Shown here: in pieces, positions 1-64,000 of the stretch
How positions within the stretch are numbered: position 1 is the first letter of the stretch
Layout: every line of letters begins with the position of its first letter
Source: Rickettsiales bacterium
GTDB lineage: Bacteria > Pseudomonadota > Alphaproteobacteria > Rs-D84
Length of the DNA: 64,000 bases
Assembly (NCBI GenBank): GCA_031283185.1
Contig: JAITCH010000010.1
Coordinates: forward strand, 63,237-127,236
Reading direction: 5' to 3'
Notes under the pieces: generated by a model
The model's database searches: none
The model's input: the letters and a program-made list of their open reading frames with translations, nothing else
Told to the model about the DNA's origin: nothing
Made by a program: the position numbers and the translations under genes

Positions 1-2445
1 TTGGGAACGGTGTTGTCGAATTCCGAAGCGTCGCAGGATTATAGAGTTGTGCAGGACGAGGCGATAAGTGTTTGGTTTGAATTGGAAGACGGCCGGCGGA
101 TTATTGCCTGGACGACAACGCCTTGGACGCTTCCTGCGAACGAAGCATTGGCAGTGAATCCGAAAATGGAGTATGTGCAACTTCGTGCAGAGGACGGCAA
201 GAATTATGTAGTGGCAAAATCGCGTGCGGGCGCATACGAAAAACAACTCGGCACAAACATCACTGCGAATTTCACTGGCGATGCGCTGGTTGGAAAAAAG
301 TATAAGCCATTGTTTGCTTATTACAATGATGAAAAATTATATCACATTGCTGCGGGCGAATTTGTTTCCGACTCGGATGGAACGGGTATTGTGCATCTTG
401 CGCCTGCATTCGGAGAAGACGATTTTTGGACGCTGAAAAAGTCCGACCAACATTTTCCAGTTATTGTGAATGTTGATGACTTTGGCAATTTTACGGCGGA
501 AGTCCTGGGTTTTTCGGGAATGAATATTTTTGAAGCCAGTCCGAAAATAATTGAAAACCTGAAAAAATGCGGCAATCTTATCCGGCGCGAATCTTATTCG
601 CATTCGTATCCTTATGGTGATAGATCAAAGGAAAAACTGATTTATCGCGCGACTGATTCTTGGTATATAGATGTTCCAAAAATCCACGATGCGTTGTTGA
701 AAAATAACGAACAGGTTCGGTGGACAAGTGCAGGCGCGCGGTTTGCGGATTGGATAAAGAACGCGCGGCCGTGGAGCATATCGCGTAATCGTTTTTGGGG
801 CACGCCGCTGCCGATTTGGGAACGGGATGGCGAATATAAAATCTTTGGCAGCATTGCGGAAATTGAAAAGTTTTTTGACACGAAAATTGAAGACCTTCAT
901 CGCCCGACTTTGGACGCATTGGAAAAAGACGGCTGGCATCGCATCCCGGATGTTTTGGATTGTTGGGTGGAAAGCGGGTCAATGCCCTGGGCTTCATTGC
1001 ATTATCCGTTTGAGAATAAAGCGCGGTTTGATAAAGAATTCCCTGCGGATTATATTATCGAAGGGCAGGATCAAACGCGCGGTTGGTTTTATTCGCTGAT
1101 GGTGCTTGCGTCTGCATTGTTTTCAAAACCTGCGTTCAAGGCGGTTTCTGCGAACGGAATGGTCGTTGATGATAAAAAGAAAAAGTTATCCAAATCGGTG
1201 GGCAATTATTCTGATCCAATGGATTTGATAAATACTTATGGTGCGGACGCGGTGCGGCTTTATATCCTTGGGTCAAATTTCTTAAAGGCAGAGCCAGTCA
1301 GCATAGACCTGAAAGGATTGGTATTTTTAGAGCCGACTAAAACTATTCTTGTGCCGTTGTGGAACGCGTATCATTTCTTTACCCTTTACGCGAACGCTGG
1401 AAATATGACGGCCGGACGGGGTAGTGGTAATAATGTAATGGATAAATACATTTTATCCGAATTGAATGATTTGACGGCGGTTGCGAATGACTCGCTTGAA
1501 AATTATTCACCGGATTTGCTGACGCGTAAAGTTGTGGAATTCTTGGACATTCTGAATAATTGGTATGTGCGCTTGAACCGAGAAAGATTTTGGAATGAAG
1601 ACCAGGATGCGTTTAATACATTGTGGACGGCATTGTCGGATTTATGTCGGATTATCGCGCCTGTTGCGCCGTTTTTGGCGGAACATATTTTCCGCGCATT
1701 GAATAATGGCGCGTCTGTGCATTTGGAAAACTTCCCGACATATATAGAGAATAAAGAAACCGAAAGTCTAAGAACGATGCGGACGATTAGGGACATTGTG
1801 TCGGTTGGAAAAATGTTGCGCGAAAATGCGGGTCTTCGTAATCGCCTGCCATTGAACGAGTTGAAGATATATGGATATAAAGATTTTGATAATCACTTTA
1901 TTAAAATTATTGAAACCGAATTGAATGTTAAAAAAGTGTCGCCAATGGGAACGGATAGTTCATCGGTTGCGGAAAGTTTTGTGTATCTGATTACGCCGAA
2001 AATCGGCGCGCGCCTTGGGGCGAAGTTGAAAGAGATAATGTCCGCATCAAAACAGCCGAATTTCAATCCGGCGGAATTTGGATTGTTGCCGGACGAGTTT
2101 GAGATGCGTCTGAATGTTAAAGCGGGAATAACGGGCGCGGCATTGCCGGATAATACGGCGGTGGTGGTGCTTGATACCGATATAACGCCGGAATTGGTGG
2201 CCGAGGGCTTGGCGCGAGATGTCCTGCGTTTTGTGCAGGATACTCGTAAGGCTATGGATTTGGATGTGTCCGATAGAATAACTTTGGAATATGACGCGGA
2301 TGATGAATTGTCCGCCGCGATAGAGGCGCATTCGGTGATGATAAAGGAAAACGCATTGGCGACCGAACTTCGCCGCACGACTGGGCAGGGCGATTATTCC
2401 ACAGAAATAGAATCCCACAAAATTTCTATTAGGATTAATAAGTAA
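1..2445 (+). CDS. ileS: isoleucyl-tRNA synthetase, C-terminal ~814 aa (5' end outside window)
   Basis: The ORF runs in from the window edge. Class I aaRS features are present: TTTPWTLPAN, a KMSKS-like KKKLSKS and an IleRS-like C-terminal region. Confidence 0.9.
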   Translation: MGTVLSNSEASQDYRVVQDEAISVWFELEDGRRIIAWTTTPWTLPANEALAVNPKMEYVQLRAEDGKNYVVAKSRAGAYEKQLGTNITANFTGDALVGKKYKPLFAYYNDEKLYHIAAGEFVSDSDGTGIVHLAPAFGEDDFWTLKKSDQHFPVIVNVDDFGNFTAEVLGFSGMNIFEASPKIIENLKKCGNLIRRESYSHSYPYGDRSKEKLIYRATDSWYIDVPKIHDALLKNNEQVRWTSAGARFADWIKNARPWSISRNRFWGTPLPIWERDGEYKIFGSIAEIEKFFDTKIEDLHRPTLDALEKDGWHRIPDVLDCWVESGSMPWASLHYPFENKARFDKEFPADYIIEGQDQTRGWFYSLMVLASALFSKPAFKAVSANGMVVDDKKKKLSKSVGNYSDPMDLINTYGADAVRLYILGSNFLKAEPVSIDLKGLVFLEPTKTILVPLWNAYHFFTLYANAGNMTAGRGSGNNVMDKYILSELNDLTAVANDSLENYSPDLLTRKVVEFLDILNNWYVRLNRERFWNEDQDAFNTLWTALSDLCRIIAPVAPFLAEHIFRALNNGASVHLENFPTYIENKETESLRTMRTIRDIVSVGKMLRENAGLRNRLPLNELKIYGYKDFDNHFIKIIETELNVKKVSPMGTDSSSVAESFVYLITPKIGARLGAKLKEIMSASKQPNFNPAEFGLLPDEFEMRLNVKAGITGAALPDNTAVVVLDTDITPELVAEGLARDVLRFVQDTRKAMDLDVSDRITLEYDADDELSAAIEAHSVMIKENALATELRRTTGQGDYSTEIESHKISIRINK

Positions 2446-2460
2446 AAAACGGGTGATAAA

Positions 2461-2868
2461 ATGGAACAATTTTTACAAGGACAATTATTTGCGGCAATTA
2501 TAATTTTAATACTAACAACAATTCTGACATTTGTTTCTAGCTATTTTTTAGAACGACAGCGCGCTAAAAAAGAAATTCAGCAAAAACTATTAATCAAACG
2601 ACTAGAAACATATGAAACACTTATGGAACTGATAAAGAATTGGCGGAATTTGATTCGCAATAAAAAAGAAAATAATGATGAAATTATGAGAATAAAACAA
2701 ATTGCTATTGATATTGAATCAAAATGTCTTCTATATGCATCTCACGAAGTGTGTCAGGAATACTCTAGGTTGGTTAATTGTGCCATGGATCAAAAAATAT
2801 TTGAATCCCCTGACAAACTTACACAAATAATACGAAAAGAGATTGGCAACGACAATCTTCCAAGTTAA
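2461..2868 (+). CDS. hypothetical protein with an N-terminal TM helix and a coiled-coil-like region
   Basis: The ORF has an RBS-like GGGTGATAAA upstream and a hydrophobic N-terminus (AAIIILILTTILTFV). No domain is recognised. Confidence 0.4.
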   Translation: MEQFLQGQLFAAIIILILTTILTFVSSYFLERQRAKKEIQQKLLIKRLETYETLMELIKNWRNLIRNKKENNDEIMRIKQIAIDIESKCLLYASHEVCQEYSRLVNCAMDQKIFESPDKLTQIIRKEIGNDNLPS

Positions 2869-2897
2869 GTGCACTAAATTTTCCCGACTAGTTTTTA

Positions 2898-2970
2898 GCA
2901 GGTGGGGGTTTCCTGCCCCACACTCATCTCCCCTTGTCATTCCCGCGAAGGCGGGAATCTCAAATTGTTA
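2898..2970. repeat. composite repeat family B copy (degenerate G-rich hairpin + GTCATTCCCGCGAAGGCGGGAATCTCAAATTGTTA), overlapping the 3' end of the GIY-YIG gene
   Basis: Sequence match to 29117-29194 and 55347-55453. Confidence 0.75.
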
Positions 2971-3278
2971 ATTTCCGCTGTTATTCCGGGGCATATATCT
3001 TCGGACAAATCATTCCATTCGGGATTGCTTTCTATTACCAATCGCTGTTTCCAACTTTTATTCCATTTCTTCAACTGCTTTTCCCGCACAACGGCGTGTT
3101 CCATATCTCCTTGAACTTCATACCAAACCAACTTATCCAGGTTGTATCTGTCGGAATGGCTATCCTTGAAAAACCCCGTCTTGTGTTGGTAAACGCGATT
3201 AACCAGGTCGGAGGTTGATCCGATATAGGTTCTGCCCATCCAACAATTAGTCATAATATATACGCAAGGCTGTTTCAT
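2937..3278 (-). CDS. GIY-YIG nuclease family protein (YhbQ/UPF0213-like)
   Basis: Starts VYIMTN...GRTYIGSTSDLVNRVYQHK...KLVWYE, which fits the GIY-YIG core. The last ~10 codons (NNLRFPPSRE) are encoded by the repeat at 2936-2970. Confidence 0.7.
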   Translation of the reverse strand: MKQPCVYIMTNCWMGRTYIGSTSDLVNRVYQHKTGFFKDSHSDRYNLDKLVWYEVQGDMEHAVVREKQLKKWNKSWKQRLVIESNPEWNDLSEDICPGITAEINNLRFPPSRE

Positions 3279-3325
3279 AGGACAAGGCTATCAAATTTTA
3301 TAAGTCCGCATCAAAGGATTTTTTA

Positions 3326-3406
3326 CAATTTGAGATTCCCGCCTTCGCGGGAATGACGACACTTCGTGTCGTTTCTAGCGGGTGGGGGTCGGGAGATCCC
3401 CACCCG
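3326..3406. repeat. composite repeat family B copy in inverted orientation (CAATTTGAGATTCCCGCCTTCGCGGGAATGAC ... GCGGGTGGGGGTCGGGAGATCCCCACCCGC)
   Basis: Reverse complement of the family B consensus. Together with 2898-2970 it brackets the GIY-YIG gene. Confidence 0.75.
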
Positions 3407-3418
3407 CCAAATGGAAAT

Positions 3419-4087
3419 TTATTTTATTTTCTGCTGCCCGACCATTGCCATTAGATTGCGTCTGTCGTCATTATGTAATTCGGGTAAATCCGCACAGGTA
3501 TCGCGGATCAAAGTTTCGAAATATAATCTGTAAGTATCCGAATGTAATTTTTTAATTTTGTTCTTATTGAAATTCAATTCTCCGTTCCGCCGCCGCCGCG
3601 GATAATTTTCCAAATCTTCAATATCTTCCTGTGTTGATTCAATCTGTTCGTCTAGGCAGGCGTTGTGCATACGAATTTCGTAATCGTATGCATTCTTTGC
3701 GACTATTCCATCTGCGCCGACACGGACGATTTCATAGCAGACATCGCGTAAAATTACCGGCTTGATCTTAATTTGGATGCCGATGATCCCGGCTTTGCCC
3801 ATTTTAAGGATTGCATTTTCGAATTTTATATCTTCATCCATTATGTGGGATAGACATTTGGCGTCCTTTGTCCCGTTGGCGCAAAGCCCAAGGGCATTTT
3901 GGAAGATGTCGTTGTTTGATGGATAGTTTAGAAAGATATGTTGTGTTTCCGGGTCAAGTGATTTTAATCCGGCGCGTTCGTCAACGACGCTTTTTGACAT
4001 AGAGTAAATTTCTTGGATAATTTTTACAATTCGGACGGCTTTTAATTGGGTTCGGTTTTCCCAATAGTTTTTTGGCGGTTTGTTCAT
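3419..4087 (-). CDS. hypothetical protein (222 aa)
   Basis: Long ORF divergent from the small paralog pair. No domain is recognised. Confidence 0.45.
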   Translation of the reverse strand: MNKPPKNYWENRTQLKAVRIVKIIQEIYSMSKSVVDERAGLKSLDPETQHIFLNYPSNNDIFQNALGLCANGTKDAKCLSHIMDEDIKFENAILKMGKAGIIGIQIKIKPVILRDVCYEIVRVGADGIVAKNAYDYEIRMHNACLDEQIESTQEDIEDLENYPRRRRNGELNFNKNKIKKLHSDTYRLYFETLIRDTCADLPELHNDDRRNLMAMVGQQKIK

Positions 4088-4231
4088 TTGCGGCCTCTTT
4101 TCCTACACAATACAACCATAATTTAATTGTGTCAATAAATAAAATTCCTCAGCCTGGCATAGGTAAAAAATCCCATAGGATTTTCGTCAAAAATATGATA
4201 CAATGCTCGGTCAAATAAATAGGAATTACAA

Positions 4232-4444
4232 ATGGCACTTTTTGAACTTAATGGGTATTTGGTTGGGAATGACCAATACGGACACTTGAATGTAATAAGA
4301 AAACTTGAAGATGGCGAAAAGGAATGGTTGGGCAAAATGTGCCCGCCGCCACTGCCACAAGAGAATGTCGGCGCGGTATCGAAATTGCTGAATTTTTTAA
4401 GAAAGACTATAGCGGATGCTTCCCGTCAAAGGGCTGTGGCATAA
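4232..4444 (+). CDS. small hypothetical protein (70 aa), first of a tandem paralog pair
   Basis: The ORF starts MALFELNGYLV... and contains CPPP. A -10-like TACAAT lies upstream. Confidence 0.5.
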   Translation: MALFELNGYLVGNDQYGHLNVIRKLEDGEKEWLGKMCPPPLPQENVGAVSKLLNFLRKTIADASRQRAVA

Positions 4445-4456
4445 AGGAGAAAACTG

Positions 4457-4671
4457 ATGGCATTATTTGAGTTAAATGGATTTCTTGTCCATAATGATGA
4501 TTTTGGACAGATAAATGTAATAAGAAAACTGGATGAACAGGAAAAAGAGTGGCTCGGTGGGCTTTGTCCCCCCCCCCATTCGCTAGTGCAGCGGCGAGAT
4601 TAAATACAGAATTCCTGTTATATTTGCGGAATAGGGCGAATATAGATAGTCGGCAAAGGGCTGTGGCATAA
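4457..4671 (+). pseudogene. tandem paralog of 4232..4444, interrupted or phase-shifted at a poly-C(10) tract (present frame stops at 4603)
   Basis: An AAGGAGA RBS sits 7 nt upstream. The N-terminus MALFELNGFLVHNDDFGQINVIRKLDEQEKEWLGGLCPPP parallels copy 1. After the C10 tract (4568-4577), the +1 frame encodes ...NTEFLLYLRNRANIDSRQRAVA, homologous to the copy-1 C-terminus ...NFLRKTIADASRQRAVA. Confidence 0.6.
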
Positions 4672-4697
4672 TAATTGAATAAATTAACGAGGATAAA

Positions 4698-4895
4698 TTG
4701 ACTCTGAAAGAGATTCCTGGCGCATTGATTGCGGTGGATTGTTTGGGTAATGTTGATGTGCGTCATAAGGTGGATAACGAACATAAGTTTAAGCGGACGG
4801 ATGGGACGCATTCGTCCAGCAAGGTTTCGCATCCGACCCCGCTTGATGCGGCGTTGAGCATTTCTAATCTTGCCCATAAAACTATTGCGCGTTAG
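4698..4895 (+). CDS. small hypothetical ORF (65 aa, TTG start)
   Basis: GAGGATAAA precedes the TTG. A strong hairpin terminator follows at 4927-4965. No homology is recognised. Confidence 0.3.
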   Translation: MTLKEIPGALIAVDCLGNVDVRHKVDNEHKFKRTDGTHSSSKVSHPTPLDAALSISNLAHKTIAR

Positions 4896-4926
4896 CCTAA
4901 AAATAGTTGGCGCGACCGATACAACT

Positions 4927-4965
4927 GCCGGAAGGGGTCTCAGAATCCCTTCCGGCATATTTTAT
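4927..4965 (+). terminator. intrinsic terminator-like hairpin GCCGGAAGGGGTCTCAGAATCCCTTCCGGC followed by ATATTTTA
   Basis: A 9-bp GC-rich stem followed by a T-rich tract, read directly from the sequence. Confidence 0.5.
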
Positions 4966-5003
4966 CGGCATTATATTGGCACTATTCAACCCGTTATACA
5001 CGA

Positions 5004-5036
5004 TGTATATACAAAATGCACGCAAATGTATATACA
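5004..5036. promoter_or_regulatory. two copies of the perfect 10-bp palindrome TGTATATACA with starts 23 bp apart; candidate operator
   Basis: Read directly from the sequence. A TTGACC motif follows at 5044-5049. Confidence 0.35.
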
Positions 5037-5122
5037 GGGGGTGTTGACCCGGACATAAGGTTTTCTGTGGATTTTTATCCTTTGACAAATAATAAAAGTG
5101 GGTGGAAAAGTTATAAAAAGTT

Positions 5123-5249
5123 CTCCTCCATTGGAGGAGTCCCCCACGAAGTGGGGGGAGGTGGTTTAGCCACATTAAGGTAAGTAGTGCGGGGATATTT
5201 GGTTAAACCACCCCGCGCCTACGGCGCACCCCTCCACCGGAGGGGAATT
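5123..5249. repeat. composite structured repeat copy A: hairpin, hairpin, inverted-repeat core GGTGGTTTAGCCAC...GTGGTTAAACCACC, hairpin, hairpin
   Basis: CTCCTCCATTGGAGGAG, TCCCCCACGAAGTGGGGGGA, the core, CGCGCCTACGGCGCA and CCCCTCCACCGGAGGGG. The architecture is the same as the copy at 35317-35454. Confidence 0.8.
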
Positions 5250-5300
5250 GAGCCCTGAAATGGGCGGGATGGAAAACAGACCTTATGGGGTTTGTTCGGT

Positions 5301-7004
5301 TTATTTTGTCATTTTCAGGAATTTTTCGCTGCGTTTGGCGGGCAGGTCATCCGGCTTTTCTTTCGCCAAGGCATCCAACTCTGCGCCAATCGCCTTTGAT
5401 AGATTTTCCATTGTCGTCTGCCAATCCGTATGCGCGCCACCTTCCGGCTCTGCTACAACTTTATCAACAATGCCCAGCGATTTGGCATCCGCCGATGTCA
5501 ATTTTAACGCCTCGGCAGCCTCGGCCTTGAACTTATTGTCCTTCCAACAGATAGAAGCGCAGGATTCCGGCGCAATAACCGAATATACGGCATTTTCCAT
5601 CATCAGCACTCGGTCGCCTGTGGCGATGGCGATTGCCCCGCCGGATCCGCCTTCGCCGACAATGGCTGCGATGTATGGAGTTTTAACTGACAGCCCGACC
5701 TGGATGGAGTTTGCGATTGCTTGGGATTGTCCGCGTTCTTCGGCATCCTTGCCCGCGAATGCGCCCGCCGTATCCACAAGCGACACAATCGGCAGTCCGA
5801 ATTTTTCCGCCAGCATCATAAGCCGTGCGGCCTTGCGATAGCCCTCTGGCGTTGGCATTCCGAATCTGTGCTTGGTTCGCGTTGCCGCATCTCGGCCTTT
5901 TTCTTGCCCCATTATGACGACTGGGCGTCCGCCAAAATATCCGACCCCGCCGATCAATGCCAGGTCTTCGCCGAATTGTCTGTCTCCGGCGAGCGGGATG
6001 AATCCAGAAACCATTCCGTTGATATAGTCCAAAAAGTGTGGGCGGTTTTCGTTTCGCGCCAGCAGGACTTTTTGATAAGCCGGGGGCAGGTCGCTTGCCT
6101 TGGATTCCATTCCGCCGTGATTTGGCGTTGCGATATGCGCGGATTCCTTGTCGCCCTGCTGTTTCATAAGGATGCGTAGGATATTGCCAAGAGTGTCTTT
6201 CAGCGCATCGCGTTTGACGACTATGTCGACCATTCCGTGGTCAAGCAAAAATTCCGCGGTTTGGAAATTGGCGGGTAATTTTTCATGCAGGTTCTGTTCA
6301 ATGACGCGCCGTCCTGCGAATCCGATTCGCGCGCCGCTTTCAGCAATATGAATGTCGCCGATCATTGCAAAGGATGCCGTTACCCCGCCGTATGTCGGGT
6401 CGGCAAGCACGACTATATAAGGCAGCCGTGCATCGCGGAGTTTATTTATTGCGGCGGTGGTGCGTGCCATCTGCATAAGTGATAGTAAATTTTCTTGCAT
6501 TCTCGCGCCGCCGGAACTGGTTATCAATACGAAAGGCTGTTTATGTTTGATGGCGTGTTCTGCGGCGGCGATGATTCCTTCACCGACTGCGCGACCCATT
6601 GATCCGCCGATAAAGTCCATATTCATAACGGCGATGGTTGTTGGAATTCCGCCGACTTCGCCAGTTGCGGCGGCGAGGCCGTCCTTCATTCCAGTTTCAT
6701 CGCGCGCTTCGGACAGGCGGTCTTTATATGGTTTGATGTCGGTAAAGCCCAGCGGATCGTCAACCACGACCGGCATTGGGACGGCGGTAAAATCCAATCC
6801 GTCAAACATCATTTTGAATCGTTGCGGAGGCGTCATTCCGAATATATGTCCACATTTGGGGCATACGCGTAGATTTTTCTTATAGTCTTTATAGAATACT
6901 AATTTTCCGCAAAAGTCGCATTTAATCCACATAAATTTTTTTATGGATTCGTATTTATCATTTTTTTTGATTGGTTCGGCGTCGTTCTTTTTTTTCCAAA
7001 ACAT
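5301..7004 (-). CDS. accD-accA: acetyl-CoA carboxylase carboxyltransferase, fused beta (AccD, zinc finger CDFCGK...CPKCGH) and alpha (AccA) subunits
   Basis: A 567-aa ORF with an AccD N-terminal half and an AccA C-terminal half, both judged by similarity. Confidence 0.9.
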   Translation of the reverse strand: MFWKKKNDAEPIKKNDKYESIKKFMWIKCDFCGKLVFYKDYKKNLRVCPKCGHIFGMTPPQRFKMMFDGLDFTAVPMPVVVDDPLGFTDIKPYKDRLSEARDETGMKDGLAAATGEVGGIPTTIAVMNMDFIGGSMGRAVGEGIIAAAEHAIKHKQPFVLITSSGGARMQENLLSLMQMARTTAAINKLRDARLPYIVVLADPTYGGVTASFAMIGDIHIAESGARIGFAGRRVIEQNLHEKLPANFQTAEFLLDHGMVDIVVKRDALKDTLGNILRILMKQQGDKESAHIATPNHGGMESKASDLPPAYQKVLLARNENRPHFLDYINGMVSGFIPLAGDRQFGEDLALIGGVGYFGGRPVVIMGQEKGRDAATRTKHRFGMPTPEGYRKAARLMMLAEKFGLPIVSLVDTAGAFAGKDAEERGQSQAIANSIQVGLSVKTPYIAAIVGEGGSGGAIAIATGDRVLMMENAVYSVIAPESCASICWKDNKFKAEAAEALKLTSADAKSLGIVDKVVAEPEGGAHTDWQTTMENLSKAIGAELDALAKEKPDDLPAKRSEKFLKMTK

Positions 7005-7073
7005 TTTTATTCTCCCATAATAATTTTCGCCGCAGTGCGGCGATTCATTAATTTCAACTTTTAATTTTTTGGT

Positions 7074-7364
7074 TTAACTTTTTTTCAGATGGTTCATCAC
7101 CTTGAAAAAATCCGCGCTGATTTTGAAGTGGAGTTTCTTGCCCGCTGGCACGGCGATTTTTTCTTTGGAATATGGGTTGTATCCGATTTTAGTAGCGCGT
7201 TCGCGCATTTCGAATGTTCCGAATCTGCGGATTTCTACGCGGTTGCCGATGGCGGCTTGTTCGCGGACTGCATTAAAAAATGTATCGACTACGCGTTCAG
7301 CGGCAGTCTTGTCCATTCGGATAAACCTTACTTGAATTGTTCTGACCAAATCCGATCGTTTCAT
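7074..7364 (-). CDS. ihfB: integration host factor beta / HU-family DNA-binding protein
   Basis: Starts MKRSDLVRTI...GFGTFE...RNPKTG, the HU/IHF fold. The start is chosen at the internal Met. Confidence 0.8.
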   Translation of the reverse strand: MKRSDLVRTIQVRFIRMDKTAAERVVDTFFNAVREQAAIGNRVEIRRFGTFEMRERATKIGYNPYSKEKIAVPAGKKLHFKISADFFKVMNHLKKS

Positions 7365-7486
7365 TGTCTTGCCTTTTACCCTGACCCTCATTGGGGCGGG
7401 GTTGATAAGTGGTCGGCGCAGCCGACATCTAATTTCCAAGTGAATTTAATATAAATTCTGCGTTATTTCAAGCATTTCTTTTTTAC

Positions 7487-7514
7487 TTGCAAAATTTGAC
7501 TGGCAATGTAAAAT
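7487..7514 (+). promoter_or_regulatory. sigma70-like promoter TTGCAA-N16-TAAAAT for the rpmF-plsX-fabH operon
   Basis: Hexamers read from the sequence about 35 nt upstream of the rpmF ATG. Confidence 0.5.
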
Positions 7515-7549
7515 ACGGGGCGATAGAAACAACATAGGGAAGACTAATT

Positions 7550-7723
7550 ATGGCAGTTCCAAAAAAGAAAAAAAGCAAATCTCGTTCCGCGCAGCACAAG
7601 GCGCATAACGCATTGTCTGCGATGCCGGCATCAACCTGCGTGAAATGCGGGGAAAAGAAGCGTCCGCATCATGTATGTGATGCTTGCGGCGCGTATGGCG
7701 AAAAGGCCGTATTGAAGAAATAA
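7550..7723 (+). CDS. rpmF: 50S ribosomal protein L32 (57 aa; shorter than the 60-aa cut-off of the ORF track)
   Basis: MAVPKKKKSKSRSAQHKAHNAL...CVKCGEKKRPHHVCDACGAYG, sitting immediately upstream of plsX as in the conserved cluster. Confidence 0.9.
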   Translation: MAVPKKKKSKSRSAQHKAHNALSAMPASTCVKCGEKKRPHHVCDACGAYGEKAVLKK

Positions 7724-7724
7724 T

Positions 7725-8795
7725 ATGGCATTTGCCGTCCAAAATACTTTTTCAATAGATGCGTTCGGGGGGGATAATGCCCCCCGGGCGGTTCTTGGGG
7801 GATTGAATCAATTCCTGTTTGCCGAACCTGAGTTGTCGGAGAAAATTCGTTTTCGTATTTTCGGCGACCGAGATAGGATTGGCGCATTGATGTCCCGTTA
7901 TCCGCGCGTTATGGCCAAATGTGATATTGTTCACGCGCCGGATATTGTGAATAATAATGATAAAGTCCGCGATGCCGTTAGGAAAGTTGATAGCAGTATG
8001 TTTGCGGCGATCAAGGATGTGCGTGATGGAAATTCTTGCGGGATAATATCTGCGGGGAATACGGGCGCATTGATGGCGTTAAGCAAATTGGCGTTGAAAA
8101 CCGTCGAGGGGATTTCGCGGCCCGCGATAACGACTATGCTGCCATCTGGCACTGGAAATACGCGGGTGGTTATGTTGGATTTGGGTGCGAATGCGGAATG
8201 CGATGAAGAAAATTTGGTGGATTTTGCTGTGCTGGGATCGGCTTATTCCAAGACATTGGGCGGCGCGAGCAGACCGAGAGTCGGGCTGTTGAACATCGGG
8301 GAAGAAGATCAAAAGGGCGATGAAACGCTGCGGAATGTTAACGAGGCGTTCAAGAATAATATAGATAGCCTTCCGTTTGAGTATGTGGGTTTCGTAGAGG
8401 GTAATGATATTTCCAGTGGCGAAATTGATGTGGTTGTTACGGATGGATTTACTGGGAATGTGGTGTTGAAAACGATAGAGGGGACGGCGCGGCTGATGAA
8501 GCGGGTTATGAAGGAAACTTTTGCAAAGTCTATTCTTGCGATATGCGTTTCGTTCGCGTTGCTTCATGTGTTCAAGAGGTTAAAGTCGAAAATCGATCCG
8601 CGTAATTATGCGGGCGCGGCGTTTATAGGGCTGAATGGCTTTGTGGTAAAGACGCATGGAAATTCAGATGCGCTGGCATTTGCGAATGCGGTAAAATATG
8701 CGGTGCAGATGTCTCGCGCGGATTATAATGCGGAAATTAGAAGGGATGTTGCATTGATGGGCAAGGTTAAAGAGGGTTTAAGAAATGGCAGGTAG
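7725..8795 (+). CDS. plsX: phosphate acyltransferase PlsX
   Basis: FGGDNAP...GNTGALMA motifs and the rpmF-plsX-fabH synteny. Confidence 0.9.
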   Translation: MAFAVQNTFSIDAFGGDNAPRAVLGGLNQFLFAEPELSEKIRFRIFGDRDRIGALMSRYPRVMAKCDIVHAPDIVNNNDKVRDAVRKVDSSMFAAIKDVRDGNSCGIISAGNTGALMALSKLALKTVEGISRPAITTMLPSGTGNTRVVMLDLGANAECDEENLVDFAVLGSAYSKTLGGASRPRVGLLNIGEEDQKGDETLRNVNEAFKNNIDSLPFEYVGFVEGNDISSGEIDVVVTDGFTGNVVLKTIEGTARLMKRVMKETFAKSILAICVSFALLHVFKRLKSKIDPRNYAGAAFIGLNGFVVKTHGNSDALAFANAVKYAVQMSRADYNAEIRRDVALMGKVKEGLRNGR

Positions 8796-9720
8796 AATTA
8801 CTGGACTTGGATATTATGCTCCGGCGAAGATTGTGAGTAATGACGATTTGGCGAAGACATTGGATACTTCGGACGAATGGATTTCTTCGCGCACGGGGAT
8901 TCGGCAGCGGCATATTGCAGCGGAAGGCGAAAGCGTTGCGGATATGGCGGTTGTGGCGTCAAGGCGTGCTTTGGCGCAGGCGGGATTGCAGCCGAATGAT
9001 ATAGATTGCGTTATATTGGCGACTATTTCCAACGGGCGCGAATTTCCGTCCGAGGCGAATTATTTAACGGCTTTGTTGGGGATGACGAACAAGGCTCCGG
9101 CATTTGATGTCAAGGCGGCTTGCACTGGGTTTGTGTATGCTTTGCACCAGGCGCGGGCATTTTTGGATGCGAAAATGCACAAACGGATTTTGTTGGTGGG
9201 CAGCGAGAAGATGAGTGATTTGGTGGATTGGACGGATCGGAATACTGCGGTTCTGTTTGGCGATGGTGCAGGCGCGATGGTGTTAGAGGCGTCCGATGAC
9301 GATTCGACGGGAATTATTGATACGAAAATTTATTCGGATGGTTCAAAGGCGGATTTGTTGTATTCAACGCCTTCGGCGATTCATATGGATGGCAAGGAAG
9401 TTTATAAAAATGCCGTGACGGATATGCCAAGTGCGGGCAAAGCGATTTTGGACGATATGGGTCTGACCGAGGCGGATATTGATTGGTTATTGCCGCATCA
9501 GGCGAATTTACGGATTATACAAAGTGCTGCGGACAAGGTTGGTTTTCCTATGGACAAGGTAATTGTTAATGTGGATCAGTTTGCGAATACTAGCGGGGCG
9601 AGCGGGATTATTGCGCTGGCGCACGCGGCAGAGCAGGGGCAGGTAAAAAAGGGTCAGAAAGTGCTTTATACGGCATTTGGTGCGGGCTTGACTTGGGGAG
9701 CCGCCCTTATTAAAATGTAA
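8785..9720 (+). CDS. fabH: 3-oxoacyl-ACP synthase III
   Basis: Active-site Cys context AACTGFVYAL and the motifs HQANLRI and NTSGAS. Confidence 0.9.
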   Translation: MAGRITGLGYYAPAKIVSNDDLAKTLDTSDEWISSRTGIRQRHIAAEGESVADMAVVASRRALAQAGLQPNDIDCVILATISNGREFPSEANYLTALLGMTNKAPAFDVKAACTGFVYALHQARAFLDAKMHKRILLVGSEKMSDLVDWTDRNTAVLFGDGAGAMVLEASDDDSTGIIDTKIYSDGSKADLLYSTPSAIHMDGKEVYKNAVTDMPSAGKAILDDMGLTEADIDWLLPHQANLRIIQSAADKVGFPMDKVIVNVDQFANTSGASGIIALAHAAEQGQVKKGQKVLYTAFGAGLTWGAALIKM

Positions 9721-9742
9721 ATGCAATGAAAGAGGTATCATC

Positions 9743-10033
9743 ATGACAGAAAAAAGCATAACCCGGTCGGATTTTGCGGAAATTATACATAGTATGGTTG
9801 GTCTGTCCAAGGCCGAGGGCTATGCGATGACTGACTTGATATTTCAAGAGATTGCGGATAGTTTGGTTCGTGGCGAGGAAGTAAAAATAAGCGGCTTTGG
9901 AACATTCAAGATATTGAATAAGAGAGAGCGTATGGGTCGGAATCCTAAGACTGGCGCGCCTGCGGTAATATCTGCGCGGCGCACTGTTACATTCCACCCG
10001 TCTGCGAAATTAAAAAAGAAAGCCAATCAATAA
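9743..10033 (+). CDS. ihfA: integration host factor alpha
   Basis: ISGFGTFK...RNPKTG; the position after fabH is the typical alphaproteobacterial order. Confidence 0.85.
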   Translation: MTEKSITRSDFAEIIHSMVGLSKAEGYAMTDLIFQEIADSLVRGEEVKISGFGTFKILNKRERMGRNPKTGAPAVISARRTVTFHPSAKLKKKANQ

Positions 10034-10078
10034 GAGAGCAAGGCCGCGCCATAGCGCGGAGCGCGTAGGCGGGAGAGG

Positions 10079-10453
10079 ATGTCAACAGAACAATCATATT
10101 TTTTACCGATTTCGGATGTATCGAAAAAGATGGGGCTTCCATCGCATGTATTGCGTTTTTGGGAAAAGCAATTTCCGAATTTTGTTAAACCGACGACTGG
10201 CGCGGGCGGGCGGCGTTATTATAGAACTACGGATATAGAAAATTTGGAACGGATAAAGGATTTGCTTTATCGGCAGGGCTATACTATACGCGGTGTGAAG
10301 AAATTGTTGGCATCTGGTGGGGGTGCGATGGTTGGGGCTGCGGCCGGCGGGGCAGAGCCTGCGCCAAGGTCAATTGTTGACGGCGGAGTTTCAGAGCAGG
10401 TTGTAGAGTTATTGTTATCTGCGCGCCTTGCCCTCAAAACCGCAAATGAATAA
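10079..10453 (+). CDS. MerR-family transcriptional regulator
   Basis: ISDVSKKMGLPSHVLRFWEKQF is a MerR-type HTH. A regulator downstream of ihfA is the alphaproteobacterial arrangement. Confidence 0.8.
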   Translation: MSTEQSYFLPISDVSKKMGLPSHVLRFWEKQFPNFVKPTTGAGGRRYYRTTDIENLERIKDLLYRQGYTIRGVKKLLASGGGAMVGAAAGGAEPAPRSIVDGGVSEQVVELLLSARLALKTANE

Positions 10454-10461
10454 AAAATAAG

Positions 10462-10504
10462 ATTCCCCTCCAAGGTGGAGGGGTGCCCGAAGGGCGGGGT
10501 GGTT
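10462..10504. repeat. terminal half-copy of the composite repeat (AATTCCCCTCCAAGGTGGAGGGGTG + GC hairpin + GGGGTGGTT)
   Basis: Matches the ends of the copies at 5123-5249 and 35317-35454. Confidence 0.75.
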
Positions 10505-10529
10505 GAGTTTTGTAGAGAGAGAAAAACTC

Positions 10530-12395
10530 GTGAATATATTTCTAATTCTTATCGCATTCCTGCTTATGGCGGGATATTATTATATGGACTCGCCGTCATT
10601 GCGTGGCGCGGCGAAATCGTCAGAGGAAATTTTAGAAACTTCGGATGCGGCGGCGGCGGTTGCTTGTCTTGTGGCAGAGCATAATGCGGAATTAGAGGGG
10701 CTGGACGAAGGCGCGACCCGCCGCGCGAAAAATCCCTGTGCGGACAAGTTTAAGATAACATCGGCATCAGCGTGTTTTAATGATGGCGAGGTTTCGCGGT
10801 CTTGCCGTGCGGACGCGAATAATCCCGGATCAATGCAGCGGTTTGTCATATCCCGGTCGGAATGGGCTGGTTCGGAAATGTCCGGCAGCATAATGGAAAC
10901 ATTGCGGAAGAAATATAAAAATACATCCGGGCTGGGGATTGTTATGGCATCGGTTTCGGATGGCGATGAAGATGCTGGTATGACGATAATGTCGGCGGGT
11001 CGGAAACCCGTTGCGATTGATCCCGAACTTGTTCGGCTGGCAAAGTTGCAGGCCGGGGACTTGGCGTATATCTCGCATCATTCCGGGGATGAATTAGAGG
11101 CGCGTAATATAAAGAAGGAGGCCGAAACGATTTCTTGCGCCAAGGGCGAGGTCAAGGTTTTCCGCTTTCGTAATTGGCGGTGCGAGCAGCCGACCCCTGT
11201 AAAGGTTTGTCAGGGCGATACGGTTTATGACAGGGATTTGGATGAATGCGTAGATAATGTTGCGAATACGATAGTGTGCGGCGGGTCAGAGACGGCGGTG
11301 GTTATTGACGGGGTGTGGACTTGCCAGCCGCCCAAGGTTGCAAAGGAATGCCCAACTGGCAAAACGGCAAGTTTTGATTATGACGCGCTTGAATGGGTGT
11401 GCGTGGGCAATCCGGCAGCCGGTGATTTCAAGAAATGCGCTGGCGCATCAAATGCTGGTGCGAATTGTAGCGATTGTGAAGCGGCGGTTCAAGATGATGA
11501 AAGTTGCGAAATTTCGTGTATTCCGAACGCGGCGAAACTGACTTGGAAAAGTTGTTATCCCGATGTGGGCGAATGTAATGGCGGTGATGGAACCAAGGCG
11601 TTTTATTTCGGCTTTCCAAATGATGCGAGTTATAATGCGAGGGCGATGCAGTTGGTGGCGGGGCTTGCGGCGGCGGGGATTCCGCGGACGGATATGCATT
11701 CTGCGAACAGGAAATTTAATTGTTTGGATTGCGCGCCGTTCAAAGTAAGCACGGAAAATATTTTTGCTCCTTATATAGCGTCTTGTGTTTTCGAAGGGAC
11801 GCATTCTTCGGTGTGCGGCGCGAATTCGGTTTTTGTGCCGTCCCCGGTGGTTGGGGAAAACGGGCGATGCGAGAGTTTAGAATTGCGACCTGAATTGGTT
11901 CCGCCTTGCCCGAATGGATATGCGCGGGCGACATTAAGCGCGGCGTGTAGTCCGAAATGGTGCGGCGGGGATAACGGATCGGCGGGGGTATATTGCAGCA
12001 CCAGTCGGCAACTTATGGTTCTTGCGCCCGAAGGCTGTGCATATTGTATAAATCCTCGACCGGGTCAGGTTCCGATTGCCAGCGGGGTGGAGATTGATAT
12101 AAATAAGAATGCTGGGAATAACGGATATGCGGGCGGGGTCAAGGTTAGTTGGAGCGGTGAATACGGCTATGAGATTCCAGTTATTCCGCCAGAGTTGTCT
12201 GGGTTTAATTTGCTTGGTGGACGGCGTTTTGCAGACGAGAATATATTTGACGGCGGGCGGGTTATAAATCTGATGGATGCGATTGTTTGGGGCGACAAGA
12301 CGGGGATGCCTGTGCCGATGCCAGTTGCTGTTCCCCAAGGCAAGATTGAATGTGATATGACTGGCTCCCACTGCTCAGCCAATCAAAATCCATAG
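10530..12395 (+). CDS. large cysteine-rich protein with an N-terminal signal anchor (hypothetical; start uncertain, TTG 10503 or GTG 10530)
   Basis: A ~620-aa ORF with a hydrophobic N-terminus (VNIFLILIAFLLMAGYYY) and more than 40 Cys. No domain is recognised. Confidence 0.5.
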   Translation: MNIFLILIAFLLMAGYYYMDSPSLRGAAKSSEEILETSDAAAAVACLVAEHNAELEGLDEGATRRAKNPCADKFKITSASACFNDGEVSRSCRADANNPGSMQRFVISRSEWAGSEMSGSIMETLRKKYKNTSGLGIVMASVSDGDEDAGMTIMSAGRKPVAIDPELVRLAKLQAGDLAYISHHSGDELEARNIKKEAETISCAKGEVKVFRFRNWRCEQPTPVKVCQGDTVYDRDLDECVDNVANTIVCGGSETAVVIDGVWTCQPPKVAKECPTGKTASFDYDALEWVCVGNPAAGDFKKCAGASNAGANCSDCEAAVQDDESCEISCIPNAAKLTWKSCYPDVGECNGGDGTKAFYFGFPNDASYNARAMQLVAGLAAAGIPRTDMHSANRKFNCLDCAPFKVSTENIFAPYIASCVFEGTHSSVCGANSVFVPSPVVGENGRCESLELRPELVPPCPNGYARATLSAACSPKWCGGDNGSAGVYCSTSRQLMVLAPEGCAYCINPRPGQVPIASGVEIDINKNAGNNGYAGGVKVSWSGEYGYEIPVIPPELSGFNLLGGRRFADENIFDGGRVINLMDAIVWGDKTGMPVPMPVAVPQGKIECDMTGSHCSANQNP

Positions 12396-12422
12396 GGGTA
12401 GGGCGCGGGTAATTTCCCAACA

Positions 12423-13310
12423 CTAAACCCTTGAAAACTTGCTGCGAAGTTTGTGGCGCAAACTTTTACTTGGAATCGGCATTACAAATATATAAAGAAA
12501 GAAGTTGTATATTGCGTTCGCCAGAAATGTTTTATAAAATGGCGACATTTTCGCATATTTCCACCATATGCCTGACATTCTGGTCGGAAAAAACCAAGGC
12601 TTTTTCCCGGTGTAGTGGATAATACCGATTTCCTTGCCGCGTGCGCGGTCGCAGTGTATGCGAAAGTTGTATGTCGTATCGCCGTCATTGCACATTGCAA
12701 GTTTGCCTTTGAATGCGACACTCATAAGGCCTTGTTCGTATGACAGGTCTTTGTTTTTTAAGATTTCTGCAAATGATTCATAAACTTTGGATTCGCGGAT
12801 TAATTTCAGATTCAGTGCGACTACCCCTGCATTAAATTCGCAAATATCTTTATATGCGGATCGTCTTGCGGACAAATGAAATGCGTTGCCGACTGCAAAC
12901 GCTGCCATATAATTATCACCTAAATCTATATCCGCAAGTTCGTCCAATGGCTTCAATATGATTGTATCATCGTCCAAATGAATAACCCTGTCAATGTTGG
13001 GCAGCAAGCGGTATGAATCCATTTTGTAATAACAGATGCCGCCGCCAAAGGCCATATTTTTATTATAAGGTATGGATGCGTTTTTTTCATCAAAATCAAC
13101 GAACTCAATGGAAGACTCGGCATCTATTCCGGCTACAATTTCTGTCATTTGTTTTTGTGCATCTAAATTTCTGAAAAAATCCGCATTAACTATGCAATGA
13201 ATTGCATAATGTGAATCGCCCTTATTTTTCAATAGCGATATTATGGATACCAAGGTGGTTTTCCACCGCGTATTATCAAAAGTATAAGAGACATCAATAG
13301 TTTTTTTCAT
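12423..13310 (-). CDS. glycosyltransferase family 8 (LPS/LOS glycosyltransferase-like)
   Basis: A DxD motif (HLDDDTI) and the GT8 C-terminal motif IIHYTGKKPW. Confidence 0.8.
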   Translation of the reverse strand: MKKTIDVSYTFDNTRWKTTLVSIISLLKNKGDSHYAIHCIVNADFFRNLDAQKQMTEIVAGIDAESSIEFVDFDEKNASIPYNKNMAFGGGICYYKMDSYRLLPNIDRVIHLDDDTIILKPLDELADIDLGDNYMAAFAVGNAFHLSARRSAYKDICEFNAGVVALNLKLIRESKVYESFAEILKNKDLSYEQGLMSVAFKGKLAMCNDGDTTYNFRIHCDRARGKEIGIIHYTGKKPWFFPTRMSGIWWKYAKMSPFYKTFLANAIYNFFLYIFVMPIPSKSLRHKLRSKFSRV

Positions 13311-13421
13311 TGTCCGGGCATTATACTTTGTGTTCGGAATAAATCAATTGATTTTTTGACAAAGGGGGGTATAATTGTATTGTTCGGAGGGGGAACACAA
13401 CAGAAACCAAAGGGTTCTCGT

Positions 13422-14396
13422 ATGAACAATTTTCCATCATCCTTAGGCGCGCATTGCCGTGGCAAAGTCCGCGATACATTTAAAATTGAACGCGACAAGA
13501 TGCTGATTATCACCAGCGATCGCATTTCTGCATTTGATATTGTCTTGAATCCGGGCATTCCTGGCAAGGGAATTGTCTTGATGCAGATTTCCAATTTCTG
13601 GATGCAGCTGATGAATTTTCCGAATCATTTGATTGATACGGATATTGATTCTTTGGCAAAGGTTTATCCAGACCTTGCACAGTATAAAGAATATCTTCGT
13701 AATCGGATTGCGCTTGTGAAAAGGTTGGATATGCTTCCTGTTGAAGTTATTGTGCGCGGGTATCTGACAGGCTCGGCATTGAATGAATATAATGTCGAAA
13801 CGGGAATGTTGTTTGGACTTGATCATTATGTGGGCAAGAATCTGATCCCGCAAAGCAAATTGCCCGCACCGATTTATACGCCGACCACCAAGGCGGAACA
13901 GGGTCAGCACGACCAGCCTTTGTCGCGTTGTGATGCGGCGGATATTTGTGGGGCGTATGGGTTTTCTTCGGAAATATCTTATGAAGTAGAGGATGCGGCG
14001 ATTGATATGTTTGCATCCGCAAGCAATTATATGTTAAAGAATGGTTTGATTCTGGCGGACACCAAATATGAATTTGGAACGGATGAAAATGGCGTGTTGG
14101 TTTTGGGCGACGAAATTTTAACGCCGGATTCTTCGCGGTTTTGGGAATCGGACGATTATGAACGGGCGATACAGAATAATACTGCGCCGAAATCGTATGA
14201 TAAACAGCCTGTGCGCGATTACTTGACCGCGGAAAAAAAGGCTGGGCGTTGGGACGGAAAATCTCAGCCGACTTTGCCGGACGAAGTTGTGTCCGAAACC
14301 CGGTCGCGTTATATTGAAGCATATTTGAAAATTGCGGGCGAAGACTTTAATCCGTCAGCGACAATGCAGTTGTTAATGGGCGGGCGCGGTCGTTAA
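13422..14396 (+). CDS. purC: phosphoribosylaminoimidazole-succinocarboxamide synthase (SAICAR synthetase, long form)
   Basis: Starts KVRDTF...LIITSDRISAFD..., which is PurC-like. The start is chosen at the internal Met with an AAAGGG RBS. Confidence 0.85.
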   Translation: MNNFPSSLGAHCRGKVRDTFKIERDKMLIITSDRISAFDIVLNPGIPGKGIVLMQISNFWMQLMNFPNHLIDTDIDSLAKVYPDLAQYKEYLRNRIALVKRLDMLPVEVIVRGYLTGSALNEYNVETGMLFGLDHYVGKNLIPQSKLPAPIYTPTTKAEQGQHDQPLSRCDAADICGAYGFSSEISYEVEDAAIDMFASASNYMLKNGLILADTKYEFGTDENGVLVLGDEILTPDSSRFWESDDYERAIQNNTAPKSYDKQPVRDYLTAEKKAGRWDGKSQPTLPDEVVSETRSRYIEAYLKIAGEDFNPSATMQLLMGGRGR

Positions 14397-16231
14397 GCAG
14401 CGTCTGGTCGCCGCGCTTTTTTCCGCATATTTGGATCCAGGTCTTTTTTACGCAGGCGGATTATGTCCGGCGTTACCTCTACCAGTTCATCGTCTTGAAT
14501 ATATGATAATGCTTCTTCCAAAATAATTTTGCGTGGCGGTGCAAGGAATAGTTTTTCATCAGCCGTAACCGACCGCATATTGGTCAGTTCCTTGCCCTTG
14601 ACGGGGTTGACTTCCAGGTCGTTTTCTTTCGCGTGTTCACCGATAATCATTCCGTTATAAACCTGTGTGCCGTGTCCGATAAACAGAACTCCGCGCGGCT
14701 CTAAATTGTGAAGCGCGTATGTAACAGCCGTGCCGTTTTCCATTGAAACCAAGACGCCCGGGCGATAACTATCAATCGGCCCACGATAAGCATCAAAGCC
14801 CGAAAAGATTCGGTTCATAACGCCGGTGCCACGCGTGTCCGTGCGGAATTCTGATAAATATCCAATCATTCCGCGGCTGGGCGCAGAGAAGACGAGGCGG
14901 GTTTTTCCAACTCCGCTTGGTTTCATTTCGACCAGTGTTGCGCGCCGTTTGGAAAGTTTTTCTACGACCGCGCCGGAAAATTCATCATCAACATCAATGA
15001 CGATGTCTTCAATCGGTTCCAGCATATTTCCGTCTGCATCTTTTTGCATAATGACGCGCGGACGCGAAACGGATAATTCAAATCCTTCGCGCCGCATTGT
15101 TTCTATTAAAATGCCAAGTTGTAATTCGCCACGGCCGGAGACTTCAAAACTTTCATTGTTGGCGGATTGCGAAACGCGAAGGGCTATGTTGGTTTCTGCT
15201 TCCTTGAACAGCCGTTCGCCGATCATACGACTGGTCAGTTTTTTGCCGCCGGATTTTCCAGCCAGGGGCGAAGTGTTGACCGAGAAAGTCATTGATAATG
15301 TTGGCGGATCAATCGGCATTGCGGGGATTGGTTCTGAAACGCCGATGTCGCAAAGTGTGTCTGCCACCGTTGCCTTGGAAAATCCGGCGATGATGACTAT
15401 GTCGCCCGCGCTTGCGGATTCCAGGGATATTTTTTCTATTCCACGATGTTCAATTATTTTTGTAATTTTTGCGCGTTCAACGACTTCGCCTTTGGCGTTT
15501 ATTGCTTGCACTTGTTGGTTGACCTTGACCATTCCGGTTTCAATTCGGCCGGTTAGAATTCGCCCGACATACGGGTCGGCTTCCAGTGTGGTGGCCAGCA
15601 TTTTGAACGGGGCATTAGCATTGCATTGGTCTGCTCCGCGGCAGTCTGGCGCGGGCACATGGTCAACGATTAATTGGAATAGTGGTTCAAGTCCCTTGCG
15701 TTCATCATTCATATTGCGGACTGCCCAACCATCGCGTCCGACCGCATACATAAATGGAAAATCAAGTTGTGAATTTGTCGCGCCGAGTTTATCAAACAAA
15801 TCAAAAACTTCATTTAATACTTCATCCGGCCGAGCATCGCTTCTATCAACCTTATTTAGAATTACGATTGGATGCAGATTTAATTTTAATGCTTTGCCCA
15901 ACACAAATTTGGTTTGCGGCAGCGGACCTTCGGAAGAATCCACGAGCAGAACAACGCCGTCAACCATTGACAGGATTCGTTCAACTTCGCCGCCAAAGTC
16001 CGCGTGGCCTGGGGTGTCGATTATGTTGATTTTGTAGCCATTCCAAAGAATGGAAGTTGGCTTTGCGGAAATGGTTATACCGCGTTCGCGTTCCAAATCG
16101 CCGGAATCCATAACGCGTTCCGCGATTTTTTCATTCTCGCGGAATGTGCCTGCTTGGCGAAGCATATTGTCCACCAGTGTTGTTTTTCCATGATCGACAT
16201 GGGCGATAATTGCAATGTTTCTAATCTTCAT
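14393..16231 (-). CDS. typA: translational GTPase TypA/BipA
   Basis: G1 motif AHVDHGKTTL, DTPGHADF, and an EF-G-like domain architecture. Confidence 0.9.
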   Translation of the reverse strand: MKIRNIAIIAHVDHGKTTLVDNMLRQAGTFRENEKIAERVMDSGDLERERGITISAKPTSILWNGYKINIIDTPGHADFGGEVERILSMVDGVVLLVDSSEGPLPQTKFVLGKALKLNLHPIVILNKVDRSDARPDEVLNEVFDLFDKLGATNSQLDFPFMYAVGRDGWAVRNMNDERKGLEPLFQLIVDHVPAPDCRGADQCNANAPFKMLATTLEADPYVGRILTGRIETGMVKVNQQVQAINAKGEVVERAKITKIIEHRGIEKISLESASAGDIVIIAGFSKATVADTLCDIGVSEPIPAMPIDPPTLSMTFSVNTSPLAGKSGGKKLTSRMIGERLFKEAETNIALRVSQSANNESFEVSGRGELQLGILIETMRREGFELSVSRPRVIMQKDADGNMLEPIEDIVIDVDDEFSGAVVEKLSKRRATLVEMKPSGVGKTRLVFSAPSRGMIGYLSEFRTDTRGTGVMNRIFSGFDAYRGPIDSYRPGVLVSMENGTAVTYALHNLEPRGVLFIGHGTQVYNGMIIGEHAKENDLEVNPVKGKELTNMRSVTADEKLFLAPPRKIILEEALSYIQDDELVEVTPDIIRLRKKDLDPNMRKKARRPDAA

Positions 16232-16232
16232 T

Positions 16233-17510
16233 TTATTTTTTACCTATTGTTTTTCTTCCGTCCATAAGCGATTGTAATTTGACGGGAACATTTACGCTGC
16301 CGTCTTCGTTCTGATGATTTTCTATTACCGCGGCCAGCGACCGGGGCAATGCGATTGCGGTGTTATTAAGTGTCGCGCAGAAACGGACTTTGCCGGTTGC
16401 ATTTTCACGGAATCTGGTGTTGGTGCGCCGCGCTTGAAATTCGCCGATTGTGGAGCAACTGCCCAGTTCGCGGTATTTTTCTTGCGAAGGAAACCAAGCC
16501 TCCACATCGTCCATTTTGATTTTGTTGAAACCCATATCGCCGGTGCAGGTGGATAATATATGGTATGGCATTTCTAAATCTTCCATTATGCCGCCCAGGA
16601 ATCCCAAAAGTTCCGCGTGCATTTTTTCCGAATCTTCGGGCTTGCAGAAAATAAATTGTTCAACCTTGTGAAATTGATGTGCGCGCACCAGACCGCGAGT
16701 GTCTTTGCCCGCCGCGCCCGCTTCCTTGCGAAAGCAGGGTGAGTATCCTGCATATTTAATTGGAAGTTTATCTTCGGATAAAATTTCGCCGCGATGCATA
16801 GAGTTCAGAACGATTTCGGCAGTTCCGGCCAACGCCTTGTCCGGCGCGTTCAGATAAAATACATCATTGTCCATAATGGAAATATCTTTGCCCGGAAAAT
16901 GTCCCGCATCAAAAATCATTTGCGGTTTGACGATTGCGGGAACGGAGATATAAGTAAATCCCGCGGCGATCATTTTTTTAATTGCGTGCGTTTGAATTGC
17001 TAAATCCAGTTCTGCAATTTCGCCCATAAGGGTGTATGTGCGCGCGCCGGATATTTCGGAAATTTTTTCGCTTGCCCACCAGTTGTTCATATCCAGAATT
17101 TCCCAGTGCGGACGCGGGGTGAATGCGAATTTTTTTGGTGTGCCGATTGTGCGGACGACGACATTGCCGGAATCATCTTTGCCGATTGGCGAATTTGCAT
17201 CTGCAATCTGCGGAACGGATAAAAGTAGATTATTTAATTCTGATTCTGTGGCGTCTAATTCGGCTTGCAGCGAATTTATTTTCTCATTTAGATTTTTTGA
17301 TTCAGCGACCAGGGGTGCTTTGTCGGCGGCGGCAGCGACTTGACGGGAAAGTTCATTTTTGCGTGCGACCATATTTTCGGTTTCACATTTTAAGGCGCGA
17401 ACGCGTTCGTCCATTTTCAATATGGCATCAGTATCAACGCGATAGCCTTTGTTAATGGCATTTTGTTTTACCGAATCGGGATTGGTTCTGATTATGTTTA
17501 TATCTATCAT
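16233..17510 (-). CDS. serS: seryl-tRNA synthetase
   Basis: N-terminal coiled coil followed by class II motifs (FRKEAGAAGKDTRGLVRAHQF). Confidence 0.9.
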   Translation of the reverse strand: MIDINIIRTNPDSVKQNAINKGYRVDTDAILKMDERVRALKCETENMVARKNELSRQVAAAADKAPLVAESKNLNEKINSLQAELDATESELNNLLLSVPQIADANSPIGKDDSGNVVVRTIGTPKKFAFTPRPHWEILDMNNWWASEKISEISGARTYTLMGEIAELDLAIQTHAIKKMIAAGFTYISVPAIVKPQMIFDAGHFPGKDISIMDNDVFYLNAPDKALAGTAEIVLNSMHRGEILSEDKLPIKYAGYSPCFRKEAGAAGKDTRGLVRAHQFHKVEQFIFCKPEDSEKMHAELLGFLGGIMEDLEMPYHILSTCTGDMGFNKIKMDDVEAWFPSQEKYRELGSCSTIGEFQARRTNTRFRENATGKVRFCATLNNTAIALPRSLAAVIENHQNEDGSVNVPVKLQSLMDGRKTIGKK

Positions 17511-17663
17511 TAAGACCTCGTCATCCAGGCGAAGGCCGGGATATTTGTATGAATGTCTATTATACCCTCATTTTCCCAATTTTCAAGATTTTCTTGATTT
17601 ATTGTGCGTTTTAATATAAATTGTCTGCACGAAACCAAATAACTCCGTGGGGAGGTGATTTTA

Positions 17664-17870
17664 ATGGTCAAAGTTTTAGTGCGCGATAATAATGTAGAGC
17701 AGGCTCTGCGTGTGTCCAAGCGCAAGTCGCAAAAAGAAGGCCTGTTCCGCGAAATGCGCGAACGCGAAAGGTTCAAGAAACCGACTACGCGTAAGAAAGA
17801 AAAGCAGGGCGAAGCCGTGCGGCGCGAGAAAAAGCGTCAATCCAAGCAAAAAATGGTCTTTGGGTTTTAA
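17664..17870 (+). CDS. rpsU: 30S ribosomal protein S21
   Basis: [21 protein letters not shown]...[20 protein letters not shown] sits 8 nt upstream of the ATG at 17664. Confidence 0.85.
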
Positions 17871-17871
17871 T

Positions 17872-17901
17872 AAAAAATCCCCTCTAATAGAGGGGATTTT
17901 T
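17872..17901 (+). terminator. intrinsic terminator CCCCTCTAATAGAGGGG followed by a T-run
   Basis: Hairpin flanked by an A-run and a T-run, directly after rpsU. Confidence 0.7.
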
Positions 17902-17959
17902 CACTATTTGCACATCTGAATAAAATCTGATATAATTAATCCAACCAAAGGATAAGAAA

Positions 17960-18268
17960 ATGCAAATAATGAAAACAATAACATACTTGGCAGCCTTGTT
18001 AATGTTCGCGGGCTCAGCGCAGGCAGGAACGGGAACGGTTATTTCCACACAAAAGAATGTTTCATTTTCAATGAAACCTACATCCGCAGCAACTGCCCCC
18101 ACGCCTTCTGCTATACAACCTGCACCTGATAATGGTTCCGTAGCATCCGCGCCTGATAATTCTAAATCAACCACGAGCTCCACAACACCTACTACTTCTG
18201 GTGGTCCCATTAATGTAAAAGTTTCTATTGATGCGGCAGGAAATATAACAGGTTGTACTAAGATATAA
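17960..18268 (+). CDS. small secreted S/T/P-rich hypothetical protein
   Basis: Signal peptide MKTITYLAALLMFAGSAQA, an AAGGATAAGAAA-like RBS and a low-complexity body. Confidence 0.45.
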   Translation: MQIMKTITYLAALLMFAGSAQAGTGTVISTQKNVSFSMKPTSAATAPTPSAIQPAPDNGSVASAPDNSKSTTSSTTPTTSGGPINVKVSIDAAGNITGCTKI

Positions 18269-18289
18269 AATTTATATTTCTATAAAATT

Positions 18290-18330
18290 TAGCGGGAAGG
18301 GATCTCCGAATCCCTTCCCGAACATTTTAA
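18290..18330. terminator. bidirectional terminator hairpin GGGAAGGGATCTCCGAATCCCTTCCC between convergent genes
   Basis: A 10-bp stem located between the 17960..18268 (+) ORF and trpS (-). Confidence 0.55.
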
Positions 18331-18343
18331 CCCAACTTTTCAT

Positions 18344-19399
18344 TTACCCAAAATAATCCAATCCAATCGCACGCATAACACGCGCGCGGGTTGCGGCGGC
18401 GCGTTCGCGCGCCTTGTCCGTTCCAACGCGTAAAATTTCCATAATCGCAGCCGGGTCTTTCGCCAATACTTCGCGCCGTTCCCGAATCGGCCGTAATGTA
18501 TCCTGTAAAACAGAATTCAGAAACTTTTTCACAATGCCATCGCCCAAACCGCCTCGTTCGTAATGCGCTTTGAGTTCCGTAATGTTTTTATATTCAGGCA
18601 GATATGCGGCAAAATGTTCCGTAGTGGCAAAAACTTCCAAATAAATGAATACGGGATTGTTTTCGGTGTGTCCCGGATCTTCCACGCGCAAGTGAAGAGG
18701 ATCGGTGAACATCTCTTTAACCTTCGCGGCGATTTCATCGGCGGAATCCCGTAGGAAGATTGTGTTGCCCAAAGACTTTGACATTTTCGCATTGCCGTCT
18801 GTACCGACAAGGCGCGCGGAATTTTTATCGGACGGGATAAGGCAGTCCGGCTCTATCAAAGTTTCGCCATAAAGCGAATTGAACTTGCGGACGATTTCGC
18901 GGGTCTGTTCAATCATTGGCTTTTGGTCTTCGCCGACCGGGACGAGTGTCGCATCAAACGCGGTTATGTCGGCGGCCTGAGATATGGGATATGTAAAGAA
19001 TCCGACCGGCACGCCTTCGTTGAATTTGGATTTGCTTTCGATTTCAGCTTTGACCGTTGGGTTGCGTTCCAATCGCGCGACCGAAACCAAGTTCTGATAG
19101 TAAAATGCAAGTTCTGGCAGTTCCGGGATTTGCGATTGAACGAACAGGGTGGAAATTTTCGGGTCAATGCCGACCGCGAGATTATCCAGCGCGAATTCAA
19201 TTACATTGCGGCGAATTTTCTGCGGATCGTCAAAGTTGTCGGTCAGTCCCTGGGCATCTGCGGCCATTAAAAAAACTTCGGCATATTTGCCGCTGTTTTG
19301 TAGCGCGACCCAATTTTGTAACGCGCCGACAAAGTGTCCGATATGAAGGGGTCCTGTTGGCCGCGCGCCGGTTAATATGATTTCTTTTTTATTTGCCAT
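18344..19399 (-). CDS. trpS: tryptophanyl-tRNA synthetase
   Basis: HIGH-like motif TGPLHIGHF and the KMSKS motif. Confidence 0.9.
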
Positions 19400-19401
19400 T
19401 T

Positions 19402-20022
19402 TTATTCAATACAACAATCTACGGCTTTTTTAACCCAAGCCCCAAGTTTCCCGACTGCGGTTGTTGGTGCAGCACCTTTGGCCTCGGCCATAACGGCGGC
19501 GCGGGCGGATATATCGCAAGTCTTTGATGATTGGGCAGGTATATTTTTGATTTCTTCCGAAACGGACGAAGTTATCGCCTGCACGCCGGATAAATCAATC
19601 AAGTCCATATTGATGCCCCAAAACAGCGAATATAATTCATACGCCTTGCCGAATAGCATATAGGCATCGTCTTTATTCCCGCGCCCGATTTGCTTTGTTC
19701 CGACTTCCATAAGGCGCATTGATGCGGCGAGCAAGTGTTTGGAAATGCACCACACTTCGCCGTTATCGCCGCCGGACTTTTTCACGATGCGCCCCATCAG
19801 GTCTTTACGCATTTCGCGGACGACATTAATCAGGTCGTAAAACCCAGTCTTGCCGGTTTTGCCGCCGCTGAAAAAGAAGTGTTCTTCCAGACTGACGAGA
19901 TTCATTAATGCGATGGATAAATCCTGGTCGCTGGACAAGTCAAGCGGATTGACCTTTTTCGCCTCGTCCAGTTGGGCGACCATTTCGTCCATAGTAAGTT
20001 TTTTTGCGTTCTCGATCGGCAT
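19402..20022 (-). CDS. hypothetical protein co-oriented immediately upstream of trpS (206 aa)
   Basis: The ORF has a 2-nt gap to trpS. It contains [10 protein letters not shown] and a C-terminal CCIE. No homology is recognised. Confidence 0.45.
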
Positions 20023-20056
20023 TTGATGCTCCTTTTTTAGGCGCGAATATAATACA

Positions 20057-20557
20057 TTATCCGACTATTAGCCAGAAGATTAAAGTCGCAAGCGATAATG
20101 CGGCGATTGGCATCACGACTTTCTGAAATGGGAAAATTGCGTGTCCGCCGTTGTTTTTCTTGATGCGTGCATACCAAAAAACGGAAACCCAAAACACTAC
20201 GCTGCCTGTAAGAATTCCTAATAATAACTTGTCAACGCCCCATAAGGTGTGCGCGCCGAAGTCAATTCCCGGCAATGCATAAACGGACATTGTTAGCGCA
20301 TACATACCGACTAAATCCAAAACATAAGGCCACGATGCCTTGACCCCGCGGCGTTTCATATAGTTTGCGATCCACATTGCGACTGACAATGTCAGCGCGC
20401 CCGCCCATAGTCCTGATATGATGTCGTCGATTCCGAATTCGCGTGCAAATATCAGTCCGCCTCCGACTGCGACCGTGCAGACTGGACAGACGGCCTTGGC
20501 GGTAAGGGTGGAAATTGAAAGGCATAAAGTTGATATTGCGAATAATAATTTTTTCAT
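20057..20557 (-). CDS. integral membrane protein with an N-terminal CPVC motif
   Basis: About five hydrophobic segments, and CxxC right after the signal/TM region. Confidence 0.5.
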   Translation of the reverse strand: MKKLLFAISTLCLSISTLTAKAVCPVCTVAVGGGLIFAREFGIDDIISGLWAGALTLSVAMWIANYMKRRGVKASWPYVLDLVGMYALTMSVYALPGIDFGAHTLWGVDKLLLGILTGSVVFWVSVFWYARIKKNNGGHAIFPFQKVVMPIAALSLATLIFWLIVG

Positions 20558-20587
20558 AATTAAGTTTCCTTCATTGAATTTGCCGAA

Positions 20588-21316
20588 TTATACCGATAAT
20601 CCTAGGGTCAGGTCAAGCCATTCCGAATCGGGGAAATTCGTCCGCAAAACTTCCTGTTGGGCGCGGACTTGGTCGCCCATCCCAAGCGCGGCATAGCATA
20701 CGGCGAGCCTATATAAAGCCTCGGGCACCATTTTTGTGTCTTGCAGGCTGAGGATCAGCCCGTTCAGGCGCGTAATAGCGGCTGTCCAATTCTGCCGCCG
20801 CATTTCTTGCCGTGCCAAAAACATCAACTTGCCCGCCAGGTAATTGCGAAGGATGCTTACCTTGTTCTTGGCATTTTCTGCATATTCGGATTTTGGGAAT
20901 CGTTCTATAAGCGCGCCGAACGCGGCGATTGCGTCTTGGGTCATACTGGCATCGCGCTGCACATCTGATGCCTGTTCCATAAACGCCATACCGCGCAGAT
21001 ACATCATATAGGCGGCATTTGGATTGCCCGGGTGGAATCGCAGGAATCTGTCCGCGCTGAGAATGGCAGAGGCAAAATCTCCGTCCATATAATATGAGTA
21101 TGCCGCCAGAACGAGGGAGTCGGCAATCCAAGGGCTAGCGGGGTGGAGTTTATCGACATCTTCAAACCTGGCGGCTGCTGTGGAAAAATCTTTATTGGCA
21201 AGTTTTTCGTGTGCTTCGGTGTAGATTTCCGTATCGGACAACTCTGGCGCATCCGTGCCCGAGCACGCAGTCAGCGCGAACAATGCCATAACTATAATAA
21301 TTTGCTTTTTTATCAT
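20588..21316 (-). CDS. bamD: outer membrane protein assembly factor BamD (TPR lipoprotein)
   Basis: Lipobox LTAC, and colinear similarity to E. coli BamD (EIY..A..KL, FP.S.W, NP..P....Y.MYLRGM). Confidence 0.8.
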   Translation of the reverse strand: MIKKQIIIVMALFALTACSGTDAPELSDTEIYTEAHEKLANKDFSTAAARFEDVDKLHPASPWIADSLVLAAYSYYMDGDFASAILSADRFLRFHPGNPNAAYMMYLRGMAFMEQASDVQRDASMTQDAIAAFGALIERFPKSEYAENAKNKVSILRNYLAGKLMFLARQEMRRQNWTAAITRLNGLILSLQDTKMVPEALYRLAVCYAALGMGDQVRAQQEVLRTNFPDSEWLDLTLGLSV

Positions 21317-21340
21317 TTCGGGTGTATATTAAGGCAAATT

Positions 21341-22816
21341 ATGAGCATAAGCAAACAATTTTTATCAGTCAGCGTCTGGACGGCGATTAGTCGCTTGCTG
21401 GGCTTTGCGCGCGATGTGCTGATTGCGTCATTGATGGGCGCGGGTCGCGGGGCGGATATATTCTTTGCGGCGTTTAGGATTCCTAATATGCTGCGGAATT
21501 TATTTGGCGAAGGCGCATTGCAGGCTTCGTTCGTGCCGATGCTGGTAGAGCGCAAGAATAACAGCGAAGTGAATTTCGCAAATATGGCGTTTAGTTGGCT
21601 GATGCTGATAATGTTGCTGATTACGATTGCGGCGGTTATTGCGATGCCGCTGATAATGCTGATAATCGCGCCGGGCTTTTCGGCAGAGCCGGGCAAGTTG
21701 GCCGAAGCGATAGATGTAGGGCGGCTGTTATTCCCATATTCATTATTAATATGCGCGGTGGGATTTTTGTCGGGTGTTCTGAATGCAAATCATAGATTTG
21801 CGCTGGCGGCGGCGATGCCAGCATTTTTGAATATATTTATGATTGCGGGCGCGGTTGGTGCTTGGCATTTTGGATGGGCGGTTGCGCCTGCATTGTCCAT
21901 TGCAGTTCTGTTGTCGGGCGCGTTTCAGATTTGGATTCTGTGGTCGCGGATTCGCAGCGGCAATTTTGGGCTGCGATTGGTGCGTCCGCGTGGCTCAACT
22001 GATATGAAGACCCTAGGGCGGCGGATGTTGCCGGGGATTGTCGGGTCGGGCGCGTATCATATAAATGTAATGATCAGCACTATTCTTGCCAGCCTTACGC
22101 CGGGCGCGGTTTCGTGGCTTTATTATGCGGATCGGATGATTCAGCTGCCGTTTGCTGTTATTGGGTTGGCGATTGGCACGGTGTTGCTGACGGCGATTTC
22201 CAAGGCACTTGCGGAAGGGGATAAACAACTTGCGACCCAGCATCAGAATAATGCGATAACGAACATCTTGTTTTGGACATTGCCTGCGTTTGCGGGGCTT
22301 GCTGCGCTGGCAGAGCCGATTACTCGGATTTTATTTCAGCGCGGGGAATTTACGGCATTTGATACGGCGCAGACGGCGGGTGCGATTTTGTTGTTGTCAT
22401 TTGCATTGCCCGCGATGAGTTTGTCGCAGGTGTTCGAGAAGACCTTGTTTGCGGACAAGAATACCAAAACCCCGGCGAAGATTGGGATTTTAAGTATTTT
22501 AGGCGGCACGATTGCGGCGATTGCGCTTTACCCGGTTATGGGATTTCTGTCGGTTGCGCTGGCGACATCGTTGTCGGCCTGGGCGCGGTTGTTTATGTTG
22601 GCGCGTGCGGCGCATCGCCGTGATTTGTTTCACCTTGATTCCTGCACGATTCTGAATGGATTGGTGTTTATGGCGGCGGCGGCGATGATGTATTTTGGGC
22701 TGAAAATGTTTGAAGTTCCGAATTTAATCCAGCTTGGGGCATTGATTGCTGTGGCGGGCGGGGCGTATTTGGTAGGGATGAAATTATTCCTTGTGTTTAT
22801 GAAAAAGCCCGGCTAA
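21341..22816 (+). CDS. murJ: lipid II flippase MurJ (MviN)
   Basis: MSISKQFLSVSVWTAISRLLGFARDVLIA..., a polytopic protein. The N-terminal extension in the ORF track overlaps bamD and is rejected. The start is approximate (+/-1). Confidence 0.85.
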   Translation: MSISKQFLSVSVWTAISRLLGFARDVLIASLMGAGRGADIFFAAFRIPNMLRNLFGEGALQASFVPMLVERKNNSEVNFANMAFSWLMLIMLLITIAAVIAMPLIMLIIAPGFSAEPGKLAEAIDVGRLLFPYSLLICAVGFLSGVLNANHRFALAAAMPAFLNIFMIAGAVGAWHFGWAVAPALSIAVLLSGAFQIWILWSRIRSGNFGLRLVRPRGSTDMKTLGRRMLPGIVGSGAYHINVMISTILASLTPGAVSWLYYADRMIQLPFAVIGLAIGTVLLTAISKALAEGDKQLATQHQNNAITNILFWTLPAFAGLAALAEPITRILFQRGEFTAFDTAQTAGAILLLSFALPAMSLSQVFEKTLFADKNTKTPAKIGILSILGGTIAAIALYPVMGFLSVALATSLSAWARLFMLARAAHRRDLFHLDSCTILNGLVFMAAAAMMYFGLKMFEVPNLIQLGALIAVAGGAYLVGMKLFLVFMKKPG

Positions 22817-22839
22817 AATTATAAAAAAGGGAAAATAAA

Positions 22840-24204
22840 ATGAAAAGACTTATATCTATTTTATGTGCATTGACATTTATGACTTCTGCGGCGAATGCGC
22901 GGAATCAATATGGCGAATGGAGCCCTGTGGACGATGTCATTAATCATCCAGATTTTGATAATGGTGATTTAAGCGATGAAGCGGCGAATGCGATAAACGC
23001 GGACGAACAGGATGATAAGAACAAGACGGCGTTTCCTGCGGGCTTGCAGTTCGGCGCGGGACTTACGATTATGCCCGGACATAACTGGTTTATTGGATAT
23101 GCGAACAAGGATTTTGAGAGTTTTTGGTGGAAAAGAATCGGCGGCAGGCTGGACTTTACGACCCCGATGTCATTGTCGGCCAGTGCGACCATTCACGACA
23201 AAATCGGGGGGGGGTATGAAGTTGATCCGCACGCGCAGATATGGTTCAAGAAATTTGATTTTGATAAACAAACAATCAAAGAAGACTTTGACCTTGATGA
23301 CGAAACGATCAGTCTTAATGGGTCGAATGCAAAGTTCTTTATGAAGCATAAGAATTTTGGCGCATTGATGGATATTTATCCGTTTGGAAATACTTGGTTC
23401 CTAGGCGGGCTCAGGTTGTCCGGCGGATATTATATGGGCGAATTGATGGCGGATTTTCATACGGATATTCCGTTGGATATTCCGGCACAGGGATTCAAGC
23501 AGCCAATCGGGGCGAATGATGAACTAAGATTCAGAATCCGTAATGGTTCCAAATTTGGAACGACTATTAATTGGAAATATAATGGACCTTATGTTGGATT
23601 GGGTTTTGATTTGGGTTTGTTGTGGGGCGCGAAAATTTATATGGACGCGGGCGCGGTATATACTAAGCCGTTGAAAGTATCTAACAAAAGCCTTATTGAT
23701 GACAAGAACATTTATGTGGACAGCTGTTTCAGAATAGGGGCATCAGGGGCTTGTGAATGGACACAATTATTTGCCGGGATGACTACGCCGAATGTTGACC
23801 AGATTGTTCAGGGTGTTTTAAGCGGGGTTATTGATGCAAAGATACAGACATATTTGACCGGCGATCAACTCATAATTCCTGGCGCAGGCACTTATACTTT
23901 GACTACTGATCAACAAGCAACCATTGGGCAAGACATTACTTACTGGTTATTGAACGGAACGAATGCGAATACTCCTGCGTGGATTACACAACTTACTGAA
24001 ACAAATGCCGATATTGCGAATACAATGAATCAGATTCGAACCGAGGTTGTTGATGACGCGCATAGCGATATTCAGTCTAAAATTGACGAGATTTGGGGCG
24101 ATTACGAGCAGCAAAAGTTGGATGCGGTTAATGATATAAATGATAGTGTGAAAGACTTCCGCATTATGCCTATGATAAAACTGGGCTTTATGTATAGATT
24201 TTAA
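22840..24204 (+). CDS. hypothetical outer-membrane/secreted protein (454 aa), probably a beta-barrel (C-terminal ...GFMYRF)
   Basis: Signal peptide MKRLISILCALTFMTSAANA, and a C-terminal aromatic residue. It contains a G9 tract at 23206-23214. Confidence 0.55.
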   Translation: MKRLISILCALTFMTSAANARNQYGEWSPVDDVINHPDFDNGDLSDEAANAINADEQDDKNKTAFPAGLQFGAGLTIMPGHNWFIGYANKDFESFWWKRIGGRLDFTTPMSLSASATIHDKIGGGYEVDPHAQIWFKKFDFDKQTIKEDFDLDDETISLNGSNAKFFMKHKNFGALMDIYPFGNTWFLGGLRLSGGYYMGELMADFHTDIPLDIPAQGFKQPIGANDELRFRIRNGSKFGTTINWKYNGPYVGLGFDLGLLWGAKIYMDAGAVYTKPLKVSNKSLIDDKNIYVDSCFRIGASGACEWTQLFAGMTTPNVDQIVQGVLSGVIDAKIQTYLTGDQLIIPGAGTYTLTTDQQATIGQDITYWLLNGTNANTPAWITQLTETNADIANTMNQIRTEVVDDAHSDIQSKIDEIWGDYEQQKLDAVNDINDSVKDFRIMPMIKLGFMYRF

Positions 24205-24210
24205 TCTCAT

Positions 24211-24239
24211 AAATCCCCTCCAACGGAGGGGATTTTTTT
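24211..24239 (+). terminator. intrinsic terminator TCCCCTCCAACGGAGGGGA followed by T7
   Basis: Hairpin followed by a T-run directly after the 22840..24204 stop. Confidence 0.75.
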
Positions 24240-24265
24240 AGGAATAAAAATTCTTCATTTTACCC

Positions 24266-24294
24266 CTTGAAATCCTGTTTTTACTCACTATTTT
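24266..24294 (+). promoter_or_regulatory. RpoH (sigma32)-type promoter CTTG-N18-CTATTTT upstream of dnaK
   Basis: Matches the alphaproteobacterial sigma32 consensus CTTG-N17-18-CYTATNT, about 200 nt upstream of the dnaK ATG. Confidence 0.45.
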
Positions 24295-24493
24295 CAGAAT
24301 AGCAAATAAATAATAAACCTCAAAAAACATTAACGAGGTCGCGTTTGCGAGGATAGAACGCCCAATATCAAGGAAAGCCGGGGGCGAAGTTGGCGTCTGC
24401 CAATGAGTGTGCCCCCGGTTTCCGCAGATAGTGGGTGTTATAGACCGCAAACGAAAAACCGAGGTTGTGTTTTTTAGCAAAAAGGAGCAAAAA

Positions 24494-26389
24494 ATGGCAA
24501 AAGTATTGGGTATTGATTTGGGAACGACCAATTCCTGTGTCGCATTTATGGATGGCGCAGAACCGAAAATTATAGAAAATTCCGAAGGCCAGCGGACGAC
24601 CCCGTCCATTGTCGCCTTTGCCGCCGACAGCGAAGAACAATTTGTCGGCATCACGGCAAAAAACCAAGCCGTTACAAATCCGGCAAATACGATTTATGAA
24701 ATAAAGCGGCTTATGGGACTTCGCTTTGACGATCCCAGTCTGAAAGATTTCGAGAAATTGTCGCCGTTCAAGATCGTCCCGGGCGACAACGGCGATGCTT
24801 GGGTGGAAATAAAGGGCAAAAAATACGCGCCTTCGCAAATATCCGCAATGATTCTTTCCAAATTGAAAAAGGATGCCGAGGCTTATTTTGGTCAGCCCGT
24901 AACAGAGGCGGTCATAACCGTTCCTGCATATTTCAACGATTCGCAACGCCAGGCGACCAAGGATGCCGGACGCATCGCGGGCTTGAATGTTTTGCGTATT
25001 GTGAACGAACCGACGGCGGCCGCGCTTGCGTATGGTTTGGATAAAAAGAAGAACGGCACGATTGCTGTTTATGATCTTGGCGGCGGAACATTTGATATTT
25101 CAATTCTTGAAATTGTTGACGGGGTGTTCGAGGTCAAGGCAACGAACGGCGATACCAAATTGGGCGGCGGCGACTTTGATAAACGCGTTATGGAGTATCT
25201 GTTGGACGAGTTCAAGAAGTCCAGCGGCATAGATTTGCGCGGCGATAAACTTGCCTTGCAACGGCTTAAAGAAGCGGCGGAAAAGGCAAAAATTGAATTG
25301 TCCAGCAAAACCGAAACGGATATTAATTTGCCGTTTATTACGGCGGATGCGTCCGGCCCGAAACACTTTAATATAAAGATGACCCGGGCGAAGTTGGAAT
25401 CTTTGGTGGACGATTTAATTACGCGTTCGGTGGAACCTTGTAAAAAAGCAATGAAGGACGCAGGGCTGAATATGTCCCAAATTTCCGAGGTTATTTTGGT
25501 CGGTGGACAAACCCGTATGCCCAAAGTGCAGCAGGTCGTCAAAGAGTTCTTTGGCAAAGAACCGCACAAGGGCGTGAACCCGGACGAAGTCGTCTGTATG
25601 GGCGCGGCAGTGCAGGGCGGTGTGCTTAAAGGCGATGTTAAAGATGTTCTGCTTTTGGATGTTACCCCGCTGTCGTTGGGTATTGAAACAATGGGCGGCG
25701 TCTTCACGCGCCTTATTGATCGCAACACGACCATACCGACCAAAAAGTCGCAGGTGTTTTCCACGGCCGAAGATAATCAAACGGCCGTTACGATTCGCGT
25801 ATTTCAGGGCGAACGCGAAATGGCGCAGGATAATAAATTGCTTGGGCAGTTTAATTTAGAAGGCATTGCGCCCGCGCCGCGCGGTATGCCACAGATAGAA
25901 GTCTCGTTTGATATTGACGCGAATGGAATCGTTCATGTATCGGCCAAGGATAAAGGCACGGGCAAAGAGCAGATGATTTCCATTAAATCAGACGGCGGCC
26001 TGTCCGAGGCGGACATACAAAAAATGGTAAAGGATGCAGAGGCGAATGCCGAGGCGGACAAACAGAAACGCGCGCTTGCCGATGCGAAAAATAGCGCAGA
26101 GGCGTTGTATCATTCAACCGAGAAAGCACTTAAAGAGCACGGCGATAAAATTGATGCCGATACGAAGAAAGCGATTGATGATGCTATGACCGAATTGAAA
26201 TCCGAAATGGATAAATCGGATGCGACCGCGGACGGGCTGAAAGCCAAGACGGACGCATTGTCGGAACGCGCGATGAAACTGGGCGAGATTATTTATAAGC
26301 AAGCCCAAGCCGAATCGCAGTCTGCCGGGTCTTCGGAACAGAAAAATCCCGATGGCCCCATCGACGCCGACTTTGAAGAAAAGAAATAA
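24494..26389 (+). CDS. dnaK: molecular chaperone DnaK (Hsp70)
   Basis: Starts [14 protein letters not shown] and continues with the remaining Hsp70 signatures. The start is chosen at the Met with an AAAAGGAG RBS. Confidence 0.95.
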
Positions 26390-26450
26390 TCCTTGTCCCC
26401 CTTTGTCGCGCCGTAGCAAAGCGAAGGCGGATAATGGGTGGGTAAAATAA

Positions 26451-26482
26451 GTTATTCCGGGGCTTGACCCCGGAATCTTGTC
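26451..26482. repeat. REP/RPE-like 32-bp palindromic element (GTTATTCCGGGGCTTGACCCCGGAATCTTGTC)
   Basis: One of six copies of the GTCATYCCSGGGCTTGACCCSGGRATCTYG family. Confidence 0.8.
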
Positions 26483-26498
26483 ATAATATAATTCCCAT

Positions 26499-27503
26499 AT
26501 GAAAAAAATAGATCTTGTATATCTTTGGGTAGATGGCAGCGATGCGAAATGGCAGGCGAAAAAAAATGCCGCATTGAAAAAAGCAGGCATTTATAAAAAG
26601 ACTTCTGCGACATCTGCGAATCGTTGGCGCGATAATGACGAGTTGAAGTATTCGTTAAGGTCTGCGGAAAAATTCGCGCCGTGGATAAATCATATATATA
26701 TTGTGACAGACAGGCAGAAACCAAAATGGTTGAAAGAAAGCGCGCGCTTATCAATTATCAATCACGAACAAATTATGGAAAAAAAGTTTTTGCCGAACTT
26801 TAATGCATCAGCCATTGAAATTAATATATATAAAATTCCAGGGCTTTCGGAACACTTTCTTTATGCGAATGATGATATGTTTTTCGGCCGCCCAGTTAAG
26901 CCGGACTTTTTCTTTGATAGACGGGGTAATCCGATAGTGATTATGACAGGACGAAATAATTGGCGTGCTTTTGCGGGACACAAAACGCGGAATCTCTTCA
27001 AAACAATGAAGTGGAATGCCTTACGATTTGTCCAGCGCGTCTTCGGCGAAAAATATAATTTAACATTCAAACACGCGATAGAGCCATATCGCAAATCGTA
27101 TATGCAGGAAATGGCCGACAAATTTTATAAGGACATAATTGTGCCAAGTATGACGCAATTCCGAGACCGGGCGAATGTGCAGAGAGTTGTATTGCCACTT
27201 ATTGACAATGCGATGGGGCGCAATACGATAATGCTTAATTGGCGCGATGGTAAGAATCGGATAATTTATAATGTCCACCGCGAGCATAGGTTCTGGCATT
27301 TCATTCGTTGGATGTTTGCGGCATTGTTCGGATATATAAAGTATGATTGTTATGACAAGCAGTGGCGGATGAACAAAATTATTCAGAAACGCCACCCAGC
27401 ATTATTTGTGATAAACGATACGGCGGAATCTGATGCTGATTTTATCCGCACTGCGAATTTGATGAACGAAATGTTTCCAAAAAAATCCCAATTCGAAAAA
27501 TAA
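26499..27503 (+). CDS. Stealth-family protein (capsule polysaccharide phosphotransferase-like)
   Basis: CR1-like IDLVYLWVDGSD, and a CR2-like LYANDDMFF. Confidence 0.65.
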   Translation: MKKIDLVYLWVDGSDAKWQAKKNAALKKAGIYKKTSATSANRWRDNDELKYSLRSAEKFAPWINHIYIVTDRQKPKWLKESARLSIINHEQIMEKKFLPNFNASAIEINIYKIPGLSEHFLYANDDMFFGRPVKPDFFFDRRGNPIVIMTGRNNWRAFAGHKTRNLFKTMKWNALRFVQRVFGEKYNLTFKHAIEPYRKSYMQEMADKFYKDIIVPSMTQFRDRANVQRVVLPLIDNAMGRNTIMLNWRDGKNRIIYNVHREHRFWHFIRWMFAALFGYIKYDCYDKQWRMNKIIQKRHPALFVINDTAESDADFIRTANLMNEMFPKKSQFEK

Positions 27504-27594
27504 AACTAAAATTTTTTCTGCCTCCGCTGACCGGGGGTGGGATTAAGCATACATTCCTATACACAACTTTTCCGCGCACATATATCATTGCGGA

Positions 27595-28233
27595 ATGAAA
27601 AAAATTCTTGCCGCATTAATTCTTTGCCCATCCGCCGCATTTGCCATTGAGGCGGATGTTTTGTCGCCCACGCATCGTAGTAATTTCGTTATGCTTTCGG
27701 TCATTCAGCCGAATATAATGTTCAAGACTGATGGCGAATGGCCGGGGCAGCATCACATCAGCGGCACTGGTATGGGCGTGGGTTTTGGGCGGAGGTTTCC
27801 GAATGGTTTTGCGGCGGACTTTGATTTTTCTTCGGTTAGCATAAATTTATTTTCGCCTAGCAAGCAGAATGCGTTGCAGTCGGGATCCTTGATGGGCGGC
27901 GTTATGTATGAGCATAACATTTGGGAAGGCATTGCGCCATATGTGGGTGCGGGTGTTGGCGGTGCGGTATGGGTGAATAATATAAAGTATCGCAATACGG
28001 ATCAGACTGGATTGATAAGCGATTGGTCGGTGCATACTGATACGGCGATGCGCTTAAACTTCGCATATTATGCAAGGGCGGGCGTGTGGGTTGAGTTAAG
28101 TGATCGGTTTGATATGGATTTGGGGGTGCGGTTTCAAGACCTTGGCCGTGCGCCGAATAGATATGGATATTTTGATATAGTTGGGCGGATAACGAATGTG
28201 CAATTCGGTATCGGCGTAGCATATAAATGGTAA
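27595..28233 (+). CDS. small outer-membrane beta-barrel protein (OmpA-like/OMP_b-brl family)
   Basis: Signal peptide, alternating amphipathic segments, and a C-terminal ...GVAYKW. Confidence 0.55.
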   Translation: MKKILAALILCPSAAFAIEADVLSPTHRSNFVMLSVIQPNIMFKTDGEWPGQHHISGTGMGVGFGRRFPNGFAADFDFSSVSINLFSPSKQNALQSGSLMGGVMYEHNIWEGIAPYVGAGVGGAVWVNNIKYRNTDQTGLISDWSVHTDTAMRLNFAYYARAGVWVELSDRFDMDLGVRFQDLGRAPNRYGYFDIVGRITNVQFGIGVAYKW

Positions 28234-28302
28234 TAAAAATTTCATAGAAAATTTTGTTTTTGCAACGCATGGTTATACTTAATGTATCTTTTTCTGTCTA
28301 TA

Positions 28303-28330
28303 CAAAAAATCCCCTTTCGGGGACTTTCTC
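28303..28330. terminator. bidirectional terminator AAAAAATCCCCTTTCGGGGACTTTCTCTT
   Basis: Hairpin with an A-run on one side and a T-rich tract on the other, lying between convergent genes. Confidence 0.6.
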
Positions 28331-28870
28331 TTAGAATTCTGTCTTAAACCCCAATCTTACAGATTCTGAATTTGCGGACACTTGAATCTTATCTTCATGC
28401 TTACCAACTAACACCCATGTAAATAAAGCTGAAACTGCTGCTCCTGCTATCACATCATGGGTATAGTGTGCTCTTATCTCTACTCTTTGCCAAGCAACTA
28501 TACCAGACATTATGTAAGGTGCGATTGCTTGCTTCCAACCATACCTTTTATGGACAAACATAGCCCCAGAGAAAGCACCTGCGGAATGTCCGCTCGGGAA
28601 AGACATATTATCAATCCCATTAGGCCTTTCTTCTTTCACAGTTCTTTTAAGTCCTTCCACCATAAGTTGAGAAGCAACTATCGAACTTGTTAATTGTAAA
28701 GCTCCTGCCCAATCTTCTTTACCAGCTGTCATTCCATAAGCATAAAATACCGAAGCGGATAAAAATAGATCACCCATTACACCCTTGTTCGTAAATGGAC
28801 CAGCATAAACTTCATTTGTCGTCAATGCCCAACAAATAAAGATTGTACCAAGAGTTCTAAGCCCTGACAT
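28331..28870 (-). CDS. PAP2-family phosphatase (lipid phosphate / lipid A phosphatase-like)
   Basis: PAP2 motifs KRTVKEERP, PSGHS and HYTHDV. Confidence 0.8.
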   Translation of the reverse strand: MSGLRTLGTIFICWALTTNEVYAGPFTNKGVMGDLFLSASVFYAYGMTAGKEDWAGALQLTSSIVASQLMVEGLKRTVKEERPNGIDNMSFPSGHSAGAFSGAMFVHKRYGWKQAIAPYIMSGIVAWQRVEIRAHYTHDVIAGAAVSALFTWVLVGKHEDKIQVSANSESVRLGFKTEF

Positions 28871-28892
28871 TTTCTTACTCCTTTTTTATGAC

Positions 28893-28919
28893 AAAAAAAG
28901 ACCACCATTAGTGGTGGTC
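28893..28919 (-). terminator. intrinsic terminator on the minus strand (GACCACCACTAATGGTGGTC + T7), 20 nt upstream of the PAP2 RBS
   Basis: Perfect 8-bp stem plus a T-run on the minus strand. It ends a ~180-nt minus-strand unit that starts near a TATAAT at 29090-29085. Confidence 0.6.
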
Positions 28920-29116
28920 AGGAGTTAGAACAGTCAAACATTGATGACCCTGTTGTCTTACGAGCAACAGCATCCTGACCATAAGTCAGGACATAAAATC
29001 AGTGCAATGTTTCGGTGTTCTAAGCCAAATCCACTAACTATGTCTTATCCCTGTTTTAGAGAGACAATGGGATAATACTACTAAATTATATGAGATTCAA
29101 TCGGAAAAGAAGTTTA

Positions 29117-29194
29117 GCGGGGCGGGGTCTCCTGACCCCGCCCCGCAATCGTCATCCCCGCGAAGGCGCGGATCTCAAATTGTATAATGCAAAT
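29117..29194. repeat. composite repeat, family B: G-rich hairpin GCGGGGCGGGGTCTCCTGACCCCGCCCCGC + GTCATCCCCGCGAAGGCGCGGATCTCAAATTGTATAATGCAAAT
   Basis: Same architecture as the copies at 2898-2970, 3326-3406 (inverted) and 55347-55453. Confidence 0.8.
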
Positions 29195-29257
29195 AAAATT
29201 CCACGCCACCATTGACGGGTGTGATAGGGTAGGGGTAATTTCCCATTAAAAAACCTG

Positions 29258-29286
29258 TTGCAATCTACATCACCACCCCTTATAAT
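29258..29286 (+). promoter_or_regulatory. consensus-like promoter TTGCAA-N17-TATAAT for tRNA-Ala/tRNA-Cys
   Basis: Hexamers lie 10 nt upstream of the tRNA-Ala 5' end. Confidence 0.6.
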
Positions 29287-29296
29287 CGCAACCTGT

Positions 29297-29372
29297 GGGG
29301 TCGTAGCTCAGTTGGTAGAGCGCTACGTTCGCATCGTAGAGGTCGGGCGTTCGAGTCGCCTCGGCTCCACCA
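29297..29372 (+). tRNA. tRNA-Ala (anticodon CGC), CCA encoded
   Basis: A cloverleaf can be folded by hand, with a G3:U70 identity pair. The anticodon loop is TTCGCAT and the T-loop TTCGAGT. Confidence 0.9.
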
Positions 29373-29404
29373 ATTTTTGCCAAACTTCGTTTAGTTGCAA
29401 ATAA

Positions 29405-29478
29405 GGCTCGGTGGCAGAGTGGTTATGCAGAGGACTGCAAATCCTTGTATGCCGGTTCGATTCCGACCCGAGCCTCCA
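29405..29478 (+). tRNA. tRNA-Cys (anticodon GCA), CCA encoded
   Basis: Acceptor stem GGCTCGG/CCGAGCC, anticodon loop CTGCAAA and T-loop TTCGATT. Confidence 0.9.
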
Positions 29479-29599
29479 AATTTCAATATATTATGGCACA
29501 AATCAAGGCCTTACCTGCCGCGCCCGCCTAGGGCGGGGTGGTCGGCAGGCGTATTCGCCCATCCCAAAATAGACAAAATAATAAATTTCACTAAACTAC

Positions 29600-29627
29600 T
29601 TGACAAACGGAGGCAGTGTGCTATATT
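29600..29627 (+). promoter_or_regulatory. promoter TTGACA-N16-TATATT for the sRNA candidate
   Basis: Near-consensus hexamers read from the sequence. Confidence 0.5.
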
Positions 29628-29633
29628 AATGCT

Positions 29634-29834
29634 GTCTGGGGGGAAACTTCCAGCCAGATTCCTTGGGTCACCAGACTCCCTCCTACATTCTCTCTCCTCT
29701 GGCCCCAAGGAACCAAGATTTTGCCGCATTTCATTTACGCGCGGCGCAGAGCTTAAAGCATTCTGTTTCTCCTTTCCTTCCTCCTTCATTTGGAATGCTT
29801 TGGTCCCCCGGATAAAACCGGGGGAAGTTTTTTA
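29634..29834 (+). ncRNA. candidate ~200-nt CU-rich small RNA with its own promoter and intrinsic terminator (CCCCCGG-ATAAAA-CCGGGGG + T6)
   Basis: Delimited by a promoter and a terminator, with no ORF. The pyrimidine-rich tracts CUCCCUCCUAC and CUCCUUUCCUUCCUCCUUC resemble anti-Shine-Dalgarno seed regions. Confidence 0.45.
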
Positions 29835-29837
29835 TCT

Positions 29838-29866
29838 TGCAAACTGATTGTGCTGACATTAATATC
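29838..29866 (+). promoter_or_regulatory. promoter TTGCAA-N17-TAATAT for tRNA-Leu
   Basis: Hexamers lie 14 nt upstream of the tRNA-Leu 5' end. Confidence 0.55.
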
Positions 29867-29880
29867 AATGGGCTTAAATG

Positions 29881-29965
29881 CGGTCGTGGCGAAATTGGTA
29901 GACGCACTACCTTGAGGTGGTAGCGAGTAAAATCATGGGAGTTCAAGTCTCCCCGACCGCACCAA
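29881..29965 (+). tRNA. tRNA-Leu (anticodon GAG), long variable arm, CCA encoded
   Basis: Acceptor stem GCGGTCG/CGACCGC, anticodon loop TTGAGGT and an 85-nt length with an extra arm. Confidence 0.9.
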
Positions 29966-30029
29966 TAATTTTTTTCTAAAATAAATCCCGGCTTTCGCCG
30001 GGATGATTTTTTATCCTGCTATTTTTTGA

Positions 30030-30551
30030 TTAAAACCAGCTCCGTTCTTTCAGAACGCCCCAGCCGATTTTCTTGCCGTCTTTTTTGCCAATCGCTATTT
30101 TCATATTTTCCATTTCCGCCGCAGTTAATCCGGCCATAAGGAACGACATATTCACCCGTCCCTCGGCATCCGCGTGTAAAATCGGAAGCGTTATATTGCT
30201 GCGTTCCTTTTCGCACTTTGCGGTGGTTTTGTCGGCCTTATACTTTTTCATATCGCATTTGGAAATGTCGTAAAGCCACAGGCTGTAATCGTTATTCGGC
30301 TTTACTCCGCTGATTTCCACGCGCATCACCAATCCGCTGTCCTTTTCTGTGAATCTAATCACGCCAAGTTCGGTTTTGGTTTCGCCCTTGATTTTAATGA
30401 CGCGGGCGCGAAGTTTCGTAATGTCGTCATTATTATGCGTTTCAATCGTGGTTTCCGGCTTTGTGTTTTCGCCAGATCCCGAATCCGAACACGCGCCGAG
30501 TGCCACCACGGACACCGCAAGCATTGCAATTTGTTTCAATGAATATGTCAT
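30030..30551 (-). CDS. hypothetical lipoprotein (173 aa)
   Basis: Lipobox LGAC. No domain is confidently recognised. Confidence 0.5.
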   Translation of the reverse strand: MTYSLKQIAMLAVSVVALGACSDSGSGENTKPETTIETHNNDDITKLRARVIKIKGETKTELGVIRFTEKDSGLVMRVEISGVKPNNDYSLWLYDISKCDMKKYKADKTTAKCEKERSNITLPILHADAEGRVNMSFLMAGLTAAEMENMKIAIGKKDGKKIGWGVLKERSWF

Positions 30552-30679
30552 AAGTTTTTCCTTTGGTTGTTTTTTGTTGCATCAACATTTTACCGCGTTT
30601 TTTATAATTTGCCTTAGGAGTGAATTCCGCGCAAAAAATAAAGTTGAAAAAATTCTTAAATCCGGTATAGTAAAGCATA

Positions 30680-32119
30680 ATGAAAAAATACATAACCACG
30701 CCGATTTACTATATGAATGCCGCGCCCCATATTGGCAGCGCATATACCACCGCAATGTGCGATATTTTGCGCCGCGCTTATATCCGCCAAGGGCACGAGG
30801 TTTTCTTTACCAGCGGCAGTGATGAGCACGGCCAGAAAATGCAAGAGGCTGCGGAACGCGCCGGTATGTCATTTACGGAATTTTTGGATAAACAAAGCGC
30901 GCGGTTTAGGGAACTTACGATTGCGCTGAATGCCGCGCCGGATTTCTTTATTCGCACCAGTATGGATCAGCATAAAAAGATTGTCAGCGAATGGCTGGCG
31001 GACGCGCATCAAAAGGGCATTTTGGTAAAGAAAAAGTATAAGGGGCTTTATTGTGTCGGCTGCGAGCAGTTCAAGAAAGAATCAGATTTGATAGAGGGCG
31101 GCCTGTGCCCAGACCACCGCAAAGCACCGGTTGAAATGGAAGAAGAAAATTACTTTTTACCATTAGAGCCGCACCGCGAATGGTTGCGGGAATACATTGC
31201 GAAAAATCCCGAATGGATTCAGCCGGAAAGTTATCGCGCTGAAATTCTTAATATGTTATCAGAGCCGTTGGAGGATTTGTCCATTTCGCGGCCCCGGTCG
31301 CGGGTTGCACTGGGGATTGAATTTCCATTTGACGGGGATCATATAACTTATGTTTGGTATGACGCGCTGATTAATTATGTGTCTTCATTGCGTATAAACA
31401 AGTTTGATGAATTTTGGGCGGGCGCGATTCATGTAATTGGCAAGGACATATTAAAACCGCATTGTATTTTCTGGCCGATAATGTTGCGCGTTATGGGTAT
31501 GCCCCCGGCGCACCGCACATTTATACACGGATTTTGGACGGGCGAGGGCGGAATAAAAATGTCAAAGTCGCTGGGGAATGTAATTGATCCGTTTGAAGTT
31601 ATTGATGAAATCGGCGCGGACGCGTTAAGGTTTTACTTCGCACAGAACGCGGCGATTGCAAGGGATTCGACTATATCGCGGGAGTTGCTGAGAAAGGGCT
31701 ATGAAACCTTGGCGAACAATTTCGGCAATTTGTATCTGCGAACTTTTAAGATGATTGAGAAATATAATGTAGAATTCCCCTCCAAGGCTTGTCGCGCCGA
31801 AACGAAGTGTAGGCGGATGGAGGGGTCGGCGAAGCCGGGGGTGGTTGAGAATCTATCCGACATCCAAACCCTTGCGAATGATATTTTACGGCGCAGTTCG
31901 GAGTTAAATTTGTATATAGATCAGACGCAGCCGTGGGCATTGGCAAAGGACGAGGCGAAGAGGGATGAGTTGGTGCAGGTGCTGCAAACATTGGCGAATG
32001 GGGTTTTGGAATTGGCAGATGCGGTTGCGCCGATTATGCCGGATACTTCGGATAAAATTATTCAGTCATTCAAAACCAAAGAGTCCGTAGTCCTGTTTCC
32101 AAAGTTGGAAGATAAATAA
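30680..32119 (+). CDS. metG: methionyl-tRNA synthetase (short form)
   Basis: HIGH motif PHIGSAYT, zinc knuckles CVGC...CPDH, and KMSKS. Confidence 0.9.
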   Translation: MKKYITTPIYYMNAAPHIGSAYTTAMCDILRRAYIRQGHEVFFTSGSDEHGQKMQEAAERAGMSFTEFLDKQSARFRELTIALNAAPDFFIRTSMDQHKKIVSEWLADAHQKGILVKKKYKGLYCVGCEQFKKESDLIEGGLCPDHRKAPVEMEEENYFLPLEPHREWLREYIAKNPEWIQPESYRAEILNMLSEPLEDLSISRPRSRVALGIEFPFDGDHITYVWYDALINYVSSLRINKFDEFWAGAIHVIGKDILKPHCIFWPIMLRVMGMPPAHRTFIHGFWTGEGGIKMSKSLGNVIDPFEVIDEIGADALRFYFAQNAAIARDSTISRELLRKGYETLANNFGNLYLRTFKMIEKYNVEFPSKACRAETKCRRMEGSAKPGVVENLSDIQTLANDILRRSSELNLYIDQTQPWALAKDEAKRDELVQVLQTLANGVLELADAVAPIMPDTSDKIIQSFKTKESVVLFPKLEDK

Positions 32120-32123
32120 AATT

Positions 32124-32402
32124 CTAATGATGCATCGAATGGCAATTATGACAAACCGATACCAACCAGTCGATGGGTTCTCTGCCGATGTTCCTTGCAT
32201 ATTTTAAGTGATGAACTTGTGTCGCGCGAGCACCACAATATACGCAACGCCAATTATCTCGCTTGAACACCAAATAACGCTTTCGTTGCCAAGCATCTGA
32301 TTTAAGGTAGTCGTTCCGATAATAATCTCTCCGCCATTTCCGCTTCAAATTATTAAAAAACACAAACAAGATTATTAAAACTATTGAAAACAAAATTTGC
32401 AT
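32124..32402 (-). CDS. membrane-anchored HNH endonuclease-like protein (92 aa)
   Basis: An N-terminal TM helix followed by CVYCG...HHL...CHNCH. Confidence 0.65.
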   Translation of the reverse strand: MQILFSIVLIILFVFFNNLKRKWRRDYYRNDYLKSDAWQRKRYLVFKRDNWRCVYCGARATQVHHLKYARNIGREPIDWLVSVCHNCHSMHH

Positions 32403-32403
32403 T

Positions 32404-33243
32404 TTAGTCGTTCCGGTTAAATTTTAAAACAGAATTTTTATTATATGGGCTTGCATATTGCATTGGTTGTGATTTTTCCAAATAGACTATAATTACAAGA
32501 ACCAAATCCATAAACCAACTTATTTCTTCATTGTCAATGTCATGCGAATCAAAGCCCGGGGTCAACATATTAACATGTTTATAACAACAATATTTAGAAT
32601 AATAATTCGAGAAAGATTTTGCAAATTGATTTTCGCCAAGATTTTCCAAATTATCTAATTTCTTTGAGAATGCTCGGACATAACCTTCTGGATCCGGTCG
32701 TTTGTAAGAGTCTCTTAAAAGTTTTATTTTTTCTGCATTAGTTCCGCCGCGAGTGTTTAGTTTTGTGATCGCTTCTTTGTGCATTTCTTCATAAGTTTTA
32801 TGATTTGCTTTATCCAACTTAACTATGCTTGCGCCACTCTGATTGAGAAATTTCAATAAGGATATATGTGATTGTTGAGATGCAAGGTCGTCAAGATTGT
32901 TTTTATCCATATCAAGTATTATAATCATCCGTCCAACAGCGGAACGCGCTACACATTTATTGAAATTAAGAAGTTTAGGTTCTTTATCATTATCTTTTAT
33001 ATAGCTCAATATCGCACAGGTCTCCAACATCTGACCCGCTGTAAGGAATGCATCATAATAACATTTATTTTCTAGTAGAATTCCAAAGGATTTTATTGAA
33101 CTGCAAATGCGTTCATATAAAAGCCATAAAATATAAAGCATTGTGTCTTCGTTATTAAAAGCAGGGCGCGACATAGGGACGAAATCTTTTATGATTTGGA
33201 TTTTGCCCTCAATATTCCAATTATATTTGCGAGAATTCGTCAT
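32404..33243 (-). CDS. hypothetical protein (279 aa), operonic with the HNH gene and the lipoprotein gene
   Basis: A 1-nt gap to the HNH gene, and a 4-nt overlap with the upstream lipoprotein gene. No domain is recognised. Confidence 0.5.
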   Translation of the reverse strand: MTNSRKYNWNIEGKIQIIKDFVPMSRPAFNNEDTMLYILWLLYERICSSIKSFGILLENKCYYDAFLTAGQMLETCAILSYIKDNDKEPKLLNFNKCVARSAVGRMIIILDMDKNNLDDLASQQSHISLLKFLNQSGASIVKLDKANHKTYEEMHKEAITKLNTRGGTNAEKIKLLRDSYKRPDPEGYVRAFSKKLDNLENLGENQFAKSFSNYYSKYCCYKHVNMLTPGFDSHDIDNEEISWFMDLVLVIIVYLEKSQPMQYASPYNKNSVLKFNRND

Positions 33244-33674
33244 TCCATTTCTTTTTGCGGGATATAATAATCCGAAACTTTATAAAAATTATTAAACTTC
33301 TTTTTTTCATTCTCATTTATTAAAAGAATTGTGTAGTATTGGCTATGTTTTGTTATTTCGGTAGGTATATAGACACCATTTGATACATAGCCGCTTTGGG
33401 ATTTGCTTGTGTTGCCATCTTTTGACAACATAGAAAAATATTCATACCCCGTGCCATTAACAAATTTGGCAGTATTTCGCATACAACTATCTTTAACAAA
33501 AGTGTAATTTGCATACCCATTTCCGCCACAGAAAATACTAAATAATTTTCCATCTAGATGTTCGAATCCTGCTCCTAAAATTTCATTGGTTTTAAGTTCC
33601 TCCACATCAAATCCCGCGGTTGGTTGGGCGCAACCAAAACAAATTATAGGTAAAATCAAAGGCAGTTTTTTCAT
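33240..33674 (-). CDS. hypothetical lipoprotein (144 aa)
   Basis: Signal peptide plus lipobox ICFGCAQ. Confidence 0.5.
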   Translation of the reverse strand: MKKLPLILPIICFGCAQPTAGFDVEELKTNEILGAGFEHLDGKLFSIFCGGNGYANYTFVKDSCMRNTAKFVNGTGYEYFSMLSKDGNTSKSQSGYVSNGVYIPTEITKHSQYYTILLINENEKKKFNNFYKVSDYYIPQKEME

Positions 33675-33746
33675 ATCAAATCCTTTTTAAGAGACACCAG
33701 GATTATAGTCCAGGAAAATACAAAAACAATAAAAAAATTCCCAGCC

Positions 33747-33776
33747 TTGATTTTTACCGCCATTTCAGACTATAAT
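33747..33776 (+). promoter_or_regulatory. promoter TTGATT-N18-TATAAT placed 6 nt before the ATG (leaderless transcript predicted)
   Basis: Hexamers read from the sequence. The start given in the ORF track is the TTG of the -35 hexamer. Confidence 0.45.
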
Positions 33777-33782
33777 CATTCT

Positions 33783-34343
33783 ATGGCAAAGAATCTTTAT
33801 ATTATCGCAGGTGCAAATGGAAGCGGCAAAACAACGCTTGCCCACGAACTTCTTCGTGAAGAAAAAGACCTGGTCTTTCTCAACGCAGACGAAATCGCAC
33901 GGGAAATCAATGATGATTTGGGTCTTCGTGCGGGTAAAATTGTCCTGGAACGCGCTGACGAATTATTAAAGGCAAAAAAATCGGTTGCTTTGGAATCCAC
34001 CATTTCGGGAAAATATCACGAGCGTCTAATTGAAAAATTCAAGAAATCTGGGTATGAAATTGTCCTAATTTATGTCTTCCTTAATCTCCCGGAACTCAAC
34101 ATTGCAAGAATCAAAAATCGGGTTGCGCTTGGTGGGCACAATGTCCCTGATCAAGATGTCATAAGGCGTTTTCATAAAAGCGTTAAAAATTTTTGGGCGG
34201 CGACAGGGCTTGCCGACCGGTGGAAACTTTATTACAATGGCGATGACAATTATGAGCAGATTGCAGCCGGTCGGGATGATGTCCTTGAAATTCTGAATGA
34301 TGACCTTTATAATCGGTTTAAGAAAGGGCTGAAAAATGGATAA
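33783..34343 (+). CDS. zeta-toxin family P-loop kinase-like protein (COG4185-like)
   Basis: Walker A GANGSGKTT and the family-typical RV.LGGHNVP...IRRF motif. Confidence 0.65.
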   Translation: MAKNLYIIAGANGSGKTTLAHELLREEKDLVFLNADEIAREINDDLGLRAGKIVLERADELLKAKKSVALESTISGKYHERLIEKFKKSGYEIVLIYVFLNLPELNIARIKNRVALGGHNVPDQDVIRRFHKSVKNFWAATGLADRWKLYYNGDDNYEQIAAGRDDVLEILNDDLYNRFKKGLKNG

Positions 34344-34524
34344 AAAAGATTACGAATTGTCGGCAAAAATTACGCGCCTTGCCAATCGCGGTGTTCGCAA
34401 GGCAATTGATGCGGCGCATCGTGCGGGACTTGCCGTGCCATATGCTTTGGGCAATAAAATTTTATATCAACTTCCAGACGGCAGCATCACTGACAAACAG
34501 CCGAAAGTAATTAAGAAAAAATAA
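34336..34524 (+). CDS. small protein (62 aa), translationally coupled to the kinase-like gene (8-nt overlap)
   Basis: Overlapping stop/start ATGGATAA. No homology is recognised. Confidence 0.4.
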   Translation: MDKKDYELSAKITRLANRGVRKAIDAAHRAGLAVPYALGNKILYQLPDGSITDKQPKVIKKK

Positions 34525-34527
34525 TTT

Positions 34528-35301
34528 TTATTTCAACTCCAAAATCAATGGCGTATGGTCGCTGGAACTTGGGGCGCGGCGCGGGGATAAATCAATCTCA
34601 ATACTCTTCGCCATTGGCGCGGCCGCGCGGTTCAATAAAAAATAATCCAATCGCAATCCGTGTCCTTTTTCCAAACTTCCGCCGCGATAGCCAATCCAAG
34701 TATATCCAACTTCGTCTGGCCCGCGCAAAGCCCGCCAAGCATCCGTCCACCCGGCATCCAACCATTCCTGCATAATGCGCCGCGCCGCCGGGGCGGAAAT
34801 GGACGATCCTTCATAAGCCTTTGGATTCCACACATCAATATCCCGAATTGCAACATTAAAATCACCCACCAATATAGTCGGAAATTCGTCATCCAATAAC
34901 GGCGCGGCGAACTCCGAAAACTTTTTCATCCAATCAATTTTATAAGGAAATTTTGGCGAATCTTCCGCCTCGCCATTCGGCATATATACATTGACCAACC
35001 GCACGCGCCCGTCAATGATGCAGTCAACCATACGGGCATTCGGATCTCCCGGAAAAGTCGGCAGCCCGCGCGAAAAATCCTCTATGCTGAACTTAGAGAA
35101 CACCGCCACGCCGTTGTAAGACTTTTGCCCAAAGACCTTTATGTTATAGCCCAGGTGTTCGAAGATTATATGCGGAAATTGTTCGTCTTGCGCCTTGACT
35201 TCCTGGATCAGAATGACATCCGGGCGGGCGGCCTGCATCCAGTTGATAAAGTTCTCTGCGTGCGCGCGGATAGAGTTTATATTAAAAGTCGCAATTTTCA
35301 T
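34528..35301 (-). CDS. xth: exodeoxyribonuclease III
   Basis: MKIATFNINSIRA...QEVK, the EEP nuclease motifs. The start is chosen at the internal Met. Confidence 0.85.
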   Translation of the reverse strand: MKIATFNINSIRAHAENFINWMQAARPDVILIQEVKAQDEQFPHIIFEHLGYNIKVFGQKSYNGVAVFSKFSIEDFSRGLPTFPGDPNARMVDCIIDGRVRLVNVYMPNGEAEDSPKFPYKIDWMKKFSEFAAPLLDDEFPTILVGDFNVAIRDIDVWNPKAYEGSSISAPAARRIMQEWLDAGWTDAWRALRGPDEVGYTWIGYRGGSLEKGHGLRLDYFLLNRAAAPMAKSIEIDLSPRRAPSSSDHTPLILELK

Positions 35302-35316
35302 TTTTATCATCCATAA

Positions 35317-35454
35317 GTTCCCCTTCATTGAAGGGGTGTCGCCGCAGGCGACGGGGTAGTTTAGCCACATTTTGGCAAGCAGTGCGGTTATATGTGGTTA
35401 AACCACCCCGGCACTTCGTGCCACCCCTCCAACGGAGGGGAATTTTATTTTTAT
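35317..35454. repeat. composite structured repeat copy B (same architecture as 5123-5249, with compensatory stem changes)
   Basis: CCCCTTCATTGAAGGGG, GTCGCCGCAGGCGAC, the core GGGTAGTTTAGCCAC...GTGGTTAAACCACC, GGCACTTCGTGCC and CCCCTCCAACGGAGGGG. Confidence 0.8.
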
Positions 35455-35522
35455 TCTACACACTTTATTCCCCCCACTCCACACTTTTTTTTACGCGGCG
35501 TTTGTGATATAATGTTGGTAAT

Positions 35523-37865
35523 ATGAAGATATTGAAACACCAATTTTTATGGTTTTCTGCTGCTTTGCTTGCGCTTGCATTGCCCGCGGCGTCCGAGCCT
35601 CGGCCAGATTTGGCGGACAATGAAGAAATAATTATTGATGAAGAAATTTATACCGAAGAATCAGAAACCCCGGCGGAACAGGGCGCGCGTCCAGTTATGG
35701 CATCTGCACCGGGAATGGTTCGTACGGGAACTCGGTCGGTTCGTGCTGGCGCAGCACCTGTGGCGGGTGCGATGACGCAGCAGCAGGGCAGGGGCGTTGT
35801 CAGCCGCCAGCCGGGAAATTTACAGCCTGCATTTAATAGTGGGCGCGTGGTCAGCGGGCGAAGTGCGGTGAATACGGGTCAGGTGAATGCGAATACAGCG
35901 CAAAGGTCGGCAACGACATCTCGTCCGACTGCGAATGCAGCAACCCCAAGATCTGGCGAAATTCATAGCCGCACTACTGGGCGGACTGGTGCGGTTCAAA
36001 CGGCACCTGCGGCTGATTCTGCGCGGACAATTTCTGCGCGGACACCTGGAACTACGGCAAGTGGTGTGAATACTGCGCGCGCATCGGTTATTACTTCGGT
36101 GAACAAGGCGTCTCCGGCGGCGGCGCGGCGGTCAAACAATACGGCGCGTAATGCTACGGCGGATGTGGTTGATCCTTCGGTGGAAAAGTATTCCAAGATG
36201 CGCCAGGAAGTCGAAAATCTAAAAACCGAAATGAACATTAATAATGACAAGGCAGAGGTTTATGCCCAGGTTTATGATAATTGCGAGGCGCGGTTCTTCG
36301 GATGTATGGATGACATTTGCGAACGGGTCAGCGATGAGATGGGTCGTTGCGCTTGTTCGCCGAATGCGGATACATATAAAGAAAATGCAGAGGCGTTAAA
36401 GCAGGCGAAGATTGACTTGCAGGATACGGTTCAGAATATCCAGTATTTGGGATTGACGGCAGAGGAAGTTAATTCGCTGTTCACAATTACCGAGGCCGAA
36501 GGCGCCTTAGAGGCGAATCAGTTTGGCGGCGGCGACCAGTCGGAATTGAAAAAAATGATTATGGGGATTCGTGATAACATTCCGGACATAAATAATCTCA
36601 GTTCTACCAGCAGCGGGATATTGACATCTTCGACTGGTTGGAATTTGGACGCAGATTTTTCGATTATGACGGATATGAATTCGTTCACATTTGGTAATGT
36701 AAAGGGCAATCAGTTCAATGACATTTCTGGTATGACTGGCGGCGATTTGTATAAAAGCGCGAAGAATGTGTGTCAAACCATTATGAACGAATGCAAAAAG
36801 AATAAGGTTGATGTGGACTTGATGCAGGCGAAATATGATGTAGAGGTTGGCAAGGCCTGCGTAGATTATAAAGGTATGTTAGAGGATCAGACGCAGTCAT
36901 TAAAAACCTTGAACAGGAATGCGAAGTATATGTTGGAACGCGCAAGATTTTCCGTGCATCAGAACAAGAACGCGTTGGATTTGAAGGGTTGCGTGCTGGA
37001 AATTGATAAATGTATGCAAGATGATTTCGTATGCGGTAAGGATTATAAGAAATGCCTCGATCCGACTGGTCAGTATATTTCAGTGGATAGCAAGGTTGTT
37101 CCCGGCGCAGATTTGCCTGTTGGCCAGATAAGGTTGTGGGGCGCACGGAAAAGCGCAGTTAATTATAGCGAACTTGCGGGTCTTGGTGCCACTTCTAAAG
37201 ATATAGTGTCTGTGAATGGTGCGGCGGGATCTACTAATTACTTGGTTAATATGCTTACCTCCAAGGTGGGCGAGATTGATAAACTGACGGGTAATGCGAC
37301 CAGTGGATATTGCGCGGGTGTTATGAGGCAGTGTCAGCGGTTCAGTTATGATTCGAATGCACAGTATAATTCGAATAATCTTGTGATTAAGAATTATGTA
37401 TATATGGCATTGCCAAAGATTATGTCGGCACAGGATACGATGATAAGCAATTATCGGACGCAGTGCACAACGGACTTAAAGCAGTGTTATCAGACGCAGT
37501 TGTTGACTTTCAATACTGGGCAGTATTATGGCGGACAAATAAACGGCAGCCAGTTGACCTGGGCGCATCTGAATTCAGCATTGTATGCGTGTGATAATAT
37601 AGGGCTTTCGTGCGCGTTCACTGTATTTAGCGGCGCGGATAATTTAGGAGAAACCGATAGCAGCGCGACAGCGAAGCAATGTCCGAGATATATAAAATGC
37701 GATGCAGAAAAAGGAACCTGTGATAATAAAGCAACCTTTGATGCCGATGGTTCTGCCCAAATATGTTCTAGAAGTATGATGATTAATTTGATTCAGGGCT
37801 TGTTGCAGTGTAATGGAACTTATCCAAAGACTTGGGAACCTGATAATAATGCTGTTTGCAAATAA
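35523..37865 (+). CDS. large secreted protein (780 aa): signal peptide, ~200-aa disordered R/T/A/S-rich region, coiled coil, Cys-rich C-terminal domain
   Basis: Signal peptide MKILKHQFLWFSAALLALALPAA and low-complexity composition. No domain is recognised. Confidence 0.55.
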   Translation: MKILKHQFLWFSAALLALALPAASEPRPDLADNEEIIIDEEIYTEESETPAEQGARPVMASAPGMVRTGTRSVRAGAAPVAGAMTQQQGRGVVSRQPGNLQPAFNSGRVVSGRSAVNTGQVNANTAQRSATTSRPTANAATPRSGEIHSRTTGRTGAVQTAPAADSARTISARTPGTTASGVNTARASVITSVNKASPAAARRSNNTARNATADVVDPSVEKYSKMRQEVENLKTEMNINNDKAEVYAQVYDNCEARFFGCMDDICERVSDEMGRCACSPNADTYKENAEALKQAKIDLQDTVQNIQYLGLTAEEVNSLFTITEAEGALEANQFGGGDQSELKKMIMGIRDNIPDINNLSSTSSGILTSSTGWNLDADFSIMTDMNSFTFGNVKGNQFNDISGMTGGDLYKSAKNVCQTIMNECKKNKVDVDLMQAKYDVEVGKACVDYKGMLEDQTQSLKTLNRNAKYMLERARFSVHQNKNALDLKGCVLEIDKCMQDDFVCGKDYKKCLDPTGQYISVDSKVVPGADLPVGQIRLWGARKSAVNYSELAGLGATSKDIVSVNGAAGSTNYLVNMLTSKVGEIDKLTGNATSGYCAGVMRQCQRFSYDSNAQYNSNNLVIKNYVYMALPKIMSAQDTMISNYRTQCTTDLKQCYQTQLLTFNTGQYYGGQINGSQLTWAHLNSALYACDNIGLSCAFTVFSGADNLGETDSSATAKQCPRYIKCDAEKGTCDNKATFDADGSAQICSRSMMINLIQGLLQCNGTYPKTWEPDNNAVCK

Positions 37866-37889
37866 TTTATAGCGGGTAAAATTCGACCA

Positions 37890-37917
37890 GTTCCCCTTCA
37901 AAAGAGGGGAACTTTTT
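37890..37917 (+). terminator. intrinsic terminator GTTCCCCTTCAAAAGAGGGGAAC followed by T5
   Basis: Hairpin plus a T-run after the stop at 37865. Confidence 0.7.
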
Positions 37918-37985
37918 CGCCTTTGACAAATCCGTGTCGGTGCGTCATAATCCCTCTGTCTAGCGAAACCGAAAGAAGGAAAATT

Positions 37986-39572
37986 ATGAATATGTATTTG
38001 TTTTTGGACGCAGCCGTCCAAGAAACGCCTAACAGCATCTTTATCGCCCGCGAAGGTATTACCTATGTGGACTTTATGGAACTGGTCAAGGCGCGGGCGG
38101 TTGCTCTCCGTAAGTTGGGCGTTAAATCTGGCGACAATGTCGGGGTTTTATCGCACAATATCAAAGAATTCCCGCAGACGCTGTTTGCGTTGTGGGGCTT
38201 GGGCGCGCGCGCGCTTATGTTGGATACGAACCTGACAAAGTTCGAATATGACAATATGACCGAACGCGCGGACACGAAACTGATAGTATGCGAAAAGGGC
38301 TTTATCTATAATTCCGATCGCTTGAAGTTTTATGATATTAAAACGCCAGAAGTCGTGAACCAGGAAAGTTATGAATTCGTCCCGGCCGAAGTCGGCATGA
38401 ATGACATCGCAACCCTTTCATTCACTTCGGGATCAACCGGCATTCCAAAGGTTGTGCCATTGACGCATTCCAATTTAATTGAAACTGCGCGTTCATTGAA
38501 TGATATGAAAGAATTTCTGCACAAGGGCGATATGTTCTATGGCTTTTTGCCGATGTATCATGTATTCGGCTTTGCTGTGGAAATTTTGGCGTCCATTTGG
38601 TATCGCGGATCTGTGCTGTTGCAGCCGACCTTGAATCCAAAGGAAATTTCGTCCGATTTGGAAAATTTCAAGCCGCATATTTTGCCGGCTGTTCCGCGCT
38701 TGTTTGAAGTCTTCCGCAATAAAATCATAGATAGTTTCAAGGCGAAACATTTATGGTGGTTTGCGGGATTCGTATTGCGCCGTCAGAATACTCTGAAATG
38801 GCTTGGGCTTGGATTCTTGGTGAAAAAGATTCAAGACCCGGTGCATCAGAAATTCGGCGGGCGCGTGCGTCTTCTTATCGCAGGTGGCGCAGCAACCAAG
38901 CCGGAAGTGGAACGATTCTATCAACGATTCGGGTTTGAATTTATACAGGGTTATGGATTGACCGAAACCGTTGGACCAATCTGCCTCAGTTATCCTGTTC
39001 CGGGACGCTTGCCGTTTGCTATTGGCAGCACCCTGTCCAATAACGAATACGAAATCCGCGACAAGAATGCTGATGGCGCGGGCGTATTGTGGCTGAAAGG
39101 CACCAGCGTGTTCTGCGGCTATCTGAATAACGAAGCGGCGAATAAAGAATCGTTTGATGATCGTGGATTCTTTAATACGGGCGACCTTGTTACATTGGAT
39201 CGGAACGGCGAATTGCATTTCCACGGGCGCAAGAAACTGGTTATCGTTTTGGATAGCGGCAAGAATGTTTATCCTGACGAATTGGAAGGCCTGTTTATGC
39301 AAATACCCGGCGTAAAAAATGTTGCGGTGTTCGAGCATAAGATAAAGGACAAAACCGTTACTTATGGCGTGTTCCAAGTGGAAGAGGGCATAAAGATAGA
39401 TGAGCTTGAAAAGGGCATAAAAAAGCAGAATTCCAAATTGGCATCGTATAAGTGGTGTTCACACTTTGCGATGACGACCGAGGATTTGCCGCTGACATCT
39501 ACGACCAAGGTAAAGCATCACGAAGTCAAGAAGTTGCTTGATTCCGGCTCTTACCCGATTCGTAAAGAGTAA
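37986..39572 (+). CDS. AMP-dependent synthetase/ligase (long-chain acyl-CoA synthetase-like)
   Basis: AMP-binding motif SFTSGSTGIPKVV, plus GYGLTET and the conserved downstream Gly/Asp-rich region. Confidence 0.85.
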   Translation: MNMYLFLDAAVQETPNSIFIAREGITYVDFMELVKARAVALRKLGVKSGDNVGVLSHNIKEFPQTLFALWGLGARALMLDTNLTKFEYDNMTERADTKLIVCEKGFIYNSDRLKFYDIKTPEVVNQESYEFVPAEVGMNDIATLSFTSGSTGIPKVVPLTHSNLIETARSLNDMKEFLHKGDMFYGFLPMYHVFGFAVEILASIWYRGSVLLQPTLNPKEISSDLENFKPHILPAVPRLFEVFRNKIIDSFKAKHLWWFAGFVLRRQNTLKWLGLGFLVKKIQDPVHQKFGGRVRLLIAGGAATKPEVERFYQRFGFEFIQGYGLTETVGPICLSYPVPGRLPFAIGSTLSNNEYEIRDKNADGAGVLWLKGTSVFCGYLNNEAANKESFDDRGFFNTGDLVTLDRNGELHFHGRKKLVIVLDSGKNVYPDELEGLFMQIPGVKNVAVFEHKIKDKTVTYGVFQVEEGIKIDELEKGIKKQNSKLASYKWCSHFAMTTEDLPLTSTTKVKHHEVKKLLDSGSYPIRKE

Positions 39573-39583
39573 TAAAATAAAAT

Positions 39584-39615
39584 GTCATCCCGGGGCTTGA
39601 CCCCGGGATCTTGCC
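39584..39615. repeat. REP/RPE-like element GTCATCCCGGGGCTTGACCCCGGGATCTTGCC, 12 nt after the stop codon
   Basis: Member of the family described at 26451-26482. Confidence 0.8.
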
Positions 39616-39666
39616 TTTAATAACCTTGACATTTTCCCGTCAGCCCTTTATCATCCCAAGACTTAT

Positions 39667-39744
39667 GGCGAATGTAGCTCAGTTGGTTAGAGCGCGGGTT
39701 TGTGGTACCTGAGGTCGCGGGTTCGAGTCCCGTCCTTCGCCCCA
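39667..39744 (+). tRNA. tRNA-His (anticodon GTG) with an encoded G-1, C73 and CCA
   Basis: Anticodon loop TTGTGGT and T-loop TTCGAGT, with an extra 5' G opposite C73. Confidence 0.85.
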
Positions 39745-39892
39745 TTTTTCTTGACTTTTCGCCAGTTCCATTATAAAATCCCCCCAATCGCTAGGCAATC
39801 AGACCCGATTAACCGATTTGCGCCCTATGGTGGCAGACGGGATAAGGTGCCTGTTAAACGCCCGGCTTAACTAAAAACCATAGGAAGAAAAA

Positions 39893-40519
39893 ATGGCAGG
39901 CAAACGCCTTAATGCAAAAAAGAAAATAGATCGTCGCTGGGGTATAAACCTTTGGGGGCGCGCAAACTCATCATTTAACACTCGCAAGTATAAGCCGGGT
40001 CAGCACGGGCCGACCGCTCGCACTGGCGGAACTGGCAGCGATTATGGCCGTCAGTTAAAAGCCAAGCAAATCCTGAAAGGTTATTATGGCAATATCGGCG
40101 AAAAGAAATTCCGCAGTTATTATTTAGAGGCGAATAACGCAAAGGGTGATACCGGCGCGAATATCATAGGCCTGTTGGAATCGCGCTTGGATGCGGTTGT
40201 GTATCGCGCGAAATTCGCGCCGACCGTTTTCGCGGCGCGTCAGTTGGTCAGCCACGGACATATTTTGGTCAACGATAAACGTGTGAAAATTTCGTCTTAT
40301 TCAGTAAAGCCGGAAGATGTCATATCCATTTCGGAAAAGGCAAAACAGATGCCATTGGTCGTAACAGCATTGGAAAGCCCGGAACGCGACTTTTGCGACT
40401 ATGTCCAGGTTGATCCGATGGCGTTCACTGCGAAATTCGTGCGCCGTCCTGCATTGGAAGATGTTCCATATGCGGTTCAAATGCACCCGGAATTGGTCGT
40501 CGAATACTATTCAAGATAA
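39893..40519 (+). CDS. rpsD: 30S ribosomal protein S4
   Basis: [13 protein letters not shown]...YKPGQHG, the alpha-type S4 N-terminus. Confidence 0.9.
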
Positions 40520-40528
40520 TAAACAAAT

Positions 40529-40560
40529 GTCATCCCGGGGCTTGACCCCGGGATCTTGCC
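40529..40560. repeat. REP/RPE-like element, 10 nt after the rpsD stop
   Basis: Identical to the copy at 39584-39615. Confidence 0.8.
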
Positions 40561-40575
40561 TATAAGAGGTCTCCG

Positions 40576-41139
40576 ATGAAATACATTGCAAATGAAATTC
40601 GTAATGGTTGGGTTATATCGCATAACAGCCGCCGCTTTGTGATAACTGGATTTACAAAGGTAAAGCCCGGCAAGGGCGGCGCGTTTGTGCAGGCGGAAAT
40701 GCGCGATATTGACAGCGGAACAAAAGGAAACGAGCGATTCCGCGCGGAAGATACGATTGAAAAGTTGATGGCAGAGGATATAAAGGCTCAGTTCTTGTAT
40801 TCCGATGCGGACGAATCGTATTTTATGAATTTGGATAGTTATGAGCAGTTCACATTGCCGAACGATAATCTTGGAGACCAGACTAAGTTCCTCGCGCCGG
40901 AAATGGAAGTGGTGGCGAGTTTCATAGAGGGTTCGCCGATGTCCATAACCCTGCCGAAAAATGTGGTGGCGGTGGTTGCAGAAACAGAGCCTGCATTAAA
41001 GGGGCAAACTGCATCCGGCAGCGGCAAGCCCGCGACATTGGATAATGGGGTTCGCGTTTCTGTTCCGACCTTTATAGAGCAGGGCGAGCGGATTGTGGTC
41101 AATACTGAAACATATGAATATGTAGAAAGAGCAAAATAA
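40576..41139 (+). CDS. efp: elongation factor P
   Basis: Length, and the KPGKGGAFV motif around the modified Lys loop. Confidence 0.9.
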   Translation: MKYIANEIRNGWVISHNSRRFVITGFTKVKPGKGGAFVQAEMRDIDSGTKGNERFRAEDTIEKLMAEDIKAQFLYSDADESYFMNLDSYEQFTLPNDNLGDQTKFLAPEMEVVASFIEGSPMSITLPKNVVAVVAETEPALKGQTASGSGKPATLDNGVRVSVPTFIEQGERIVVNTETYEYVERAK

Positions 41140-41143
41140 TAAA

Positions 41144-41671
41144 ATGCACGAACGCACACTTGTAATCTTGAAACCTGATGCAATCGCCCGCGGACTGGCC
41201 GGGAAAATAATTACAGCAATTGAAGATTGCGGACTGAAAATAACTGACGCAAAATTAATGACCGCATCGCGTTTGACTGCCGAACAACATTATAACGGAT
41301 CACAGGAATTCTTGAATGCACTTGGGGTCAAGGCGATTGAAAATGCCAAGTCAAAGGGCGAAGACATAATCAAAAAATTCGGCACGGAAAATCCCGCGCA
41401 GATTGGCGCAATGATTCGCACTCGCATATTGAATTATATAACCGAAGGCCCTGTTATGCCGATGATTGCAGAGGGCAATGACGCGGTTCGTGTGGTTCGG
41501 AAATTGATTGGCGCAACAAATCCTGTGGATGCCGATCCGTCAACCATACGCGGCAAGTATTGCACGGATTCGCTGGAATTATCCAGCCGCGAGGGGCGTG
41601 CGACCCGGAACTTGGTTCACGCATCCGGCAATGTCGCCGAAGCCGCCGCCGAAATCCCCATTTGGTTTTAG
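41144..41671 (+). CDS. ndk: nucleoside diphosphate kinase (with a C-terminal extension)
   Basis: Starts ERTLVILKPDAI and carries ...NLVHASGNV, with the active-site His context. Confidence 0.8.
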   Translation: MHERTLVILKPDAIARGLAGKIITAIEDCGLKITDAKLMTASRLTAEQHYNGSQEFLNALGVKAIENAKSKGEDIIKKFGTENPAQIGAMIRTRILNYITEGPVMPMIAEGNDAVRVVRKLIGATNPVDADPSTIRGKYCTDSLELSSREGRATRNLVHASGNVAEAAAEIPIWF

Positions 41672-41766
41672 GGTCAAAATAATGGCTGAAATCAACTACT
41701 TATTCAGGGGGGCGATATAGAAGACTTGGCGCAAAACTAATATGCGCCTTTATTCCATTCGGGTCG

Positions 41767-42612
41767 TTGCGGCGTAGTGTCCGCGACATTTTAATTTTTG
41801 GCATAATAAATTATATAAAATTTTTTCGCGCGGCTAAACGCGCAGAACACAAACTTAAATTTCCACATAAACTTTCCATTGTTGCCATCGCAAAAAACGA
41901 AGGCGCAAATTTTCAGGAATGGATTGAATATCATCGCATTGTTGGCGTTGAAAAATTTTATATTTACGATAATGAATCCACTGACGATACGAAAAAAGTT
42001 CTTGAACCATATATAAAATCCGGCGTGGTGGAATACACTTATTTCCCTGGGCAGAAAATGCAAAAGCCTGCTTATGCAGATGGGCTTAAAAAATGCAGAT
42101 TTGATACGAAGTGGGTCGCGCTCATAGACCTAGATGAATTTATTGTCCCGATAAAGCACGAAAAAATTTCCGATTATTTGGACGAACTTCCCGATGATGT
42201 GGGATGCGTTATGGTACCTTGGATTACATATGGATCCAGCGGACATCAAGCCAGACCAATCGGATTGGTTATTGAAAGTTATAAAATGCGTAGTGCGGAT
42301 TTCAAGTTGGGAAATCTCGCGGCGGACAAGCAGTGTAAAAGCATTATTAATCCTCGGTTTGCTATTCGATTGAACGGCGTGCATATAGGCAGCAGCATAT
42401 TGAAAAAGATACGAAGTGATGTGTTAAGGTGCAATCATTATTACAGCAAATCGTGGGAAGAATTCGCTGCTCGCCGATCTAGGGGTGATGTTAGGTTTGG
42501 CAATAATTATGCCCAAGCGACTTTCAACAAAGATTTATTTGATCGTATAAACAGGGATAATTTTTATGACCCAATTATGGATAAATACATCCCGCAATTA
42601 AAAACCATTTGA
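41767..42612 (+). CDS. glycosyltransferase family 92 (DUF23)
   Basis: The AKNE...EWIEYH...FYIYDNESTDDT motif. The TTG start is uncertain. Confidence 0.6.
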   Translation: MRRSVRDILIFGIINYIKFFRAAKRAEHKLKFPHKLSIVAIAKNEGANFQEWIEYHRIVGVEKFYIYDNESTDDTKKVLEPYIKSGVVEYTYFPGQKMQKPAYADGLKKCRFDTKWVALIDLDEFIVPIKHEKISDYLDELPDDVGCVMVPWITYGSSGHQARPIGLVIESYKMRSADFKLGNLAADKQCKSIINPRFAIRLNGVHIGSSILKKIRSDVLRCNHYYSKSWEEFAARRSRGDVRFGNNYAQATFNKDLFDRINRDNFYDPIMDKYIPQLKTI

Positions 42613-42644
42613 AAACTCACTTATACATTGATATAATTCGCATT

Positions 42645-43421
42645 ATGAAAATAATAGTCAGTTTAACATCATTCCCGGCGGCGATTCCGTTTGCGGTGAA
42701 CGCGATAAAAAGCATTATGAACCAAAGCGTTCTGCCGGATAAAATCGTTTTGTATCTGACGGCGGAACAATTCCCCGATAAAAAACTTCCAGCAGAATTG
42801 TTGAATTTAGTAGAATCATCTTCGCTGTTCGAAATCCGTTTTTATTCAGAAAATATTCGTTCATATACGAAACTGATTCCCGCGCTGAAAGACTTCCCGG
42901 ATGACATAATCATAACGATTGATGACGATATAAATTATCCGCGTGATTTGATAAAGAAATTGTTGCGCGCGCATAAAAAATATCCGAATGCGATTGTGGC
43001 GCATCGGGTTCGCCGAGTGCGATGGGATGCTGATGGAAATTTGCTGCCTTATAAGAAATGGGGTCGCTATATGCGATTAAGGTATTATTTATGGTCGTGC
43101 CGTCCACGCCTTTGCAATTTGTTGACTGGTGTGGGTGGGGTGTTGTATCCGCCGCACTCCTTGCCGCCCGAGGCGAGCGATGCCGGAACATTTATGAAAC
43201 TTGCGCCGACTACGGACGACATATGGTTTTGGTTGATGGCGGCCAAGACAGGAACCGGGACTGCCCCGGTCAGATGGGGATTTGTAAATCAACTGGGTGA
43301 TATGCACAAGCCAAGGGATATAACATTAAGTTCGGTTAATATAAAAAGCGCGGTGGATGTGAACCGAGAGAATGCCGAAAAGATAATCGCACATTATAAA
43401 ATCAAAACCCCTATCAAATAA
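42645..43421 (+). CDS. putative glycosyltransferase (DxD-containing, capsule/LPS biosynthesis-like)
   Basis: IVSLTSFP near the N-terminus, and a TIDDD motif. Confidence 0.5.
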   Translation: MKIIVSLTSFPAAIPFAVNAIKSIMNQSVLPDKIVLYLTAEQFPDKKLPAELLNLVESSSLFEIRFYSENIRSYTKLIPALKDFPDDIIITIDDDINYPRDLIKKLLRAHKKYPNAIVAHRVRRVRWDADGNLLPYKKWGRYMRLRYYLWSCRPRLCNLLTGVGGVLYPPHSLPPEASDAGTFMKLAPTTDDIWFWLMAAKTGTGTAPVRWGFVNQLGDMHKPRDITLSSVNIKSAVDVNRENAEKIIAHYKIKTPIK

Positions 43422-43471
43422 AATTCCCCTCCAAGGTGGAGGGGTGGTGGCGTAGCCGCCGGGGTGGTTGG
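43422..43471. repeat. terminal half-copy of the composite repeat
   Basis: AATTCCCCTCCAAGGTGGAGGGGTG-GTGGCGTAGCCGCC-GGGGTGGTTGG. Confidence 0.75.
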
Positions 43472-43474
43472 TGC

Positions 43475-44077
43475 TTAAAAATTCCACGAAACTCCTAATG
43501 CATAAAAGTCATATACATAATTCATATCGCCAGTGTCGCCGTTGGAAAAATGTTGCATTATTAATTCCAAGTTCCAAGAATCTGTCATACGCCATCCGGC
43601 AACCATTTTGAAAGGCAGAATGAATTTTGTGTTCAGGCGAGCGTTCTGTTTCCCTTGAATGGCGATACCGATTCCGGCACCAAGATATGTGCGTTGGGTC
43701 AGTGCGAATCCGACTTCTTGGGTCAGCACGGCGATTTCATTGCCATATTCTTGCCAGTCGGTGTGTCCAGTCCAAACGGCGTGCTTGCCGTAGTTGTGAT
43801 GACCGAATCCCAGGGTTTTGGTGAAGCCGATTGTTTGCCGACCTGGCAGACGAAAGAAGGTGTTTGGTTGGCTGTATGAAGCGGCAATCATATAATATGG
43901 AACCGGGACATCCAGGTGTTTGAAGAGGATGAGTTCGGCGGAGTCAAAGCCTTGCCCAATGGCGAGTCCCAGTTGATTTTGTTTATCGCCAAAGAAAGGA
44001 TTGAATTTCGTCCCTTCGGTTTCCGCGTTTGCTGCGCCGCATAAAATTGCAAAACATAAAATTATTTTCTTAATCAT
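43475..44077 (-). CDS. PagL-like outer-membrane lipid A deacylase family protein (paralog 1)
   Basis: Signal peptide, YSQPNTFFRLPGRQ, a His-x-Ser catalytic-like motif QHFSNGD, and a C-terminal ...GVSWNF. Confidence 0.55.
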   Translation of the reverse strand: MIKKIILCFAILCGAANAETEGTKFNPFFGDKQNQLGLAIGQGFDSAELILFKHLDVPVPYYMIAASYSQPNTFFRLPGRQTIGFTKTLGFGHHNYGKHAVWTGHTDWQEYGNEIAVLTQEVGFALTQRTYLGAGIGIAIQGKQNARLNTKFILPFKMVAGWRMTDSWNLELIMQHFSNGDTGDMNYVYDFYALGVSWNF

Positions 44078-44322
44078 CTTGGTTGTCCTGCGAATAATTG
44101 TTGAATGATTTGTTTTGGTAAAGACATAAAGATTTGCCGATTGGTATCCGGGTCTGTGAAATATATGTCTAACATACTATGTTTATCTTCAAACTTGGCG
44201 AATGCGATGTTGCCTTGCCGGGACACGGGCTGTTTTTTAGATATTCTTCTAATTGATATTGGTATATTTTCTAATACTGGCATAATATTATATTCCTTTT
44301 TTGTTTAGTGTGGTATTGATAA

Positions 44323-44562
44323 CTAAAAATGTTTTTTAGAAAATAGCCTGCCATTTCCAGTTTTCAAATATGCCTCAAATTTTTCTGCCTTGTCTCTATT
44401 TTCAAATGCAAAATAGTTTTTAATTTTCCAAGGCTTGAATTTGTTTGTATGTATTGAGCATCCTTTGTTATGTTCATTAAGTCGTTTTTTCAGGTCGTCA
44501 GTTTGTCCCACATAAAATCTGTCTGGATTGCTTATGCTTTGTAAGATATATACATAAAACAT
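44323..44562 (-). CDS. GIY-YIG nuclease family protein (80 aa)
   Basis: MFYVYILQS...RFYVGQTDDLKKRLNEHN. Confidence 0.7.
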   Translation of the reverse strand: MFYVYILQSISNPDRFYVGQTDDLKKRLNEHNKGCSIHTNKFKPWKIKNYFAFENRDKAEKFEAYLKTGNGRLFSKKHF

Positions 44563-44673
44563 ATTTAATCCCTAATTGCCCGCTTTCGTCCTTCGGACGA
44601 TAGCGCGGCATCCGCTTCTCTAACACTCCGCCGCGATTGTGCCCAATCGCGCCGTAGCGTAAGCGAAGGCGGA

Positions 44674-44747
44674 TGGTTGGGGCAACTGGATTCGAACCAA
44701 TATAGTCAGAATCAGAATCTGAAGTCCTACCATTAGACGATGCCCCA
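44674..44747 (-). tRNA. tRNA-Gln (anticodon CTG), CCA encoded
   Basis: The reverse complement folds as tRNA. It has a U1:A72 pair like E. coli tRNA-Gln, anticodon loop TTCTGAT and T-loop TTCGAAT. Confidence 0.85.
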
Positions 44748-44794
44748 AGGTTTGGGAATAATACCCCCGCGCTTGCATATTTGCAACATAAAAA

Positions 44795-44843
44795 AATTCC
44801 CCGCCAAGGGTGGCGGGGTGTCTGCGAAGCAGACGGTGTGGTT
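44795..44843. repeat. terminal half-copy of the composite repeat
   Basis: AATTCCCCGCCAAGGGTGGCGGGGTG-TCTGCGAAGCAGAC-GGTGTGGTTCG. Confidence 0.7.
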
Positions 44844-44853
44844 CGTTAAAAAT

Positions 44854-45405
44854 TTACTTCTTTTTCCGTTTTGGCATTGCCAAAACCACCAATAGCAACA
44901 CGCCCAAAACGCCGAGTATCACATACAGATACCCGTATCCATTTTGTTTTTCAATTACAACTTTTTCGGCTTTGGCGCGGGCTGTCCGTTCAGCATTTTC
45001 CTTGCGGACTGCGACTGGATTTGCCGCGAGGCGCGCAGAATTTGCGGCGACAGATTCGGTTTCAATTTCATTCAGTCCATCGTTCAAAGCATCGCGGTAT
45101 TCTTTTTCAGTTGTGCCCTTGCCGAATCCTTGAAAGCATTTGTCGCCGATGACCATAAGGGGGACGCCGAACGAGTCCAACTTGCACTTTTTGATCTGCC
45201 GTTCAAATGCGCCGCGGTTTGACGGCTCGCCGACATTTTTCTTGTTGAATTGAACGAAGGGATATTCAATGACAAGTGTTTCGTCAATGAATTCCATCGC
45301 GTGGTGGCAGTGCGGGCAGGTAGTCATATAGAATAGGGTGGCGTCCTTGGCGGCGACTGCGGGCAAGGCGAGAATTGCGAATGCGAATAATAATATCTTT
45401 TTCAT
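44854..45405 (-). CDS. thioredoxin/glutaredoxin-fold protein with a CPHC motif and a C-terminal TM anchor
   Basis: Signal peptide, TTCPHCH, a basic K/R/E-rich helix and a hydrophobic C-terminus. Confidence 0.55.
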   Translation of the reverse strand: MKKILLFAFAILALPAVAAKDATLFYMTTCPHCHHAMEFIDETLVIEYPFVQFNKKNVGEPSNRGAFERQIKKCKLDSFGVPLMVIGDKCFQGFGKGTTEKEYRDALNDGLNEIETESVAANSARLAANPVAVRKENAERTARAKAEKVVIEKQNGYGYLYVILGVLGVLLLVVLAMPKRKKK

Positions 45406-45465
45406 AATGTGTCCTTTTTTGTTTATTGGGGCATTATAAGAATAATGGGGTAGGGCGGTCAACCA

Positions 45466-45822
45466 TTAAAACTCCATCAACCTCACTTGCCCGGGGTTGT
45501 ATTGGGACGGCGGAGTGCTGAAAAGCCAATACATTCCAACGAGGAATACTGCACTGACGCCGATGGCAATTACGGCATTATCTTTAATCCAACTGCTTTT
45601 TTGTGATTTGGGTTTATATGCTGTTGTTTGAGGGCAGTAGTAAATGTCCCCATTTTTTTCGGAGCATTGAACATAATTGGTTAGTGGAGTATTACATTGA
45701 ACTTTGTCTGGCTGTTGACCCGGCGCGGTGGGAACCATGCAGTAATTAACGGCATTTGCAGGGGGGGGCGTGAACACCGATATAAGTCCGAAAACCGATA
45801 AAATTGCTAATAATTTCTTCAT
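45466..45822 (-). CDS. small exported Cys-containing protein with a C-terminal TM segment (118 aa)
   Basis: Signal peptide MKKLLAILSVFGLISVFT. It contains the G8/C8 tract at 45762-45769, which encodes PPP. Confidence 0.45.
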   Translation of the reverse strand: MKKLLAILSVFGLISVFTPPPANAVNYCMVPTAPGQQPDKVQCNTPLTNYVQCSEKNGDIYYCPQTTAYKPKSQKSSWIKDNAVIAIGVSAVFLVGMYWLFSTPPSQYNPGQVRLMEF

Positions 45823-45887
45823 AAATGAACTTTCTCATAAATGTCGGTATAGAGTCAATACAAAAATTGCCCGCCACCCCTTTCCTC

Positions 45888-45915
45888 TTGACAAAACGCA
45901 AATACTCGCTACAAT
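45888..45915 (+). promoter_or_regulatory. promoter TTGACA-N16-TACAAT, 7 nt before the ATG (leaderless)
   Basis: Hexamers with the upstream TTTCCTC motif shared by the promoters at 46590 and 48248. Confidence 0.5.
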
Positions 45916-45922
45916 CCCGCTT

Positions 45923-46573
45923 ATGATAAAAAAGACTCCGACTATTTTAATGCGATTTAACCGCTGGCGCGATATAGACGAATGCCTAACCGACACGCAT
46001 TTCTTTGACCCGAAATATCCGTCCATTGGAAAGGATATTTTGGTGGTTGGTGGTGGCGACAGCACATATAGCACATTCGGATATTTTGATTTTAATTGGA
46101 CGAATATAGACCTGAACATCCCGGACGGATATTTCCAAATACCTTGGGTCAAAAGTATCAGGGCTGATTTCATAACGCATTTGGAATTTAATCCTACCGG
46201 GTATGACGAGATTTTGTCCTGGTATGCTTTGCCGTTGTATTCGCCAACTTTTGCATCTGCGTGGTATTTTTATCTGAAAGCGATGAGTCTTTTGCGTCCC
46301 GGCGGACGGCTGCGTGTGGGCGGTGTGCGCCCCGAAGATTATGCGGAATCCAGGAATTCATACCTAAGGAATTCGGATGCGCCGGAAAAGATTGTTCGTG
46401 CGCGGCAAGGGGCGTTGGCGACCCTTGCGAATTGGGGTGCAGAGGTCAAGGAATATAAATATGCGGAAATTATCACGAAACCCCGGTCGGCATCGCTCTT
46501 TAACCACCAGGTTGACGGCGAACTTGGTCGTATGCGGCTTCATATCGCGGATTATAAATTGCAGGTCAAATAG
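45923..46573 (+). CDS. class I SAM-dependent methyltransferase-like protein
   Basis: Rossmann GxGxG motif ILVVGGGDS, and LRPGGRL. Confidence 0.45.
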   Translation: MIKKTPTILMRFNRWRDIDECLTDTHFFDPKYPSIGKDILVVGGGDSTYSTFGYFDFNWTNIDLNIPDGYFQIPWVKSIRADFITHLEFNPTGYDEILSWYALPLYSPTFASAWYFYLKAMSLLRPGGRLRVGGVRPEDYAESRNSYLRNSDAPEKIVRARQGALATLANWGAEVKEYKYAEIITKPRSASLFNHQVDGELGRMRLHIADYKLQVK

Positions 46574-46589
46574 CCCAACAAATTTCCAC

Positions 46590-46617
46590 TTGACAAAATA
46601 AATGTCTGTTCTATAAT
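46590..46617 (+). promoter_or_regulatory. promoter TTGACA-N16-TATAAT
   Basis: Near-consensus hexamers. An AAGGAG RBS and an ATG follow. Confidence 0.5.
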
Positions 46618-46651
46618 ACGCCTAACAATCGCAACCAAGGAGCGACCAAAA

Positions 46652-47173
46652 ATGATGATACAAGAAATAACAAGATATATATTAGTCCCTAGCCAAATTC
46701 TGGTCATCGGTCCTGACGGACAGAAAACCTTGGACGGCAATAGTCAATATTATCATCTGCCGGAATACCAGTTTGATAAATACGATAATGATCTTATACA
46801 AAACAAGTTCAACGCGATTGTCAAATTGGGGAAAGAATATAAGATAAATATCGGTCAGTTCGCGCTCTTCCCGGTGAAATATGAAACAAAAGGGTGTGAC
46901 CGATGCGTGGGCTTGGATATTCCAGAGGCATATGACTTTTCCAAGGCGAAAGAATGGTGTCGCGTGATGTGCGTGCCGTTAGAGGTCAGTGGTAAAGAAC
47001 TAAAAGCACTAAAATCCGGTGCCTTGTTTGGCGGCTGCCACAGCTCGATTGACCGCTTTGCGAAGGACGCCGCCGTTGATTTTGTGAACGCTGTTGCGGA
47101 CACGGATGAGACAGATTTCCGAAAAGCATTGCGCCTCGCTCTCGCGTTTGTGTCAAAAGCGAGATCGAAATAA
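46652..47173 (+). CDS. hypothetical protein (173 aa)
   Basis: ORF with a strong promoter and an AAGGAG RBS. Confidence 0.5.
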   Translation: MMIQEITRYILVPSQILVIGPDGQKTLDGNSQYYHLPEYQFDKYDNDLIQNKFNAIVKLGKEYKINIGQFALFPVKYETKGCDRCVGLDIPEAYDFSKAKEWCRVMCVPLEVSGKELKALKSGALFGGCHSSIDRFAKDAAVDFVNAVADTDETDFRKALRLALAFVSKARSK

Positions 47174-47217
47174 CGAGATAACAACCCTACGAAACCTAAA
47201 TAATAAGGAATGTAAAA

Positions 47218-47402
47218 TGATTTATAAGATAATATATGAATTTGGCTCGGTTGGGAGTCAGGAGCTTGACTTCGATGATGATCATTCAACTATGAGTATT
47301 GTCGGGCAGCAAATGCCATTTGATCCCGGGGATTTCCAGGACGCGGCGCGCTACTTCGGTAGAGATATTATGTCAAGCTTGATACAACAACGAATGAGAT
47401 AA
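47218..47402 (+). CDS. small acidic hypothetical protein (61 aa)
   Basis: An AAGGAATG RBS precedes the ATG. Confidence 0.4.
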
Positions 47403-47490
47403 CGGAAATCGGTTTGGGTGTGCGGGGGCTTTTGTGCCCCCGCCCTTTTTTTATTTGACATTCAATTGATTCCATTACAAGGTATGGCGC

Positions 47491-47544
47491 AAATTCTCCT
47501 CCTGTGGAGGAGTCCGGGCGAAGCCCGGGAGGTGGGTCTACCAT
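47491..47544. repeat. 5'-half copy of the composite repeat (subfamily with GGTGGGTCTACC core), directly upstream of the DUF559 gene
   Basis: AAATTCTCCTCCTGTGGAGGAGTCCGGGCGAAGCCCGGGAGGTGGGTCTACCAT, identical over 56 bp to 48002-48057. Confidence 0.8.
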
Positions 47545-47564
47545 TAATCCTTGGGCAACAAACA

Positions 47565-47978
47565 ATGTCAATAGTTATTCAATACAATCCAAATCTTCGC
47601 AACAATGCAAAAGCATTACGCAAGGCGGGTATATTATCCGAAATCCTTCTATGGGATCAGATAAAGCGAGGTCAAATAAATGGTCTTGATTTTGACCGAC
47701 AACGAATCATGGGAAATTATATAGTGGATTTCTGCTGCCCAGATACAGGTGTAGTTATAGAGATTGACGGACATTCGCATGACTTTAAGGAACTGCACGA
47801 TACCAAGCGTGAGGAATATCTAAAAAGCCTGGGTCTTGAAACTATACATATCGCGGATATTGATGTTAAGCAAAGTTTAGATGGTGTTGTTGGAATGTTA
47901 AAGGCGCATCCATTTTTGCAAAATCCAATTAAAGATAGAAAATGTGTTTTTATACATAATTCTCCTCTTGTGAATTAG
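47565..47978 (+). CDS. DUF559-family endonuclease-like protein (Vsr/restriction-endonuclease-like fold)
   Basis: ...GNYIVDFCCPDTGVVIEIDGHSHD...EYLKSLGLETIH, the typical DUF559 pattern. Confidence 0.65.
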   Translation: MSIVIQYNPNLRNNAKALRKAGILSEILLWDQIKRGQINGLDFDRQRIMGNYIVDFCCPDTGVVIEIDGHSHDFKELHDTKREEYLKSLGLETIHIADIDVKQSLDGVVGMLKAHPFLQNPIKDRKCVFIHNSPLVN

Positions 47979-48001
47979 GATTTGGTAGTGTGGCACTGAC
48001 T

Positions 48002-48128
48002 AAATTCTCCTCCTGTGGAGGAGTCCGGGCGAAGCCCGGGAGGTGGGTCTACCATATCTATGAAACGCAAGCCTAACCCGGAGACCCACCCCGTCCGCTT
48101 CGCGTCCACCCCTCCACCGGAGGGGAAT
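48002..48128. repeat. full composite repeat copy (GGTGGGTCT...AGACCCACC core subfamily), immediately downstream of the DUF559 gene
   Basis: Its 5' half is identical to 47491-47544. The 3' half ends CCCCTCCACCGGAGGGGAATT, as in the other copies. Confidence 0.8.
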
Positions 48129-48247
48129 TGGGCCCCGGAACGAGTTGGATTTCAAGTGGCAACGCAGAAATCTTAAGAGTTCCAGGCGAACATCCCTCAA
48201 CATCCACCCGCTCCATAACCCCCTCGCGCGCCACAATAACTTTCCGC

Positions 48248-48275
48248 TTGACAAAACTAATTAATGGGGTATAAT
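48248..48275 (+). promoter_or_regulatory. promoter TTGACA-N16-TATAAT
   Basis: Near-consensus hexamers. The -10 overlaps the ATG proposed in the ORF track, so the start is moved to 48307. Confidence 0.5.
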
Positions 48276-48306
48276 GACCCGGTCAATAACCCAAAAGGGG
48301 GAGAAA

Positions 48307-48729
48307 ATGGCAACTTTTACAGAAACAGAATTGATTCTGGAATGGGAATATAACGAAGAATATCAGTATGCATTTGAACGAATTCGGGAATACAACGCGT
48401 CCGAGCAGGGCGGCGAAAAACTTAAGGCTGATGAACGGCACGATTTGTTGGAACAAATCGCAAAAATGCAGGAAATTGACCTTCGTCGCTATAAAATGGC
48501 TATGATCGGCAAGTTTTATGTGGAATTAAAGGGGGCGTTGGAAGAAGTTATAGATGCCCGCCTTGCAATTCGTGGCGCAAGCGCGATTTTGGGGGCTGCA
48601 ACCAAGCCGGATGATGTCGCGCGAGAGGTTGTATCGCGCCGCGCTGTTGATATTACCCGCAAATTGGATAAAAACGAGCGGGAATTGGCGAAAAAAATAG
48701 CAGAATACTTGTCAGGCCTTGCGCGGTAA
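48307..48729 (+). CDS. hypothetical protein (140 aa)
   Basis: An AGGGGGAG RBS lies upstream of the ATG at 48307. Confidence 0.5.
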   Translation: MATFTETELILEWEYNEEYQYAFERIREYNASEQGGEKLKADERHDLLEQIAKMQEIDLRRYKMAMIGKFYVELKGALEEVIDARLAIRGASAILGAATKPDDVAREVVSRRAVDITRKLDKNERELAKKIAEYLSGLAR

Positions 48730-48736
48730 TAGGGGC

Positions 48737-48765
48737 TTGACGATTTAACCCGGGCAATATATAAT
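48737..48765 (+). promoter_or_regulatory. promoter TTGACG-N17-TATAAT
   Basis: Near-consensus hexamers. Confidence 0.5.
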
Positions 48766-48790
48766 GCCCCGGCAAAACAAAGGAAACGAA

Positions 48791-49225
48791 GTGATATATT
48801 TAGAAGAACATTATAGCAACGCGACTAAGTGGATTGCGTTTTATCAGTACATTACCTGGGTCAAAAAGTTAAATTTGACTGCCGAAGAATTGGCGGATTA
48901 TGACAATCTGACTAACATTGTGGATAATTGTCCGGCCGCAACTCGGCAAGAGGCTTTTCGTGAGCACGAAGACGCGTTTCATGGCTATTCGGACGAGGAT
49001 TTAAAGCGCGAGCGGTTTTTGCGGCAGAAATTTATTGGGATTTCTGAGACATTGAAGACGATGCCGGAAACTCAGCGTAGATTGGCAAACTCAAGGTCGC
49101 CTGAATCGCAGGCTCAGGCTGCGGCGATGATCCGGGAGATGGCGGAACTTGAAAAAACGCGCGATGGCTTGTTGAAAGAGTTAAATTCTTTGTGCGTCGC
49201 CACCCACGCCGCCCAGACCTGGTAA
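48791..49225 (+). CDS. hypothetical protein (start probably the GTG at 48791; the ORF-track ATG at 48764 overlaps the -10)
   Basis: An AAAGGAAA RBS lies 6 nt upstream of the GTG. Confidence 0.4.
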   Translation: MIYLEEHYSNATKWIAFYQYITWVKKLNLTAEELADYDNLTNIVDNCPAATRQEAFREHEDAFHGYSDEDLKRERFLRQKFIGISETLKTMPETQRRLANSRSPESQAQAAAMIREMAELEKTRDGLLKELNSLCVATHAAQTW

Positions 49226-49268
49226 AAATAAAAATTTCCGCCCCCGATTCCGGGGGCAGGAAAATTAT

Positions 49269-51074
49269 TTACTTCAACACTTTCTCAATTTCATCCGCAG
49301 TCAGGGTTTCGCGTTTCAGTAGTGCCTCGGCCAATTTTTTCATCTTTGGCTTGTTCTTGCCTAAAACTGCGCTGGCAATTTTATATGCCGAATCAATAAG
49401 CGACTTTATTTCCGCATCCACCAGTTCGGCAGTTTTATCCGACACATTTTCGCGCCGGGTTTGGATCCCCCACCCGCCCATTGTTTCATTGACGGCAATC
49501 ATACCCAGTTTCGGCGACAATCCCGCGCTGACAACGGCGTGCCGCGCCAGATTGGTCGCGGCGGCAATGTCGGCGGTCGCGCCGGTGGTGATTTTGTCTT
49601 TGCCGATGAATATTTCTTCGCTTGCCCGTCCGGCCATATAAATCGCCAAATTCGCACGAATTTCGGCTAAATTCATAGAGTTCTTGTCATCAACCGGCAG
49701 ATGCTGCACCATCCCGAGTGCCCGTCCGCGCGGGATGATTGTGGCTTTCAGAATCGGGTCGGAAACGCCCTTGAAATGCACGGACAGCATTGCGTGGCCG
49801 GCTTCGTGATAAGCGGCAATTTTGCGGTCATTTTCGGACATCCGCATTGATTTTTCCGGCCCCATCAGGACTTTGTCGCGCGCCATATCCAAATCCGCGG
49901 CGGACACAGCGGTTGACTTGCGCCGGACGGCGATTAACGCGGCTTCATTCATAAGATTTTCCAATTCCGCGCCGGAAAATCCGGGTGTTCCGCGTGCGGC
50001 AATATCTAGGTCAACTGACTTGTCCAACTTTAATTTCGCAGCATAAATTTTCAGAATATCTAACCGACCCGACCGATTCGGCAGGTCAATATGCACTTGG
50101 CGATCAAATCGCCCCGGGCGAAGTAACGCGCCGTCCAGTATGTCAGGGCGATTGGTTGCGGCGATTACGATTACGCCGGAGTTGTTGGCAAATCCGTCCA
50201 TTTCAATCAGCAGTTGGTTCAGGGTTTGTTCGCGGTCGTGGTCGGACATTGAACCCTTGCCGCGCTTTTGTCCGATTGCGTCAATTTCGTCTATGAACAG
50301 GATGCAGGGCGAGTTGGACTTTGCCAGTTTGAACAGGTCGCGGACTTTGCTGACCCCCAGGCCGACCAGGATGCCGGAAAATTCAGAGCCGGAAGACGCA
50401 AAGAACGGAACTTTTGCCTCGCCGGCGATTGCGCGTGCGAGCAAGGTTTTGCCAGTGCCGGGCGCGCCGGATAACAGGACGCCGCGGGGTAGTCTTGCCC
50501 CCAGTTTTGTGAAATCTGACGGCTTTTTAAGGAAATCTATCAGTTCCTCAACTTCTTTTTTTGCATCATCAATGCCCGCTACATCCTTGAAAGTAGTCGC
50601 TTTTTTCTTTTTCTCGCCATTTGCGCGCATAACTACCATTTGTGGCATTCCGGGGATTCCGCCGCCTGCCATCATTTTTGGCCCCCGCAGTATCAGATAT
50701 ATGAACAGGATACCGATGATAAGCGGGAAAAACATAGCCACTTTCTCCCAAAAACTGGTGGACGAATCGATTGATATTGATACGCCGGACTTGCCCAACT
50801 GGGTCAGGGTGGCGGGGTCATAAATTATTTCAGCATTGTAAGTTCCGCCGTCTGTCAGATCGCCGGTTGCTTCGTTTGCGCGGATTGTGGCTGTCTTGAT
50901 TTTACCTGCGGACGCGGCATCCATAAAGCCGGTAAAGTTCATCTCTGTGGTCTTTGGGGCTTCAACTTTCGCCGGGCTAGATTTACTGCCGATATATATG
51001 TCCCGCGCGGCGAGTGCTGCGATTATGATGAACAGCAGTAAAAATTTATTTGCCTTAAACTTTTTCATTTTCAA
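49269..51074 (-). CDS. ftsH: ATP-dependent zinc metalloprotease FtsH
   Basis: Walker A GPPGTGKT, SRH, HEAGH zinc motif, and an N-terminal TM segment. Confidence 0.95.
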   Translation of the reverse strand: MKMKKFKANKFLLLFIIIAALAARDIYIGSKSSPAKVEAPKTTEMNFTGFMDAASAGKIKTATIRANEATGDLTDGGTYNAEIIYDPATLTQLGKSGVSISIDSSTSFWEKVAMFFPLIIGILFIYLILRGPKMMAGGGIPGMPQMVVMRANGEKKKKATTFKDVAGIDDAKKEVEELIDFLKKPSDFTKLGARLPRGVLLSGAPGTGKTLLARAIAGEAKVPFFASSGSEFSGILVGLGVSKVRDLFKLAKSNSPCILFIDEIDAIGQKRGKGSMSDHDREQTLNQLLIEMDGFANNSGVIVIAATNRPDILDGALLRPGRFDRQVHIDLPNRSGRLDILKIYAAKLKLDKSVDLDIAARGTPGFSGAELENLMNEAALIAVRRKSTAVSAADLDMARDKVLMGPEKSMRMSENDRKIAAYHEAGHAMLSVHFKGVSDPILKATIIPRGRALGMVQHLPVDDKNSMNLAEIRANLAIYMAGRASEEIFIGKDKITTGATADIAAATNLARHAVVSAGLSPKLGMIAVNETMGGWGIQTRRENVSDKTAELVDAEIKSLIDSAYKIASAVLGKNKPKMKKLAEALLKRETLTADEIEKVLK

Positions 51075-51963
51075 TCCTTATAATGTTTCCTTTTCTTTTC
51101 ACGATGCAATGCGCGAGGGTTATGGTAGCATCCTTTTCCAATTCTTTCAATGCCCGTTGCACGGAATCAAGTCGTGGGGGGTATGCGTCCCCGCCGACCT
51201 GCTGTAAAATGCGGCTGAAAAATTTCAACTTCATTTCCTCTGGCAGGTTTTCAAGCGTTGAATAATTGCCGTCAAAATTTAATAATAATTTTTCAATCTC
51301 GCCTTCGGACGCATCGCGCGCGCGCGCCAACGAAGAAATTGCCAACAACAATCGCTCGTCCGAAATCCCTAACTTTTCCGCCAATATCCCGCGATTTTTC
51401 CGAACACGAACGCGCAGAAATTGTTCGTCGTCATTCATCGGGTCGTCAACAAAATCAACCGAATTTTTAACACACCAATCACGAAGTTCCGCACGGCGCA
51501 CTTCCAGCAGCGGACGCGCGATTGTGATTCCGCCGCGCTCTGAAATTGGGCGAAGTCCGCCAAGTCCAAACAGACCTGATCCGCGTCCCAGGTTCATTAA
51601 AAAGGTTTCAATGTTGTCATCGGCGTGATGTGCGGTCATAAGAATTCCGATGTTGTTCGCCCGGCAAAAATCAAGCATCAAATTGTATCGCGCTTCACGC
51701 GCGGCTTCTTCAACGCCGGTGTCGGGCTTGTCGCCGACCCATTTTAATGTGTGATGTTCCAACCCCAATTTTTTCGCAACGCGTCCGACCATTTCTGCTT
51801 CTGCCGCGCTCTCATTCCGTAATCCGTGGTCAATGGTCAAAACTACGGGCTTGTAATCCGCGCACCAATGCATCAAAGCCATACTATCTGCGCCGCCGGA
51901 AACAGCGACAGCGATGCGCGCCTTGGGCAGTGCATTTATAAATGAAGTGAACTTATTATTCAT
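51055..51963 (-). CDS. tilS: tRNA(Ile)-lysidine synthetase
   Basis: PP-loop SGGADS. The tilS-ftsH order is conserved in other bacteria. Confidence 0.85.
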   Translation of the reverse strand: MNNKFTSFINALPKARIAVAVSGGADSMALMHWCADYKPVVLTIDHGLRNESAAEAEMVGRVAKKLGLEHHTLKWVGDKPDTGVEEAAREARYNLMLDFCRANNIGILMTAHHADDNIETFLMNLGRGSGLFGLGGLRPISERGGITIARPLLEVRRAELRDWCVKNSVDFVDDPMNDDEQFLRVRVRKNRGILAEKLGISDERLLLAISSLARARDASEGEIEKLLLNFDGNYSTLENLPEEMKLKFFSRILQQVGGDAYPPRLDSVQRALKELEKDATITLAHCIVKRKGNIIRIENEKV

Positions 51964-52044
51964 AGTCTGAAAGTATTAGCACCCTTTGATTGGAATTTCA
52001 ATGTCAAATATGGTATAGTTTGTTATTGAAACAGGGAGCGGATT

Positions 52045-52605
52045 ATGGCGGACAAAAGGTCAATGGCTGTGTATTGCGGGCATAAGATGGGTGGCAGTCC
52101 AGAGTATAAAAAGGATGCCGAGCGTCTAGGCACGCTGATGGCGAAAAATTGTATTCGTCTGGTGTATGGCGGCGGGTCGCTGGGCTTGATGGGCGTGGTG
52201 GCTGGCGCGGCGAAAAAGGCCAAGGGCGAAGTTATCGGCATTACGACTCAGCATGTTATAAATTTGCAAGAGCCATTGTTGGAAGGCATAGAGTTCGAGA
52301 TAAAGGGCGGTCTGTCAGAGCGCAAGCGCAGGATGTTTGAATTGTCCGATGCGTTTTGCATTTTGCCTGGCGGACTTGGGACGCTGGACGAGTTGGTAGA
52401 AATTATGGTTATGCAACAGGTGCATGAAAGCAGTTTGCCGATATATTTTCTAAATACGAACGGCTATTGGAACATAATGGGGCGGGTGATGGGGCATATG
52501 CAGCGGGAAGGTTTTCTAAGTGATTTAACACAATTTAATATGCATATTATGGACACGCCCGAAGACATAATTAAAACCTATAAATCCCGTTTCTGGACAG
52601 ACTAG
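52045..52605 (+). CDS. LOG-family protein (cytokinin riboside 5'-monophosphate phosphoribohydrolase-like, TIGR00730)
   Basis: PGGLGTLDEL and GGGSLGLMG motifs. Confidence 0.8.
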   Translation: MADKRSMAVYCGHKMGGSPEYKKDAERLGTLMAKNCIRLVYGGGSLGLMGVVAGAAKKAKGEVIGITTQHVINLQEPLLEGIEFEIKGGLSERKRRMFELSDAFCILPGGLGTLDELVEIMVMQQVHESSLPIYFLNTNGYWNIMGRVMGHMQREGFLSDLTQFNMHIMDTPEDIIKTYKSRFWTD

Positions 52606-52694
52606 CAACTAATTCCCCTAAGCGGGCGGGGTAGTTTTTCAATCAAGAATATCTTCCGATTTTATTTGCGCGTTGTGTGTGCGTAAATAATATA

Positions 52695-53270
52695 ATGAAA
52701 AAATTATTATTTCTTATCTGCACTTTACACTTTCCATTCTCCGCCTTGGGTGCGAATCCTATGCTTGGGGACAATCAGAATTCCATCCGCATTGAAGGCG
52801 TGAATATGGTTGATTGGTATGCGCGGGACATTCGGGTTTTTTATCTCAGTTATGCACAGCCGAATATTTTTTTTCGTTTGCCTGGTCAGCGGAATTTACA
52901 AATGGTTTATATCAGCGGTCGGACGAAATATAGCCCGGAATACAGACCTGGGCGATTGCATTCTGTGCAAATGGTGAATGGAGAAACTAGTCGGGATGTA
53001 TCGCAATTTGCGTGGGGCTTGACGCAGGATGTGGTGTTTTTATCTGGCTGGGGATTTTATATGGGCGCGGGGATTGGGCCTTTTGTAAAGGAGTATAAAA
53101 ATGATTATATCGGGACAAAGTTCATAATGGGCGAGCGTTTTTTTGCAGGTTATAGATTGAATAATAGTTTCAATTTGGAATTGGTGGCGCACCATTTTTC
53201 CAATGGACATCTCAGCGCGATGAACAAGGGTCTGGACGGCTTTGGTCTTGGCATTGCCTGGAATTTTTAA
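52695..53270 (+). CDS. PagL-like lipid A deacylase family protein (paralog 2)
   Basis: YAQPNIFFRLPGQRN, HHFSNGH, and a C-terminal GIAWNF. Colinear with the copy at 43475-44077. Confidence 0.55.
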   Translation: MKKLLFLICTLHFPFSALGANPMLGDNQNSIRIEGVNMVDWYARDIRVFYLSYAQPNIFFRLPGQRNLQMVYISGRTKYSPEYRPGRLHSVQMVNGETSRDVSQFAWGLTQDVVFLSGWGFYMGAGIGPFVKEYKNDYIGTKFIMGERFFAGYRLNNSFNLELVAHHFSNGHLSAMNKGLDGFGLGIAWNF

Positions 53271-53283
53271 GGAGTAAAAACAA

Positions 53284-53856
53284 ATGAGAAAAAACATACT
53301 TATACTTTTGGCTGCGATGCTGATAATTGGTGTTGCATCGGTGGCGCGCGGGGCGCGGGAAAATCCATTGTTTGGGGATACGCAAAGCCAGTTTGGACTT
53401 AATGCGGGACATGGTGTTGGCGGCGGGAATATCTGGCGGATGGTTCCGTTTAACGATTGGCGCATAGAGCCGTTTGGAGCGTATTGGGCGGAATATAGCC
53501 AGCCGTTCGAGTTTTTTCGTCTTCCTGCGCGGCAGACTTTGCACGCGGGGATGTTCGCTGGGTATGAAGATATGTCCCGGAATTATACCGAGCCATTTTT
53601 AGGTCTTTCGTGGGATGTAGTGCCGCTTAGTTGGCGCGGAGCGTATGTTGGCGCGGGGCTTGGGGTTTATATAAAGCCGACTTTTCGTGGGCGTCAGGAT
53701 TCGTTGTTGATGTTCGGGGAGAAGTTGTTTGCTGGGTATAGGATAAGCGCGGCGTGGTCGGTAGAATTATGGACGCGGCATTTTGATAGTGGTGGATTGA
53801 CACCGATTAATGGGGGCTATAATTTCTTTGGTCTGTCTGCATTGTATAACTTTTAA
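53284..53856 (+). CDS. PagL-like family protein (paralog 3, His-x-Ser motif altered to RHFDSGG)
   Basis: YSQPFEFFRLPARQT, and a C-terminal LSALYNF. Confidence 0.5.
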   Translation: MRKNILILLAAMLIIGVASVARGARENPLFGDTQSQFGLNAGHGVGGGNIWRMVPFNDWRIEPFGAYWAEYSQPFEFFRLPARQTLHAGMFAGYEDMSRNYTEPFLGLSWDVVPLSWRGAYVGAGLGVYIKPTFRGRQDSLLMFGEKLFAGYRISAAWSVELWTRHFDSGGLTPINGGYNFFGLSALYNF

Positions 53857-53923
53857 TTTGTCTTTTTTTATGATATAATACCCGTGAGAGAGAAGTAGGA
53901 AACTGCTCATAAAGGAACATATT

Positions 53924-55342
53924 ATGCTTAAATTTGCTAAAATTTTTGGTGCTGTGTGTGGGGTGCTTGTTGTTGCTGGTGGCGCGAATGCTGCTGCGAC
54001 AGAGGCTGATTCTTCGGAACAGGTTATACAGACCACGGGCGGCGCGCAGAATATCGTAATTAGGGTCAAGGTTCGTTCAAAGTCGTCAGAATCTGGCACG
54101 GCGACCACTGCGGGCACTGCGGCGGCATCGTCAAAGCCTGTGCGTCGTAAGTTGAAATCTGGACCAGATAAATGGATTTATGAAAAGCCGAAACCGGTAG
54201 AGGTAAAGCAGGATGTGATAATTGACGGCAAGAATTCGGCAAAGAATTATGAATATGATTTAGAGCCGATTGATTGGGAGGATGACGAACAGGAATTGCC
54301 ACCTTCTCCAAAGCCGAGGGCAGTGGGCGAATGGCGGACGATAAGTGTAGATACGAATTTGGCGAATCCGTTTTTCCAACCACAGCAGGGCAGATTTACA
54401 TTTGATATAGATGCGAGACAGACAAATCATTCATTCAAATTCAAGGTTAAGGATGCTTATACGCCTAGTGTAGTGTATCCAGCGGGCGCTTCTAGTGTGA
54501 ATTTGGAAGGTAAAAAGTTTGGTTTTGATAATACTCAATCTCAGTATTTGGGACGAATTACATATGGTATTACAGATGCGTTAGAGATAAATGGAACGGT
54601 CGCTGGTTATGATCAGAGGTTTGTGTATCAAAATCGTTCGTTTGCTCTTGATTCAACCTTGGCGTTGGCAAATCCGCCGCATGATCTTACGAATGCTGGC
54701 AGTGGGTTGGAATCATGGGGGCTTGGTGTTGCGTGGCGCGTATATGATTATAACGAAGTTTTGTTCCAGGTGCGCGGTGAATACAGGCAGTTGCAGTATG
54801 AAAAAGCATCCGAGGTTCATCTTGGTGTGCAGGGCGGTATCGTTAATGGGCGCAGCACATTTTATGGACGATTGGGTCTGTATTTGTGGAATAATGAACT
54901 GGATGGATATGGATATGGGTTTGGATATGGGGCTACGGATTTTCCAGAAAACTTGTGGGAAAAGGTGTTGTTTGAAACTGACAACAAGCATCCGATTTAT
55001 GTGGAGGGGACAGCCGGTATCTTTACTGCGTTGAACGATAGTGTGTCGCTGGATGTCAATACCAGTTTGGCAGATTTAAGTTGGCGTAGTGTTTGGAGCA
55101 TTGGCAGTCAGTTGGCGTTCCAGCCTGTGGATGCATTTATGTTTATGCTATACGGGAGTTATAATCTGTATGATAGTTCCGCTGGTGTCAGCACTTCTCC
55201 CGATGATAATCAGTTAGTGTTATGGTCAAATATGTCTCCGCAGTATGGTTCTGACCGGGTTGGTTTCCGTCCTGTGAGCGGCATCAATGTTTCCGCCCCG
55301 CGCGAATTCACCTTCGGAGCCGGAATAAAGGTCTTGTTCTAA
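53924..55342 (+). CDS. hypothetical outer-membrane protein (472 aa, porin-like, C-terminal ...KVLF)
   Basis: Signal peptide and a C-terminal Phe. Confidence 0.5.
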   Translation: MLKFAKIFGAVCGVLVVAGGANAAATEADSSEQVIQTTGGAQNIVIRVKVRSKSSESGTATTAGTAAASSKPVRRKLKSGPDKWIYEKPKPVEVKQDVIIDGKNSAKNYEYDLEPIDWEDDEQELPPSPKPRAVGEWRTISVDTNLANPFFQPQQGRFTFDIDARQTNHSFKFKVKDAYTPSVVYPAGASSVNLEGKKFGFDNTQSQYLGRITYGITDALEINGTVAGYDQRFVYQNRSFALDSTLALANPPHDLTNAGSGLESWGLGVAWRVYDYNEVLFQVRGEYRQLQYEKASEVHLGVQGGIVNGRSTFYGRLGLYLWNNELDGYGYGFGYGATDFPENLWEKVLFETDNKHPIYVEGTAGIFTALNDSVSLDVNTSLADLSWRSVWSIGSQLAFQPVDAFMFMLYGSYNLYDSSAGVSTSPDDNQLVLWSNMSPQYGSDRVGFRPVSGINVSAPREFTFGAGIKVLF

Positions 55343-55346
55343 TAGC

Positions 55347-55453
55347 GGCGGGTGGGGGTCTCCCGACCCCCACCCGAACATTTTACAAAAATTGCTTTTG
55401 CAATTTTTGTCATTCCCGCGAAGGCGGGAATCTCAGATTGTAAAATGCAAAAT
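55347..55453. repeat. composite repeat family B copy: GGGTGGGGGTCTCCCGACCCCCACCC hairpin, a 10-bp-arm palindrome spacer, and GTCATTCCCGCGAAGGCGGGAATCTCAGATTGTAAAATGCAAAAT
   Basis: Matches 2898-2970, 3326-3406 and 29117-29194. The repeat supplies the ATG/5' region of the downstream OMP gene. Confidence 0.8.
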
Positions 55454-56167
55454 AAAAAGAAACAAATGAAAAAACTATTAACAATTTTCACTATCGCCAC
55501 ATTATCCACTCTGTCGGCACACGCAGAACGCGCATTTACTACCGACCCATTTGATCCATTGTGGCTGGGGCTGAAAGGTGTGGTGCTGGCGGAAACTGGC
55601 GCGGATATTTATAAATCAACGATCAGCGTGCCTGTGCGCGCCCAGTGGTCTGTGGTGGATGATTTTGCAATTGAAGTAGATGTGAATGGCCAGGCGGACT
55701 TCAACAATCCGAATAGCGGCGTGTCGAATCTTGGCCTTAACGCATATTATAGAATTTCCGAAGGCAAAATGATATTTGATATGGTTGGCGGATTCCGGCT
55801 TGGACGGGAAAATAGTCGTGTTGCGATGTATCGGGACGACATATATACTTTTGGTATGCGTATAGGAACTGTTCGGAACAAGATAACGCTTTCTATGGAT
55901 GTTCTAACGAATTGGGCGTTTAACGGGAATTATAGTTATGCTCAGTTAAACTTGGTTCCGAATGTGTATATTCGCCTAGACGAAGATTGGAAATTAGGCG
56001 CTTATGCGGATGTCAAAAAGGACACATATAATACTGGGCAGGAAGAGGTTCGCATAGGTGTTTTGGCGGTGAAACAATATGGCGCGACAAGTTATATGGG
56101 CGGCGCGGGATATGCTGTGAACGAGGCGAGTATTTACCTCCAAGCCCGCCTAGCCGTCCTGTTTTAA
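55442..56167 (+). CDS. outer-membrane beta-barrel protein (start 55442 or 55463)
   Basis: Signal peptide MKKLLTIFTIATLSTLSAHA, and a C-terminal ...LAVLF. Confidence 0.5.
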   Translation, partial: KMQNKKKQMKKLLTIFTIATLSTLSAHAERAFTTDPFDPLWLGLKGVVLAETGADIYKSTISVPVRAQWSVVDDFAIEVDVNGQADFNNPNSGVSNLGLNAYYRISEGKMIFDMVGGFRLGRENSRVAMYRDDIYTFGMRIGTVRNKITLSMDVLTNWAFNGNYSYAQLNLVPNVYIRLDEDWKLGAYADVKKDTYNTGQEEVRIGVLAVKQYGATSYMGGAGYAVNEASIYLQARLAVLF

Positions 56168-56185
56168 TTAAAAAAGGAGAATCAA

Positions 56186-56785
56186 ATGGCAATAAAGAAA
56201 AAGAAATCATCAGCAAAAAAGTCCCCATCAAAGGTCGTGCACTCAAAAGTCCCCTTCGCTGGCGAAGGGGTGGCGGGCTTTGCCCGCCGGGGTAGTGGTA
56301 ATAATCTGTCAGCCGAATCGACCGGGTTTGTCCGTTTCGGGGACGCGCTGAACAACTTCTTCCGCGGATATTTTGATTGTTATGGCACGGCGACCCGCGC
56401 AGAATTTTGGTGGCCGGTTTTGGCTGTGGTTTTATTGGTGGGTTTGCCGTGGGCATTGCCAGGATTTATTTTGGCGATTATGGTTCCGTTTGTAATGGTT
56501 ACGATTCGCCGTATGCACGACATTGGGAAATCTGGCTGGCATTATTACGGAATTGAAATTGGCTTTTTCGCGCTGTATCAAGTATTGACTGCGATTGCGA
56601 CTAGCCTTGCGGATAAAGAGATGCGCCTGATAGGCGATCCGGAAGAATTGCACGAAGTTATTGTTCATACGGGGCTTAGCGGCTTTATTGATGCGTTTGC
56701 GCTTGTTATGATGTTGGTAGTCAGCGCATATCTGATTTCATTATTGATCCGCCCATCTCTTCTAACCGGCAATAAGTATCGCTAA
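56186..56785 (+). CDS. DUF805-family inner membrane protein
   Basis: RRMHDIGKSGWHYY motif and TM helices. Confidence 0.6.
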   Translation: MAIKKKKSSAKKSPSKVVHSKVPFAGEGVAGFARRGSGNNLSAESTGFVRFGDALNNFFRGYFDCYGTATRAEFWWPVLAVVLLVGLPWALPGFILAIMVPFVMVTIRRMHDIGKSGWHYYGIEIGFFALYQVLTAIATSLADKEMRLIGDPEELHEVIVHTGLSGFIDAFALVMMLVVSAYLISLLIRPSLLTGNKYR

Positions 56786-56792
56786 GCCGATG

Positions 56793-56822
56793 CCGGGCGG
56801 GGTCTCCGAACCCCGCCCGGAA
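56793..56822. repeat. solo G-rich hairpin of repeat family B (CCGGGCGGGGTCTCCGAACCCCGCCCGG); may also serve as a terminator
   Basis: Same GGGGTCTCC-N-ACCCC design as the hairpins at 29117, 3378 and 55347. Confidence 0.6.
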
Positions 56823-56841
56823 CCATTTCCTCACCTTATTA

Positions 56842-58392
56842 TTACGCTCCGAACTTACCCCTATTAATCGATCTGTATGTCAATGCCTCGGCAATATCTT
56901 CCATAATGATATTTTCTGCGCCACGCAAATCTGCAATCGTCCGTGCGATTCGTAATACGCGATTGTATCCGCGCGCTGACAGCGACATTTTTTCCGCCGC
57001 TAAATTTATAAAGTCGCGCAACTCTTGCGTCAATGCGGTGGCGGTTTCCAACTCGCGCCCGTCCAGCCGGGCATTCAGAATTTCGCGCCCGAAAAGTTTC
57101 ACGCTTCGCGCGATCTGCCGTTCCCGCGCGGCGCAGGTGCGTGCCCGAATCGCTGCGGATGTTTCCTCGGGCGCGCTTTCTGTCCGCCCCAGTTCCCAAG
57201 GGTTCACCGAATCAACTTCAACATGCAAATCGATTCGATCCATTAGTGGTCCTGAAATTTTATTTTGATACGCCTCGGCACAGCGCGGTGCCTTGGAGCA
57301 CGATAATTTTGCATTCCCCAGGTGTCCGCACGGGCAGGGATTCATTGCCGCAATAAGTTGAAATTGCGCGGGGTATGTTGCATTGCGTTTCGCGCGCGAA
57401 ATGGTAATGCCGCCGGTTTCCATTGGCTGCCGTAAAATCTCTAATGCGCCGCGCTGAAATTCGGGCAGTTCGTCCAAAAATAACACGCCATTGTGCGCCA
57501 AAGAAATCTCGCCGGGCAGCGCGTTGGAACCGCCGCCGGACAGCGCGATTTGACTTGCGGTGTGGTGGACGGCGCGGAACGGACGGGCATTCATCAACCC
57601 GCCGCCTTTGAGGAGCCCCGCGACAGAATAGATGACCGAAGTATCTAAAACCTCGCGTTGCGTCATCGGCGGCAATATAGAGCCGAGGCGCGATGCGAGC
57701 ATTGATTTACCCGCGCCCGGAGGGCCGACCATTAACATTGCGTGCCCGCCTGCCGCGGCGATTTCCAATGCCCGTTTTGCTGCCGCTTGCCCCTTTACTT
57801 CGGACATATCTGCCGAATCAGTTCCCCTCCGGTGGAGGGGTGCCGCCAAAGGCGGCGGGGTGGTCTCGGGCGCAGGCATTGGTTCATTATGTCTAAACCA
57901 ATTCACCAAATCCAAAACATTTCCGGCGGCCAGGATATTTTTATTTCCCGCCCACTTGGCCTCGTCCATATTGTCAACGGGGCAAATGATGCCCAACCCT
58001 TGGTCGTTTGCCCAAATACTGGCGGGCAGGACGCCATTTGCCCGCAGGATTGTGCCGTCAAGGCCGACTTCGCCCATAATGACATATTTTGCCAGTTCTT
58101 CTTCTGGCAATACGCCCATCGCGGCGAGAACGGCGCATAGAATCGGCAGGTCAAAGTGCGCACCGGTCTTGGTCAGGTCGGCGGGCGCAAGGTTCACTAC
58201 GACTTTCTTTGCGGGTATGGACAGGTTCATTGCCTTGAAGGCGGATTCAATGCGGGTGGATGCTTCTTTGACGGCGCGGTCGGCGAGCCCAACGATGAAG
58301 AATTTAACCATTCCGTGGGATATTTGCGCCTGTGCTTCGACGCGGGTTATTTCCAGTCCATTAAAAACGATAGTATTTATATTCGCCGTCAT
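56842..58392 (-). CDS. comM: YifB/ComM-family Mg-chelatase-like AAA+ ATPase, carrying an in-frame half-repeat insertion in the inter-domain linker
   Basis: Lon-like N-terminal domain, Walker A GPPGAGKS, and a C-terminal ChlI-like domain. The repeat at 57821-57864 encodes PETTPPPLAAPLHRRG. Confidence 0.9.
   Translation of the reverse strand: MTANINTIVFNGLEITRVEAQAQISHGMVKFFIVGLADRAVKEASTRIESAFKAMNLSIPAKKVVVNLAPADLTKTGAHFDLPILCAVLAAMGVLPEEELAKYVIMGEVGLDGTILRANGVLPASIWANDQGLGIICPVDNMDEAKWAGNKNILAAGNVLDLVNWFRHNEPMPAPETTPPPLAAPLHRRGTDSADMSEVKGQAAAKRALEIAAAGGHAMLMVGPPGAGKSMLASRLGSILPPMTQREVLDTSVIYSVAGLLKGGGLMNARPFRAVHHTASQIALSGGGSNALPGEISLAHNGVLFLDELPEFQRGALEILRQPMETGGITISRAKRNATYPAQFQLIAAMNPCPCGHLGNAKLSCSKAPRCAEAYQNKISGPLMDRIDLHVEVDSVNPWELGRTESAPEETSAAIRARTCAARERQIARSVKLFGREILNARLDGRELETATALTQELRDFINLAAEKMSLSARGYNRVLRIARTIADLRGAENIIMEDIAEALTYRSINRGKFGA
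57821..57864. repeat. terminal half-copy of the composite repeat, inserted in-frame within comM
   Basis: GTTCCCCTCCGGTGGAGGGGTG-CCGCCAAAGGCGGC-GGGGTGGTCT on the plus strand. It is read through on the minus strand. Confidence 0.8.
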
Positions 58393-58423
58393 TTCTCTTT
58401 CCTTTTATACCCTGCCCCCTTGA

Positions 58424-58444
58424 GGGGCGGGGGAGGGGTGGGGG
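58424..58444 (+). promoter_or_regulatory. G-quadruplex-type motif GGGGCGGGGGAGGGGTGGGGG between divergent genes (comM and 58514..60010)
   Basis: Four G-tracts of at least 4 nt separated by single nucleotides, read directly from the sequence. Confidence 0.4.
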
Positions 58445-58513
58445 TTAAATTAATTCTAAAAATTTACCCTTTTTTATGATATACTACAAGTAATTAATGT
58501 AGAGGGGAATGTT

Positions 58514-60010
58514 ATGCAAAAATTTATATTTGGAAGTTTGGCGGTTCTGTTCAGTGCATCTGCTGCGTCTGCGAATACATATTATAATCCTGGGAATGTG
58601 GGTCAGTATAACCAAGGTGGATTTATAGGGCAGGGTAATGCCAGTCAGCAGTATCAACCTCGCGGCGGCGGTTATCAGGGAAATTATCAAGGCGGTGGCT
58701 ATCAGGGTGGCGGCTATCAGCCGCAACAGAATCAGCAATTTCGTCCTTATGGACAGGGCGCGCCCGGCGCGTATGGCCAGCAGAATCGCGGATACGGATA
58801 TGGTCAACAGGGGCAGCAGTCTCGCGGACAGAAACCGCAGGCGAGCAAGGCGTTCGAGTTTGATGTGTTTGCGGGATATGAGGGCGCAGATTTTGGATTC
58901 AATATGAATAGTGCTGGGTCAGAGATTAGCTTTAATAATATCACTTGGCAAAAGATTGGCGCGGCGGGCAAGGGGACATTTGACTTGGGCGGCACGGCTG
59001 TGGAGATAAAGGGCGGATTGGAACTTGGCACGCAGGGCAAGTCCGGCACCGTTACGGACGATGATATGCAGAATGGAGGAATATGGAGTGGCTTTGTATA
59101 TTTCTCAAATGGCGCGCAAGATCCTTCGCTTTTGAATTGGTCTAGTCTGGGCGGCGATAACGAATGGGTCAATTTTGGATCCACAGAATTGGCGTATGGC
59201 GTGGGCGAGCAGGGCAAAGGAAGTTCTCTTGGATTTTTTGCATCTGTTGGTCTGGCGAATGGTTGGACATTGGCGGATAATATAACTTTAAAGCCATCGG
59301 TTGGTTATAGATATGAAAGTTATAAATTGATTGGACAGAATGTTATAACGACATCGGTTCTTGCAATTTTGGGCGAAGGATATGACGAGCAGGGTGTTCC
59401 ATATATGATGGGGGATTTGCAGGCGGTTGCTGATTTCTGTGGGAACGCGTCAAATGCTTGTGATGTTATGGTTGTTTTTGATAAGGATGACATACCTCAT
59501 TTTGTCGGATTTGTTATGGGGCTAGACGATTATGACGAGCCGTGGTTTTTAACTTTGGCTTCGGCGCACGCATTGGATGGCATTACGCATAAGTATGATG
59601 TTGTTTGGGCGGGACCATTTATCGCAGCGGACATAGAGGCGAAGTTGATGCCAAAGATGACGGCGAATATGCGGATTGAAATAGGTTTCCCTGGATATTC
59701 GTCCGAGGCGGATCAGCCGTTCCGTAGTGATTTGGCGCATCCAGTGGCGTTTAGGGATTCTGCGGGAATGTTCAGCGGGATGCATTATGGGTTGATGTTG
59801 GGCTATACGGCGGCGATTACGGACGGGATGTCGGTTGGGTTAGATTGGAAATGGGATTATTATGAAGTTAAGGGTGCGGCGAGCGAGAGTTTCTATGCGC
59901 GTGGTTATCCTGCATATGAGGAACATGGTCCAAGCTTTAAGATTGATAATGAAGTGAATGCCCGGTATAAGCAGTCTGGCCTCCGCGCCACCCTCAAAAT
60001 GAAATTCTAA
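58514..60010 (+). CDS. outer-membrane protein with an N-terminal Q/G/Y-rich low-complexity region (GGYQG repeats)
   Basis: Signal peptide and a ~90-aa QGY-rich region, followed by a predicted beta-barrel ending ...LKMKF. Confidence 0.55.
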   Translation: MQKFIFGSLAVLFSASAASANTYYNPGNVGQYNQGGFIGQGNASQQYQPRGGGYQGNYQGGGYQGGGYQPQQNQQFRPYGQGAPGAYGQQNRGYGYGQQGQQSRGQKPQASKAFEFDVFAGYEGADFGFNMNSAGSEISFNNITWQKIGAAGKGTFDLGGTAVEIKGGLELGTQGKSGTVTDDDMQNGGIWSGFVYFSNGAQDPSLLNWSSLGGDNEWVNFGSTELAYGVGEQGKGSSLGFFASVGLANGWTLADNITLKPSVGYRYESYKLIGQNVITTSVLAILGEGYDEQGVPYMMGDLQAVADFCGNASNACDVMVVFDKDDIPHFVGFVMGLDDYDEPWFLTLASAHALDGITHKYDVVWAGPFIAADIEAKLMPKMTANMRIEIGFPGYSSEADQPFRSDLAHPVAFRDSAGMFSGMHYGLMLGYTAAITDGMSVGLDWKWDYYEVKGAASESFYARGYPAYEEHGPSFKIDNEVNARYKQSGLRATLKMKF

Positions 60011-60014
60011 TTAA

Positions 60015-60044
60015 AATCCCCCTCCATTGGAGGGGAATTTTCTT
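60015..60044 (+). terminator. intrinsic terminator CCCCCTCCATTGGAGGGG followed by a T-rich tract
   Basis: Hairpin directly after the stop. Confidence 0.65.
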
Positions 60045-60101
60045 CACTTTACACCCGACATTCTTTGTTCTATAATACCATGTCAAAGACAGAGGAATAC
60101 A

Positions 60102-60746
60102 ATGAAGTTCAAGTTATATATTATTATATTATGTGCATTTTTTGCAACTCCAACACTCGGGGCATCAGAACTTTCAGCCTCTCGCCAGGTTGAAATAACC
60201 GCGGCAAATTCGGTGGATGCAAAGAATCGCGCTGTGAATGATGCGCGCCAATCGTTGGTCAAAGAATTACTGCGCCGTAGTTCGTCTTCGGATGCCTCGC
60301 GGACAGAGGCCGCGCTGGAACGCCTGACCGATTCGGAAACTTCGGCACTTGTGCGATCGATGAGCATAGAGAACGAAAAGCGGTCGTCAAAGTCGTATGC
60401 GGCAAAGATAACGATAAATTTGGATGCCGAGGCGATGGCAGATTGGTTCGAGAATAGGAACTTGTCGTTTGCGCCGATTTTAGACGCGCAGGTTGGCTGG
60501 ATGCCGGTTTATGTAAATGTGCCTAATGGGCTGAACCAGTGGATATGGTTTAATGCCAAGTTAAGGGATGCCAAGGTTCAGAATCGCGGGGGGTTTCAAG
60601 TATTGCAGATTGGCGGCGGTGTTATTTCCGGCCGGATTTCATCTGATAACGCGCATAAGTTTGCAAGTAATGTTCGTTCCATTGGCGCGAATGTTCAGAA
60701 TGGCGGCACCCTTCGCATTTCATTACCACACGAATCAATGCAATAA
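60102..60746 (+). CDS. hypothetical secreted protein (214 aa)
   Basis: Signal peptide MKFKLYIIILCAFFATPTLGA. Confidence 0.45.
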   Translation: MKFKLYIIILCAFFATPTLGASELSASRQVEITAANSVDAKNRAVNDARQSLVKELLRRSSSSDASRTEAALERLTDSETSALVRSMSIENEKRSSKSYAAKITINLDAEAMADWFENRNLSFAPILDAQVGWMPVYVNVPNGLNQWIWFNAKLRDAKVQNRGGFQVLQIGGGVISGRISSDNAHKFASNVRSIGANVQNGGTLRISLPHESMQ

Positions 60747-60747
60747 T

Positions 60748-60779
60748 GTCATTCCGGGGCTTGACCCCGGAATCTTGCC
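60748..60779. repeat. REP/RPE-like element, 2 nt after the stop codon
   Basis: GTCATTCCGGGGCTTGACCCCGGAATCTTGCC. Confidence 0.8.
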
Positions 60780-60941
60780 TTTTTCACTTGCATTTTGCTT
60801 AAAATATCTATAAAATACTCCAACATTCTTCGGAATGAAATAAACAGGCTAGGTTTTAGGTAGTCTTCACGATTGCCTTCCAGTGCCCCGATGGGGTTCC
60901 CGACCAGCCGAAGTCCAACTGGTAAAACAAAAGGAAAAAAG

Positions 60942-61805
60942 ATGGCTTTACCGAAATTTACTATGAAACAACTGCTGGAAGCGGGTGTGCACTTTGGGCA
61001 TCATACGCGCAGATTTGAACCGCTGATGACCCCGTATGTCTTTGGGATAAAGGATTCAATCCGTATAATTGACCTTAATAAGACTGCGCCGCTGCTCCAC
61101 CGCGCTTTGACCGAACTGGAATCCGTTGCCGCAGCAGGCGGAAAAATTATGTTCATTGCGACCAAACCCCAGGCGCGTGAATTGGTCAAGGAAGCGGCCG
61201 AAAGATGCGGACAATTCTATGTCAACAGCCGCTGGCTGGGCGGAATGATGACGAATTGGGGCACGATTTCGCAATCCATTCGCCGGATGAAACATCTGGA
61301 AAAACAGATAGAAGACGGCGCGTCATTGGGTCTGACGAAAAAAGAAATTCTTAATATGACAAAGGAAGTTGAAAAACTTCGCGGCATATTCGGTGGAATT
61401 TTGGATATGCACGGCGTGCCGCAGGCAGTGGTTATTATTGATGTGCCGCATGAATATAATGCGGTAAAAGAAGCGGCGGTTTTGGGCATTCCTGCGATTG
61501 CGATTTGTGATACGAATGCGAATCCGTCATTGGTTGAATTCCCTGTGCCGGGCAATGACGATGCGGCGCGGGCGATTCGGTTGTATTGTGATTTGTTTTC
61601 GGACGCGATATTGTCGGGCATTGAAAAACGGCTTGCGGGCAAGGATGTGCAAAAGTCCAAGGGCGACATAGCCGCGGAAGAAGAGGACGAGTTGGAAGAA
61701 AAAGTTGTGGAAAGGGAATTGAAAGAAAAGTCCAAAACTTCCGAAGCGCGCGCTGTCCGCCGCGAGAAACTGGCCGAAAAAGCCGAAGAAAAATCCGCCG
61801 AATAA
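60942..61805 (+). CDS. rpsB: 30S ribosomal protein S2
   Basis: Starts MALPKFTMKQLLEAGVHFGH. The start is chosen at the Met with an AAAAGGAAAAAAG RBS. Confidence 0.9.
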   Translation: MALPKFTMKQLLEAGVHFGHHTRRFEPLMTPYVFGIKDSIRIIDLNKTAPLLHRALTELESVAAAGGKIMFIATKPQARELVKEAAERCGQFYVNSRWLGGMMTNWGTISQSIRRMKHLEKQIEDGASLGLTKKEILNMTKEVEKLRGIFGGILDMHGVPQAVVIIDVPHEYNAVKEAAVLGIPAIAICDTNANPSLVEFPVPGNDDAARAIRLYCDLFSDAILSGIEKRLAGKDVQKSKGDIAAEEEDELEEKVVERELKEKSKTSEARAVRREKLAEKAEEKSAE

Positions 61806-61812
61806 TTAATAA

Positions 61813-61844
61813 GTCATCCCCCGGCTTGACCGGGGGATCTCGGC
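61813..61844. repeat. REP/RPE-like element (GTCATCCCCCGGCTTGACCGGGGGATCTCGGC) between rpsB and tsf
   Basis: A family member with compensatory stem changes. Confidence 0.8.
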
Positions 61845-61863
61845 AAAATTAAAGGAATCTAAA

Positions 61864-62742
61864 ATGTCAGAAATAACTTCAAATATGGTAAAGGAACTCC
61901 GCGAAAAGACTTTTGCGGGTATGATGGATTGCAAAAAGGCATTGACCGAAACGGGTGGAGATATGGCGGCGGCGGCGGATTGGCTGCGCGAAAAAGGCAT
62001 ATTGAAAGCGGCGAAAAAATCCGATCGCGTTGCGGCGGCGGGACTTGTCGCGGCCAAGGCCGAGGGGAAATTGGGCGTGTTGGTAGAGGTAAATTCCGAA
62101 ACTGATTTCACTGCGAAAAACGGAATGTTCACAAAACTTGCGACTGATGTTTTGGACGCGGCATATGGGCACAAGGGCGACCTAGAAGCGACCCGGGCAA
62201 AGATGGCGGACGCGTTGACTGCGGCGGTTGCTACCATTGGCGAAAATATGGTTATTCGCCGTGCGGAAAAGATAGAGGCGGATTCGGTTCTGAAATATGT
62301 TCATAATTCTGTGGACGGCGGGACGCTTGGTCAGATTGGCGTGTTGGTCGGTTTGAATGGTGGGGATGAAGCGGCGCGGAAAGATTTGGGTCTGAAAATT
62401 GCGATGCATGTAGCGGCGGCCAAGCCGGACTTTTTGCGTGCTTCGGATGTCAAGCCCGAGGTTATAGAGAAAGAGAAAAAGTTCTTTATAGAGTCTGGCG
62501 CGACCAATGGCAAACCTGAACAAGTTGTGGCAAAAATGATAGAGGGTCGCATTAACAAATTCTTTGGCGAGGTTGCATTGGAAGAACAGGCGTTTGTAAT
62601 GGAGCCCGAGAAAAAAGTGAAACAGGTTGCGGCAGAGCAGGGTATGACGATTGCGGGTTTCGCAAGATTCTTGCTTGGCGACGGCATTGAAAAGGTGCAA
62701 GAGAATTTGGCAGACGAAGTCGCCAAAACATTAGGCAATTAA
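61864..62742 (+). CDS. tsf: elongation factor Ts
   Basis: Starts ITSNMVKELREKTFAGMMDCKKAL. The rpsB-tsf order is conserved in other bacteria. Confidence 0.9.
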   Translation: MSEITSNMVKELREKTFAGMMDCKKALTETGGDMAAAADWLREKGILKAAKKSDRVAAAGLVAAKAEGKLGVLVEVNSETDFTAKNGMFTKLATDVLDAAYGHKGDLEATRAKMADALTAAVATIGENMVIRRAEKIEADSVLKYVHNSVDGGTLGQIGVLVGLNGGDEAARKDLGLKIAMHVAAAKPDFLRASDVKPEVIEKEKKFFIESGATNGKPEQVVAKMIEGRINKFFGEVALEEQAFVMEPEKKVKQVAAEQGMTIAGFARFLLGDGIEKVQENLADEVAKTLGN

Positions 62743-62762
62743 AAAATAAAAAGGAAAACATT

Positions 62763-62972
62763 ATGAAAAAGGGAATTCATCCAGAATATCATACGATAAA
62801 GGTTACGGCGGTAGACGGCAGCGTTATTGAAATGCACTCGACCGTTGCAAAGGATATAACACTTGATACGGATCCGTCGAATCATCCGGCTTGGACTGGG
62901 CAGCGGGCATCGGTTGAGCGTGGTCAGCGCGTGAATAAGTTCAAGGCGAAATTCGGCGACTTTAAGTTATAA
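62763..62972 (+). CDS. rpmE: 50S ribosomal protein L31
   Basis: Starts MKKGIHPEYH. Confidence 0.9.
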   Translation: MKKGIHPEYHTIKVTAVDGSVIEMHSTVAKDITLDTDPSNHPAWTGQRASVERGQRVNKFKAKFGDFKL

Positions 62973-62978
62973 TCAAAT

Positions 62979-63025
62979 AATTCCCCGCCAATGGTGGCGG
63001 GGTGGCACGAAGTGCCGGGGTGGTT
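62979..63025. repeat. terminal half-copy of the composite repeat
   Basis: AATTCCCCGCCAATGGTGGCGGGGTG-GCACGAAGTGCC-GGGGTGGTTAG. Confidence 0.75.
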
Positions 63026-63030
63026 AGAAA

Positions 63031-63783
63031 ATGCTTACCGAAAAAGAACATCGTATAAAGGGCTCTGGCGAGTTAAACGAAATGTTTAACGCGCTAAGCC
63101 GGACTGCGACTGGAATCCAGCGCGACTTTGGCGAAATTGAAAGCCTGCAAAGTTCTATTAAGGGCGCGGCGGATTTCGTGGCCAAGGCGATAGAACGGGT
63201 CGAGGCGATGATATTGTCGGACTTGCAGTTAATTCGTCCGCAGGCTGGTATTACGACCACGAACGAATTCCGCGAAGGCGATGGTGTGGACGAATTTGTG
63301 TTGGGATTTTCCGGCGCGGGAAATTTCGTGCGCGGGAATCCGCATTTTGCGATTTCTTTGGCACTTAAACACGAAGGCGAAACTGCGATTGGCTTGATTT
63401 ATTCGCCGATTGACGACAGATTGTATTTCGCGGAAAAGGGCAATGGCGCATTTATATTCGCTCCGTTTCATAGTCAACGGATGCGCGCTTCAACCCGCAC
63501 CGAACCTACTGACCTTACAATTTATAAGTCATTCCCCGGCTTGACCGGGGAATCTCGGCCGCTAATATCGCAAATCCCAACCTCCAACCTTCGCATTTCC
63601 GGCTGCCCTGCGCTTGACCTGGCATATGTTGCATCGGGCAAGGCGGACATTGCGATTTTGGCGAATGACGGCATTTCCGAAATCTGTGCTGGTCAGTTAT
63701 TGGTCGAAGAGGCGAATGGCTTTGTTGATTTCACCAACGGCGACATCCTTGCGGCATCTCTTTCCATAAAATCCTTTATATAA
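63031..63783 (+). CDS. inositol monophosphatase (SuhB/IMPase)-family protein with a degenerate metal-binding motif and an in-frame REP-like insertion
   Basis: C-terminal ALDLAYVASGKAD and central PHFAISLAL match the IMPase fold. However, the DPIDGT motif is replaced by GFSGAG, and the repeat at 63528-63560 encodes SFPGLTGESRP. Confidence 0.6.
   Translation: MLTEKEHRIKGSGELNEMFNALSRTATGIQRDFGEIESLQSSIKGAADFVAKAIERVEAMILSDLQLIRPQAGITTTNEFREGDGVDEFVLGFSGAGNFVRGNPHFAISLALKHEGETAIGLIYSPIDDRLYFAEKGNGAFIFAPFHSQRMRASTRTEPTDLTIYKSFPGLTGESRPLISQIPTSNLRISGCPALDLAYVASGKADIAILANDGISEICAGQLLVEEANGFVDFTNGDILAASLSIKSFI
63528..63560. repeat. REP/RPE-like element inserted in-frame within the IMPase-family gene
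   Basis: GTCATTCCCCGGCTTGACCGGGGAATCTCGGCC. Confidence 0.8.
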
Positions 63784-63794
63784 TAGGATTATTA

Positions 63795-64000
63795 ATGTTA
63801 AAAAAGTATTTTGGTTTGTTGGCTCCGTTGTTGGTGTTTTATCATCGCATTCGTGCGATATTAAAGTTGGGCATTCTCAGGTATTTGCGCGTGCGATTTT
63901 TGGGCGCGGACGGCATTGAAAAATTTCCATATTTTTTATCAGTGGTTGCTTGTGCCAAAAACGAAGGCCACGACTTTGCGGAATGGATTGAATATCATCG
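63795..64000 (+). CDS. glycosyltransferase family 92 paralog (3' end outside window)
   Basis: ...VACAKNEGHDFAEWIEYH matches the GT92 N-terminal motif of the 41767..42612 protein. Confidence 0.5.
   Translation, partial: MLKKYFGLLAPLLVFYHRIRAILKLGILRYLRVRFLGADGIEKFPYFLSVVACAKNEGHDFAEWIEYH

Follow-up and report, generated by a model that had tools for sequence, protein, structure and literature searches.

Long G/C homopolymer tracts in a termite-gut alphaproteobacterium as candidate slipped-strand contingency loci

The three tracts and their host genes

The window analysed here, a stretch of 64,000 nucleotides, comes from a 189.5-kb contig of the MAG "Rickettsiales bacterium" (locus tags LBB23_), an uncultured termite-gut alphaproteobacterium whose relatives are termite-gut MAGs and, further off, rumen and human gut bacteria such as "Candidatus Enterousia". 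Exact-protein look-ups located the matching sequence, identical to the window, in Logan contigs of run SRR14710906. An earlier note on this DNA had reported three G/C runs of at least 8 nt and had placed all of them in genes for surface or exported proteins. The window (46.4% GC) was indeed found to contain exactly three such runs (Table 1). The positions given for the G9 and C10 runs were right, as was the in-frame GGG GGG GGG reading of the former within its gene; the G8 run is real and encodes proline as C8 on the coding strand, but its coordinates had been put too high by one base (45762-45769 for 45761-45768). With respect to the hosts, the claim held for the genes carrying the G9 and G8 runs, so that two of the three host genes encode envelope proteins (an outer-membrane barrel and an exported 118-aa protein). 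It did not hold for the C10 host, the product of which has an acidic, non-hydrophobic N-terminus without a signal peptide and the gene of which is frameshifted at the tract.

Table 1. Coordinates of the tracts, their host genes and a neighbouring hairpin in the window
Feature	Position	Strand	Remarks
C10 homopolymer	4568..4577	+	throws copy 2 out of frame; OFF-like
Copy 1, LBB23_03070, intact 70-aa paralog	4232..4444	+	no signal peptide
Copy 2, annotated as 48-aa LBB23_03075	4457..4671	+	40 N-terminal codons in one frame, 31 C-terminal codons in the -1 frame
G9 homopolymer	23206..23214	+	GGG GGG GGG = Gly123-125, offset 366 nt (codon 123); ON configuration
LBB23_03180, MDR2685748.1, 454-aa outer-membrane beta-barrel protein	22840..24204	+	translation, NCBI identity
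Intrinsic-terminator-like hairpin and T7 run	24211..24239	+	11-bp stem, -16.7 kcal/mol, z = -3.1
C8 on coding strand (G8 on +)	45761..45768	-	CCC CCC CCT = Pro19-21; ON configuration
LBB23_03325, 118-aa exported protein	45466..45822	-	signal peptide, C-terminal membrane helix, ...PGQVRLxEF end

The 454-aa product of LBB23_03180 has an N-terminal signal peptide (MKRLISILCALTFMTSAANA) and ends in ...GFMYRF, with an aromatic residue last. No Pfam family was matched at E<=0.01. A protein search returned 382 homologs, all from uncultured gut Alphaproteobacteria and the nearest of them 50% identical; the family is confined to gut-associated members of the class. An AlphaFold model computed with 46 sequences (pLDDT 83) is a beta-barrel with long paired strands and with a helix-rich insertion of ~160 residues (about 275-440) preceding the last strand, and the best solved-structure matches found by Foldseek were the 8-stranded barrels CarO, OmpW and TtoA. 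In this model Gly123-125 form the tight turn that joins strands 99-120 and 126-134, which, by the usual topology of outer-membrane proteins, would be the second extracellular hairpin. In the family alignment the sole conserved residue of the turn is the Gly before Tyr126, the remainder varying in both length and sequence.

A change of one base in the G9 run shortens the encoded protein from 454 aa to about 167 aa (G8) or about 126 aa (G10). Gly123-125 is the only one of the 18 Gly-Gly-Gly tripeptides in the window to be encoded wholly by GGG. No tract was found at the G9 position in the orthologs of the family alignment, and three more distant family members have in-frame G8 or C9 tracts at other positions. 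Thus all tracts found in genes of this family (4/4) are in frame, and the focal gene is known in the ON state alone, which counts against the switching discussed below. Since a terminator-like hairpin lies directly 3' of the gene, a frameshift in LBB23_03180 should not be polar on the downstream dnaK; the hairpin is absent from the output of a consensus scan. An Illumina poly-G artefact was considered for the G9 run and rejected, as the run is in frame, aligns without gaps to homologs and was reproduced in a second assembly.

In the product of LBB23_03325, the prolines encoded by the C8 run lie inside the signal peptide (...FTPPPANA/V), directly preceding the ANA/V cleavage motif. Here the loss of one base (C7) leaves about 46 aa and the gain of one (C9) about 25 aa, instead of 118. 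The protein, which contains four Cys residues, had no Pfam match, and a word-indexed search gave zero homologs; full HMMER later did recover 11 distant homologs (E 7e-9 to 2.5e-4). These keep the Cys pattern, the transmembrane helix and the C-terminus, while the PPP segment is not conserved. Because the 11 homologs share its features, the prediction that the 118-aa protein is exported is supported. The possibility that the G8 run belongs to the promoter of the divergent gene was rejected, as a near-consensus promoter (TTGACA-16-TACAAT, 45888-45915) lies ~120 nt further.

The third run lies in a plus-strand tandem trio of small genes annotated by NCBI as 70, 48 and 65 aa. Copy 2 matches copy 1 through ...EWLGxxCPPP and exits the frame at C10, and a paralog-like ...SRQRAVA* runs on in the -1 frame to the end of copy 2. 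Copy 1, which is intact, has TGC CCG CCG CCA for the same Cys-Pro-Pro-Pro. With C8 or C11 in place of C10, copy 2 encodes a 70- or 71-aa protein that is collinear with copy 1. Over the N-terminal 40 codons, copy 2 and copy 1 differ with a pS of 0.80 and a pN of 0.22, and this in the annotated frame only, which indicates that these codons are under purifying selection in that frame and that the small genes are real coding genes. The C-terminal part of copy 2, read in the shifted frame, has a weaker coding signature (pS 0.69, pN 0.51). The 70-aa protein had no homologs outside the contig in a word-indexed search and no match in Pfam, where several neighbouring genes likewise had none. A 183-aa minus-strand ORF (4407..4958) that could have been taken as the C10 host is antisense to the three annotated small genes and was rejected, because the excess of synonymous over nonsynonymous change is seen in the plus frame only. 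C10 is the only tract of the window in an OFF-like state, and its tandem paralog is intact.

Frequency of long G/C runs in the window and in its relatives

The earlier note had put the chance expectation at about one run of at least 8 nt, and this was borne out by calculation (0.75-1.23, depending on the model). Against three observed runs of at least 8 nt and two of at least 9 nt, a model of independent bases expects 1.07 and 0.27 runs, a second-order Markov model 0.75 and 0.17, and the resampling of synonymous codons according to window usage 1.23 (P=0.12) and 0.32 (P=0.038), with 0.09 (P=0.08) expected at 10 nt or more. Under a Poisson model, the window counts of three (8 nt or longer) and two (9 nt or longer) have probabilities of 0.04-0.09 and 0.01-0.03. 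Pooled codon resampling from window usage was preferred over synonymous permutation within genes, which is uninformative because tiny genes retain their only Pro codons, so that C10 recurs in every shuffle. The window-only excess of long G/C runs is thus marginal, suggestive and not decisive, and at 8 nt or more it is not significant (P about 0.1).

Further contrasts in run length count in favour of the switching proposed below. Short G/C runs are depleted in the coding sequence of the window, with 9 runs of at least 6 nt observed versus 14.4 expected from codon resampling. Among all window runs of at least 6 nt, A/T runs number 148 versus 13 for G/C, yet the longest A/T run is 8 nt (Fisher P=0.018). 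GGG and CCC are minority codons in the window, accounting for 19% of Gly codons and 16% of Pro codons, and two of the five Pro-Pro-Pro tripeptides begin with CCC CCC.

Synonymous drift within Gly-Gly-Gly and Pro-Pro-Pro motifs is a recognised neutral way to reach 9-mers, and at 46% GC the tracts may be its by-products, tolerated and unselected, with no switching and with a count equal to chance. We give this explanation a substantial probability, if one well short of even. Within the window it is favored by the modest excess (three runs of at least 8 nt versus 1.07-1.23 expected, P 0.09-0.12) and by the fact that all three tracts encode GGG or PPP at places of low conservation, namely a loop turn, a linker and a signal peptide, the G9 and C8 runs being in frame and thus simply Gly3 and Pro3. 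It accounts less well for the minority standing of GGG and CCC among their codons, and for the other 17 Gly3 motifs, which are not all-GGG.

The run-length distribution was also determined in loci of related genomes, which served as a control for composition. A clade set of 128 kb in total was formed from the window and its three nearest relatives, designated L005, L006 and L008, with DnaK 86-88% identical. In this set the histogram of G/C run lengths (length:count) is 5:74, 6:14, 7:1, 8:1, 9:4, 10:2, and is bimodal, lengths of 9-10 forming the second mode. Six runs of 9 nt or more were observed versus 0.86 (independent bases) or 0.22 (second-order Markov) expected, with P between 3e-4 and 1e-7. 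In more distant relatives, 150 in number and represented by 1.47 Mb, the distribution is monotonic (5:740, 6:131, 7:18, 8:5, 9:2, 10:1) and three runs of at least 9 nt were observed versus 1.8-3.1 expected, an absence of excess that is in line with neutral drift. The difference in long runs between the clade and the more distant relatives has a Fisher P=1e-4, although the P-values are weakened by the clade having been delimited with the tracts already in view; its limits are nonetheless natural, the next homolog being no more than 39% identical. The near absence of 7- and 8-nt runs beside the presence of 9- and 10-nt runs, the latter lengths exceeding expectation 7- to 27-fold, argues against a purely neutral origin in the clade.

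The sites of the tracts in the relatives point the same way. In L005 a G10 run breaks a GT92 glycosyltransferase gene beside dnaK into two frames that a G9 would rejoin, while in L006 a G9 run lies in the spacer of TTGATT-18-TAGGCT, 30 nt upstream of the start of the orthologous GT92 gene. The GT92 gene is thus OFF in L005 and its ortholog intact in L006, with one allele known per genome. In L008 a C9 run lies in the spacer of TTGACA-17-GATAAA, preceding a transporter gene. The L006 and L008 spacer tracts are candidates for lying in sigma-70-like promoters, by consensus matches only. A further G9 run in L005 is in frame, encodes VGGG and is situated in the ortholog of window gene 45920..46573. 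That independent tracts are tied to the GT92 gene in two relatives, and that reading frames are broken exactly at the tract both in copy 2 and in the L005 GT92 gene, are likewise not what unselected drift would lead one to expect.

Possible slipped-strand switching and the origin of the C10 frameshift

The earlier note had suggested that the three runs fit contingency loci. Tract length, placement and the clade-level excess agree with this suggestion, whereas the enrichment in the window taken by itself, not significant at 8 nt or more, and the restriction of export to two of the three hosts do not. With 8-10 nt, all three tracts of the window reach the minimum of 7 that has been applied to poly-G/C phase variation (PMC6321876), and at each of them a one-base change alters the product. 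The best reading, to which we give an even chance, is that the three runs are hypermutable simple-sequence repeats at slipped-strand contingency loci, the mechanism being known and the lineage new to it; as length polymorphism is the defining feature of the contingency class, the runs are put forward as candidates for it. During replication, the nascent and template strands would mispair inside the run, so that single G:C pairs would be gained or lost much more often than point mutations arise. As all three runs are intragenic, the gain or loss of a single base would toggle the gene concerned between a full-length (ON) and a truncated (OFF) product. On this reading the population that was sequenced would have the outer-membrane barrel gene (G9) and the gene for the small exported protein (C8) ON and copy 2 (C10) OFF, and a change from C10 to C11 or C8 would turn copy 2 ON. 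We infer that slippage would occur at useful rates and that the tracts would be kept up by selection for switching.

With regard to length variation, the protein search returned no strains between 50% and 100% identity in the outer-membrane protein, and the GTDB species genomes and JGI metagenomes scanned contained neither closer relatives nor the source contig itself. An independent Logan assembly of SRR14710906 has identical G9, C10 and G8 runs, so that no tract-length difference was found in this one run. The Logan contigs pass unbroken through all three tracts, which argues that the run holds no balanced mixture of tract lengths. A background of weak or absent mismatch repair would facilitate slippage without strictly defining the class. 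Neither mutS nor mutL is among the annotated genes of the 64-kb window, the part of the genome covered.

The frameshift at C10 could be that of a plain pseudogene or an error in the consensus. If the frameshift there, and also that at the G10 run of L005, were an assembly or sequencing error or a fixed pseudogenising mutation, these two cases would be uninformative on switching. Indel errors are known to increase with homopolymer length; furthermore, copy 2 is an orphan without homologs beyond the contig, its C-terminal half is strongly diverged from copy 1 (as the pN given above reflects), and the NCBI annotation consists of the 48-aa stub alone. Nonetheless, we hold this explanation to be unlikely, as C10 is agreed upon by two independent assemblies of SRR14710906, the downstream frame is open for 31 codons and has the same SRQRAVA* end as copy 1, and Arg and Ser are retained through multi-base synonymous changes. 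In addition, the break in frame falls exactly at the tract, as it also does in L005, which derives from another sample.

It is also conceivable that the full-length product of copy 2 is made by recoding, through slippage of RNA polymerase on the C10/G10 run or through -1 ribosomal slippage of tRNA-Pro during polyproline stalling, the tract then being a device for constitutive low-level expression. PPP motifs stall ribosomes in an EF-P dependent manner, an efp gene is present in the window (40576..41139), and a -1 shift on an all-C run would give the 71-aa product. Transcriptional slippage is, however, documented best at A/T runs; inspection revealed neither a stimulatory structure downstream nor a conserved slippery heptamer, and copy 2 is without orthologs in which conservation of the frameshift could be seen. 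As recoding is moreover inapplicable to the in-frame G9 and C8 runs, we consider it very improbable.

Returning to slipped-strand switching, the tracts of the relatives suggest a wider form of this reading. The clade, which comprises this MAG and the Cyl330_bin36, Coa324_bin6 and Emb289P3bin18 lineages, may keep a 'phasome' like that of Campylobacter, in which G/C tracts of 9-10 nt, acquired separately in various genes and promoter spacers, would randomly turn on and off an outer-membrane barrel, small exported proteins, GT92 glycosyltransferases and a transporter. We put this forward tentatively, with a probability well short of even. If true, this part of the Alphaproteobacteria would gain its first system of the kind, inferred from metagenomes alone. 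The novelty would be confined to the lineage, uncultured termite-gut Alphaproteobacteria, and to the particular genes, the mechanism being classic.

Most documented cases of stochastic surface diversification come from vertebrate pathogens. Should the tracts switch, a lineage of gut symbionts would be diversifying its surface (an outer-membrane protein, an exported peptide and glycans) in this way, and strong fluctuating selection in the termite gut, whether by phage, protist grazing or host factors, would be implied. Furthermore, it would then be wrong to count as gene loss the frameshifted "pseudogenes" that such MAGs have at homopolymers. If they do not switch, the tracts would be an ordinary outcome of codon drift in Gly3 and Pro3 motifs.

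Comparison with known systems

Like CarO, OmpW and TtoA, the G9 host has a signal peptide, a beta-barrel and a terminal Phe, and its match to CarO has an E of 1.5e-4 and a target TM-score of 0.59. Unlike these proteins, it is without Pfam membership and carries the helix-rich insertion, and its identity to CarO is 11-17%.

Homopolymer switches located in promoter spacers are known from the poly-G of Neisseria porA and opc and from the poly-C of Bordetella fim. The G9 run of L006 and the C9 run of L008 lie in a similar way within 18- and 17-nt spacers flanked by -35-like and -10-like hexamers. The likeness has its limits, as these spacer tracts occur in the relatives whereas the three tracts of the window are all intragenic, and as the promoters are consensus matches only.

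Poly-G/C contingency loci similar to those of Campylobacter are found in Neisseria, Helicobacter and Haemophilus, and Bordetella is also a classic case. Homopolymeric tracts have further been described as devices of gene inactivation in Listeria monocytogenes, where a poly-A tract in inlA serves as the example (Orsi et al. 2010, PMC2831843). The resemblance to inlA lies in a tract situated in the 5' part of a surface-protein gene and in reversible truncation, here predicted; the difference is that the tracts there are of A/T, while A/T runs in the window do not exceed 8 nt.

Another close parallel is provided by the phasome of Campylobacter jejuni and C. coli. In Campylobacter phase-variable genes, the length of poly-G/C tracts has its mode at 9-10, with 53% being G9 and 26% G10 (PMC6321876). 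The same 9-10 mode is seen in the clade set, and in both cases the G/C runs are intragenic or lie in promoter spacers. As the genome studied here is of 46% GC, chance tracts are far likelier in it than they would be at 30% GC. The present tracts differ in being known from sequence alone, in an uncultured gut alphaproteobacterium, and in that one host is a small, cytoplasmic-looking orphan. They share with the Campylobacter phasome ON/OFF control by frameshift, which is here predicted, and what may be a bias toward outer-membrane proteins and glycosyltransferases.

Small orphan genes and a disputed gene start

Three small orphan genes lie in tandem near the start of the window. Between the first two copies synonymous sites are saturated, and their 3' ends share an identical stretch of 18 nt, CAAAGGGCTGTGGCATAA (4427-4444 and 4654-4671), for which the chance expectation is 0.11. 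Since these 18 nt are identical despite the synonymous saturation, the sequences suggest either nucleotide-level constraint or gene conversion, acting at the stop codon and at the boundary with the ribosome-binding site of the next gene.

At 45770-45822 two gene models compete. The gene caller of the Logan assembly, a second assembly of run SRR14710906, favours a 267-aa GTG ORF (45770..46573) and leaves out the 118-aa exported-protein gene, whose start this ORF overlaps. A near-consensus promoter at 45888-45915 suggests that the true start of this plus-strand gene lies near 45920.

Composition and gene content of the window

Over the whole window the plus strand is strongly G-rich over C (16438 G vs 13248 C). 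Composition predicts many more G/C runs of 5-7 than the sequence contains, while A/T runs of 6-8 are abundant. The window is rich in envelope genes, as it carries PagL-like paralogs together with GT8, GT92, GT2, Opacity-like and Pom-like genes. Within its first 25 codons the Stealth-family gene carries two A runs, an A7 (26502-26508, codons 2-3) and an A8 (26559-26566). The Zeta-toxin-like, GIY-YIG and DUF559 genes are dispersed amid housekeeping genes and could be left over from mobile or defence elements. A single 567-aa ORF, 5301-7004 (-), fuses the two halves of acetyl-CoA carboxylase carboxyltransferase, one AccD-like (zinc ribbon and carboxyltransferase beta) and one AccA-like (carboxyltransferase alpha).

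Features of the window and tracts in related loci (L005, L006, L008, nearest relatives; L087, L116, L123, more distant relatives)
Feature	Locus	Position	Detail
Small orphan genes, three in tandem	window	4232-4895	70 aa, frameshifted 70/71 aa, 65 aa
GT8	window	12423-13310	
Stealth-family gene	window	26499-27503	capsule phosphotransferase-like; next after dnaK
Opacity-like barrel	window	27595-28233	
Zeta-toxin-like gene	window	33747-34343	
GT92	window	41767-42612	
GT2	window	42609-43421	
PagL-like paralogs (3)	window	43475-44077; 52677-53270; 53284-53856	lipid A 3-O-deacylase fold
GIY-YIG gene	window	44323-44562	
DUF559 gene	window	47418-47978	Vsr-like endonuclease fold
Pom-like outer-membrane protein	window	58514-60010	GGGYQ repeats
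G10	L005	in gene at 2882-3785 (minus)	splits GT92 glycosyltransferase gene adjoining dnaK
G9	L006	3858-3866	promoter-like spacer of orthologous GT92 gene, another MAG
C9	L008	17683-17691	near-consensus promoter spacer ahead of transporter gene
In-frame C9 or G8	L087; L116; L123	9980-9988; 759-766; 5944-5951	distant outer-membrane protein family members

G/C tracts in related genomes

In the relatives a tract-bearing GT92 gene occupies the post-dnaK position equivalent to that of the Stealth-family gene in the window. Judged from the sequences, the GT92 tracts of L005 and L006 are of independent origin, since they lie at different positions. Among the more distant relatives, three members of the outer-membrane protein family to which the window's 454-aa beta-barrel belongs encode APPPA, NGGGV and MGGV (L087, L116 and L123) at tracts whose positions differ between members. 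Of the 8 long G/C runs in 1.47 Mb, 3 thus fall in genes of this family, although such genes make up only about 10% of the sequence.

Follow-up and report, generated by a model that had tools for sequence, protein, structure and literature searches.

Upstream of a PAP2-family phosphatase gene, on the minus strand of a 64-kb stretch of DNA (hereafter the window, meaning the whole stretch that was analysed), lies an untranslated region that ends in a terminator-like hairpin, which raises the question of whether this region governs transcription into the gene or yields an RNA of its own. A first-pass annotation had read it as a leader controlled by regulated read-through, with an independent sRNA as the alternative. 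We find that the region is very likely a cis-acting termination/antitermination leader. The combined reading, that the PAP2 leader is a riboswitch-like transcription attenuator and a member of a family of conserved structured cis-regulatory RNAs, is in our judgement fairly probable from sequence comparison, and the chance that the RNA senses its signal directly, as a riboswitch does, is about even. The landmarks of the locus are:

29085-29090, minus strand: candidate -10 box TATAAT, with the transcription start placed near 29079-29078 (sequence, promoter scan and family comparison).
29042-29078, minus strand: P0, a variable 5' hairpin, GUAUUAUCCC ... GGGAUAAGAC (inverted repeat I3, 10 nt, 90% complementary).
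28892-29044, minus strand: the whole conserved motif, putative sensor domain plus terminator (covariance models R1 and R2; 153-nt core).
28893-28919, minus strand: intrinsic terminator, GACCACCA / CUAA / UGGUGGUC and U7 (terminator scan; helix 7, which covaries).
28331-28882, minus strand: SD AGGAG (28882-28878) and the PAP2-family CDS, ATG at 28870, 179 aa (Pfam PAP2, 2e-14).

The terminator had been picked out by eye as GACCACCA-CTAA-TGGTGGTC at 28919-28900 followed by T7 at 28899-28893, and a terminator scan recovered it independently; its 8-bp stem with five G-C pairs, 4-nt loop and T7 are those of an intrinsic (Rho-independent) terminator. It does stand just before the PAP2 gene, but not 20 nt upstream of the ribosome binding site as annotated, since 10 nt separate the T-run from the SD and 22 nt separate it from the ATG. 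The surrounding 3-kb region holds 11 terminator-like sites, compared with 3.6 ± 1.5 in shuffles, and an equivalent hairpin with its U-run is kept in all 45 aligned copies of the family described below.

At the other end of the leader, TATAAT is found at 29090-29085 of the minus strand, where it had been noted. The top promoter of a consensus scan was TTGAAT-17-TATTAT (29100-29072, minus strand, score 9/12), a possible alternative that we set aside, as its start would fall inside P0. In other family copies the -10 box lies 6-8 nt 5' of a conserved GACA or of the P0 hairpin, and in the window the 5' arm of P0 (29078-29069) begins 7 nt past TATAAT and overlaps TATTAT; family comparison thus favours TATAAT as the probable -10 box. 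About half of the family copies carry a P0-type hairpin 5' of GACA, with unrelated sequences. From the leader promoter to the ATG, the scan returned no sigma-70-like site on the minus strand, in keeping with the earlier remark that the gene has no separate promoter behind the terminator.

The 210-nt RNA has a predicted folding energy of -67.4 kcal/mol, compared with -46 ± 4.5 for shuffled sequences (z = -4.7; 0 of 200 shuffles as good), and the fold consists of a four-helix junction, P1-P4, and the terminator. The parts of the junction are:

29016-29023, minus strand: 5' strand of P1, UUAGAACA, pairing with 28932-28925, with conserved flanks GG (5') and CC (3').
28925-28932, minus strand: 3' strand of P1, UGUUCUAA, then a conserved AACU (alignment, covariation).
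29005-29012, minus strand: 5' strand of P2, AAACAUUG, pairing with 28943-28936; all 6 modelled pairs covary.
28936-28943, minus strand: 3' strand of P2, CAAUGUUU (alignment, covariation).
28973-28992, minus strand: P3 hairpin, made of arm a GUCCUGAC (28992-28985), a loop and arm b GGUCAGGA (28980-28973); helix 4, 95.6% paired.
28949-28971, minus strand: P4 hairpin with a GUAA (GNRA-type) loop; helix 5, all 6 pairs covary.

Two internal hairpins had been marked in the leader, and both were recovered, CCTGACTTATGGTCAGG within 28992-28973 as P3 and CTGTTGCTCGTAAGACAACAG within 28971-28949 as P4, which in many copies is enlarged to a branched stem. An independent analysis, with 14 copies aligned by MAFFT and folded by RNAalifold, predicted P1-P4 and the terminator, with compensatory changes at 16 of 35 pairs, and all five modelled pairs of P1 covary, with up to four pair types. 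Across 45 distinct copies, in an alignment that had been fitted to the model structure, 93.9% of paired cells could pair (31-48% when the partners were slid), double changes occurred at 31 of 35 pairs (14-16 when slid) and compensatory cells numbered 306 (29-50 when slid), values that 0 of 500 shuffles matched. P1-P4 thus have the conserved, covariation-supported structure expected of a riboswitch sensor domain. Unpaired positions conserved at 90% or more are few (GACA, CC, G, A, U, A and AACU), and the GACA at the 5' end of the leader is conserved at 93-100%. A GG...CC mini-hairpin around the 5' strand of P1, or a GG:CC extension of P1, was also considered; both sides are invariant. A pairing between a 5' GUUAG and the CUAAC found where P1 ends was seen just in the clade of the window and was discarded.

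Covariance-model searches found ~50 copies of the motif, in Enterousia-like (Rs-D84) gut Alphaproteobacteria and in metagenomes. The window motif scores 151.7 bits with R1 (E = 1e-34) and 129.7 bits with R2, and in related MAGs the leader is 74-80% identical, both in its 153-nt core and over ~160-190 nt, whereas the PAP2 proteins are 49-63% identical. Among 54 metagenome matches to a DNA pattern, R1 or R2 recovered 30; the other 24, which had no covariance-model match, were discarded as chance. The models also detected extra paralogous copies, at 1226-1388 of L002, 4380-4564 of L003 and 4701-4919 of L016, as a second copy in L113, and in L014, L024 and L029. A filter-free R2 search for a second copy in the 64-kb window gave at best 16 bits, at 29919-30086, a match that overlaps a tRNA-Leu and its terminator and was judged spurious. 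One locus from another sample (L001) equals the window except for one base at 29169 and adds no comparative information. A scan of viral contigs gave 0 matches, which argues against a phage link. Chance hairpins in an AT-rich intergenic region, for which nothing speaks beyond the generic frequency of terminator-like sites, have next to no probability as an explanation: the leader is better conserved than the adjacent protein, the covariance-model E-value is 1e-34, the covariation is strong, and the folding z of -4.7 points the same way.

Wherever enough downstream sequence is available, an SD and start codon on the same strand follow the U-run at a distance of 11-35 nt; a possible exception to this leader position is L084, whose 318 nt of downstream sequence hold no ORF of 45 aa or more. 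The copies precede different genes, including divergent pairs (L113), with products such as PAP2 and PLD/NucT-like proteins, OMPs, GT10 and GT92 fucosyl-/glycosyltransferases, TupA, an ABC exporter and lipoproteins, a heterogeneous set that indicates no single metabolite. With a -10 box just 5' of it and these many genes 3' of it on the same strand, the element occupies the 5' UTR position of riboswitches. Every copy has the same expression platform, a uniformity that is unusual for widespread riboswitch classes, though a family restricted to a single order would be expected to show it.

These positions bear directly on the sRNA alternative, in which the region would be an independent trans-acting gene, with the PAP2 gene nearby by accident or expressed by leakage. 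The region does have a promoter-like box of its own and a strong terminator, its predicted product of ~150-190 nt would be stable with paired ends, and terminated riboswitch leaders can act in trans in other bacteria, as SreA and SreB of Listeria do. The position of a trans-acting sRNA gene should, however, be unconstrained relative to ORFs, and apart from the caveat of L084 the ~50 copies all lie on the coding strand, at the above spacing from SD and start codon, before varied genes; moreover, the conserved alternative helices described below are aimed at the element's own terminator. Because the element is modular and tied to the 5' ends of ORFs, and because a separate promoter for the gene would have neither room nor a consensus between terminator and ATG, we disfavour the sRNA and give it a very small probability.

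A leader-peptide attenuator was likewise rejected. No conserved short ORF was found across the family leaders, in which ATG-initiated ORFs vary in position and length, are missing from L103 and L117 and span just 4-8 codons in L108, L012 and L029; the NUG at P3 lacks an SD and is missing from some copies.

Two conserved structures that exclude the terminator hairpin were found in the leader, built from these segments:

28916-28923, minus strand: a', UCCUGACC, which repeats arm a of P3 directly 3' of P1 and shares 4 nt with the start of the terminator stem.
29031-29044, minus strand: the 5' tail t, conserved GACA then GUUAGUGG, complementary to the apical half of the terminator.
28914-28907, minus strand: t', CCACUAAU, within the terminator, pairing with the 5' tail.

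Arm b of P3 can pair with a' in place of a. All 45 copies can form this b:a' duplex, with 7-12 contiguous pairs and energies of -16 to -21 kcal/mol; 30 of them were found by a pattern requiring both strands, and the duplex is also present in ~20 copies recovered through PAP2 homology rather than the DNA pattern. It is at least as stable as a:b (P3) in 42 of the 45 copies and weaker by 0.4-0.5 kcal/mol in the other three. The three strands change together: a U-A pair in P3 of the window takes the place of the C-G of most copies, so that a, b and a' read U/A/U against C/G/C elsewhere, and such three-way covariation is seen in the window and in L003b/L024. The CUCCAAYC clade is changed in all three strands. 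All of this amounts to few independent events. In 11 copies an AAG:CUU extension is specific to b:a', with GGGAAG in b and CUUCCC in a', and is not mirrored in a.

The second structure joins the 5' tail to the terminator, the 5' GAC of the tail being complementary to the GUC that ends the 3' arm of the terminator. Native tail:terminator duplexes average -8.4 kcal/mol, against -5.6 ± 0.36 for permuted pairings (p < 2e-4), and a set of 33 copies that share less than 80% identity gives -8.2 against -5.7 ± 0.42 (p < 5e-5), with a mean z of -2.0 relative to shuffles. The tail helix is also part of the minimum free energy fold predicted for the window RNA. The two states are closely balanced, at -52.4 kcal/mol for the window RNA with the tail helix and no terminator against -52.3 with junction and terminator, and the minimum free energy fold holds the tail helix in 23 of 45 copies and the terminator in 22. 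A fully nested read-through fold (b:a' and tail helix, with P1 and P2 open) comes out ~10 kcal/mol above the other two in the window, which suggests either that P1 and P2 persist with b:a' as a pseudoknot or that the switch is kinetic. As b:a' and tail:terminator both overlap the terminator stem, the predicted structures would be mutually exclusive with termination. The conservation of GAC and GUC can be explained by these helix-swapping constraints alone, without a binding pocket.

We propose the following mechanism. Transcription would start ~7 nt after TATAAT, and the RNA would fold as the P1-P4 junction, with P0 as an optional 5' addition, running directly into the terminator, which leaves 10 nt to the SD. 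The terminating conformer would contain P3 (a:b) together with the terminator hairpin, and RNA polymerase would halt at 28893. In the read-through conformer, arm b GGUCAGGA would pair with a' UCCUGACC, which holds the first bases of the terminator stem, and the 5' tail (GACA..GUUAGUGG) would clamp the terminator at its loop, its 3' end and the distal part of its 5' arm; the hairpin would then be unable to form and PAP2 would be transcribed. P3 would thus be the anti-antiterminator and b:a' the antiterminator. The proposal that PAP2 expression depends on regulated read-through, made in the first-pass annotation, gains support from a leader better conserved than its gene, from covariation, from the fixed position relative to ORFs and from the two helices that exclude the terminator.

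The same structures could belong to a constitutive 5' UTR that stabilises the mRNA or the terminated fragment, or sets a fixed low level of read-through, with no conditional switching. In the terminated RNA the 5' tail would pair with the 3' end, which fits such a role, since paired ends guard against RNases, and near-equal fold energies could merely yield partial termination. Left unexplained would be the two covarying partners of b (a and a'), one of them overlapping the terminator, as well as a covarying four-helix junction of ~150 nt before unrelated genes, and we consider a constitutive role improbable.

A stronger competitor, though still an unlikely one, keeps the leader and has it switched by a trans-acting factor, be it an RNA-binding antiterminator, a terminator-promoting protein or a small RNA, that would recognise the GUCCCGAC/GUCGGGA hairpin or the repeated UCCCGAC words. 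P3 and a' are indeed unusually conserved in sequence, with one 7-8-nt word occurring twice, conservation of the junction is modest, the expression platform is uniform, and the downstream surface genes are as mixed as those of protein-controlled regulons typically are. However, the three-way pairing constraint already accounts for the conservation of a, b and a', the AAG:CUU extension tracks base pairing rather than a fixed protein site, and a protein that simply bound a hairpin would have no use for the large covarying scaffold of P1, P2 and P4. Furthermore, no candidate factor was identified, and the Enterousia-like genomes measure ~0.75-1.0 Mb (PMC12306168).

For the self-sensing leader, we infer that the folded junction itself senses a small molecule or ion and that this signal decides which conformer forms, and we lean towards the folded junction with terminator being the signal-bound OFF state. 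The downstream genes suggest an envelope or surface regulon, and Mg2+ or cationic peptides, conditions named in the first-pass annotation, are a hypothesis for the signal; our leading guess is Mg2+ or another cation, with a nucleotide-type messenger or a scavenging metabolite also possible. More tentatively, and at somewhat less than even chance, the leader may represent a new riboswitch class limited to reduced-genome gut Alphaproteobacteria (Rs-D84), in which the junction senses a host or envelope signal and acts through a double antiterminator on a surface-remodelling regulon.

We compared the leader with described RNA families. No known riboswitch consensus had been recognised by eye, and a cmscan with Rfam 15 (4227 models) agreed, the window passing for tRNAs only. 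Between 28700 and 29350, at E ≤ 10, the best non-tRNA matches reached 12-22 bits against cut-offs of 50-176, and those to rseX, STnc370 and Phe_leader (17-22 bits) cover the terminator only. At 20 other motif-carrying loci, tRNAs alone passed. The T-box model gave no cmscan match at E ≤ 10 in the same interval, and the downstream genes are not aminoacyl-tRNA related. The literature searched on PAP2/LpxE leaders, riboswitch candidates and antiterminators, and papers on structured-ncRNA discovery (PMC5737381, PMC8632094, PMC11109978), do not mention the motif. The leader RNA family is new in that it is absent from the databases and papers searched.

Several known systems share parts of its design. 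Terminator-type riboswitches, which set a sensor helix against a terminator, include the pbuE/ydhL adenine ON switch and many OFF switches. Like these, the PAP2 leader places a covarying multi-helix junction within a 5' leader, lets the 3' side of the closing helix overlap an intrinsic terminator just before the SD and has near-equal alternative fold energies, but it replaces the usual single antiterminator with a P3 arm swap and a 5'-tail clamp, has no match to such a class in Rfam at E ≤ 10 and keeps an invariant platform across the family. The 1:2 / 2:3 / 3:4 attenuators (trp, pyr with PyrR, T-box) follow the same three-segment logic as a:b, b:a' and a'/T5':T3', although the PAP2 leader has no conserved leader peptide and no T-box or PyrR-site match in Rfam, and its switch sits in a large covarying junction. 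The 5' tail of the Bacillus subtilis pyrG transcript arises by reiterative addition of G residues. As Meng, Turnbough and Switzer reportedly described in 2004, this 5' end pairs with the 5' strand of the terminator. In both leaders the extreme 5' end of the RNA would thus be an antiterminator strand against the terminator hairpin; the tail of the PAP2 leader differs in being templated, covaries with the terminator loop and bears no sign of CTP sensing.

With the Mg2+-responsive M-box and the Salmonella mgtA leader the likeness is hypothetical: cation-dependent compaction permitting the terminator would fit the AU-rich P1 and P2, and an envelope-modifying regulon fits by analogy with PhoPQ-controlled lipid A modification, but the architecture is different and the Rfam M-box model has no match. 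The c-di-GMP-I (GEMM) motif is likewise found before a wide range of unrelated genes for surface, secreted and hypothetical products, sometimes with several copies close together, yet matches the PAP2 leader in neither sequence nor structure. JUMPstart/ops elements, acting with RfaH in LPS and capsule operons, also control transcription read-through in leaders of envelope-polysaccharide genes. The ops element, however, is a short DNA element that works via a NusG paralogue and involves neither a dedicated terminator nor an RNA fold; the Rfam JUMPstart model has no match, and GGCGGTAG is missing from the sequence of the PAP2 leader.

If upheld, these findings would add a well-supported orphan riboswitch/attenuator class from a never-cultured lineage and give a first handle on cell-surface regulation in Enterousia-like gut symbionts, spanning a lipid phosphatase, glycosyltransferases, OMPs and a nuclease. 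In this design three partners would compete and the 5' end would clamp the terminator, which compensatory mutagenesis could test directly. Identifying the signal would lend physiological context to many hypothetical secreted proteins; were it an ion or a host cue, RNA-based envelope remodelling would be analogous to two-component control in enterics, and a true new riboswitch class would fill a PhoPQ-type role in organisms with few protein regulators.

The downstream protein, a membrane phosphatase, belongs to the PAP2 superfamily (PF01569, 2e-14, 53.9 bits against a cut-off of 27.2) and carries the catalytic motifs KX6RP, PSGH and SRX5HX3D (K75..R82P83, P92SGH95 and R129..H135..D139), which are invariant in 31 homologues. 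Its best NCBIfam match is LpxE, the lipid A 1-phosphatase (NF007159), at 37 bits against a cut-off of 177, so that the label 'lipid A phosphatase' would reflect a weak, sub-threshold similarity. The closest solved structures are PgpB/YodM and LpxE.

On the minus strand upstream of the PAP2 gene, every element named in the first-pass annotation (a TATAAT, two hairpins, a terminator, a Shine-Dalgarno (SD) sequence and an ATG) was present, as read from the sequence and, for the terminator, also by an independent terminator scan:

29090-29085, minus: candidate -10 box, TATAAT
28992-28973, minus: hairpin P3, GUCCUGAC-UUAU-GGUCAGGA
28971-28949, minus: hairpin P4, GCUGUUGC-UCGUAAGA-CAACAGG
28919-28893, minus: intrinsic terminator, GACCACCA-CUAA-UGGUGGUC followed by U7
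28882-28878, minus: SD sequence, AGGAG
28331-28870, minus: PAP2 open reading frame, 179 aa, ATG at 28870 (Pfam PAP2 match, 2e-14)

The terminator does lie just upstream of the gene, but the end of its U-run is 10 nt from the SD and 22 nt from the ATG, rather than the 20 nt from the ribosome-binding site stated before. No separate promoter had been seen between terminator and gene; likewise, a scan of the minus strand from the leader promoter to the ATG found no sigma-70-like site. The predicted fold of a 210-nt RNA had an energy of -67.4 kcal/mol, against -46 ± 4.5 kcal/mol in shuffles (z = -4.7).

The PAP2 protein is listed at NCBI under a 'Rickettsiales bacterium' metagenome-assembled genome. 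Its orthologues were found in metagenome-assembled genomes from chicken, goat, sheep, buffalo and human-associated samples that bear the name Candidatus Enterousia or Alphaproteobacteria. Enterousia is a member of Rs-D84, an uncultured order with genomes of about 0.75-1.0 Mb (PMC12306168). By blastn, the intergenic region was 74-80% identical to orthologue loci over the 160-190 nt that immediately precede the orthologue, while the PAP2 proteins at these loci were only 49-63% identical; by this comparison the leader is conserved more than its gene. At farther loci (L007, L008, L013, L015, L012, L014, L024, L029) the same element was recognisable with many substitutions. In one metagenome scan, using a covariance model from a 14-copy alignment together with a DNA pattern based on conserved words in P3 and after P1, 30 of 54 pattern matches were true members (28-146 bits) and the remainder were chance matches. 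L002, L003/L016 and L113 each carried two copies within 2 kb:

L002 1226-1388, minus: extra paralogous copy, less than 2 kb from another copy
L003 4380-4564, plus: extra paralogous copy, less than 2 kb from another copy
L016 4701-4919, plus: extra paralogous copy, less than 2 kb from another copy
L113 1627-1791 (minus) and 1938-2110 (plus): leader copies less than 2 kb apart

What follows these extra copies is a 74-aa ORF, an ORF for a Cys-rich secreted protein of 144 aa, and two divergent genes, one PLD/NucT-like and one for an ABC exporter.

In every copy with sufficient downstream sequence, an SD and start codon followed on the same strand, 11-35 nt past the U-run, and from its position we read the element as a 5' leader. 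Behind it lie PAP2 phosphatases in many lineages, PLD-family NucT-like proteins (three loci), an outer-membrane beta-barrel protein, a GT10 alpha-1,3-fucosyltransferase, a GT92/GT2 enzyme, a TupA-like ATP-grasp protein, an MsbA-like ABC exporter, several lipoproteins and secreted proteins without a family, and short ORFs of 42-74 aa. This gene set suggests that the leader family governs an envelope or surface regulon.

Folding of 14 copies with MAFFT and RNAalifold predicted P3, P4 (the two hairpins noted originally), the terminator and two further helices:

P1, outer helix: window UUAGAACA / UGUUCUAA (MAFFT and RNAalifold)
P2: window AAACAUUG / CAAUGUUU (MAFFT and RNAalifold)

Compensatory changes occurred in 16 of 35 pairs among these 14 copies. 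In 45 distinct copies, on an alignment fitted to the model (an independent MAFFT alignment gave the same helices), 93.9% of cells were paired (31-48% with 3' partners slid by 1-3 columns), 31/35 pairs had double changes (14-16 when slid) and 306 cells were compensatory (29-50 when slid); none of 500 shuffles reached the paired, double-change or compensatory values. All pairs of P1, P2 and P4 covaried, several with four pair types, and the L002 paralogue, 1.6 kb from the PAP2 copy, was fully compensated in both P1 (UUUACCG/CGGUAAA) and P2 (ACAAACUA/UAGUUUGU). In L089 and L119, P2 and P3 are separated by a long insert that contains additional hairpins; for L089 the model set the 5' end too far downstream, and the actual 5' strands of P1 and P2 precede the reported match.

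At the 5' end, about half of the copies have a -10 box (TATAAT, TAAAAT or TACAAT) 6-8 nt upstream of a conserved GACA. The remaining copies, the window's among them, carry a hairpin (P0), unrelated in sequence from copy to copy, between the two. The window's P0 (29078-29042) starts 7 nt after TATAAT and overlaps TATTAT, the site preferred by the consensus scan, which makes the originally noted TATAAT the better promoter candidate; from there the leader RNA would be about 187 nt long. PAP2-orthologue loci without the leader (L017-L020, L025, L026) have in common a promoter-like block, TTGA(C)..TTATTCCTAT..TAATAT, placed immediately before the gene (~40-90 nt ahead of the PAP2 start), and L024 (~2690-2725) has this block plus a diverged leader. 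In this block the spacer is conserved and may serve as an operator or mark a special promoter class.

Two conserved alternative helices would compete with terminator formation. In P3, the 3' arm (b, GGUCRGGA) is complementary both to its 5' partner (a) and to a second copy of that partner (a', UCCYGACC), which lies directly after P1 and extends four bases into the terminator stem. The b:a' pairing was found in 45/45 copies at -16 to -21 kcal/mol, and was at least as stable as a:b in 42, the remaining three being weaker by 0.4-0.5 kcal/mol. Its presence in copies found through PAP2 homology shows that it is no artefact of the DNA pattern. The window has U, A, U in place of the C, G, C of other copies; substitutions affect each of the three strands in the L003b/L024/L014 clade (CUCCAAYC / GGUUGGAG / CCUCCAACC); and in 11 copies b GGGAAG pairs with a' CUUCCC, adding two pairs unmirrored in a. 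On an anchored alignment, 7/11 pairs had double changes (2.7 ± 0.9 in shuffles) and the helix was 81.6% paired (31-54% when slid), a covariation that reflects few independent events.

The second helix involves the 5' tail (GACA..GUUAGUGG), which is complementary to the terminator's distal 5' arm, loop and first 3'-arm base (GUUAGUGG : CCACUAAU in the window), and whose GAC can pair with the GUC that ends the 3' arm. The loop of the terminator varies by copy and the tail varies with it (GUUAGUAG:CUACUGAC, GUUAGCA:UGCUAGC, UUAAGUGG:CCACUUA, CAUAGUUAG:UUAACUAUG). Native duplexes averaged -8.4 kcal/mol, compared with -5.6 ± 0.36 for permuted partners (p<2e-4). For 33 copies below 80% identity the values were -8.2 and -5.7 ± 0.42 (p<5e-5), with a mean z of -2.0 against shuffles of each copy's own terminator.

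The minimum free energy (MFE) fold of the 153-nt window RNA (-52.4 kcal/mol) has P1-P4 closed by the tail helix and lacks the terminator; junction plus terminator reaches -52.3 kcal/mol, and nested b:a' plus tail helix, with P1/P2 open, -42.3 kcal/mol. Across the family, the MFE fold contains the tail helix in 23/45 copies and the terminator in 22/45, with a mean gap of 3.2 kcal/mol between the unconstrained and junction-plus-terminator folds. These near-equal energies indicate a system poised between terminating and non-terminating folds.

We conclude that the leader is probably a transcription attenuator, and the comparative evidence supports the initial proposal of a leader with a terminator and regulated read-through. 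The terminating state would combine P3 (a:b) with the terminator; in the read-through state, b:a' and tail:terminator would together occupy the terminator from the first base through to the loop. During read-through, P1, P2 and P4 may either stay in place as an unchanging scaffold, b:a' then being a pseudoknot, or open. No conserved leader ORF was found among the copies, and the size and covariation of the junction point to sensing by the RNA itself. We favour a riboswitch, at roughly even chances, over an attenuator operated by a protein or another RNA, which we consider rather unlikely. As for the direction of switching, we lean slightly towards a signal-stabilised junction permitting the terminator and so switching expression OFF. 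A cation such as Mg2+ is our leading, speculative guess for the signal, prompted by P1/P2 being AU-rich, by the lipid phosphatase and by an analogy to PhoPQ logic; equally speculatively, PAP2 together with NucT would be in keeping with a phosphate or nucleoside-scavenging signal. In the 210-nt fold, CUCCU (28924-28920) pairs with the PAP2 SD AGGAG (28882-28878) around the terminator hairpin. Words in a/a' (UCCC, CUCC, CCUCC) are anti-SD-like, and those in b (GGGA, GGAGG) SD-like. In transcripts that read through, the CUCCU:SD pairing could provide a further, translational level of control.

The first-pass annotation had recognised no known riboswitch consensus and proposed an Rfam scan; no Rfam 15 model credibly matched the window region at E<=10, none matched the leader above the gathering threshold at 20 other leader loci, and the literature searched contained no description of such a motif. 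Among known systems, the leader would operate like terminator-type riboswitches and 1:2/2:3/3:4 attenuators, its 5'-end clamp recalls B. subtilis pyrG attenuation, and its proposed multi-gene surface regulon recalls GEMM; tests of membership placed it in none of these known families. We regard it as a new family inside a known kind of regulator, of interest for its strong covariation, its unusual predicted three-partner and 5'-clamp design, and its uncultured, reduced-genome hosts.

In the window, the leader occupies the divergent space between PAP2 (minus) and a tRNA cluster with its own promoter-like site at 29258-29286 (scan):

29297-29964, plus: tRNA-Ala(CGC), tRNA-Cys(GCA), tRNA-Leu(GAG) cluster, divergent from the leader

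A covariance-model search (R2, filters off) found one copy in the window (129.7 bits); the next match (16 bits, 29919-30086) overlaps the tRNA cluster and hairpin features and looks spurious. A perfect 13-bp G+C-rich palindrome, GCGGGGCGGGGTC-N4-GACCCCGCCCCGC, lies at 29117-29146, flanked by the promoters of the leader and of the divergent tRNA-Ala, with similar palindromes at 55350-55375 and 56794-56819; arm near-matches number 33 in the window (15.8 ± 3.7 expected), and the palindromes may represent a family of REP-like or insulating hairpins. In the tRNA cluster region are a further G+C-rich palindrome (~29520-29560) and a bidirectional terminator-like hairpin (29985-30004).

The neighbours of PAP2 are likewise envelope-related:

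26499-27503, plus: Stealth CR1/CR2 protein (capsule phosphotransferase family)
27595-28233, plus: 212-aa outer-membrane beta-barrel-like protein, convergent with PAP2

The PAP2 enzyme itself is nearest to the membrane lipid phosphatases PgpB/YodM and LpxE, and falls under every equivalog cut-off, so that the label 'lipid A phosphatase' is a guess. In this 179-aa family a C-terminal Phe and a ...GFxTxF ending are nearly invariant (at least 90% of 31 homologues), a feature reminiscent of an outer-membrane beta-signal and odd for a helical membrane phosphatase.

Follow-up and report, generated by a model that had tools for sequence, protein, structure and literature searches.

It is very probable that the locus between tRNA-Cys and tRNA-Leu in this stretch of DNA (the window, 64,000 nucleotides) is a real non-coding RNA gene of about 200 bases, belonging to a family that is absent from Rfam. 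On the evidence of a viral-contig collection alone, this is a real, structured and selected RNA, given that compensatory changes occur at all 11 modelled base pairs and that the loop stays identical in contigs that are about 70% identical. The loops are the selected, working parts of the molecule and the stems just display them. With regard to function, we give an even chance to a model in which the locus encodes an independently transcribed member, about 200 nt long, of what is here called the CU-loop RNA family, whose exposed loops would pair in trans with mRNAs.

The signals that delimit the candidate, and the genes around it, are the following:

29297-29372: tRNA-Ala(CGC), found by ARAGORN and Rfam
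29405-29478: tRNA-Cys(GCA), found by ARAGORN and Rfam
29600-29627, forward strand: sigma-70 promoter TTGACA-N16-TATATT, with the -35 at 29600-29605 and the -10 at 29622-29627
29634-29833, forward strand: predicted transcript of about 200 nt, its 5' end inferred about 7 nt past the -10 hexamer and its 3' end in the U-tract
29804-29833, forward strand: intrinsic terminator, a hairpin and U-tract of the form UCCCCCGG-AUAAAA-CCGGGGGA followed by U6
29838-29866: promoter of tRNA-Leu, TTGCAA-N17-TAATAT, score 8/12
29880-29964: tRNA-Leu(GAG), found by ARAGORN and Rfam

An earlier sequence-only reading of this DNA had proposed the sRNA promoter, the terminator and the flanking tRNA genes, and all of these hold. 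The promoter lies exactly where it had been placed and scores 11/12, which makes it the top site within the 2.3 kb scanned, and it carries a TG extended -10 (TGn) at 29619-29620. Sites scoring at least 11/12 number 17 in the window versus 1.15 in mononucleotide shuffles, and they are found mostly just upstream of genes or tRNAs, indicating that the organism uses sigma-70 consensus promoters and that a site of 11/12 is meaningful here. The terminator has an 8-bp stem with seven GC pairs (29804-29825) and a T6 run at 29828-33; folded alone, it reaches -17.3 kcal/mol (z = -3.2). The promoter that had been attributed to tRNA-Leu itself also exists, though with a score of only 8/12. Its -35 hexamer, its spacer and its distance to the tRNA match those of the tRNA-Ala and tRNA-Gln promoters and, for this reason, the candidate is seen as a separate unit between two tRNA transcription units. 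The locus has the general attributes of a stand-alone sRNA gene as far as these can be read from sequence, namely its own promoter, an intrinsic terminator and no coding potential, and these signals suggest that the sRNA would be transcribed in vivo. An A/T-rich tract occupies 29566-29599, upstream of the sRNA promoter.

The whole predicted 200-nt RNA folds into five hairpins with -67.4 kcal/mol (z = -2.93). Ahead of the terminator these are:

29634-29659, forward strand: hairpin H1, the 5' stem-loop, its 5' arm rich in G, -11.4 kcal/mol
29660-29711, forward strand: hairpin H2, or module 1, with a stem of 5 + 8 bp and the 22-nt loop 1
29718-29750, forward strand: hairpin H3, with a 6-bp GC stem, an insertion particular to the window copy
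about 29753-29802, forward strand: hairpin H4, or module 2, with a 12-bp stem and the 25-nt loop 2

Loop 1 (CUCCCUCCUACAUUCUCUCUCC, 29676-29697, 22 nt) and loop 2 (UUUCUCCUUUCCUUCCUCCUUCAUU, 29766-29790, 25 nt) are both free of G, and each has an unpaired probability above 0.9. The hairpins that carry them are significantly stable, with z = -3.0 for H2 and z = -3.9 for H4, and none of 200 shuffles folds equally well in either case; the stem of H2 gains two outer pairs when a wider fold is made. H3 (-8.8 kcal/mol, z = -0.85) is not significant, and the alignment has a gap in its place for each of the three full-length homologues. The two strands of the window together hold only ten tracts in which 20 or more of 22 positions are pyrimidines, and two of these tracts are loops 1 and 2. 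The pyrimidine-rich stretches noticed by the earlier reading thus turn out to be the apical loops of the stable hairpins H2 and H4.

No open reading frame with a start codon and a Shine-Dalgarno (SD) sequence was found inside the predicted transcript, the six reading frames, concatenated, had zero matches at E <= 10 among 5.8 billion protein sequences, and the six-frame translation, used as a probe for miscalled ORFs in relatives, gave no match. The claim that the region holds no plausible ORF is upheld by these results. Rfam 15 assigns no family to the locus at gathering score, and permissive filters (E <= 10, 29470-29890) brought nothing credible. By Rfam and ARAGORN the flagged locus does not match 6S, tmRNA, SRP RNA or RNase P RNA, in agreement with what had been judged by eye, and five tRNAs are all that these programs place above threshold in the whole window. 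The Rfam scan suggested by that reading points to no known family. The homologues described below have no matching Rfam family either, and the 16-nt core of loop 1, UCCUACAUUCUCUCUC, was not found in the literature searched.

Homologues were sought in a viral-contig collection with a 21-mer of loop 1 and then with further sub-patterns of this loop. The 21-mer had 4 matches in the viral contigs versus about 0.05 expected. Scan matches without a hairpin, which lie in coding or low-complexity sequence, were left out, and this leaves 11 loop-1 hairpins in all, that of the window and ten in viral contigs:

Window, 29660-29711
Contig L194, 88-138, minus strand
Contig L195, 7895-7940
Contig L196, 10112-10163
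Contig L197, 5669-5719
Contig L199, 4101-4151 and 4449-4497, two hairpins, minus strand
Contig L200, 11633-11680, minus strand
Contig L206, 7790-7841
Contig L211, 2670-2722, minus strand
Contig L221, 10737-10788, minus strand

The homologous hairpins score 31-65 bits with the covariance model R1, and that of the window scores 62.9 bits (E = 7e-19). The window hairpin shows the features by which module 1 is defined, a variable stem of at least 11 bp and a G-poor loop of 16-28 nt that holds UCCUACAUUCUCUCUC.

Three of the contigs, L194, L196 and L197, carry full-length homologues, to which the window RNA can be aligned from end to end (L196:10066-10258, L197:5638-5811 and L194:1-185 on the minus strand). 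All three keep the order of the window, with promoter, H1, module 1, module 2 and terminator. Their promoter is TTGACA-N17-TATATT, with a spacer of 17 nt versus 16 in the window, and TTGACAAA is conserved together with the non-consensus TATATT -10. The 5' hairpin equivalent to H1 (GUCxx...GGG...CCC...xGAC) is present, the loop of module 2 reads AUUUCUUUUUCUCCUUUCCUUCCUUUCA, and the terminator is a different GC hairpin (ACCGCCGGCAACGGCGG) followed by a U-run. Loop 2 consists of UUUCUCCUUUCCUUCCU and then a variable tail; this core is common to the window, L196 and L197 and occurs as a variant in L194, on stems that are wholly different. The full set of traits that defines the CU-loop family, with a downstream second hairpin bearing UUUCUCCUUUCCUUCCU, a TTGACA/TATATT promoter and a terminator, is found in the window, L194, L196 and L197.

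The other seven loop-1 hairpins (L195, L199 twice, L200, L206, L211 and L221) have no common flanking homology. The exact loop-2 motif stands beside a loop-1 hairpin in the unrelated contig L199 and a diverged CU-rich variant of it does so in L200; these two contigs have two tandem sRNA-like units each. In the window and in L194, L196, L197, L200, L211 and L221, it is the CU strand that carries the promoters and U-tracts, which indicates that this strand is the RNA.

Folded one by one, the hairpins have stems of 11-21 bp and hold the conserved sequence in the loop each time, and each of 10 stacked positions in the stems shows four or more types of pair. In the model-based alignment, 11 of the 11 modelled pairs have changed on both sides (29 cells), and the covariation score is 0.628 versus 0.235 in shuffled alignments, none of 500 of which reaches 0.628, and versus 0.06-0.29 in slid-partner controls; this alignment is fitted to the model and so favours the structure, and the independent per-sequence folds agree with it. 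The stems contain U-G and G-U pairs, indicating that the structure has been selected in RNA.

The loop behaves in the opposite way to the stems. It is identical to that of the window in six other instances, with stems that differ in every unrelated context, and the conserved segment is made of the 16-nt core within 22 invariant nucleotides. L194, L196 and L197 are 68-71% identical over about 5.7 kb, and yet a stretch of 31 nt around loop 1 matches at every position between these three contigs and the window; for all other pairs of loci the module is the only sequence in common. Given that one of the scans required the 16-nt core, its constancy in L206, L211 and L221 follows in part from the way in which they were found; this does not apply to scans A and B, where the halves that had not been required are conserved too. 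A scan that placed no constraint on the central 5 nt still showed ACAUU in 6 of 6 hairpin-type matches. The proposal that the locus is an independent non-coding sRNA with CU-rich functional parts is thus supported by homologues that keep the promoter, the order of the hairpins and the CU loops, and by stems that covary.

The contigs that carry the module are of phage or phage-like character. L194, L196 and L197 have genes for a scaffold protein, a major head protein, tail-tube proteins and a terminase fragment, and a LipB-family gene; the head protein of L196 is nearest to those of a human-faecal phage (63.5%) and of HTVC010P-type Pelagibacter podophages. Phage recombination or replication genes are found in L195, L206, L211 and L221, where the module adjoins a Rad52-like gene (L195) or a RecE-like exonuclease (L211) or lies near a replication initiator (L221). 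Across the phage or phage-like contigs it takes three forms, that of a free-standing sRNA gene, that of a hairpin closing the 3' end of a gene and, in one case, that of a 5' leader. In L221 a consensus promoter is followed by the hairpin and then by an SD and ATG, and in L206 the hairpin lies 9 nt ahead of a phage tRNA-Tyr. Since the same loop-bearing hairpins recur in unrelated phage contigs, the gene is probably of phage origin or exchanged with phages, and in this bacterium it lies within a tRNA cluster. All homologues come from the viral-contig collection, which was scanned repeatedly, and the scan of bacterial genomes rested on a neighbouring gene; for this reason, the bias towards phages is partly one of ascertainment. 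A prophage or att site at the window locus was considered and rejected, given that no phage proteins were found near the locus and no att-like repeat of tRNA 3' ends was found within the window.

Conservation of the locus between tRNA genes in relatives, to which the sequence-only reading had looked, was not borne out. The synteny search covered MetRS-anchored loci of 80 genomes, two of which (L003 and L004) are Rickettsiales MAGs with 72-74% MetRS identity, the rest being below 40%. Neither of the two has the arrangement tRNA-Cys, sRNA, tRNA-Leu, and no homologue was seen in the two 13-kb loci of these related MAGs. Gene order around the locus is not conserved in them, nor at five loci of homologues of the neighbouring PAP2 gene. 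A neighbouring protein of 173 aa is an orphan. BLAST and model R1 revealed no paralogue within the window. A metagenome scan with the two-seed pattern CTCCCTCCTA-N(77-107)-TTCCTCCTTC returned 104 low-complexity chance matches and zero homologues, the second seed not being conserved; a 21-mer of loop 2, scanned against the viral contigs, matched low-complexity sequence only, and BLAST against GenBank phages and plasmids, where the low-complexity filter may mask the loops, gave nothing useful.

For the mode of action, the model given an even chance above would have transcription from the promoter at 29600-29627 produce an RNA of about 200 nt, a row of hairpins displaying two long, G-free, pyrimidine-rich loops. 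These loops would act as seeds, base-pairing in trans with purine-rich mRNA sites of the GGAG/GAGAGA type, at or near ribosome-binding sites or mRNA 5' ends, and the pairing would block translation or alter mRNA stability. C/U-rich loops are known to pair with G-rich or ribosome-binding sites in the cuckoo RNA CcsR (PMC4615179), sX13 (PMC3771888) and 6C RNA (PMC6486639). The displayed, invariant, G-free loop of the present family resembles these and favours pairing in trans; by analogy with such RNAs, it would act on mRNA targets.

One candidate target site stands out in the window:

53886-53900, forward strand: candidate target site GAGAGAGAAGUAGGA, the complement of the invariant loop-1 core minus one base, predicted duplex -23.7 kcal/mol

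This is the sole trans match with at most 2 edits to the complement of the core among the family-bearing loci examined. A TGnTATAAT -10 immediately precedes the site, which is located at the predicted mRNA 5' end of a 472-aa signal-peptide protein (53924-55342) without a Pfam or PHROG match, and the site is tentatively put forward as a target of the sRNA. A second candidate is found in L194, L196 and L197, where a small gene flanked by those for scaffold and capsid has a ribosome-binding site and start codon (AUG) to which loop 1 can pair through its 3' half. By rough estimate, chance would give the window site with a probability of about 0.003 and the phage site with one of about 0.05; each is a single observation.

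A general anti-SD role was considered and rejected. Pairing of the loops with about 60 translation-initiation regions of the window is no stronger than with gene interiors or for shuffled loops, so that such a role has no statistical support, and the best genome-wide duplex matches of the loops are mostly G-rich palindromic repeats. The reading of the CU stretches as anti-SD seeds thus stands in so far as the CU loops are the functional part, and fails in that the conserved loop is far longer than an anti-SD motif and has no enrichment at initiation regions. An rRNA target was also discarded, the best duplex with E. coli 16S, 23S and 5S rRNA being weaker than for shuffled loops. Given that 22 invariant nucleotides exceed a typical seed, a single long duplex or a protein site fits at least as well.

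A bolder version of this thought is tentative, and we would hold it to be possible and still rather doubtful. In it, the module is mobile, present in unrelated phages and at least one chromosome, and its invariant 22-nt loop would recognise one conserved host component, either the 5' end of a specific mRNA (for instance, one that encodes a secreted protein or one at the cell surface) or a host protein that binds pyrimidines. With this module phages would reprogramme their host, and the chromosomal copy would be a regulator captured from a phage and by now working for the cell. If this were true, phages might shut down a receptor or surface protein, or disturb termination or translation, and the copy in the tRNA cluster might serve, for example, superinfection control.

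Somewhat less probable again is that this RNA acts on proteins, as a decoy or as a platform to which they bind, its loops titrating or recruiting a pyrimidine-preferring protein such as Rho, S1, a cold-shock or a KH-domain protein. Rho prefers C-rich, G-poor, unstructured RNA and S1 prefers pyrimidine-rich RNA, and loops of 22-28 nt that are G-free and fully unpaired would suit them. Conservation over 22 nt, beyond the usual seed length, two distinct conserved loops that occur together in several unrelated contexts, and the lack of enrichment in the predicted mRNA pairing point the same way. Nonetheless, Rho and S1 accept wide sequence variation and alone would not explain base-by-base invariance, and the loci have no candidate protein gene that regularly accompanies the module.

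The remaining explanations do not take the CU strand as a trans-acting RNA, and all of them are improbable. The position of the module in phage replication or recombination regions (L195, L211 and L221), and next to tRNA genes in the window and L206, could be taken to mean that it acts as DNA, as a recombination, replication or packaging site made of a conserved core within an inverted repeat, with an incidental promoter and terminator. This is improbable, given that at least six loci have a sigma-70 promoter upstream and a U-tract downstream on the CU strand, that the stems contain G-U pairs, which are tolerated in RNA only, and that the window holds no att-like repeat of a tRNA 3' end. Known recombinase sites, moreover, conserve the arms and not the loop.

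It is even less probable that the region belongs to tRNA-Leu(GAG) as its 5' leader or attenuator, with the strong promoter driving the tRNA through conditional read-through of the terminator; in one version, the many CUC and CUU triplets would be sensed by a stalled ribosome or by the tRNA itself. The terminator is just 46 nt ahead of tRNA-Leu, the loops are rich in CUC and CUU, which are codons of this tRNA, and the promoter of tRNA-Leu scores only 8/12. Nonetheless, that promoter is built like those of tRNA-Ala and tRNA-Gln, the terminator is strong, and the examined flanks of L194-L197, L199, L200, L211 and L221 contain no tRNA. Attenuation through a leader peptide is rejected because no start codon or SD precedes the runs of Leu codons in any frame.

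That the functional transcript is the opposite, purine-rich strand, with GGA-rich loops, for example as a CsrA-type sponge, is a still fainter prospect: the same hairpin loops hold many GGA motifs on that strand, and there is a weak match to the ylbH leader (21.6 bits versus a gathering score of 50, E = 0.017), but no minus-strand promoter or terminator frames the region, the A/T run precedes the GC hairpin instead of following it, and the promoters and U-tracts of the homologues are on the CU strand. Least probable of all are a gene for a small protein and a functionless arrangement that arose by chance, since the mechanical ORFs of 46-150 aa that overlap it (one of them called by a gene caller on a Logan contig) have no six-frame homologue at E <= 10 and are broken in any frame by homologue indels and stem-swapping substitutions that keep the base pairs, and chance is ruled out by conservation across unrelated genomes.

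The trans-pairing RNA thus remains the preferred reading, and the family is of interest on several grounds. Through it, an uncultured alphaproteobacterial lineage and several phage groups without known regulatory RNAs gain a structured RNA family that is well supported. The contrast between a conserved loop and a freely changing stem is unusually clear here and points directly to the nucleotides that should be mutated. Since the module occurs both in a tRNA cluster of a bacterium and in phage backbones unrelated to each other, it offers a tractable example of small-RNA exchange between phage and host, and the covariance model R1, together with a concrete candidate target, makes the hypothesis quickly testable.

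Among known RNAs, the closest in architecture are the cuckoo RNAs (CcsR/RSs0680, SmelA075/SmelA099 and NfeR1-type; RF02344), alphaproteobacterial sRNAs made of a row of hairpins, with variable stems, a conserved pyrimidine-rich, anti-SD-like motif in each loop and a modular number of hairpins (PMC4615179 and, for NfeR1, PMC10746234). The CU-loop RNA shares with them the hairpin row, the variable stems, the conserved pyrimidine-rich loops and the modularity. However, every cuckoo loop carries the motif CCUCCUCCC or a listed variant of it (PMC4615179), and CCUCCUCCC itself occurs nowhere in 29634-29833; the covariance model RF02344 has no match here even at E <= 10. In the definition that the same source gives for cuckoo RNAs, 2-4 adjacent hairpins of 24-50 nt have loops of 9-27 nt, helices of at least 6 bp and linkers of at most 10 nt. 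Here, the loop sizes (22 and 25 nt) and the helices fit, whereas the CU hairpins are 41 nt apart with H3 between them, and H2 is 52 nt long. Across the CU-loop RNAs the loops are of 22-28 nt and contain the core UCCUACAUUCUCUCUC plus a second, different motif. Also, cuckoo RNAs have conserved neighbourhoods, while the homologues of the CU-loop RNA are found in phage contigs.

The sX13 RNA of Xanthomonas is a structured RNA of 115 nt with its own promoter and terminator and three CCCC/CCCCC loops; without any need for Hfq, these C-rich apical loops base-pair to G-rich motifs close to the start of translation (PMC3771888). The present RNA is likewise highly structured and has its own promoter and terminator, but the longest C run in its loops is CCC, the loops are three to four times longer, and there is no similarity in sequence or by covariance model. 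The 6C RNA of Actinobacteria has conserved C-rich loops on variable stems and binds several mRNAs without a chaperone (PMC6486639). Conserved loops on variable stems are common to both; nonetheless, 6C belongs to another phylum, is shorter and has loops made of C runs, and the locus here has no Rfam match.

DicF-type RNAs act through a linear seed, depend on Hfq and are enterobacterial. The CU-loop RNA resembles them in being a small RNA gene borne by phages; it differs in having no sequence relationship with them and in that what is conserved is a hairpin loop, which recurs on phage backbones unrelated to each other. Trans-acting sRNAs of phages and prophages, such as DicF of the Qin prophage, have been retained in bacterial chromosomes, where they target host mRNAs through a conserved single-stranded segment (PMC12197685; for dicBF, PMC10448788). 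Against this background, the unusual features of the CU-loop RNA are its sharing between phages and a bacterium and its invariant loop of 22 nt.

Immediately 3' of hairpin 1, which carries loop 1 of the predicted small RNA (sRNA), a short motif, (A/G)CCAAG(A/U)U, is found in four otherwise unrelated members of the CU-loop hairpin, and could represent a processing or binding site. It is located as follows, where L-numbers designate contigs of the viral-contig collection scanned with loop-1 patterns:

Window 29712-29722, (A/G)CCAAG(A/U)U
L195 7941-7950, (A/G)CCAAG(A/U)U
L206 7842-7850, (A/G)CCAAG(A/U)U
L211 2660-2669 (-), (A/G)CCAAG(A/U)U

In the phage contig L206 (7790-7936), a tRNA-Tyr gene starts 9 nt past the end of the CU-loop hairpin, with tRNA-Asn beyond it, an arrangement that echoes the tRNA-flanked sRNA of the window. 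In podovirus-like contigs with full-length sRNA homologues, the sRNA is adjoined by a gene for a LipB/LplA-family lipoate ligase (L196 8458-9123(-) and L197 4025-4717(-)). Provided that these contigs are truly viral, this is an auxiliary gene that a phage would not usually carry.

Two further loci, L199 4040-4640(-) and L200 11610-11860(-), each hold two tandem sRNA-like units, every unit having its own promoter or terminator, and combine loop-2-type and loop-1-type hairpins in an order unlike that of the window. In one phage lineage, the 5' half of CCCCCUCCUACAUUCUCUCUCUUCUC is base-paired with GUAGGAGGGGGG upstream, and these occurrences either represent a cis-masked variant of the motif or merely resemble it:

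L209 783-830 (-), CCCCCUCCUACAUUCUCUCUCUUCUC
L212 4584-4631, CCCCCUCCUACAUUCUCUCUCUUCUC
L216 5053-5100 (-), CCCCCUCCUACAUUCUCUCUCUUCUC

In the window, TTGCAA, which is unusual as a -35 hexamer, is found together with a spacer of 17 nt in the promoters of tRNA-Ala, tRNA-Leu, and tRNA-Gln, while that of tRNA-His has TTGACA instead. In all four, 9-14 nt separate the end of the -10 element from the mature tRNA 5' end.

Window 29258-29286, tRNA promoter
Window 29838-29866, tRNA promoter
Window 44787-44759 (-), tRNA promoter
Window 39626-39654, tRNA promoter

Elsewhere in the window lies a low-GC island (32124-33674; GC 0.35 versus about 0.46), possibly a mobile or defence islet, which holds:

HNH-endonuclease-like ORF of 92 aa
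DUF5677 protein
Orphan of 144 aa

In the dnaK region (24407-27503), the next gene encodes a Stealth CR1/CR2-family protein, not dnaJ, and is followed by a small gene for a beta-barrel OMP-like product.

An exact 54-nt duplicate (47491-47544 and 48002-48055, 511 nt apart) and a 90-nt composite palindromic repeat (5160-5249 and 35355-35444, 82% identity, 30 kb apart) are also present, and either could be another non-coding element. Families of short, GC-rich, REP-like palindromic repeats are dense across the window, several lying just upstream of the tRNA-Ala promoter:

Window 26447-26487, REP-like repeat
Window 39580-39620, REP-like repeat
Window 40525-40565, REP-like repeat
Window 60744-60784, REP-like repeat
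Window 61809-61849, REP-like repeat
Window 63524-63564, REP-like repeat
Window 2936/29151/55409, further REP-like repeats
Window 3378/29117/55348, further REP-like repeats

The core of the largest of these REP-like families resembles the stem of the sRNA terminator (CCCCCGG/CCGGGGG).
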